Below the pieces are notes generated by a model. The model searched no databases. It was not told where the DNA came from and saw nothing but the letters and a program-made list of their open reading frames with translations. Positions 1 through 23,286 of a stretch of DNA of 23,286 nucleotides are shown here, one piece after another. Numbering within the stretch: the stretch's first letter is position 1; the number at the start of each line of letters is the position of its first letter. The position numbers and the translations under genes were made by a program. The DNA comes from an uncultured archaeon (GTDB lineage Archaea > Asgardarchaeota > Lokiarchaeia > Sigyniarchaeales > SOKP01). The DNA lies in assembly GCA_964388035.1 (NCBI GenBank), contig CAYLZE010000081.1:1-23286 (forward strand), read 5' to 3'.

Positions 1-25
1 TCAAATTTAGCTGTCTGTGCAAAAT

Positions 26-622
26 TTAGACCCTTAGCGAGCCACGGAACCCCCTGACGCCATAGTAAGAGGGCGCACCGTTGTGATACACGAAGACATG
101 GTCGTAGCGACGATCGGCAAAGATGGCGCCGCCGAGTTTTCTAATTTCAGAAGGTGTTTTCAACCAGCTCGACGTTTTCGTATCGAAATTTCCAAGTTTC
201 TGCAACTCTCGATATTGTTCTTCCGTTAAAATCTCGATGCCCATGGCAGCTGCCATATCCATAGCGGTATCTTTTGGTTTAAATTCTTTCCTTGACTCCA
301 GCGCTTCACGGTCATAACAAACATTTCTGCGGCCTTTAGGACTTTCCGCTGAACAATCATAAAAAATGTATTCGCCCGTCTTTTTATCATGACCAACAAC
401 ATCCGGTTCACCGCCAGTTCTTTCCATTTCATTGAGTGACCACAGTTTTTCAGTATTAGCTTCCAGCTTTGCTTGTACTTTAGCCCATTCAAGACCTTTA
501 TGGCGGTTCATGTTTTTCTCAAAACGGGCTTTCAATGCTCTGAGTAGTTCTTCACGTTGTTCTGGTGACAATTCTTTTTTGAATGCAGTAGTTGATGGCT
601 TGCGCATAATCATAGTATTCAT
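26..622 (-). CDS. DUF4256 family protein (bacterial-like)
   Basis: Motifs LKARFEKNMNRH, EMERTGGEPDVV, DCSAESPKGRR, FDTKTSSW, VYHNGA.SYY..RGFRGSLRV recalled as DUF4256; GC visibly higher than neighbours (32/60 at 61-120); start uncertain. Confidence 0.85.
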   Translation of the reverse strand: MNTMIMRKPSTTAFKKELSPEQREELLRALKARFEKNMNRHKGLEWAKVQAKLEANTEKLWSLNEMERTGGEPDVVGHDKKTGEYIFYDCSAESPKGRRNVCYDREALESRKEFKPKDTAMDMAAAMGIEILTEEQYRELQKLGNFDTKTSSWLKTPSEIRKLGGAIFADRRYDHVFVYHNGAPSYYGVRGFRGSLRV

Positions 623-733
623 CCTGAGATTATAAAATTATCTATGCAGACCCTTAAAGACTAATGATATAGAATTTAGATATTTTTCCAATTTGATAAT
701 CAATCTATAATCTCTTAAATTATTTTTTTGGTT

Positions 734-1087
734 TTAAGAAAGGACTTGAATTAATTTCTCAACAGAATAATATCGGGTAAAGTATCCCTCCTTTTTTCCC
801 ATAATCAAACCTGCTTCTTCTAAAATTTTAAGGTGGTGTGTTACGGTTCCTTCTGATATTTGAAATACTTTAGCAAGAGCACAAGTACACATTGGCTTAT
901 CTTGAAGCAGTTTATACATGAGATATCTTTTCATCTTGGAAAGGGCCTTATGGATTTTGTACTCTTTTTTAGTTAATGTGTCATTCATCACATTTGCTAT
1001 AAAGTCTTCATGTTTATTTAAGAATTCAGTGCAAGATGTCCCGGGTTCTAATTCTTGAATGTACTTTTTAAATCTTTCTTCTGACAT
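734..1087 (-). CDS. arsR: ArsR/SmtB family transcriptional regulator
   Basis: KALS...R..YKLL; alpha3 CxC motif MCTCAL; HTH ISEGTVTHHLKILEEAGLI; wing GKKEGYFTRYY; extra N-terminal Cys. Confidence 0.85.
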   Translation of the reverse strand: MSEERFKKYIQELEPGTSCTEFLNKHEDFIANVMNDTLTKKEYKIHKALSKMKRYLMYKLLQDKPMCTCALAKVFQISEGTVTHHLKILEEAGLIMGKKEGYFTRYYSVEKLIQVLS

Positions 1088-1278
1088 TAAAGTATAGAAA
1101 TTATTTTTATTTTAATATTTTTTGGTTTGTTTTGAGAAAGTTTAAAATGGATTATTTTCTTATGATCTCAAGGTACTAATAAACTCATTTTAAAAATACA
1201 TAAAGCAGAAATAGGTGAGAAAAACTGGATTCTGAGCAATTCGAATTATCAAAATCATTCAATTATTATGACGATTTT

Positions 1279-1899
1279 ATGGGAAAGGTGCTAGAATTTG
1301 ACAATTTGACTATGGATGATTATATGGAAATCATGCCAAAAATATTACCTCTCGTACTTCACCAAACTACAAAGGTGCCCGTGGTTTTATTTGAATCGGT
1401 CATCTCTCAACTCAGAGAGATATGGACAGCCTCAGAGGAATTACCATTTCATGGCCCCTGGCATCATGGGATTGTACCAGCTGTTCTCATACAAGCGCTA
1501 AAAAACAATGATTATGACTTTATTGAAAAAGATGTGAAAGAAGCTTTTATGCGTGGCTTGAAAATACCTGCAGGAGGCTGTGGATTCTGCGGTACTTGTG
1601 GAGGTGGAAGTGGCGTAGGGATTGTGGCAAGCATTGTTCAAAAAGCCACGCCATTTCATGATAAAGAACGTTCTGAAGGATTTGAAGCCGCTTTAAGTGC
1701 TCAAAAGCAGATAGGGAAATTAGGTGGCCCTAGATGTTGCCGCCTCAGTGCTTATGTAGCAATTGATCAAGGAATTAAATATTTAGCGAAAAAGAACTAT
1801 TCCCTGCCTGAACAAAAAATGATTGGGCGATGTAATGTTTACGAGTTAAACGCTCAATGTCACGGAAAGCGCTGCCCTTACTTTCCTAAAAGTAAATGA
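1279..1899 (+). CDS. DUF5714 family Cys-rich protein (possible upstream CTG start at 1225)
   Basis: HGPWHHGIVPAVL, PAGGCGFCGTCGG, GGPRCCR, C-terminal C..N.QC.GKRCPYF pattern. Confidence 0.8.
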   Translation: MGKVLEFDNLTMDDYMEIMPKILPLVLHQTTKVPVVLFESVISQLREIWTASEELPFHGPWHHGIVPAVLIQALKNNDYDFIEKDVKEAFMRGLKIPAGGCGFCGTCGGGSGVGIVASIVQKATPFHDKERSEGFEAALSAQKQIGKLGGPRCCRLSAYVAIDQGIKYLAKKNYSLPEQKMIGRCNVYELNAQCHGKRCPYFPKSK

Positions 1900-2069
1900 A
1901 CTTCAACTCGAATTAATTCATTTTTTTTAATCATCTTTTATTTTTCATCCAATCTCAAAATAGACAAATAATAGATTGATGTCTCATTGTATAATACAAA
2001 TAGTTTTATAAAGTTATACTTAAAAATAATATAACAATTAATATTAAAACTAAAGAAGAGCTGATCATC

Positions 2070-2531
2070 ATGAAAAAGATAAAGATAACGATTTTCGCAC
2101 CCGATCCCGAGAATAACCTTTCAAATGGAATAACATATGTACCAGAAATAGATGATAATGGGTCAATAATCGATGCATTGAGTTCAATAGACAAAAAAAT
2201 TTTTAACCAACCGGAAAGATCTTTTTTTCCACTATACAAGGGATTAATTTACAGTTTCCTTCAATTAATTTGGGATGCCGAGGAGGATAATATTTATGAA
2301 GACTGCGGTGTGAATGCATATGGACCCAATAGGGAATATATGCCACTAAGAAGCGATATCAACTTTAATTTACTTCCTAACTCTGAAATTACAATTATCG
2401 TTCACGCTGATTGATGAGCAGATAATATGAAAGAGCGATTAGATTATGGTGCGTTTAAGAGAGTTATTAGAGATAAATTCGGAAAAGATAATGATAAATT
2501 TTTGCATTATTTCGCGCTAAAAAGGAATTAA
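2070..2531 (+). CDS. Beta-grasp (MoaD/ThiS/SAMP-like) protein, candidate selenoprotein with tandem UGA-UGA at 2412-2417 (153 aa if read through; 114 aa, 2070..2414, if not)
   Basis: Strand-strand-helix start (KKIKITIF / TYVPEI / SIIDALSSIDKK) and MoaD-like end (NFNLLPNSEITIIVHAD); in-frame TGA TGA, then 37 sense codons to TAA 2529-2531; SECIS-like hairpin immediately after. The 2070..2414 portion is a confident CDS; the extension is inferred. Confidence 0.6.
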
Positions 2532-2538
2532 TTATAAA

Positions 2539-2582
2539 ATGGAATGATATCATTCAAAAAATAATAGTGAAGGATGGACCAT
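2539..2582 (+). promoter_or_regulatory. Putative eukaryote/Loki-type SECIS element (kink-turn hairpin)
   Basis: AUGG(2539-42)/CCAU(2579-82) lower stem; AAU bulge; tandem GA(2546-47)/GA(2577-78) within AUGA...GA core; U.G pair; upper stem AUCAUUCA(2549-56)/UGAAGGAU(2568-75) with 7 of 8 pairs; A-rich apical loop AAAAAUAAUAG. Confidence 0.55.
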
Positions 2583-2834
2583 GGGATTGCATCTCATATT
2601 TAGGATTATGCTAAAATAATTTTTTGTAAATTTGAGATATAAATCCACATAGAATTATCTGGAAAAGGTATCATAAATTCAAACAATTTTTCATGAGTCA
2701 TTGTTAAAGTATTTTCGCTTCAAGATCTTCTAATCAAGTACGAAATTTTTACCTATAATCAGTGATAATTTTATAATCTAAACCTATTTAGAATAGACCT
2801 AATATTATTGAAATTAGCATACCTTTATTCCATT

Positions 2835-3602
2835 CTATGGTATTTTATTTCCCCATTTAGAGCTTGAATACTTTTCTCTCACTAATTTCCTTGCTCGATT
2901 CAGCTCTTCGTTTGTTAAGTCAATACGAGTTAATTCTAGGTGGAATGCTTTCTCAACTTGACTAATAATATCTTGAATGATCCTCTCAATTGTTATATAT
3001 CTGTTGAATGAGCGTATATTTGTTGTTTTTGTTCTATTACTAGGAACGTAGTGTCCTACTTCGGTATCAAGAGTCGTGTCGAGAACTTTTGTTAGAAGGT
3101 CAAGATCCGAATTTATTAATAAAGTACCATGATGCAAAACCGAATTTCCCCTAAAAAGTTGGGCACTCCCTGAAATTTTCTTGTTGTTGAGATAAATTGA
3201 ATTAGGAACGTGAAAAGAGCAATCTAAATGGGATTTCATTAACGCGTCAATAATTATAGTTATAAGGAATTTGTTTAGAATGGATACATTGTTTGAATAA
3301 TATTCACAGTGATTATTCATAAAGAATGAAAAGTTCAAGCACCCTAAATCTAAATATACCCCACCTCCCCCCGTAATTCTTCTTAATATGGGAACTTGAT
3401 GTTTCTTGCATGCGCGTATATTAACCTCCGCCTTTAAAGATTGATTTCTCCCTATAATTACGGAAGGTTTTGATCTCCAAAACCTTAAGATTAAATCGTG
3501 TTCTCTATTCTTCACTGATTGTAATAAAACCTCCTCAACAGCTTGGTTCAAAAAGGGATTCGATATACTTGGTAATATTACGCAGGCAACTTCTTGGTTC
3601 AT
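2835..3602 (-). CDS. lplA: Lipoate-protein ligase family protein (catalytic domain only; LplA-N/LipM-like)
   Basis: NQAVEE.LL, LRFW..KPSVIIGRNQ, RRITGGGGVYLD.G.LNFS, KKISGSAQ, HHGTLL. Confidence 0.9.
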   Translation of the reverse strand: MNQEVACVILPSISNPFLNQAVEEVLLQSVKNREHDLILRFWRSKPSVIIGRNQSLKAEVNIRACKKHQVPILRRITGGGGVYLDLGCLNFSFFMNNHCEYYSNNVSILNKFLITIIIDALMKSHLDCSFHVPNSIYLNNKKISGSAQLFRGNSVLHHGTLLINSDLDLLTKVLDTTLDTEVGHYVPSNRTKTTNIRSFNRYITIERIIQDIISQVEKAFHLELTRIDLTNEELNRARKLVREKYSSSKWGNKIP

Positions 3603-3815
3603 TTTTTTAATACAAATAGGATTTTTTATTATTTAGCAAAAATAATTATTAGAAAAATATTATTTTCTCCCACTATCATTTTTTTTAATGAGTTAAGTTA
3701 TTTTTTTAAAAAAGGAATTTTTTACTTTGTAATTTATATTAAAAAGGTTTATAGAATTAGATAATAACGCATTTAAAAATATTTTGGAGTGAAATTGTAA
3801 TACTGAACCTGAGTA

Positions 3816-4895
3816 TTACCCGGGAGGTTGTTTACTATCCAATGATACAAGGTAATATTTCTTTTTAAAATATTTTGCTACATTTACTAAAGAGATCATT
3901 ACAGGAACTTCAATTAATGGGCCTATTACTGCAGCAAATGCAACTCCCGAACCTAACCCAAAAATCGATATAGCAATAGCAAGTGAGAGTTCAAAATTAT
4001 TACTTGCTGCTGTAAAGGAAAGACTCGTTGATCTCTGATAATCAGCCCCCAATTTTTTACTCATGACAAAACTAATTAGAAACATCAATATAAAATAGAA
4101 AAGCAGTGGAATTGCTATTATGACCACATCCAATGGAATTGATACCACTTGACCGCCTTTTAAGCCAAACATTATTATAATTGTGAATAAAAGAGCAATT
4201 AGTGTAATTGGAGAGATTTTAGGAATAAATTTTTCGGCATACCATTCAGACCCTTTTATCTTGATCAAAATCGTTCTGGTAACAAATCCAGATATGAAGG
4301 GAATTCCCAGATAGATAAATACACTTTCTGCTATGGAACCTATTCCAATATTTATTATATTGGATTGTAGTCCGAGCAAACTGGGCAATAAAGTAATATA
4401 AAACCAAGCAAATACACTATAAAAAAGAACTTGAAATATGCTGTTAAATGCCACTAAACCTGCCGCATATTCGCGACTCCCTCCCGCTAATTCATTCCAA
4501 ACAATAACCATGGCAATACATCGAGCCAGACCAATTAAAATGACACCAATCATATATTCGGGATAATTTCTCAGAAAGATAAGAGCAAGTACAAACATTA
4601 AAAATGGTCCAATTAACCAATTTTGAATTAGCGCCAATCCTAATATTTTTTTATCCTTGAAGACATCCCCCAACTCCTCATAATGTACCTTGGCAAGTGG
4701 AGGATACATCATTAAAATTAATCCGATTGCGATTGGAATATTAGTATATCCCACTTCAAAGTTTGAAAGAAATACTTCAAAACCTGGAAAGATAAATGCG
4801 ATTAAAATACCCACTATCATTGCTATGAATATCCAGAGGGTAAGGAATTTATCCAGATTTGAAAGCTTTTTGACGGGAATTCCAATTTTTTGCAT
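3816..4895 (-). CDS. acr3: Acr3 family arsenite efflux transporter
   Basis: [42 protein letters not shown] (conserved Cys), [15 protein letters not shown]; about 10 hydrophobic segments. Confidence 0.95.
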
Positions 4896-5230
4896 TGTTC
4901 ATGGTTTTAAAACTAACAAGAAAATATAATTATTTTGATTAAAAAATAAAAGAACGCATATGAAATGCTCTTTCTTTTTGTTTTACCAAGAAAGATGGTT
5001 ATTATTTATAAATACTTTAATTTTTTGCCTTTATCTAAGAAGGTAAAATTTTAAAGAAGAAAAAATAGAGTGGATTATTCCTATAAATGCTTATATTCGA
5101 AAAAACTCAAGTGAGAATTTTTAATTTTTATAATACTTTAATTCGTTCTAATATTATTTCACGAATTTACTAAAAGAGTACTTGTAGATTATCCTTTCAT
5201 TTAATTGTAGGAAAAAGAATAATAAAAATT

Positions 5231-5722
5231 TTAATAAGTGCTAATTTGTTGACTTTCTAACTCATCTAAATTAAGCCCTTTTTTCTGCAACTCTGTATAG
5301 ATGTAATGTATTACTTTTTTAATATCCTCTTCTTTAATCTCACTTAATTTATTCTTATTTTTAAAGGAGTTGAGATCATTTAGGTTAAGACGTTGTTTAG
5401 GAATGATATCTTGGACGGAGATTACTAAATCTGGTTTAATTTCCAAATGTTCATAGATTTGACTGGCACAAGCCGTATTACAGCCATTAATTACTATCAA
5501 GAAGGAATTTTTTAAGTGTTTTTTAGTAAGCTCAACCATGTTATCTTTACCTAATAACACATTCTTTAAAAAAATAGTTGAGCATGTCATTGAAGCTAAG
5601 ATTGATATTTTACTGTTTTCTATTAATTGAATTGCTACTTTTCGTGCGAGTTCTCCGTGATACTCCGCCCCGGAACAGGGGATTAATATGATATTATTAA
5701 ATTTCTCTTCGATTTCGTTCAA
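5231..5722 (-). CDS. DGC-domain putative zinc/metal-binding protein
   Basis: IPCSG...GELAR.VA, central Cys (SMTC), IVINGCNTACA; TTG start 1 nt after upstream stop. Confidence 0.8.
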   Translation of the reverse strand: MNEIEEKFNNIILIPCSGAEYHGELARKVAIQLIENSKISILASMTCSTIFLKNVLLGKDNMVELTKKHLKNSFLIVINGCNTACASQIYEHLEIKPDLVISVQDIIPKQRLNLNDLNSFKNKNKLSEIKEEDIKKVIHYIYTELQKKGLNLDELESQQISTY

Positions 5723-5723
5723 C

Positions 5724-6014
5724 TCATATCAAACCCTTTTCCTTTAGAATTACAGGTAATTTCTTCTTTAATGCAAAAGAACTGGTAACCACATCTTTTC
5801 CGTCGATAACTACACTATTTCCATGAAGGTTTAAATTGCGTGCCTCCTCGGAGTCAAGATTCTTGGTTTCAAATTTTATATATTTATTGTATTCTGTTAA
5901 TACCTGAAACACCAAATTCATGAAATTTTCCCATTGGCAAGCACATACATTCAAAGGAATATACACATCAACCTGTAATTTATTTTCTTCCAACTTTTGT
6001 TCGGCTTTTGACAT
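5724..6014 (-). CDS. Small CxC protein, possibly thioredoxin-fold/ArsD-like metallochaperone
   Basis: VDVYIPLNVCAC then helix; SVVIDGK strand resembles the Trx-fold P.vvidG region; SD AGAGGTG upstream; co-oriented between arsR and DGC gene. Coding is confident, function is tentative. Confidence 0.55.
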   Translation of the reverse strand: MSKAEQKLEENKLQVDVYIPLNVCACQWENFMNLVFQVLTEYNKYIKFETKNLDSEEARNLNLHGNSVVIDGKDVVTSSFALKKKLPVILKEKGLI

Positions 6015-6029
6015 TTGATTTTACACCTC

Positions 6030-6350
6030 TTATATATTTTCTTGAATCTCCAATATTTTTTCATATTTTTGTTCTCGCTTAATAATATTATCAAGTACCG
6101 CTAATAGTTTAAAAATGCGAGAATCTTTTATTTTGTACATGACTTTAACACCATCTTTTCTACTTTCAATTATATCAGCGAGTTCCAATTTCTTTAAATG
6201 TCTTGAAATCATGGATTGAGATTTTTCCAACATTTTCTCGAAATCGCAGCCACAGAGCTCTCCTCCATGACGTAGGAGACCTATAATCTCAAGTCTTGTT
6301 TCATCTGATAAAGCTTTAAGCTTTTCCAATCTCAATTTTTCTAATTTCAT
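6030..6350 (-). CDS. arsR: ArsR family As(III)-responsive repressor
   Basis: LKALSDETRLEII, ELCGCDF (cf. ELCVCDL alpha3 site), SQSMISRHLKKL, RKDGVKVMY. Confidence 0.92.
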   Translation of the reverse strand: MKLEKLRLEKLKALSDETRLEIIGLLRHGGELCGCDFEKMLEKSQSMISRHLKKLELADIIESRKDGVKVMYKIKDSRIFKLLAVLDNIIKREQKYEKILEIQENI

Positions 6351-6360
6351 ATTTTTCTCT

Positions 6361-6382
6361 TTTATGCATTTTCATACATAAA
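6361..6382. promoter_or_regulatory. Putative ArsR operator 1 (imperfect palindrome)
   Basis: TTTATGCAT-TTTC-ATACATAAA, 10 nt upstream of the arsR start. Confidence 0.55.
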
Positions 6383-6454
6383 TTCATATAAATAATATAT
6401 TACATCCTATTTAAGTATTAACCTAACTTAAATTAATAAAAAATGGTTTTTGCT

Positions 6455-6476
6455 TTTATGAGCAGAAATGCATAGA
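6455..6476. promoter_or_regulatory. Putative ArsR operator 2 (inverted copy of operator 1)
   Basis: TTTATGAGCAGAAATGCATAGA; its reverse complement TCTATGCATTTCTGCTCATAAA matches operator 1 at 16/22 positions with both arms retained. Confidence 0.5.
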
Positions 6477-6571
6477 TTTATACACGATGATATATTATAA
6501 ATATTTGTTAAAGTTTAGTTAAAAAATGAATTATTGAAAACTCAAATAAAAATAAACTCTGGCGTATCATT

Positions 6572-6961
6572 TTGAGTAAAGAAAAAAAAAAAATTGGATT
6601 TATCATGTGCGTTTGTACGGGAAAATGTCCGGGCTTTGCAAAAATGGATGTTTGGGATTTTATTAACCGTATTCGAATAGAATTACCCGTTGAATATGGA
6701 TTTATCCATCCACAATTATGTGAAGAAGATGGGGATCGTTTCTTGGATGACTTTTTACGACCTGGTCGCAAATATCTAATTGGTGCATGTGCCCCCAACA
6801 TGCAATATAAAATGTTTCGCGATGCATTTAATAAGGTAGGACTTGATATAAAAAAAGATCTTATCCCATTAGATATTAGAGAAATGACAACCGATGAAGC
6901 CGTGGAATTGGTAGAAAAAACATTAGAAAAAATGGAAGAGGAGGATAAAAAAAATGAGTAA
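6572..6961 (+). CDS. Stand-alone heterodisulfide reductase subunit A N-terminal-domain-like protein
   Basis: KIGFIMCVC, HPQLCEEDG, IGACAP...KMFR....GL, LDIRE parallel HdrA RIGVYVCHC / MCSDPG / ACSP..H..TF / NIRE; TTG start; no FAD domain. Confidence 0.75.
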   Translation: MSKEKKKIGFIMCVCTGKCPGFAKMDVWDFINRIRIELPVEYGFIHPQLCEEDGDRFLDDFLRPGRKYLIGACAPNMQYKMFRDAFNKVGLDIKKDLIPLDIREMTTDEAVELVEKTLEKMEEEDKKNE

Positions 6962-7250
6962 AAGTTATGATTCAAATAAAGAAACCTTCATGGGCGTCCC
7001 GCGAAATAAAATCCCCTGGTGGCCAACTATAGATTATGAAAAATGTAATTTTTGTATGGAATGCGATAAATTTTGCCCCCATGATGTCTATGAAAAAACC
7101 GAAGGGGAACATAAGAATTTAATTGTGAAAAATCCTTATAACTGCGTGGTTTTTTGCCGTGCGTGTGCTAAAGCTTGTGCTCTTGACGCATTATCTTTTC
7201 CTGATAAACGAGAAATCACAAAAATGATAAAAGAATTAAGAGCTGAATAA
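6954..7250 (+). CDS. 2x[4Fe-4S] ferredoxin-type protein
   Basis: CNFCMECDKFCP and CVVFCRACAKAC motifs; PRNKIPWWPTID leader; overlaps upstream stop. Confidence 0.9.
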   Translation: MSKSYDSNKETFMGVPRNKIPWWPTIDYEKCNFCMECDKFCPHDVYEKTEGEHKNLIVKNPYNCVVFCRACAKACALDALSFPDKREITKMIKELRAE

Positions 7251-7264
7251 GAAGGCGATTAAAA

Positions 7265-8152
7265 TTGAACGATGAGAATATTTGTATCCTTCCCTGCAAT
7301 GGATTAGATAAATCTTTAGGGGTTATTGCTCGCGAAGTTGCTTTAAGAATCATGGAGAAATTTCCCAATATCAAATTAATTTGTCCGGTATTATTGAATT
7401 CTGGGGATAAAACCTATGAGGAACTCTTAAGGAATTTGAAAATCATAGTAATTAATGGTTGCATGACAAGGTGTCCTACAAAATTGATAGAAGAACGCAG
7501 TGTTAAACCTTTCAAGCAAATAATGATTCCCGAAATGTCCAAGAAATATAAAATTAAACCATCCAAGAGTTTAAGATTGGATGAAGAGAATATTAAGCTC
7601 GTGAACCAAATTGCTGACGAGATCATTAAAGATTTAGAAGATACCGGACAAGAAGAAGAAAAGCATGTGCGAGAATTCGGAGAACAGGGTTATTTTGATA
7701 TTACGGTTGATAAATATTATTTTACCGTTCCTAAAGAGGGATATTTTTTTAATGAAAATGACTGTTGGATAAAGCCTATTGGAAAAACGGCTTTATTAGG
7801 TATTTCCGATTATCTGCAAAATGCTGCCAGCGATGTCTTATTTGTCGATTTACCTGAAGTTGGAAATATGGTGGAGCAATTTGATGATGTGGGCTCTTTC
7901 GAATCCACAAAAACCGTATTGCAATTAATTTCACCAGGTTCTGGAAAAATAATCGCTGTAAATAAGACTCTAGAGCAGCATCCAGAATATTTAAATCAAG
8001 ATCCTTACAATAAAGGATGGTTTGTTGAAATTGAACTGGAAAATTTTGAAGAAGATCATGAACTTTTAATGAATTGTCCACAATATTTTGAATATATGAA
8101 AAATAAGGCAATTAAAGAAAAAGACCATTTAGATAAAATGAAAGGTGAATGA
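7265..8152 (+). CDS. DGC domain fused to glycine cleavage H-protein (lipoyl carrier) domain
   Basis: N-half LPCNG, LICP, IVINGCMTRCP; C-half LGISDYLQ, DVLFVDLPEVG, ESTKT (lipoyl Lys216, codon 7910-7912), SPGSGKIIAVN, NQDPY..GW. Confidence 0.9.
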   Translation: MNDENICILPCNGLDKSLGVIAREVALRIMEKFPNIKLICPVLLNSGDKTYEELLRNLKIIVINGCMTRCPTKLIEERSVKPFKQIMIPEMSKKYKIKPSKSLRLDEENIKLVNQIADEIIKDLEDTGQEEEKHVREFGEQGYFDITVDKYYFTVPKEGYFFNENDCWIKPIGKTALLGISDYLQNAASDVLFVDLPEVGNMVEQFDDVGSFESTKTVLQLISPGSGKIIAVNKTLEQHPEYLNQDPYNKGWFVEIELENFEEDHELLMNCPQYFEYMKNKAIKEKDHLDKMKGE

Positions 8153-8153
8153 A

Positions 8154-8576
8154 ATGGCTGAAAAAAAAGTATATATTATTCCGTGTAGCGGAATTGGAAA
8201 AGTTTTTGGAAGTATAGGCAGGGAAACTACATACATTACAGTAAATGAATTAGCAAAGGGAAAAGCAGAATTGGAATGTTTACCTTTAATAGTAAAGGGA
8301 AAAAAGAAAGTCATTGAGGATTTAAAAGCGAATAAGATAATTGTAATCGATGGATGTCCATTAAAATGCTCTTATAACAATGTTATGGAACAAGTGGGAA
8401 AAGTGGATGCTCAATTCATGACTACTAACATCGTCAAGGAAAATCGAGAATTAAAACCCGAATCTTGCATAATTCCGATCGGTGAAAATACTAAAACTTT
8501 ATCCCAAAAACTAGCTGAAAATGTATCAAAAAAAGTAGATGAATTACTCGAAAATGGAGAGGAGGTGAAGGATTAA
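8154..8576 (+). CDS. DGC-domain putative zinc/metal-binding protein
   Basis: IIPCSGIGK, ECLP, IVIDGCPLKCS; ATG 8154 preferred over GTG 8145 because SD GGTGA lies at 8144-8148. Confidence 0.85.
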   Translation: MAEKKVYIIPCSGIGKVFGSIGRETTYITVNELAKGKAELECLPLIVKGKKKVIEDLKANKIIVIDGCPLKCSYNNVMEQVGKVDAQFMTTNIVKENRELKPESCIIPIGENTKTLSQKLAENVSKKVDELLENGEEVKD

Positions 8577-8996
8577 ATGAGGAAGAAGATAGGAATTATC
8601 GCATGTAGTGGAGAAAAGTTAATTGGGGGAACTCTGAGCCGTGCTGCTGCTAGAATTGTAGTAGAAAGATTGAGACCGAATAGCACGATTGTTTTATGTC
8701 AACCATTATTTGCTGCCGGGGGTTTAGAACGTCATGGAGGACAAGAAGAACGAAATTTTGCTAAAGAACATCCCACGATAACTATTGAAGGGTGTGAAGA
8801 AGAATGTTCGAAAATTGCGGTTGAAAGATATAGTGGACCTGTAGCGGCGACAATTAGGATTGATGACATCTTAAAAGCACATCCGGAATTGAATCCAAAT
8901 TCTCGGGAAGATTTAGGAGAAGAAGGGATGAAATTAGCACAGATAATTGCGGAAGAGGTTGCTAAAAAGGTTGATGAGTTATTTATAGCTGACTAA
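8577..8996 (+). CDS. DGC-domain putative zinc/metal-binding protein
   Basis: IIACSGE, VLCQP, ITIEGCEEECS; SD GGAGGTGA upstream; abuts previous stop. Confidence 0.85.
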   Translation: MRKKIGIIACSGEKLIGGTLSRAAARIVVERLRPNSTIVLCQPLFAAGGLERHGGQEERNFAKEHPTITIEGCEEECSKIAVERYSGPVAATIRIDDILKAHPELNPNSREDLGEEGMKLAQIIAEEVAKKVDELFIAD

Positions 8997-9178
8997 AAAG
9001 AAGCTTTTAATAATTGAGGGATAAAGAATTTTTTATCATAGATCTTTTCAGAAAATATTTAAGTAAATAAATTAAGATACCAAGGAAATATTCTTCAACT
9101 TAAAATTTCATTATCCCCATCGAAGCTTGAATTAAATAGAGACTTCTTTTATATTAACAAGATTTAATTCAATAATAT

Positions 9179-10531
9179 TTAATAATCTTCTATGTCCTCC
9201 AGAAGATCGAAAATCTTCTGAATAAGGTCTTCCAGATCTATTGAAGATTGTTTTTCCGACTTCATGTCCCTAATACTTACTTTTTCTTCTTTTTTTTCTT
9301 TTGGTCCAATTATGAGAGTTATGAGAACACCAAGATCATTCGCCTTGCTTAATTGGTTCTTTAAACTCTCGAATCTATAATTAATCACGCAAGGAATATT
9401 TTCTTTTCGAATTAAACTTGCGATGTTTAAAGCATAATCTGCCACGCTCTCATTCACGCAGGCAATATATATTGTATCGGAATAGTCTTTTTCTTTAATA
9501 TCAGAGGGGATTAAATCATATGTTTCAAGAAATAGTTTTAACATGAGCACGCCCATTCCAAAGCCAATCCCAGATAATGGTTCATCTGAAAAGAGCGAAA
9601 GTAAATCATCATAGCGACCCCCTCCAAATATTGCCCTTCTGTTCTCTTTTCCCGTGTCAAACACTTCAAAAACCGTTCCCGTATAATAGTCTAGTCCTCG
9701 AACAACACTCGAAGAAAAAGAGCAAAATTCGGATATGTTCGTCATATTAATTAATTTTTCCAATTTTAATAACTCCGAATACCCTTGAGAGTTATAAAAT
9801 TCTTGGGGAATTTCATCAAATTTATTTAATAAATCTTCCAATCTTTCGTTATTTATTAACTTTGAAATGCCTTGAATTATAGTTTCATCATTAAAGGAAT
9901 CAATCAAATACTTCTCAAATTCAGATGCTTCCAATTTATCAGATTTATCTAGGATTTTATAGACCAAGGGCATATCTTTCTGATGAATACCGATAATGTG
10001 TTCGCAAACCGCGTCTATAAACCTTCTATTATTATAGAAGATCTGAAATTGTTCTGATGTGGCATTTAAGCCCGTTAATATATCAACTGCGATATTAAAG
10101 ATCTCCAGCTCGGCGTAAAGGCTATTCTCACCTAATATATCATAATTAACTTGAATAAAGCTTCTCATTCTGCCACGTTGGGGCCTTTCATATCGAAAAC
10201 ACTCTGGAACCGAATACCAGCGTATTGGCTTTTTGAGTTCTTGACTCTTGCGAGCGATCATTCTTGCTAAAGTGGGAGTCATTTCTGGTCGTAAAATAAG
10301 TTTTTTGCCCTTCTTTTTCTCCACGTAAAAAGACTGCTCATTTACAAGTTCGTCGGAAGATTTAGCAGCAAAGATCTCAATTGGTTCCAATAAGGGACCT
10401 TCATACTCTTCATAATCATATAATTCCGCAACTTCATCAATAACCGATAAAATATACTTGTAAACGCGTAGATCTTCTGGAAATAGATCTTCCATCCCTC
10501 TCAAGGGTTCTTTTGAAAATTTCTCCGTCAT
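9179..10531 (-). CDS. hisS: Histidyl-tRNA synthetase
   Basis: RGMEDLFP, LRPEMTP, FRYERPQRGRMR, VRGLDYYTG.VFE, GGGRYD.L, GIGFGMG; C-terminal anticodon domain. Confidence 0.97.
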   Translation of the reverse strand: MTEKFSKEPLRGMEDLFPEDLRVYKYILSVIDEVAELYDYEEYEGPLLEPIEIFAAKSSDELVNEQSFYVEKKKGKKLILRPEMTPTLARMIARKSQELKKPIRWYSVPECFRYERPQRGRMRSFIQVNYDILGENSLYAELEIFNIAVDILTGLNATSEQFQIFYNNRRFIDAVCEHIIGIHQKDMPLVYKILDKSDKLEASEFEKYLIDSFNDETIIQGISKLINNERLEDLLNKFDEIPQEFYNSQGYSELLKLEKLINMTNISEFCSFSSSVVRGLDYYTGTVFEVFDTGKENRRAIFGGGRYDDLLSLFSDEPLSGIGFGMGVLMLKLFLETYDLIPSDIKEKDYSDTIYIACVNESVADYALNIASLIRKENIPCVINYRFESLKNQLSKANDLGVLITLIIGPKEKKEEKVSIRDMKSEKQSSIDLEDLIQKIFDLLEDIEDY

Positions 10532-10667
10532 TCAATCACTTGAACTAATCTAAGAAATATAAGATATTAAAGCATCGAAAGGAAAAAATTTTTACCATTT
10601 TATTCGCAATCACATTTCGATTTAAATTTATCTTCAGTTTAAATTGCGGGTTATAAAAAATGGTCAT

Positions 10668-12110
10668 TCATTTTGTTATATTTATGGATTCACTCGCAAT
10701 TCTTGACAATTCTCTTTTCAATCCCTCATTTATGGGTTTAATTTCCGGTTTAGCATTTAAATTTTTTAATTCTTCGTTTATTCTCTTCCTCGTAGAAAGA
10801 GCTCCTGAGTTTAACCAAGAACTATAAGACATTCTATTGATAATGGAACTGGTAAAATAAAGCTCTTTCTTATAAAGGTTTAGAGTGGAGGGATGAGATA
10901 ATAAGTTCCCTTTTTTTCGAAAGTCTTCGATTATATCCGAAGCAAAAGGAAGGTCGTGATCGGGAATACCTGCAATTAATTTTTTAACCATTCCGGCGAT
11001 TTCGTTATCTATCATTAATTTACTAATACTCTGGGTGGATTCAGATTCTAACATTCCGGGACCAGAAATGACATTGATTCCGGCCAGTGCTCCTAAAATC
11101 AATCCAATTCCAGCTTCAAAAGCCATCTGTAAATCAAGCATTTTCGAATCACTCACGCACATGTAAGCATGGGTAGGAATTTTTAGATATTTCCCCATTT
11201 CTATATTTCCAATATTCATCATCATTGCTTCTATTGAGCCCATTGGGGAGGTGCCTTGCCTCATATCGAGCACGGCAGGAGAGCCGCCCCAAATTAAGGG
11301 GGCACCTTTATTAGTTAATTGCGAAATTACTACTCCTGCTAGATTTTCTGCACACATTTGAGTTATCGATCCGATTAGAGTAATGGGACCATTAGCTCCA
11401 GCTATAGGCATTGAAACGAATTCTATTGGGATCTTGCTTCTTGCTCCATCTATAATGGCTTGGGTGGTTAAATCCGTCCATATTAAGGGAGGAGATGGAG
11501 CTGCGTCAAAAATCGCAAGTGGTTTATTTGCCAAATCCTTTTCAGATAGTCGACAAGTTAATAGCAATTCTTTCATGATTTGAAAACTGTCTTTATTAAA
11601 GGTACCAGTTATAATCGGTTTATAACAATAATTCAAGCAAATAAATAATCGATACCAATCTTGTGAAATTATAGGTACATCTTGGCACACCATTGCCGTG
11701 CTTTGCGCGTCAATATATTTAAGCTTTTCTACCACTTGAGTAAACTTTATGAAATCCTCTGTCTTTGCATGTCTTCTTTCTCCCGTGTTTTCGTCGATCA
11801 CGTTCATTGCTGTCGATCCCGGGTTAAACAATACGTTATCATTTTCTAAGAGAAAATGCTCGTTTCCCTCTCGATCATATAATTTAATTTGATTGGGAAC
11901 CGATTTGACACATTTTTCAGCGAGATCTGGAGGAATAAAAAATAAAGATTCTACGTGATTTAATCCTTCTTCTTTTAAAATTTCGGCGGCTACTTTATTT
12001 TGAACTTGTACTCCTTGGCGTGAAAGAATTTGTTTTGCTTCCAGTAATACTTTATCTTTATGATCATCATCTAAAATAGTAATTTTCGGTCTAATCATGT
12101 TCAATATCAT
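10668..12110 (-). CDS. Trimethylamine methyltransferase (MttB/COG5598) family, non-pyrrolysine
   Basis: SPPL, GANGPITLIG, AENLAG, DMRQG, SDSK..D.Q..FE, AGINVISGPGMLES, IDNEI; uninterrupted ORF with Val before SDSK, where Pyl is recalled to sit in methanogen MttB. Confidence 0.9.
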   Translation of the reverse strand: MILNMIRPKITILDDDHKDKVLLEAKQILSRQGVQVQNKVAAEILKEEGLNHVESLFFIPPDLAEKCVKSVPNQIKLYDREGNEHFLLENDNVLFNPGSTAMNVIDENTGERRHAKTEDFIKFTQVVEKLKYIDAQSTAMVCQDVPIISQDWYRLFICLNYCYKPIITGTFNKDSFQIMKELLLTCRLSEKDLANKPLAIFDAAPSPPLIWTDLTTQAIIDGARSKIPIEFVSMPIAGANGPITLIGSITQMCAENLAGVVISQLTNKGAPLIWGGSPAVLDMRQGTSPMGSIEAMMMNIGNIEMGKYLKIPTHAYMCVSDSKMLDLQMAFEAGIGLILGALAGINVISGPGMLESESTQSISKLMIDNEIAGMVKKLIAGIPDHDLPFASDIIEDFRKKGNLLSHPSTLNLYKKELYFTSSIINRMSYSSWLNSGALSTRKRINEELKNLNAKPEIKPINEGLKRELSRIASESINITK

Positions 12111-12246
12111 CCTCTAATGGGATTTTTTAAATATAATATTTCAATTTAGTTAAAAATTATCATCAGTATTTAACACATAAGTGAATGACTCTTTATCTTA
12201 ATTGAAAGACAATTTTTATTTTCTATTTTCCTAATAATTCTAAATT

Positions 12247-13026
12247 TCACTTTTTACTTTTTACTGGATTGGAATGAGAACAAGGAACCATGCTCACGCA
12301 TTTCCCGCATACATCAGCTAATCCCAAAGAGGAATATAAATGCGCATTTTCTAAACACATGTCATAACATTTTTTTCTATCATAATCATTCATTCTGAGG
12401 GCGTTGAACGTGCATTTCTCAACACATTGCTTGCAGGATTTATTATAATAATACAAGCAATAGGGTTTTTCTGTCCTCATGGTCGTTGATAATGCAAGAG
12501 TGGTTATGACACTTCCTAGTCTTCCGCAACAACCCTTCTCTGTGATCAACATTTTATGAATGCCAAAGTTTCCCAATCCGGCAATATAAGCAATGTGCTT
12601 ATGGGACCAGTTACTAATTAGCTCTTTTTCATCAAAGATGTGCGTAGGAGCAATGCTGACTACTTTATCCCCCATTTTTTGTAGTCCTCGAATTAGATAT
12701 TGATTTAAATCCATGATTAATTTATTTGTTTCCAGATAAGCAATTGCCCATTCTCTTGAAGCCGAACCTGATTTTACATTAGATCGTACCACCTCCTCTT
12801 CAAAAGGAATAAAGTAAGAAATAACTATTTTAGCCCCTTTCAATAATTCACCGGGCAAACGATGGGAGGGATCAATTATTCTTTTTAAGTCGAGAAATAA
12901 GGGATCACTTACATCGGCATAAGCTACTAGAGGATCTTTCCATTGCGTTTTTGTGTAGTTCATCCCGTGATAGTCCTTTACGAACTGCTCAATGAGAGAA
13001 GTTATGAATTTATTCATCTTAATCAA
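12247..13026 (-). CDS. Epoxyqueuosine reductase (QueG)-like Fe-S protein
   Basis: WSHKHIAYIAGLGNFG, GRLGSVIT, C...CKQCVEKC, CY..C, CGKC...VPC. Confidence 0.8.
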   Translation of the reverse strand: MIKMNKFITSLIEQFVKDYHGMNYTKTQWKDPLVAYADVSDPLFLDLKRIIDPSHRLPGELLKGAKIVISYFIPFEEEVVRSNVKSGSASREWAIAYLETNKLIMDLNQYLIRGLQKMGDKVVSIAPTHIFDEKELISNWSHKHIAYIAGLGNFGIHKMLITEKGCCGRLGSVITTLALSTTMRTEKPYCLYYYNKSCKQCVEKCTFNALRMNDYDRKKCYDMCLENAHLYSSLGLADVCGKCVSMVPCSHSNPVKSKK

Positions 13027-13183
13027 TTATTATTCTTAATACATGTGTTAGAAATTCAAATGAATGAAGCAAAAAAAAAGAACTTAAATTAATGCATTAT
13101 TTTAAAATCTAAGTGCGTTACTAAAATAATGAAGCATTAACAATTAAAACTATCAATATTTAATTTACCACCTTTCGTGAACT

Positions 13184-14677
13184 TTGACCAAAAAAAAATA
13201 CAAGTTAGTATATATTGGCGCAGGTTCATTCCGGTTTTCCATTCCACTTTTAATGAACATCTTGGAAGCGGAAATTTTGCAACCCATGGAGCTGTGGTTA
13301 GTGGATATTGATTTTCCTTCCTTACAACTTGTTACCACGATATATAAATATGGTATCCTCCTTCATAAGAAGAAGATTGAAGTCCATTCCACCATCGATA
13401 GAAAAAAAGCGCTCAAGGGAGCGGATTATATTCTTATTTCCATCTCCGTGGGAATGCAAAAATCTGAATGGTATGATATCCACATTCCTTTGAAATTCGG
13501 AATTCCTCAAAACACGGGGGATACAGTGGGACCAGGGGGCATATTTCGGGGCATTCGGACGATTCCCATAATTTATGATATTATGAGGGACATAGAAGCC
13601 CTTTGTCCCAATAGTATTGTATTTAATTATACTAATCCTCAAGGTACTAGCATATTATCATCTTATCAAGCGGCTCCTAAAGTTCAATCGATTGGACTTT
13701 GCCATGAATTCTTTTATATTGGTTCCAAAGAATTTGCTCGATATTTAAAATATTGTGGAATTAAGGTAACACCAGAGAATAGGTTCAAGATTTTGTATGG
13801 CGGCGTGAATCATTTTTCTTGGATACAGGAATTTAGATATGGAGAGAAAGATATCTATCCTTTGCTCCGCGAAAAAGCATTTGAAGGGTATAAGTCTAAG
13901 AAATTCGGAAGACCATTTAATTTTTACTTATTAAATAAGAGTGGTTTATTAAATTACGTGGAAGACCGACATGTTGCTGAATTCATACCACAATATTATA
14001 ACTTCTTCAACCATAACGAAAGACCTTTCGGGATTACTAAATTACGGGATGTTCAGAAAATAAATTTTGAACGCCATTTAATATATTCTATATTCAAGTT
14101 AGCAAATATTTCTACAAGCAGGTGGATCATAAAACTGTTCATTAGACCATGGGCTGGGGGTGAAAAAGCTCTGATGATGATCAAAGATAAGGAACAAAAT
14201 GTTTTACGGCATCACGTTAGCAATGTTCTTAATAAAAATATAATTCCATCCTTACCTGAAAATTGCATTATTGAAGTTCCAGCATTTTTTCATGATAATC
14301 AAATAAAGACGCCCCCAATGGGTTCTTTTCCCAAGGACATTCAAGAGCTCATTAAAATACATGCTGAGAACCAACAATTAGTCGTGAATGCTGCAATATC
14401 CGGACGTCCGGAAGATCTTTTAAAAGCTCTATTGGCTGATCCCATGTGCAAATTCATTGAAGATGATGATAAAATAGAAGCGATGATGTGGAACATGTTG
14501 CATTATGAAAGAAAATGGATGCATAATTTTACGGAATCTATTCCAACCCATGAAGATTTGAAAAAAATGCATTATCATATTGAAAAAAGCGAATTACGTA
14601 CTCAAGAACGTGCAATTCAAGAAAAATATGTACCAGATCCTTCTCTTAAAAAGAAGAGTTGGCCCATCTTGTCATGA
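13184..14677 (+). CDS. Glycoside hydrolase family 4 (NAD+-dependent; alpha-galactosidase-like)
   Basis: YIGAGS Rossmann motif, GDTVGPGG.FR..RT, NYTNP, GLCHE, GVNHFSW, IIEVP, ALLADP; TTG start. Confidence 0.92.
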   Translation: MTKKKYKLVYIGAGSFRFSIPLLMNILEAEILQPMELWLVDIDFPSLQLVTTIYKYGILLHKKKIEVHSTIDRKKALKGADYILISISVGMQKSEWYDIHIPLKFGIPQNTGDTVGPGGIFRGIRTIPIIYDIMRDIEALCPNSIVFNYTNPQGTSILSSYQAAPKVQSIGLCHEFFYIGSKEFARYLKYCGIKVTPENRFKILYGGVNHFSWIQEFRYGEKDIYPLLREKAFEGYKSKKFGRPFNFYLLNKSGLLNYVEDRHVAEFIPQYYNFFNHNERPFGITKLRDVQKINFERHLIYSIFKLANISTSRWIIKLFIRPWAGGEKALMMIKDKEQNVLRHHVSNVLNKNIIPSLPENCIIEVPAFFHDNQIKTPPMGSFPKDIQELIKIHAENQQLVVNAAISGRPEDLLKALLADPMCKFIEDDDKIEAMMWNMLHYERKWMHNFTESIPTHEDLKKMHYHIEKSELRTQERAIQEKYVPDPSLKKKSWPILS

Positions 14678-14714
14678 TATTATCATATTGAACGGTGAGA
14701 TCTTTTTTAAAATA

Positions 14715-16388
14715 TTAAGTTTCAGCCAAGTATAAATACATGCATTCAACAAAAAGCTCTTTTTCAATAGGTTCTTCAATTTTCTCTTTATTTGGTAAAG
14801 ATTTTCTTTCCCGTTTTGGGGCATTCATCTTATTTTGTAGTATTTTATTGTAAATCTCAAGGTGAGGATTATAAAATGCCTTGCCATCCTTTATATCTTG
14901 CTTTAAAGATTCTCGAAAAGTGGAATCCAACCAGAATTTAAACGGACCTGAACCATGTTCCGCCTTATGTTTAATGTGGTAATTTTTTTTCAAAAACGAG
15001 ATGACTTCATAAGAGGTTTCTGCTATAAAGCCCAAATTCTCTTCTTTATTCTCATAAAATAACATTATAGGAACGGGTAATCGAACGTGGAATAAAGCCC
15101 CTTGTCCTTTCCGGAAATTCAAATGTCCATATCCTATTGAAACTTTTTCCAACCCCTTTTCCTTATAGATTTCATTCAAAGCGTCAAGCAAACCCGGTAT
15201 TACTATGGGATCTACTAATATATCTTCAAAGCTAGGAATCCTCAAAATATTTGCACTACGATCCCCGGTAACAGATAAAAGAGGTAAAGATGCTCGTTCG
15301 TTGAGCAATTCTTTAAATTTTGAATCCGATAGTTCATTATCACGTAATTCCGTATATTTTTTCATTACTCTTATAAAATCATTTAAAGTTTCTTTTTCTC
15401 CTTTAATAAGAACGATCCAATTTATCGTTTGATTATTCTTTATAGCTTCCGGAAGATTTTTAAATTTGCCTATTAAGTTACTGGGGGACATGATAAATTC
15501 GCTAATTAGAGGAAAAATCTGCTGATTCTGAACGGCAGTCAATCCTTCGAAAGCCGTTATTTCATCCGAACCATAAAGAATTGCTTGTTCCGTGTTTTTT
15601 GGAACATTGCGTAATTTAAAGGTTGCACTTAAAACTATGCCATACATGCCTTCGCCCCCGATTATTTTGAAAAAGAGAGGATCATCCTTATTAATACTTA
15701 TTATTTCTCCACTTGGTTTCATGATGCGGATAGTTTCAACCCAATCTTCTGTAGCTCCTAATTTTCCCGAAGTTAATCCACTAGCATTAGTTGAAATGAT
15801 ACCACCAACCCGTACCGGGAGTTTCAACGCACTAGAAGGTTGTATGGGCCAGATATAAACTCCATCACTTTTATATTCGATCCATTTAATTAAATCAGAT
15901 ATGATTACCCCTTGTTCTGCTTCGATTTTTTTGGATTCTAAATTAATTGTAAAGGGAGCGGGAAGCGAATGGAGATCCGCTAAATCAACAACTATAGCAT
16001 AATTTGCATAAGCGCCTGAAAGACCCGTTTTCCCCGATGCGAAAGTGAGTGGGATTTGATATTTTTGAGAATGGATGACGATTTTCTGTAATTGATATTC
16101 AGTTACCGGCCGAAAAATAACTTGAGGAAGAAAATGAAGATGAGAGGCATCTCGAATTGAAGCTGATTGTAGAATATCATTTACTAGCATCACATTCCCC
16201 GAATGAATACAATTTTCTATTTTATTTTTAGAATCCGAGATATTGGGATCGATTTTTGAGAGTTTTACAAAACCTACATTTTGCATTGCAATGAAAAAAT
16301 CGTCCCAAGGGAGATCTGAAAGCAATTCTTGGATGAGTTTTTGACGTTTCATGGATAAGTTATTCGATATTTTTAAAAAAATGCTCAT
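14715..16388 (-). CDS. FAD-binding oxidoreductase (GlcD/Dld-like, PCMH-type)
   Basis: P.VIFRP, SGKTGLSG, VGGIISTNASG, GGEGMYGIV..ATFKL, GYGH, KAEHG.G. Confidence 0.85.
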   Translation of the reverse strand: MSIFLKISNNLSMKRQKLIQELLSDLPWDDFFIAMQNVGFVKLSKIDPNISDSKNKIENCIHSGNVMLVNDILQSASIRDASHLHFLPQVIFRPVTEYQLQKIVIHSQKYQIPLTFASGKTGLSGAYANYAIVVDLADLHSLPAPFTINLESKKIEAEQGVIISDLIKWIEYKSDGVYIWPIQPSSALKLPVRVGGIISTNASGLTSGKLGATEDWVETIRIMKPSGEIISINKDDPLFFKIIGGEGMYGIVLSATFKLRNVPKNTEQAILYGSDEITAFEGLTAVQNQQIFPLISEFIMSPSNLIGKFKNLPEAIKNNQTINWIVLIKGEKETLNDFIRVMKKYTELRDNELSDSKFKELLNERASLPLLSVTGDRSANILRIPSFEDILVDPIVIPGLLDALNEIYKEKGLEKVSIGYGHLNFRKGQGALFHVRLPVPIMLFYENKEENLGFIAETSYEVISFLKKNYHIKHKAEHGSGPFKFWLDSTFRESLKQDIKDGKAFYNPHLEIYNKILQNKMNAPKRERKSLPNKEKIEEPIEKELFVECMYLYLAET

Positions 16389-17602
16389 TCCAATTCATAA
16401 TTTACGGGAATCTTAATTCTATTCCCCGATTCTGCAGATAAATAGGCAGAATACATGACTTTAGTCGTCCAAATGGCAAGATCCAAATTGGATTGAGGTT
16501 CTTTATCTTCTTGTATACATTTCATAAAATCTTGCATTTCAAAAGGATAACCTGTCATCCAATCCTCATCGGGTTGAGCAAAATTCCACCCGGCTTTTGT
16601 TTCAGTTTTTTCAATTGTATAGGCATTCTTAAATTGATTTTCAGTTGGAGCATAAGCCATGAGAGAATTATTATTAGAAATCTTGCATTCTATGCGGGTG
16701 GTACTTGCATAAATATTCATCCAATTTTCGATACCGCCTAATGTCACGTCAGAACCAAATACTACCGTATTAGTCCCGTCCTCAAAAGTGATTATTCCAC
16801 ACGACCAATCTTCCACATCTTTAGGTCGGGAACGAATATAATCCTGATCAGATGGAAGAATAGTTAGTAATTCCCTACATTTCGCAGTAATCGCGACTAC
16901 AGAGCCCGGGTAAATGGGTTTATTGTCTCTAATTAAGCCTTCCCACATTTTCAAATGGAGAGCGGCCCCATAAGGATGAGCTCCCATTCTCAACAAGGAA
17001 CCTCCTCCCGTGTATTTCCATTCCGAAGCGAATCTTGAATGAGATCCCGAATGGCTTTCTCCGCATCTGATCTCCAAGATTTTTCCTTTGGATTCTTTTA
17101 AAAGATTTTTTGCTTTAGTTATGGGAGGGGCATAGACCCAATTTTCGGCATAACAGAAACGGGTTCCCGATTTTTGGAACGCTTTATCAATTTTCTCGCA
17201 GTCTTCTAAGGTTTTTTTCAACATGAACATCTTGTCCGTAAAACCCACGTTCTCTCTTTCTTCAATTGTGATTTCCGGATTTCCAAAATAACCGGTAAGA
17301 GGTTTTTCACATATCACGTGCTTACCCTGTTCTGCTGCCAGGATGGCAAAAGGGACGTGAAGATAAGTAGGTACGACCAAGTCAATGACCTCAGCTTTTA
17401 ACTCACGAATAAGTTTTTCAGCGTTTTCATATATAATATCAATATCTAATTCATGATCTCTACAGAAGATTTCCGATCTTTCCCAATGTTGGGAAGTTAA
17501 TCCCGCAATTTCAACTTTTATCCCCGGGATTTTATGATAAGCTTCCAAATGAAGATTTGCAGCAAATCCTACTCCTATCAATCCAATTTTAATTTCATCC
17601 AA
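16385..17602 (-). CDS. Gfo/Idh/MocA family NAD(P)-dependent oxidoreductase
   Basis: IGLIGVGFAA..H, VPTYLH, GKHVICEKPL, YAEN, GGGSLLRMGAHP, VEDW; TTG start. Confidence 0.93.
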   Translation of the reverse strand: MDEIKIGLIGVGFAANLHLEAYHKIPGIKVEIAGLTSQHWERSEIFCRDHELDIDIIYENAEKLIRELKAEVIDLVVPTYLHVPFAILAAEQGKHVICEKPLTGYFGNPEITIEERENVGFTDKMFMLKKTLEDCEKIDKAFQKSGTRFCYAENWVYAPPITKAKNLLKESKGKILEIRCGESHSGSHSRFASEWKYTGGGSLLRMGAHPYGAALHLKMWEGLIRDNKPIYPGSVVAITAKCRELLTILPSDQDYIRSRPKDVEDWSCGIITFEDGTNTVVFGSDVTLGGIENWMNIYASTTRIECKISNNNSLMAYAPTENQFKNAYTIEKTETKAGWNFAQPDEDWMTGYPFEMQDFMKCIQEDKEPQSNLDLAIWTTKVMYSAYLSAESGNRIKIPVNYELE

Positions 17603-17632
17603 CTATTTTCACCAAATATGAATAAATAAAAT

Positions 17633-18493
17633 TCACTCTAACTCCTTTAACCAAATCGAGAGAGTCTCTAAACTTTTTTTGGAGATTACTTCTTTATTTC
17701 TCAGTGCGTGGGTTTCTAATATGAAATTGCCCTCAAAATTATTTCTAAAAGCTTGTTCAAGAAGAGGTTTATAATTTATTTTTCCTTCCCCAACAGTTGT
17801 AAAAATTGCTCCTAATATAGGAATCCTTCTCTTAGGGTCCTTAACATGCATGTGAGCAACCAGGTTCTGTTCGTAGAAATAATCATACGCTTCGGGTAAT
17901 GTGGATTCTTTATCCATAAAAAAATTGCCGGGATCGAGGAGCAGTTTAATTGAAGTAGAATTAATTTCTTTAAAAAATTTTTTAGTTTCCTCGATCTTAC
18001 TGACAATGAGACCGTGATCATTCTCCAATAATAATATCTTTTTCCTTTCTTGTGCTTTCTGAATGCATGGACGTAAAATTTCAATCATTTCATTCCATTG
18101 ATGCTGGGTTGTTTTCAGACTTAACTTGAAAAATGAAAAAATGCGAATATAAGGTGTATTAAAAAAATCTGAGATTTCGATAATTCTATCAAACAAGGAT
18201 AAATTAAATTCCGGGTTTCTGGAAAGACTCTTTTTTTTTGAGGTTGCAAGATGAGAGCTCGGTAAAACACATTTAGCAAATGGGCTTGTTATTACTATAA
18301 CCTTAATTTGGTACTTCTCCAATAGTCCTTTTAATTGTTTTAATTCTTCATCCGTAAATAAAGCGATATTCTTATTCCAAATAGTTCGGAGATCCACTTG
18401 TTTAATTCCAAACTCTGAAGTGGTCTTAAGGGCATTCTCAAAATCCTGACTTATTTCATCAGTTATTACAGATAGGTGGTTTAATTTACTCAT
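17633..18493 (-). CDS. Sugar phosphate isomerase/epimerase (AP endonuclease 2 / xylose isomerase-like TIM barrel)
   Basis: ITDEISQD, IRIFSF, LLLEN, LLDPGN, HMHVKD, VGEGKINY, ILETH metal-ligand pattern. Confidence 0.88.
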   Translation of the reverse strand: MSKLNHLSVITDEISQDFENALKTTSEFGIKQVDLRTIWNKNIALFTDEELKQLKGLLEKYQIKVIVITSPFAKCVLPSSHLATSKKKSLSRNPEFNLSLFDRIIEISDFFNTPYIRIFSFFKLSLKTTQHQWNEMIEILRPCIQKAQERKKILLLENDHGLIVSKIEETKKFFKEINSTSIKLLLDPGNFFMDKESTLPEAYDYFYEQNLVAHMHVKDPKRRIPILGAIFTTVGEGKINYKPLLEQAFRNNFEGNFILETHALRNKEVISKKSLETLSIWLKELE

Positions 18494-18509
18494 TTTTTTC
18501 TCTCCTAAC

Positions 18510-19316
18510 TTAAGGTTCTTTAAGCAATTCTTCTAAGATTTTCCCATCTTCCATGCAATGCTCGAATTTACCAAAACCAACTGCAAGATAGTCATTCTTT
18601 TTGATATTTTGAAGACAATATTGTAATCCCTCTCTTGGTTGAATCCTTCCTGCGCCCATGGGTTTTATGTTAATAATCTGCTGGGGTGTTTCTTGGATCA
18701 CTTTAATTAAATCCCCGGGATTAGCATTTGATTGAAATCCTATTTTATTAAGGGGTTGCGTGATTAGAGGGGCATCATAGTTGTTTTTTTGCACAGCTTT
18801 TATCGTTTCGATATAATGTGTTGACAATCCCGGTATCATGCCCTTATCTCTGATGTATGAGCTCAGTTCTGGATAAGGAGGTAATCCTTTTTTATTTTTT
18901 CCAATTGTCAAGGAATTTTTATCTATAGCATGATCAGTATAATTCCTATGCAACAAGCAAACCGATACTTCATTTTGATAACACCAATCTATTTGTTCAT
19001 ACATATTAGTTGACAGGTTTTTGGCTGTTTTTCTACGAGAAGGAGTGCATAACCAATGGAATTTTTCTCCAATTTCTTTTTGAGTTATTTTAATAGCTTC
19101 AAGAATTTTATCCCGAGGAGAAGATATACAACAATTTATCTCATGTTGTTGGTTTAAATAAATCAGAAACTTTGCAATAGTTTTAGGTTCTTTAAATCTT
19201 CTTAGATGTAAATATATATCTATGGGATTCCATCTATGTGTAATTCCAACGAATTGATTTGTTCCACATACAATTTTTGATAACTTGAGATTTTCAAGCG
19301 AAATTTTGGGTATCAT
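18510..19316 (-). CDS. Aldo/keto reductase-like TIM-barrel protein
   Basis: LSKIVCGTNQF.G, GMIPGLSTH, PLNKIGF, NIKPMGAGR. Confidence 0.6.
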   Translation of the reverse strand: MIPKISLENLKLSKIVCGTNQFVGITHRWNPIDIYLHLRRFKEPKTIAKFLIYLNQQHEINCCISSPRDKILEAIKITQKEIGEKFHWLCTPSRRKTAKNLSTNMYEQIDWCYQNEVSVCLLHRNYTDHAIDKNSLTIGKNKKGLPPYPELSSYIRDKGMIPGLSTHYIETIKAVQKNNYDAPLITQPLNKIGFQSNANPGDLIKVIQETPQQIINIKPMGAGRIQPREGLQYCLQNIKKNDYLAVGFGKFEHCMEDGKILEELLKEP

Positions 19317-19610
19317 TTTACTTTAACTTATTTTTAATTTAAAATTAGTATTAATGCAATTAAAGTTTTAAAATTATTAGTTGATGGTATAATTAATAAG
19401 GTTACATTTTTCATTCTGGTAGATAATAAACTCAATTCAAATAAATGGATGATTAAATAAAAAAGCAAGCCGTTACAAAATATGGGCGTTAAAGGAGTTA
19501 TTATTCATTCCTCCCATCCTCTAAGCATGAAAAAGAATCATATTTTAGAACATGTTTCTTTATTTTAAAATGAAAATTATTATAAGGAATCGCTTAAAAT
19601 ATAAATATTA

Positions 19611-20723
19611 ATGTTAGAAAAAATAGATATTCCTAAATTATTAGATAGATATAACGTTCCAGGAGTTTCAATCTCATTAATTGAAAACTATAAGGTTCTA
19701 AAAATAGCGAATTATGGTTTTGCAAGTATTGAAGATAAACAACCAGTAACTAAAAATACTGTTTTTCAGATAGCATCCATTTCGAAACCTATTTCGACCT
19801 GGGGCGTAATGAAATTAGTGGAAAAAGATTTGATTGATCTTGATGCGCCCATAGAGAATTATCTGAAAAAGTGGCATCTCCCTCCTTCCAAGTTCAATCA
19901 TGATAAAATCACGATGAGAAGATTGCTAAGTCATACTGCAGGACTTTCTTTACATGGATATTCGGGTTTTCATCCTGATCATGAAAAACCTTCTATTGTG
20001 GATTCCCTTTCTGGAAATATCAAGTACCAGAAGGATGCAATTCAATTAAAAATAAAAGAAATAATTAAATCAGATCCAAAAGAAGATGAAAGACCAGTCA
20101 CCGTTTTTGTGGAACCAGGAACACAATTTTCATATTCAGGAGGAGGATATACAATAGCACAACTCATTGTTGAAGAAATAACGGATCAAAATTTTGCGGA
20201 ATACATGGAAAATGAAATATTAAAACCCTTAGGCATGAATCAAAGTAGCTTCTCGTGGCGTGAAGATTTAAAACCATTAACGGCAAAAGCTTATTTCTTT
20301 TACAGTGAGATTGTACCAAATTATCTTTTTACCGCTTTAGCGGCAGCAGGTTGTTATTCTACTACTGTTGATTTGTCAAAATTTGTCTTAGCTAGCATGA
20401 AAGGTTCTAATGGGGAATTGCCCGGTAGGGGTATCCTAAAGCCTGAAACCATTGAAATGATGCATAAAATATATTTTGAAACAAAAGATCCTTTATCCAT
20501 TAATTCCCATATGGGATTAGGATACTTTATCATGCCATTAAATGGGTATAAGATTGTTAACCATAGCGGAGGAAATATTGGATGGAATACACAAATGATG
20601 TTCATTCCCGAATCTGGAGATGGATTGATTGTTTTCACCAACGGTCAAAATGGTATTAAATTAACTCTAACCTTAACCGCTAAATGGCTAAAACATGTTG
20701 AAAAAAAACTACTTTCAAAATAA
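19611..20723 (+). CDS. Serine hydrolase, beta-lactamase class C-like family
   Basis: VPGVSISL, FQIASISK (SxxK), LLSHTAG, FSYSGGGY, PLGM, HSGGN.G; no signal peptide seen. Confidence 0.92.
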   Translation: MLEKIDIPKLLDRYNVPGVSISLIENYKVLKIANYGFASIEDKQPVTKNTVFQIASISKPISTWGVMKLVEKDLIDLDAPIENYLKKWHLPPSKFNHDKITMRRLLSHTAGLSLHGYSGFHPDHEKPSIVDSLSGNIKYQKDAIQLKIKEIIKSDPKEDERPVTVFVEPGTQFSYSGGGYTIAQLIVEEITDQNFAEYMENEILKPLGMNQSSFSWREDLKPLTAKAYFFYSEIVPNYLFTALAAAGCYSTTVDLSKFVLASMKGSNGELPGRGILKPETIEMMHKIYFETKDPLSINSHMGLGYFIMPLNGYKIVNHSGGNIGWNTQMMFIPESGDGLIVFTNGQNGIKLTLTLTAKWLKHVEKKLLSK

Positions 20724-20828
20724 TTCTTTAATCAATATCATGAAGGTCTAAAGAAAAAAAAAACAATGGTATTTTTATTAGTCCTTGGTCTTTCAAATTA
20801 CAAGTTCTTTATATAAAAAAGAAACAAT

Positions 20829-22133
20829 TTATTTGAAAGGATCTTTATCTTGAAATATTTTTTCTTTATAGCTAGCTAAAGGGGGAGGACATAAACCGTA
20901 TTCAGTGGCGATGTGCTTTAATTGTTTCATCATTTCTCCTAAATTTATTTCAACAGGACACCAATTTGCGCAGTTTTCACAGCTCGTGCATAAAAATAAT
21001 CCGTCCTTTACTGCCTCTTCAATACCATTATGAATATAATCTCTTATGATGTTTATTGCCCCAATTCCATATTTTGAGGCATAAATATTTCCAAACGCGC
21101 GAGATGCAGTACACACGAAATCACACGATTTACAGGAAATACATTTAAGGATGTCCTTATAGAATTTATTTTCTTTGACTGCTTTGATTCTCCAATCATC
21201 CACCAAAATGACTACGACTTCTTTTGCACCATACATTCCCATAACGCGTTTTCCTTTGATATCAGATGTATTCGATGGAGCTGAAATAAGACTTATGTAG
21301 GCTCCATCAACATTAGTGATCCGTTCTTGAATTTTTGCAACCATCAAGGCATCGAACACGTCGGGGACAATTTTACCAATCCCTGCTACTACTATATGTT
21401 TTTCTGTAGCTCTAGTTAATATACTAATGTTTCCTTCATTTTCAACCAATACAATAGAGCCATCATGGGCTGCAATAGCATTAGCTGAAGTCAGAGAAAC
21501 TTTAACTTTGTTTAATAGCTCTGGTCTATAGGTTTCTCGAAAATATTGAACGATAGCTTCCGCCTTTGGTTCGATTTCCACGCCATATTTTTCTTTGATC
21601 TTTGCAACAATTTCTTCTTCTGTGAACTGTATTCCAGGACCTAGTGTAAAGCTCGGATGTTCATAACCAAGTAATTGGCACATGACATCTCCTAAATCCG
21701 TTTCTTTAATTTCGATATTATTCTTCTTTAAAATATCTATAATCCCCGTATCCTTAGCTTCTAAGGATTTAGATTTATATATGACCTTTTGATCTCCTAA
21801 CTCTTTCATGAATATTTCCTGTGCTTCTTGATTTGTCTTGGCTAAATATACTCGGAACTTGTTCGTTTTTTCCATTACATTAAGGCATTTATTGACATAA
21901 GCTTCAATATTCTCAATAAAATCGTTTCGCATGGCAATTAATTGGGGTTTATATTTATTAACAAATTCTCTGCTAGTATCATCGTAAAGGTATCTTAAGT
22001 CAAACGAGCGATATTTTCCCAAACATGCTAGCTTCCAGAGTTCTCCGAATTTACTATACGCTGAATTCTCATCTTTAAGCATTTCTATCTTGGACTTCAC
22101 ATCTTCATATAACTTTTTTCCTTGTTCACTCAT
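20829..22133 (-). CDS. lutB: LUD-domain Fe-S protein (LutB/LldF-like lactate utilization protein)
   Basis: KSKS, ETDLGD, SANAIAA.DGSIVLVENEGN, HIVVAGI.KIVP, TSDI, G.YGAKEV.VILVD; CISCKSC...C and CTSCENC...CP clusters. Confidence 0.85.
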   Translation of the reverse strand: MSEQGKKLYEDVKSKIEMLKDENSAYSKFGELWKLACLGKYRSFDLRYLYDDTSREFVNKYKPQLIAMRNDFIENIEAYVNKCLNVMEKTNKFRVYLAKTNQEAQEIFMKELGDQKVIYKSKSLEAKDTGIIDILKKNNIEIKETDLGDVMCQLLGYEHPSFTLGPGIQFTEEEIVAKIKEKYGVEIEPKAEAIVQYFRETYRPELLNKVKVSLTSANAIAAHDGSIVLVENEGNISILTRATEKHIVVAGIGKIVPDVFDALMVAKIQERITNVDGAYISLISAPSNTSDIKGKRVMGMYGAKEVVVILVDDWRIKAVKENKFYKDILKCISCKSCDFVCTASRAFGNIYASKYGIGAINIIRDYIHNGIEEAVKDGLFLCTSCENCANWCPVEINLGEMMKQLKHIATEYGLCPPPLASYKEKIFQDKDPFK

Positions 22134-22876
22134 TTTAACGGGTCGCCTCCTTCCATTAATTTTACAATAAAATCTTCAAATTTAATGATAGGTTTTTTGA
22201 TATTATTTTCATCGTGTATCCGCTTTAATGCGGTATAACAGAAAGGACAGGCCGTCAACAATGCTTTACCTTTTCGCATCTGATCGAATATGGTCTTCCC
22301 ATTATAGTCACTATTCTCTTTAAAAATAGAATAAACTCCGCCTCCCGCTCCGCAACATATAGAATTTAACCCACTGTTTTCCATCTCAAAAATCTCAACA
22401 TTTTCTATGGAATTGATGATTTTTCTTGGCTCCTCAATTAGTGGAGGATTGGCATTCTTTAAGTGGCAAGCGTCATGATAATTCACGTATAGTTTGCTTT
22501 TATCATATTTTAAGTTTAACTTTTTCAAATTTTCATCTTCAGCCATTAGTTGTAAGAGATGTTTCACTTTCACATTGAATTCTCCGTTTAAAAACTCCTT
22601 ATAACCTGTTAAATACCTATAACAACCCGCACAGATGGTTACTAACTCATTCACGTGATGATCTTTGAACCATTGATTAACCTCTTCCACGTGTTTTTTA
22701 AGCTCTGCTTGGCTGGCAACATGAAAAGATAATGATCCACAACAAGGGGTATCATCAATAACTTCATACTCTGAATCAAGTTGGTTTATTATTTTTAATG
22801 CATTTTCACATGTCTCTTTATATCTATTCCGGGAGAGGCACCCTAAAAATATTAATTTTGTCATTTCGTAACTCAT
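22130..22876 (-). CDS. CCG-domain Fe-S protein (LutA/GlcF/HdrB-D-like)
   Basis: FLGC, CCGS, CAGC, YHDACHL, CCGAGGG, TACPFC; ATGA stop/start overlap with lutB-like gene. Confidence 0.88.
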   Translation of the reverse strand: MSYEMTKLIFLGCLSRNRYKETCENALKIINQLDSEYEVIDDTPCCGSLSFHVASQAELKKHVEEVNQWFKDHHVNELVTICAGCYRYLTGYKEFLNGEFNVKVKHLLQLMAEDENLKKLNLKYDKSKLYVNYHDACHLKNANPPLIEEPRKIINSIENVEIFEMENSGLNSICCGAGGGVYSIFKENSDYNGKTIFDQMRKGKALLTACPFCYTALKRIHDENNIKKPIIKFEDFIVKLMEGGDPLK

Positions 22877-23085
22877 TTTTTTATTTGTATTTCATGATTA
22901 ATAATTATTATCATATTTCCTAAGAAATAAAATCGCAACTTAAGGTAAAAAAAATAAAATACTAATTTGATTTCCTGGTATAGGAATAGAATTTATTATA
23001 GGTAAAAGGATAAGAAAAATAAGTCAATTTTAAGATAAGGAATGAGATAAATAATTTTTTATATTCAAGAGTGTTGATTTTAACT

Positions 23086-23286
23086 TCAATTTTTTGAGCT
23101 TTCTTTATTCGGGGAGAGTAAATTAATGTCATAAGGTAAAATGGCATCATCAGGAATAGGATCGATGTATACACTCCGAAAGTCGGGATTTTGCATCCTG
23201 CAACAAGTAGCTCTATAATTATATGCCTCATGAGTTGCCATCCGCTTCCAAATTTTCTTTAAGGGTTCATTCCGGATGTTTCCAAA
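23086..23286 (-). CDS. C-terminal fragment of a radical SAM/SPASM-domain protein (5' end outside window)
   Basis: Not in ORF track; read manually as FGNIRNEPLKKIWKRMATHEAYNYRATCCRMQNPDFR...KN*, with TGA at 23088-23086; GNI...L..IW is the SPASM/twitch signature. Confidence 0.75.
   Translation of the reverse strand, partial: FGNIRNEPLKKIWKRMATHEAYNYRATCCRMQNPDFRSVYIDPIPDDAILPYDINLLSPNKESSKN

Follow-up and report, generated by a model that had tools for sequence, protein, structure and literature searches.

The tandem UGA codons that close an open reading frame at positions 2070–2414 of the window, by which the whole 23,286-nucleotide stretch of Lokiarchaeial DNA under analysis is meant, are almost certainly decoded as a pair of adjacent selenocysteines, as judged from comparative sequence evidence, and the gene that holds them belongs to a real, apparently undescribed selenoprotein family among the lokiSECIS-decoded selenoproteins. 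That this gene encodes a genuine Sec-containing protein is considered highly probable, and nearly the same confidence is placed in the overall best explanation of the observations, a lokiSECIS-decoded β-grasp protein with a Sec-Sec pair (here the UU protein) whose function would lie in metal(loid) or redox chemistry. The gene and its 3′ region comprise the following features.

2070–2531, plus strand: complete coding sequence of a predicted 153-residue Sec-Sec selenoprotein (stop codon TAA at 2529–2531; full-length matches in the class; AlphaFold model)
2412–2417, plus strand: UGA-UGA (TGA 2412–2414 and TGA 2415–2417), predicted to be read as Sec115-Sec116 (invariance among orthologues; MoaD alignment)
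2418–2528, plus strand: conserved C-terminal helical extension of 37 codons (pN/pS; pLDDT of the helices)
2539–2582, plus strand: predicted lokiSECIS, with lower helix 2539–2542/2579–2582, AUGA 2544–2547, stem arms 2548–2556/2568–2576, apical loop 2557–2567, and GA 2577–2578 (covariation, published definition, genome-wide pattern)
2581–2597, plus strand: conserved hairpin immediately 3′ of the SECIS, with loop UUGCA (third helix of alignment A2; five pairs, 96% paired, four with compensatory change)

The frame opens with the ATG at 2070 and reaches codon 114 (GAT, D) at 2409–2411, where the open reading frame ends in HAD-TGA-TGA, and the double TGA is followed in the same frame by 37 sense codons (ADNMKERLDYG...ALKRN) before TAA at 2529–2531, giving a product of 153 residues with TGA translated as U. 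The coordinates and the translation of this continuation, as first described in the initial annotation, were verified. The TGATGA at 2412–2417 recurs in contigs from three other metagenome runs, and the contigs from four salt-marsh or sediment DNA runs all agree at these positions. A stretch of 37 codons would stay open by chance in about 6% of cases (arithmetic from the base composition of this 33% GC DNA), so the window sequence is not significant when taken alone, and it is the comparative evidence that carries the case for read-through of the UU codons far beyond chance.

Six-frame searches matched the read-through protein in 136 of 161 genomes of the class Lokiarchaeia, and a profile (A1) built from 21 family members matched 138 of the 161 (∼85%), often with at least two copies per genome. 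Nearly all matches in the class cover residues 1–150, and each full-length match carries two or three in-frame TGAs. Sequence identity is 60–72% among orthologues, 38–49% to paralogues, and 24–33% to members in other families and orders, with in-frame TGAs in all of these groups; the members at 24–33% identity bear the motif PDAGC-U-U, and none of the 68 distinct family members examined lacks the UU pair. Among 239 genomes of the phylum outside the class, profile A1 matched one (G309), and this match was rejected as a homologue outside the class, covering only profile positions 4–70 and containing no stops. The UU family is a predicted selenoprotein family confined to the class Lokiarchaeia. 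Among 30 orthologues TGATGA is invariant (30/30) at a pS of 0.63–0.66, where synonymous sites are near saturation, and pN/pS is 0.235 in the 33 codons after the UU pair vs. 0.270 in the 100 codons before it, so that the purifying selection that was to be sought past the UGAs is found in the tail as strongly as in the body of the protein. Read in its two alternative frames, the tail of these orthologues holds 2.8 and 4.3 stops on average. The Met encoded at 2427 is missing in L032, in all paralogues, and in distant members, every one of which keeps the tail (for example, EKVRNRLD and NQFGKRLS in paralogues and distant members), which excludes an independent 34-residue open reading frame at 2427–2531. 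Homologues ending at HAD with TAA or TAG were likewise sought, and none was found; the TGA-TGA and the selected tail are kept instead.

The published lokiSECIS consists of AUGA, a 9-bp stem, an 11-nt loop that begins with five A residues and closes with AG, and a following GA (PMC4989117). Positions 2544–2578 of the window fit this definition with 9-nt stem arms and an 11-nt apical loop (AAAAAUAAUAG, 2557–2567), except for one A.G mismatch in a stem that also holds one G.U pair. The lower helix begins at 2539/2540, ∼8 nt past the TAA, and the AUGA begins 132 nt past the first UGA. All members of the UU family bear the AUGA, the stem, the A-rich loop, and the GA directly after the stop codon, and the distance from the first UGA to the AUGA is 120–138 nt in nearly all of them despite the varying position of the stop codon, which lies inside the SECIS element in some distant members (L045, L044, and L050). 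Some genomes have two tandem UU genes with one common SECIS (L021). In an alignment of 33 homologous 3′ regions (A2), a three-helix structure has 94% of its cells paired and compensatory change in 13 of its 16 pairs; the real covariation was equaled by none of 500 shuffles, and slid controls were 44–56% paired. A covariance model trained on 3′ regions of the UU family only (R1) picks up two more elements in this genome, which score 42 and 28 bits and are located just after vhuD-type CxxU reading frames, and it also gives a match on contig C38 (L056) that has no clear selenoprotein reading frame upstream.

A strict lokiSECIS pattern occurs at 10 sites in the 5.47-Mb genome vs. 0, 0, and 0 sites in three shuffles. 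Four of these sites follow vhuD-like reading frames with a CxxU motif, at 4–18 nt past their stop codons, one follows a HesB-like frame, two follow members of the UU family, and the remaining three (C9:15487, C90:1750, and C114:16014) have no clear selenoprotein reading frame upstream. An Rfam scan of 2380–2720 returned no SECIS family, just weak snoRNA-like rows with E >1, and single-sequence folding of 2536–2600 gave a z of -0.03, a stability no greater than that of shuffles, which carries no information for a kink-turn element. By definition, covariation, and genome-wide specificity, the 3′ hairpin at 2539–2582, which had been noticed as an AUGA/GA hairpin 8 nt after the TAA, is identified as a lokiSECIS. 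As a separate observation, the HesB-like reading frame of this genome contains one U and has a lokiSECIS.

All parts of the Sec machinery that were sought in the genome were located, at least as candidates. SelD, with one in-frame TGA of its own (contig C47, 184 bits), and SepSecS (C6, 471 bits) scored above the cut-off, and PSTK-like (C18, 153 bits) and EFsec-like (C59, 237 bits) genes scored below the curated cut-offs of models built on non-Asgard sequences. Of the 161 class genomes, 153 encode SepSecS, and two single-contig genomes of about 4.4 and 6.0 Mb (G013 and G016) have both SepSecS and the UU family. A tRNA-Sec candidate lies at C6:4085–4188, 290 nt upstream of SepSecS, and scores 25.3 bits against an Rfam threshold of 47; a search with RF01852 found nothing at the default E and returned this candidate at E up to 10. 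Its anticodon is UCA in the loop CUUCAAA, its variable arm is long, and its T loop, for which a 31-nt intron has been reported in Lokiarchaeial tRNA-Sec (Mariotti et al., 2016; PMC4989117), holds an insert of 19 nt. Aragorn reported 7–22 tRNAs on the assembly and no tRNA-Sec. The proposal of the initial annotation that both UGAs at 2412–2417 encode Sec therefore has the support of the conserved TGA-TGA, the purifying selection on the tail, the lokiSECIS, and the Sec machinery.

Relatives without Sec are distant. A HMMER search over 1.84 billion representatives gave 90 matches, most of them ∼110–120 residues long and ending at profile position 112–113, that is, gene calls cut at the first UGA, together with a few "WW" translations. 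In the distant set G-C-[IS]-[TS]-[DE]-[WF]-E replaces G-C-U-U, and two distant Sec-free forms are proteins from Bathyarchaeia MAGs named "hypothetical." These Sec-free Bathyarchaeia relatives have I, S, or T at the two UU sites, with the preceding Cys alone retained, and no Cys-Cys homologue was present among the HMMER matches, such Cys-for-Sec homologues being a supportive and not a defining criterion for selenoproteins; the expectation in the initial annotation that homologues might have Cys at the two UGA positions was thus not borne out. Four Sec-free homologues had no Pfam or NCBIfam match, and the neighbors at the two Bathyarchaeia loci were LUD, glyoxalase, HxlR, a P-type ATPase fragment, and an ABC transporter, with no ars genes and no hint of a function. 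The comparison identifies the preceding Cys as the ancient residue and the UU pair as a Lokiarchaeial addition, and G-C-U-U appears to be the ancestral motif.

The AlphaFold2 model computed on A1 has a pLDDT of 90.2 and a pTM of 0.87 and is a β-grasp with strands 2–9, 21–23, 79–84, and 105–111 and a helix at 33–46, followed by tail helices 117–124, 126–137, and 145–148 that have pLDDT values of 86–95 and are packed back on the domain. The best Foldseek matches were Haloferax volcanii SAMP1 (E 2e-3, probability 1.00), a Pyrococcus MoaD-like protein, and Urm1, and VIA-align gave Z 6.2–6.9, a range that the tool rates as common, to CysO, SAMP1, a MoaD-related protein, and also the transcobalamin β domain. 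The scores of the fold matches are modest overall (Z 4–7, Foldseek E about 2e-3), and the model and the two search methods support the ubiquitin/MoaD-like fold that had been proposed from the sequence. On Escherichia coli MoaD (1fm0_D), model residues 3–116 align with chain residues 1–81 and the last pair joins U116 with the terminal Gly81; similarly, on SAMP1 model residue 113 falls on chain residue 84/87, which is the same register. The β-grasp fold and the placing of UU at the Gly-Gly position are thus supported geometrically by the predicted model. The UU protein is like MoaD, ThiS, CysO, SAMP, and Urm1 in its β-grasp and in a reactive pair placed precisely where the last strand ends, but membership in the MoaD/ThiS family is not supported, because the UU protein lacks Gly-Gly and a free C-terminus and has neither a Pfam match (ThiS PF02597 and MoaD included) nor an E1-like neighbor (MoeB, ThiF, or UbaA) among the annotated reading frames of the window. 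It also differs from these proteins in its 37 additional residues and in an insert that follows helix 1 and precedes strand 3. NCBIfam gave no match and PDB sequence profiles no meaningful one, and in a protein atlas the 114-residue part falls in unnamed Promethearchaeota/Bathyarchaeota clusters, with a score of 0.76 to a ThiS-bearing cluster as the sole lead toward that family.

Two alternatives to Sec-Sec decoding have to be weighed against these observations. Tandem stops are common, and if TGA-TGA were an ordinary pair of stops closing a 114-residue protein, the downstream frame would be either one of the ∼6% of such stretches that stay open by chance or a separate 34-residue reading frame from the ATG at 2427; public gene calls do end at the first TGA, as do most HMMER matches at profile position 112–113. 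This reading is hardly credible, however, given a TGATGA that is never TAA or TAG in 30 orthologues with saturated synonymous divergence, a tail under purifying selection that persists in paralogues and distant members without the Met, a model with a pTM of 0.87 in which the tail packs onto the domain, and a covarying lokiSECIS at a fixed distance. It is also improbable, if less extremely so, that the UGAs are read through in some way other than as Sec-Sec, with one Sec, with Cys or another residue at one or both positions, or possibly with a mixture of truncated, Cys, and Sec forms that depends on the Se supply. Adjacent UGAs may decode inefficiently, and the Sec-free homologues tolerate I, S, or T at the UU positions, but both TGAs are invariant across the class, the 3-TGA paralogues included, and a residue replaceable by Cys should appear as TGT or TGC among >180 matches, with none seen among the matches listed; moreover, the genome has both the SECIS and the Sec machinery. 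A portion of the UU product may terminate at D114.

A third Cys or Sec accompanies the pair in 67 of the 68 distinct UU members, a count over related sequences that is descriptive and not statistical. It is supplied in different ways: 29 members have GC-UU and 6 more have GC-UU together with Cys79, the HAD-UU subfamily has Cys79 (31 members), paralogues with three TGAs provide a third Sec as U-G-UU, and one member, from the genus of the window, has a Sec at +7. The subfamily of the window gene has D-U-U plus Cys79 (EDCG), and the β-grasp topology would place Cys79 near the UU pair.

The locus had been described as an arsenic locus, and an ACR3 gene and two ArsR genes in the window bear this out. 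The neighboring features are the following.

734–1087, minus strand: ArsR-family regulator (PF01022, 1.1e-12)
1279–1899, plus strand: Cys-rich DUF5714 gene, upstream of the UU gene on the same strand (Pfam PF18978, 6.9e-42)
3816–4895, minus strand: ACR3 arsenite efflux transporter (437 bits to TIGR00832, the cut-off of which is 283)
5724–6014, minus strand: thioredoxin-fold CxC protein (VCACQW) of 96 residues (AlphaFold pLDDT 91.5; thioredoxins as top Foldseek matches)
6030–6350, minus strand: second ArsR-family regulator, first gene of the minus-strand run (PF01022, 8.4e-13)

The DUF5714 gene matches NCBIfam NF045648, the bacterial "metal-binding double selenoprotein MbdU," at 1.2e-18, and since its score is far under the cut-off it is read as a probable relative of part of MbdU and not as a member. 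The minus-strand run (ArsR, the 96-residue CxC protein, DGC, ACR3, and LplA) is convergent to the UU gene, which in the window stands outside the ACR3 operon. In relatives the genes usually share one strand in the order ACR3 (or HgcA-like plus HgcB-like genes), 96-residue CxC gene, and UU gene, with the CxC gene directly upstream of the UU gene in most of them, and genomes of different genera have this pair as the 3′-terminal genes of an ACR3 or HgcAB-like operon. Of 40 related loci, 15 have an ACR3 homologue no more than 1.5 kb from the UU gene, many loci having no ACR3 within that distance, and 22 have the CxC protein within the same 1.5 kb (tblastn); these counts come from related, non-independent genomes. 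The CxC protein has no Pfam or NCBIfam match; its fold is that of a thioredoxin (Foldseek matches to thioredoxins with E about 1e-3 and probability 1.00), and an invariant CxC occupies the place of the active site. The paralogue of the same genome is encoded in an operon of ArsR, DUF166, ACR3-like, a fusion of SAM-methyltransferase with a CdhD/HgcA-like domain, HgcB-like ferredoxin, CxC, and a U-G-U-U protein as the last gene, and both UU copies of this genome lie in ArsR/ACR3 loci.

In the mechanism proposed here, window positions 2070–2531 would form one gene in which the lokiSECIS at 2539–2582 directs both UGAs to Sec. Residues 1–113 would form the MoaD/SAMP/Urm1-like β-grasp, the last strand of which leads into Sec115-Sec116, at the position that the terminal Gly-Gly occupies in sulfur carriers, and the three-helix tail after the UU pair would fold back on the domain. 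The vicinal diselenol and the third Cys or Sec could then make up a soft three-chalcogen site that binds metal(loid)s of the As(III), Sb(III), or Hg type, three-coordinate As(III) and Sb(III) being suited to it; alternatively, the UU pair could switch between its diselenide and diselenol states, with the thioredoxin-fold CxC protein as partner. The UU protein and the CxC protein encoded upstream of it would serve ACR3 efflux or HgcAB-like operons, and their places in the operons suggest metal(loid) export or methylation. Gene context thus makes As(III) binding or redox chemistry, as suggested in the initial annotation, a plausible function.

Some role of the UU protein in metal(loid) handling is moderately probable from the same context, and a binding or chaperone role in preference to a reductase role is proposed tentatively, at somewhat less than even likelihood. 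A more specific proposal, possible but held with further reserve, is a selenium-based β-grasp carrier in which Sec-Sec takes the place of Gly-Gly and forms with the third Cys or Sec a triselenolate/thiolate site that captures metalloids of the As(III) type (or Hg) and hands them to ACR3 or to a HgcAB-like methylation module. It is rather unlikely that this is a real Sec-Sec selenoprotein without any metal(loid) role, either a general diselenide oxidoreductase or a Se/S carrier like MoaD or SAMP (for example, through a perselenide), with an incidental link to ars and hgcAB-like genes. The sulfur-carrier-like fold with UU at the Gly-Gly position, the thioredoxin fold of the partner, the many loci without ACR3 within 1.5 kb, and the two Sec-free Bathyarchaeia loci without ars genes would all agree with it. 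That ACR3 or HgcAB-like operons of different genera end in the CxC-UU pair and that both copies of this genome lie in ArsR/ACR3 loci speak against it, however, as do the missing E1-like neighbor in the window and the missing free C-terminal carboxylate at the UU pair.

Vicinal-chalcogen sites include Cys12-Cys13-Cys18 of ArsD, the C-terminal Cys-Cys of MerA and HgcB, and Gly-Cys-Sec-Gly of thioredoxin reductase. The UU protein resembles these in having adjacent Cys or Sec residues on a flexible segment with a third ligand, and in its occurrence with operons of the arsenic or mercury type, but it is a β-grasp protein with Se at both vicinal positions and no ArsA partner, and its binding of metal(loid)s is a proposal. 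No ArsA is encoded in the window, and ArsD is not among the top Foldseek matches of the CxC protein; an ArsD-type metallochaperone was accordingly rejected as an identification of the UU protein, the fold being β-grasp and not thioredoxin, and the likeness lies in the proposed mechanism only. Adjacent Sec residues also occur in some SelenoP tails. Several UGAs are decoded per message in metazoan selenoprotein P and other multi-Sec proteins as in the UU gene, but the UU protein is archaeal and small, has one SECIS ∼130 nt away, and is unrelated to selenoprotein P in sequence or fold.

The closest parallels are the Lokiarchaeial lokiSECIS selenoprotein genes HdrA-VhuD, VhuU, and PrxL (PMC4989117; PMC11227280), which share with the UU gene the in-frame UGA, the same 3′ element, and the same Sec machinery, and which also decode more than one Sec per SECIS, the tandem UU genes of L021 pooling one SECIS as hdrA-vhuD do. 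The UU family differs from them in being unrelated and having adjacent Secs with no Cys orthologues, in the extra hairpin after the SECIS, and in a nearly fixed distance of about 131 nt from UGA to SECIS. Seven Asgard selenoprotein families have been found by homology (Huang et al., 2024; PMC11227280), and a 2026 review lists 11 archaeal families, all of them detected via Cys homologues or homology to families already known (PMC13188914). The UU family is absent from the selenoproteome papers of 2016, 2021, 2024, and 2026 (Mariotti et al., 2016, PMC4989117; Sun, 2021; Huang et al., 2024, PMC11227280; PMC13188914), in agreement with the initial annotation, in which the protein was not recognized as one of the known archaeal selenoprotein families, and a full-text literature search gave nothing relevant on Sec-Sec or arsenic-linked Lokiarchaeial selenoproteins. 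The family was overlooked because it has no Cys form and because its genes are truncated at the first UGA by gene callers.

The UU family would be a widespread addition to the Asgard selenoproteome and a natural test case for the processive decoding of adjacent UGAs by a eukaryote-like SECIS system. Annotation pipelines truncate UU genes and probably others, for example, the HesB-like U-containing reading frame with a lokiSECIS in the same genome. Should the proposal of a selenium-based carrier hold, the UU protein would be the first dedicated selenoprotein metallochaperone and, going by the literature searched, the first prokaryotic protein with obligatory adjacent Sec residues, and the Lokiarchaeial ribosome would decode two consecutive UGAs using one eukaryote-like SECIS.

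In the UU family of predicted beta-grasp selenoproteins, which carry an adjacent UGA-UGA (Sec-Sec) pair, two genes can lie in tandem, as at locus L021 of another genome (G133:C27:6405-7341), where a GC-UU type gene is followed after 20 nt by one of the HAD-UU type, the subtype of the window's member. A SECIS is present after the second gene only, which suggests that a single element serves four UGAs across both genes, as in hdrA-vhuD, in which a SECIS is shared between two genes. The SECIS region of the family has the following features:

Window 2581-2597 (columns 49-63 of the alignment of 33 UU-family 3' regions): hairpin immediately 3' to the SECIS, loop UUGC(N)
L050:1914-1993, L051:1902-1981, L045:1936-2000 and L044:1423-1488: SECIS overlapping the end of the coding sequence in distant UU members

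The hairpin is conserved across the family with compensatory changes, and descriptions of the lokiSECIS do not include it; it could serve as a 3'-end or stability element, or it could belong to the base of the SECIS. In the distant members, the coding sequence stops either at the UGA within the AUGA core or at a codon inside the apical loop. The L051 SECIS combines an AA core with a type-II-like ministem.

Other candidate UGA-reading genes and a tRNA-Sec candidate occur in the window's own genome (G000):

G000:C6 ~94709, minus strand: HesB/IscA-like ORF of 116 aa, one in-frame UGA (FMRS-U-SGTSC)
G000:C90 ~1750, plus strand, and G000:C114 ~16014, minus strand: strict SECIS-pattern matches adjoining short UGA-rich frames
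G000:C6:4085-4188 (L057:1501-1604), plus strand: tRNA-Sec candidate, anticodon UCA, 19-nt T-loop insert

A strict lokiSECIS match begins 13 nt past the end of the HesB/IscA-like ORF; the seven Asgard selenoprotein families of Huang et al. (2024; PMC11227280) do not include HesB-like ones. The UGA-rich frames resemble each other (e.g., ...SEURSTURSGK...LLULL...) and may represent either a repeat or a further gene with multiple UGAs. The tRNA-Sec candidate, with SepSecS 290 nt downstream, scores 25.3 bits, under the Rfam threshold, and Aragorn made no call there.

The U-G-U-U paralogue of the same genome belongs to an operon (L105:2226-7072, on G000:C9) encoding DUF166, an ACR3-like protein, a 553-aa protein in which a SAM methyltransferase is fused to a CdhD/HgcA-like corrinoid domain, an HgcB-like ferredoxin whose tail is Cys-rich, a thioredoxin-fold CxC protein, and the U-G-U-U beta-grasp protein, with a divergent ArsR upstream. 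Further features lie in the window:

1279-1899: DUF5714 protein, motif GGCGFCGTCGGGSG
2631-2683, minus strand: C/D-box snoRNA-like Rfam rows (weak, E 1.4-4)
2835-3602, 5231-5722 and 7265-8996: lipoate-protein ligase and four DGC-domain proteins, part of the arsenic locus
6954-7250: small ferredoxin, part of the arsenic locus
10668-12110, minus strand: MttB-family (trimethylamine methyltransferase-like) gene, 480 aa

The snoRNA-like rows, far under gathering scores, are probably due to chance, and the MttB-family gene has no in-frame TAG and is a non-pyrrolysine member. The DUF5714 protein is related to the middle of NCBIfam NF045648 (E 1e-18), the "metal-binding double selenoprotein MbdU", and is a Cys-only form in the window; its gene adjoins a selenoprotein gene. 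One of the DGC-domain proteins is fused to a glycine-cleavage H/lipoyl-carrier domain. Since the lipoyl dithiol is a classical target of arsenite, the lipoate-protein ligase, DGC-domain and ferredoxin genes may constitute a dithiol-based arsenic module.

Follow-up and report, generated by a model that had tools for sequence, protein, structure and literature searches.

Gene content and layout of the locus

The locus lies on contig CAYLZE010000081.1 of assembly GCA_964388035.1, a MAG with 7% contamination assigned to the Asgardarchaeota (Sigyniarchaeales, SOKP01). The window analysed is the whole stretch of 23,286 nt. All of the genes named in a preliminary description of this DNA were recovered at their positions, and the features considered here are as follows.

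734..1087, minus strand: second ArsR-family regulator, 117 aa (Pfam HTH_5, 4.8e1 bits; CxC site PMCTCAL)
1279..1899, plus strand: Cys-rich DUF5714 protein, divergent from the second ArsR (PF18978, 143 bits; motifs GGCGFCGTCGGG and RCCR)
2070..2414, plus strand: 114-aa protein without family match, recurring near Acr3 in Asgard loci
2835..3602, minus strand: lipoate-protein ligase of 255 aa, restricted to the catalytic (large) domain (PF21948, LplA-B_cat, 157.5 bits; TIGR00545, 191.6 bits)
3603..3815, minus strand: acr3-ligase spacer with oligo-T runs, an ATGCGT box (3767-3772; ACGCAT on the plus strand) and a TATAAAC box
3816..4895, minus strand: ACR3-family arsenite efflux transporter, 359 aa (TIGR00832, 437.4 bits for a cut-off of 282.8; PF01758)
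4896..5230, minus strand: acr3 upstream region of 335 nt, containing GCATTTCATATGCG (4955-4968)
5231..5722, minus strand: DGC-domain protein, 163 aa, third gene of the arsR arm (PF08859, 53.6 bits)
5724..6014, minus strand: CxC protein, 96 aa (invariant C24-x-C26)
6030..6350, minus strand: ArsR repressor, 106 aa (PF01022, 48.4 bits)
6351..6571, no strand assigned: promoter region between the divergent arms (ATGCAT boxes at 6364 and 6468; TATA-like TTTATACA)
6572..6961, plus strand: free-standing HdrA-N-terminal-domain-like Fe-S protein, 129 aa (five invariant Cys: 13, 15, 19, 50, 73)
6954..7250, plus strand: 2x[4Fe-4S] ferredoxin, 98 aa (Fer4 family matches; two 4-Cys motifs)
7265..8152, plus strand: DGC-GcvH fusion (PF08859, 61 bits; PF01597, 106 bits)
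8145..8576, plus strand: DGC protein, 143 aa (PF08859, 53 bits; Cys 14, 45, 71, 75 invariant)
8577..8996, plus strand: DGC protein, 139 aa (PF08859, 43 bits; Cys 10, 41, 73, 77 invariant)

The minus-strand arm thus comprises arsR, the CxC protein, a DGC protein, acr3 and the ligase catalytic domain, while the plus-strand arm, divergent from arsR, encodes the HdrA-N-like protein, the ferredoxin, the DGC-GcvH fusion and two DGC proteins. The genes of the plus-strand arm overlap by 8 nt at 6954 (the ferredoxin start over the preceding stop) and at 8145, and there is no gap at 8577. As already stated in the preliminary description, the window carries no gene for GcvP, GcvT, Lpd or a 2-oxoacid dehydrogenase E2. 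The same description presented the ligase gene as following acr3; the two are indeed co-directional, but 213 nt with oligo-T runs and a TATA-like box separate them, and this spacer is likely to be a separate promoter for the ligase. In the closest relative, the ligase directly follows the DGC gene and acr3 does not lie between them. The ligase is therefore assigned to the arsR arm rather than to acr3, which looks like a local insertion into that arm. The Acr3 protein shares 62-67% identity with those of bacterial cassette loci and only 30-31% with the cassette-adjoining Acr3 of other Asgard MAGs and with the second copy encoded by its own genome.

The second ArsR heads a neighbouring divergon within the same island, and its orthologues adjoin Acr3 in related Asgard loci. 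The 114-aa protein has tblastn matches in 6-7 related loci adjoining Acr3 and a paralogue beside the second Acr3 of the genome (contig C9), next to which a 53% paralogue of the 96-aa CxC protein is also found. The latter has no family match in Pfam or NCBIfam, and its CxC is invariant in 9-10 orthologues. In 10 loci, the DGC protein of the arsR arm (four invariant Cys: 16, 47, 81, 85) is conserved along with both arsR and the CxC protein. Elsewhere, the genome harbors three LMW-phosphatase/ArsC-like genes, so that an arsenate reductase is not obviously missing.

Proteins of the five-gene core

A profile of 28 orthologues of the 129-aa Fe-S protein matches residues ~3-93 of the HdrA structures 7bkb, 9sfi, 5odc and 8rvu (E 4e-4 to 0.25). 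This protein is 65-91% identical across archaea and bacteria and is found in 1216 clusters at E<=1e-10. Its neighbour, the ferredoxin, has eight conserved Cys. The third protein consists of a DGC domain (1-~130), a helix linker and a GcvH-like lipoyl domain (~150-295). Its AF2 model has a pLDDT of 90, and the H domain in this model can be superposed on H-proteins with a TM of 0.9; the lipoyl Lys216, within FESTKT, is kept in 26 of the 27 representatives. In the fused DGC domain, only Cys 11, 66 and 70 are universal, the fourth Cys being gone in half of the representatives. The AF2 model of the free-standing 139-aa DGC protein (pLDDT 93.5) has a flavodoxin-like three-layer fold, for which structural comparison returned generic flavodoxin-like folds and no specific relative. 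To our knowledge, the DGC family has no characterised member.

Conservation across genomes

The 51 loci compared are a biased sample, as FFNENDCW was among the search patterns. The order of the five core genes holds in all of them that could be assessed (43/43 with upstream flank, 49/49 with downstream flank), and the same order was seen around more distant fusions that had been found without using that pattern. These loci belong to Asgard archaea and to at least six bacterial phyla, including Bacillota, Actinomycetota, Bacteroidota, Desulfobacterota and Armatimonadota. Flanking genes, scored by ORF clustering or motif, include ArsR (31 loci), Acr3 (16), DsbD_2 (14), Thioredoxin (13), Lpd-like (12, downstream of the cassette in bacterial loci), ArsA (10), Thioredoxin_3 (10), rhodanese (8) and LMWP-type ArsC (only 3); cysteine desulfurase, peroxiredoxin-like and CDF genes also recur, and no HdrB/C, DsrE or TusA gene was seen in the flanks examined. 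Where 3 kb of flank is available on either side (34 loci), ArsR occurs in 21, Acr3 in 11 and a lipoate ligase in 6. About one third of the well-flanked loci have no ArsR within 6 kb, and Acr3 adjoins the cassette in only about one third. Whether the linkage extends to other genomes had been left as a question by the preliminary description; the core proves invariant, and the same neighbours return around it in different phyla far more often than by chance, namely ArsR, Acr3, ArsA, thioredoxins, CcdA-like proteins, Lpd and lipoate ligases.

ArsR and candidate regulatory DNA

The two Cys of ArsR (C33, C35) lie in ELCGCDF, whose counterpart in the alignment is the metal site ELCVCD in CadC (1u2w) and Lmo1102; this CxC is invariant in 18 orthologues, and the best solved relatives are Cd/Pb sensors of the CadC type. 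The divergent promoter block is conserved in related Asgard loci, according to an alignment of eight intergenic regions. The ATGCRT box, taken from this conserved operator block, occurs four times in the promoters of arsR/cassette, acr3 and the ligase, where 0.28 would be expected. Upstream of acr3, the GCATTTCATATGCG element is a possible candidate for an ArsR operator, to be taken as suggestive only.

Lipoate ligase and separation from glycine cleavage

The cassette-linked ligase matches positions 6-238 of the 328 of TIGR00545 and has the catalytic-lysine motif KKISGSAQ; a search of the genome gave no match to the accessory domain PF10437. It shares 31% identity with the housekeeping ligase, which is encoded on contig C64 between two radical-SAM genes. 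A tree places it on the cassette-adjacent side of a 100/99 branch, in a second lineage distinct from the housekeeping clade, in keeping with the earlier proposal that the locus has its own lipoylation module.

The canonical gcvH of the genome lies beside gcvT (C40), with GcvP on C87 and Lpd on C110. In the fused H domain, N-D-x-W (FFNENDCW) replaces the H-E-W of H-proteins, whose Glu14 lines the arm cavity (bioRxiv 10.1101/2021.03.28.437365). The fusion shares with glycine cleavage H-proteins (PF01597, TIGR00527) the fold, the lipoyl lysine and the flanking E-S-x-K motif, but it carries a DGC domain, scores under the GcvH equivalog cut-offs (TIGR00527) and occurs without P-protein: in the Acetobacterium isolates A. 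bakii and A. paludosum, it is the sole GCV_H match and GcvP is absent from the genomes. A canonical gcvH elsewhere, the lost H-E-W and the carriers without GcvP indicate that canonical glycine cleavage is not the role of this H domain. The locus very probably encodes an arsenic-linked lipoyl/Fe-S/DGC module separate from the glycine cleavage system.

Proposed function

The best overall explanation, which we hold with modest confidence, is that an arsenic island extends over positions 734-8996, organised around ArsR repressors of the CxC type and bearing a lipoyl/Fe-S/DGC cassette, the mechanism of which is proposed by inference. The left arm (arsR, CxC protein, DGC protein and ligase, with acr3 apparently inserted there) would provide the regulator and a private ligase for Lys216. 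More tentatively, the module may work as a redox relay and not as a passive carrier of As(III). ArsR would be released by As(III) or Sb(III); low-potential electrons would then leave the ferredoxin and reach the lipoyl disulfide by way of the HdrA-N-like cluster, and the dihydrolipoyl arm would service the Cys3-4 sites of the DGC modules, both fused and free. The resulting turnover thiol reductase relay might have as its substrate a pentavalent arsenical or the disulfides that arsenic induces, or it might maintain As(III)-binding thiols in readiness for efflux. Several points count against this explanation: ArsR is missing within 6 kb of about one third of the well-flanked loci, the ArsR of this locus has only two Cys and Cd/Pb sensors as its best solved relatives, the DGC model matches only generic folds, ArsC-like genes exist elsewhere in the genome, the set of loci is biased and the MAG is partly contaminated.

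Another model, developed from that of the preliminary description, is that the dihydrolipoyl arm, together with the DGC cysteines, binds As(III) directly, either trapping it or passing it on, as a swinging-arm chaperone, to Acr3 or ArsA; the role of the Fe-S proteins would then be only to keep the arm reduced. The preliminary description also suggested that the carrier might replace poisoned lipoyl proteins. Vicinal dithiols such as dihydrolipoamide bind As(III) tightly, many loci have Acr3 or ArsA within 6 kb, and three universal Cys in the fused DGC would be expected of a three-sulfur As(III) site more than of a Cys4 site for Zn or an Fe-S cluster. Furthermore, an extra Cys167 occupies the Glu14 position of the arm cavity in the subfamily to which this fusion belongs; however, it is present in only 7 of the 27 unbiased representatives. 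A passive carrier, which is never oxidised, would have no need of two electron-transfer proteins per locus, and the Lpd of Acetobacterium would be superfluous for it. Two thirds of the well-flanked loci lack Acr3, and the acr3 of this locus looks inserted. A turnover redox relay fits better than a passive trap because the two electron-transfer proteins are always present, and the carrier model appears unlikely.

Alternatively, ArsR-family sensors could control the cassette as a general stress module, one directed at thiols, sulfur or soft metals (persulfide, Cd/Zn/Sb, disulfide stress), with arsenic genes only as frequent neighbours. ArsR/SmtB regulators sense many metals and persulfides, and those best related to this ArsR among solved structures are of the CadC type; however, the N-terminal Cys pair of CadC is missing from this ArsR, which retains the CxC that As(III) sensors have. 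The flanks repeatedly contain genes for rhodanese, cysteine desulfurase, CcdA/DsbD, peroxiredoxin-like and CDF proteins, but the recurrent transporters are the arsenic-specific Acr3 and ArsA. GcvH-like LbpA and Hdr-like proteins act in sulfur oxidation (bioRxiv 10.64898/2026.10.01.755906), whereas HdrB/C, DsrE and TusA were not seen in the flanks. This general role is improbable. A housekeeping role, with the H domain serving glycine cleavage, the ligase serving all lipoyl proteins and the ars genes adjacent by chance, would agree with the H-protein-like fold, the retained lysine and the GcvP, GcvT and Lpd of the genome, but it is hardly credible, being already contradicted by the gcvH next to gcvT, the loss of HEW, the score below cut-offs, the GcvP-less carriers, the gene order maintained across domains of life and the housekeeping ligase located elsewhere and in another clade.

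Comparison with known systems

A literature search found no published description of a gene set with a lipoyl carrier, a ligase, two Fe-S proteins and DGC. The sHdr-LbpA system studied by the Dahl laboratory combines an Hdr-like complex, GcvH-like lipoate-binding proteins and dedicated sLpl(AB)-LipS1/S2 lipoylation (bioRxiv 10.64898/2026.10.01.755906). It shares with the cassette a GcvH-like carrier outside glycine cleavage, Hdr-related Fe-S proteins and a ligase distinct from the housekeeping one. However, the cassette has only the ~125-aa N-terminal Fe-S domain of HdrA, without the flavin domain, and neither HdrB/C CCG subunits nor DsrE or TusA were seen nearby; its carrier is fused to DGC, its regulator is an ArsR, its neighbours are arsenic genes, and the radical-SAM (LipS-like) genes flank the other ligase (C64).

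Canonical ars operons of anaerobes contain arsR, acr3, arsD/arsA and arsC, with genes for thioredoxin, Thioredoxin_3 'ArsE' and CcdA. In Pseudodesulfovibrio mercurii ND132, a PF08859 DGC gene was noticed, without function, at the end of an ArsR5-ArsP-ArsE-DGC operon (bioRxiv 10.1101/2022.10.17.512643). A CxC ArsR, ACR3 efflux and small accessory thiol proteins are common to these operons and the cassette island, but none was found described with a lipoyl carrier, a lipoate ligase or two Fe-S proteins, and ArsC is rare in the cassette flanks.

The Lpd-DlaT-AhpD-AhpC relay of Mycobacterium tuberculosis, reportedly described by Bryk et al. in 2002, resembles the proposed one in that a protein-bound dihydrolipoyl reduces a Cys-based acceptor in stress defence. 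In the cassette, by contrast, the electron input would always be an Fe-S protein pair, the acceptors would be DGC domains rather than AhpD/AhpC, and the trigger would be a metalloid sensor. As an arsenite pump adjoins a strictly conserved lipoyl/Fe-S/DGC gene set, anaerobes may employ lipoic acid, the classic target of arsenic, in arsenic defence.

Gene organization

The locus comprises two divergent arms, and inspection of the window confirms every gene named in the preliminary description. Facing arsR, five tightly packed genes on the plus strand form what is called below the cassette. The genes of both arms are as follows:

6350–6030, minus strand: arsR, first in transcription order of the left arm
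6014–5724, minus strand: 96-aa CxC protein
5722–5231, minus strand: 163-aa DGC protein
4895–3816, minus strand: acr3, 335 nt past the DGC gene (TIGR00832, 437.4 bits for a cut-off of 282.8)
3602–2835, minus strand: lipoate-ligase catalytic domain, 255 aa, 213 nt past acr3
6572–6961, plus strand: 129-aa HdrA-N-like protein, divergent from arsR
6954–7250, plus strand: 2x[4Fe-4S] ferredoxin
7265–8152, plus strand: DGC-GcvH fusion
8145–8576, plus strand: DGC protein
8577–8996, plus strand: DGC protein, 139 aa

The window is contig C81 of a metagenome-assembled genome of 5.47 Mb that is 96.7% complete, with 7.3% contamination, and the loci closest to that of the window lie on Promethearchaeota (Asgard) contigs (protein identity 60–79%). 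A 155-aa ORF (6508–6975, minus strand) matches no family and was discarded as an antisense shadow of the 129-aa gene. A histidyl-tRNA synthetase gene converges on the cassette. Further along the window, an MttB-family methyltransferase gene (10668–12110) lacks any in-frame stop and is therefore a non-pyrrolysine member. At the other end (734–2414), the gene of a second CxC ArsR (PMCTCAL) diverges from two others, which encode a DUF5714 protein rich in cysteines (GGCGFCGTCGGG, RCCR) and a 114-aa protein belonging to no family; in related Asgard loci, the partner of this ArsR is Acr3 instead.

Conservation and arsenic-related neighbourhood

The cassette was compared in 51 loci obtained from a scan of species-representative genomes, a biased sample as one of the search patterns was FFNENDCW. 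The 129-aa gene and the ferredoxin gene are present in all 43 loci with at least 800 nt of upstream sequence, and the two DGC genes in all 49 loci with at least 1 kb downstream. Flanks of 3 kb or more are available on both sides for 34 loci, of which 21 encode ArsR, 11 Acr3 and six a lipoate ligase. The preliminary description had made its proposal depend on linkage being conserved in other genomes, and on that point these counts speak in its favour. By our own estimate, an acr3 gene present in one or two copies per genome would by chance lie no more than 6 kb from a given gene in far fewer than 1% of loci.

Clustering of flanking ORFs and Pfam scans identified other recurrent neighbours: DsbD_2/CcdA-like proteins and cysteine desulfurases (14 loci each), PF04060 Fe-S proteins and thioredoxins (13 each), Lpd-like flavoproteins (12), DUF166 proteins (11), ArsA and Thioredoxin_3 (10 each) and rhodaneses (8). 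An LMWP-type ArsC was detected by motif search in only three loci. In 11 related Asgard loci (L005–L012, L014, L015 and L017), the last DGC gene is followed by a DUF166 gene, which is missing from the window. Because the FFNENDCW pattern biases the 51-locus sample, three more distant fusions from an unbiased profile search were also looked up. All three show the same gene order; one is accompanied by ArsR and another by an ArsM-like methyltransferase and three Thioredoxin_3 genes. The distant cassette locus L066 has an ArsM-like SAM methyltransferase gene ahead of the cassette and three Thioredoxin_3 genes in tandem behind it (655–1524, 4633–5418).

The position of acr3 in the window probably results from a local insertion. 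In L004, the closest relative (fusion 77% identical), the ligase gene comes immediately after the DGC gene. Moreover, the Acr3 of the window shares 62–67% identity with those of bacterial cassette loci but only 30–31% with those found beside cassettes in other Asgard genomes and with the second copy of its own genome. This second copy lies on contig C9 (100656–105939), where an ArsR-like gene is followed by an Acr3-like gene that scores 271 bits, slightly below the cut-off of TIGR00832. Paralogues of two proteins of the window are encoded at the same ars-like locus, one of the 96-aa CxC protein (53%) and one of the 114-aa protein (39%), so that this pair is linked to arsenic twice in one genome. 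A relationship of the 96-aa protein to Thioredoxin_3/ArsE was rejected (2% probability in profile–profile comparison), and a PDB profile search retrieved nothing meaningful for it.

Regulation

The ArsR/SmtB repressor has two cysteines, which form a pair at the alpha-3 metalloid site: ELCGCDF aligns with ELCVCD of CadC-type sensors, and the CxC is invariant in 18 orthologues. It lacks the N-terminal Cys pair of CadC-type sensors. To judge from this cysteine pattern, the repressor would be of the As(III)/Sb(III) type.

Eight Asgard intergenic regions separating arsR from the cassette share a block of ATGCAT/ATGCGT/ATACAT boxes beside a TATA-like box. In the window, the promoters of arsR/cassette, acr3 and the ligase gene, 769 nt in all, contain four such boxes versus 0.28 expected, and 2054 nt of other intergenic DNA contain one. 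These data hint, without amounting to proof, that the three promoters belong to one regulon. Two longer motifs were abandoned: a 27-nt operator consensus built on related Asgard loci is not matched in the window even when three mismatches are allowed, only the short ATGCRT boxes recurring there, and an ATGAAA(A)TGC motif was circular, being derived from the same sequences.

The fused H domain and the glycine cleavage system

The domain fused to DGC adopts the GCV_H fold (PF01597, 106 bits) and carries a lipoyl lysine in an E-S-x-K hairpin. Its AF2 model superposes on the H-proteins 3klr, 1onl and 1htp with TMt of 0.92–0.93. Lys216, singled out in the preliminary description, is the lysine of FESTKT; it corresponds to the lipoyl lysine of H-proteins of known structure and is invariant in the alignments. 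This domain nevertheless scores below the GcvH equivalog cut-offs (TIGR00527, 106.5 bits versus 115.85; NF002270, 108.4 versus 117). It has also lost the H-E-W motif, replaced by D166-C167-W168, N-D-x-W being found in 26–27 of 27 representative fusions; the two other GcvH of the genome carry HEW and HQW. In the H-protein of Escherichia coli, the aminomethyl-lipoyl arm is held in a cavity lined by Glu12 and Glu14 (bioRxiv 10.1101/2021.03.28.437365).

The distribution of the other components points in the same direction. As previously described, no GcvP, GcvT, Lpd or E2 gene is present in the window. Elsewhere in the genome, a canonical gcvH adjoins gcvT (contig C40), GcvP and Lpd are encoded on C87 and C110, respectively, and a third gcvH lies on C6; no E2 gene was found in this genome. 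Of 16 genomes that bear the cassette, six lack GcvP. Two isolates, Acetobacterium bakii and A. paludosum, have the fusion as their sole GCV_H match and no GcvP; A. bakii lacks GcvT as well. A function of the H domain in canonical glycine cleavage, which would have undermined the earlier proposal, is thus contradicted by the separate gcvH–gcvT pair, the lost HEW motif, the sub-cut-off scores and the GcvP-less carriers. The third GcvH (C6:27323–27736) is a stand-alone protein with HQW and an insertion before the lipoyl lysine, encoded beside NAD kinase-like and MptE-like genes.

Cys167 was considered as a universal third sulfur which, with the lipoyl dithiol, would complete an As(III)S3 site. 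This was rejected as a general feature: a cysteine occupies this position in only seven of 27 unbiased full-length representatives, and an ascertainment effect of the FFNENDCW pattern accounts in part for its invariance in the 51-locus sample. It may still matter within the subfamily of the window. Another cysteine of the fusion, C271, is present in 38% of the 51 loci.

DGC proteins and the HdrA-N-like protein

The genome has four matches to DGC (PF08859), all in the window; they score 43–61 bits, above the gathering score of 27, and possess the DGC motif and conserved cysteines. The free DGC proteins retain four cysteines throughout. The fused domain retains three (C11, C66 and C70), the fourth having disappeared from about half of the representatives. 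The AlphaFold model of the 139-aa paralogue (pLDDT 93.5) displays a flavodoxin-like three-layer fold with cysteines after strands 1, 2 and 3. Foldseek found no match to this model at E≤0.001, and VIA-align gave only generic flavodoxin-like/Rossmann-like matches (best Z of 8.9, to the uncharacterised 3pu6). A relationship with ArsC is not claimed, as ArsC/LMW-phosphatase matches (E~0.04) are no better than those to lumazine synthase or CheY. A PF08859 protein without assigned function closes one ars operon (bioRxiv 10.1101/2022.10.17.512643).

The 129-aa protein matches nothing in Pfam or NCBIfam. A profile of 28 orthologues, by contrast, matches the N-terminal domain of four HdrA structures (E = 4e-4 for 7bkb, 1e-3 for 9sfi, 0.018 for 5odc and 0.25), and C13, C15, C50 and C73 align with HdrA cysteines. 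In HdrA, the [4Fe-4S] cluster of this domain is completed by Cys197 of a partner subunit (PMC9012536). The 129-aa protein is free-standing and lacks this flavoprotein context with its trans ligand. It has a fifth invariant cysteine, C19, within CVCTGKC, which may replace Cys197. A complex predicted between this protein and the DGC-GcvH fusion scored 0.00, which carries no weight for or against an interaction. The family includes 1216 clusters at E≤1e-10, mostly unnamed or labelled HdrA-like.

Lipoate ligases

Two LplA-type genes are present in the genome, the cassette-linked one and one on contig C64; their products share 31% identity. The cassette-linked protein matches PF21948 (157.5 bits over positions 1–198 of 200) and contains KKISGSAQ, which, by comparison with E. 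coli LplA, we take to be the catalytic lysine motif. It ends at 255 aa and matches TIGR00545 over positions 6–238 of 328 only. Neither ligase has a C-terminal accessory domain, and PF10437 was not found in the 96.7%-complete genome. Formation of lipoyl-AMP requires such a domain or a separate LplB. Ligase and transferase chemistry are therefore both possible: the 255-aa protein may depend on an unrecognised partner to act as a ligase, or may act as a transferase.

A tree was built from 24 ligases of 12 genomes that bear the cassette. In it, a branch with 100/99 support separates all 10 cassette-adjacent ligases from the housekeeping ligases. The cassette-adjacent ligases do not form a single clade within their side. 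The C64 ligase gene belongs to a radical-SAM/LplA-type ligase/radical-SAM trio (C64:16982–19815), followed by thioesterase and F420 biosynthesis genes. This trio looks like the LipS1-Lpl-LipS2 lipoate assembly route; no canonical LipA was found in the genome.

Comparison with known systems

Like sHdr-LbpA systems, the locus of the window associates a lipoate-binding protein with a dedicated ligase distinct from the housekeeping one. However, these systems include an HdrA flavoprotein and HdrB/C (CCG) subunits, whereas the cassette has only a protein resembling the N-domain of HdrA; neither a CCG nor a FAD protein was found in the cassette or among the recurrent flanking genes. The CCG protein of the window (22130–22876) pairs with a LUD protein, 13 kb from the cassette. 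These LUD-domain Fe-S and CCG-domain proteins (20829–22876) resemble LutB/LutA of lactate utilisation and have no connection with the cassette, even though the CCG domain is of Hdr type. With ars operons, the locus shares a Cys-pair ArsR and an arsenite efflux transporter. No published description of the cassette was found in the literature on the DGC domain, GcvH or lipoate ligase in ars operons, nor any paper on its orthologues.

Proposed function and significance

The favoured reading of these sequence comparisons is a turnover redox relay, as two electron-transfer proteins are obligatory in the cassette and Lpd follows it in Acetobacterium. The process could be viewed as follows: As(III) would derepress the ArsR-controlled genes, electrons would pass from the ferredoxin to the HdrA-N-like cluster and then to the lipoyl disulfide, and thiol–disulfide or metalloid exchange would take place with the cysteine sites of the DGC proteins. 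Candidate substrates are a pentavalent arsenical, arsenic-induced disulfides or protein-bound As(III).

Two readings in which the arm itself holds the metalloid appear improbable. In one, the dithiol of the swinging lipoyl-lysine arm would take As(III)/Sb(III) and deliver it first to the fused DGC domain, at its three-Cys site, and from there to the free DGC proteins and the efflux pump; the two Fe-S proteins would reset the arm. Such a mechanism would give lipoate a new biological function and define a novel class of metallochaperones. The other, proposed in the preliminary description, is a lipoyl carrier acting as an As(III) trap or shuttle to Acr3; it seems similarly doubtful, as a passive carrier would not be oxidised.

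Since culturable Acetobacterium species such as A. bakii, A. paludosum and A. carbinolicum, and also Acididesulfobacillus acetoxydans, carry the cassette, it is directly testable. Confirmation would assign a function for the first time to the DGC domain (PF08859) and to a free HdrA N-terminal module. It would also add a further role of protein-bound lipoate to acyl/aminomethyl transfer and sHdr sulfur oxidation. Arsenic cycling in anoxic sediments, soils and guts would gain an unrecognised step. As the first cassette protein is 65–91% identical between archaea and bacteria, the system would then also point to exchange between Asgard archaea and bacteria. Lipoic acid is a textbook target of arsenite poisoning; a conserved, ArsR-controlled set in which a private lipoyl protein is wired to Fe-S electron carriers beside arsenite pumps would mean that anaerobes have made this target a tool.
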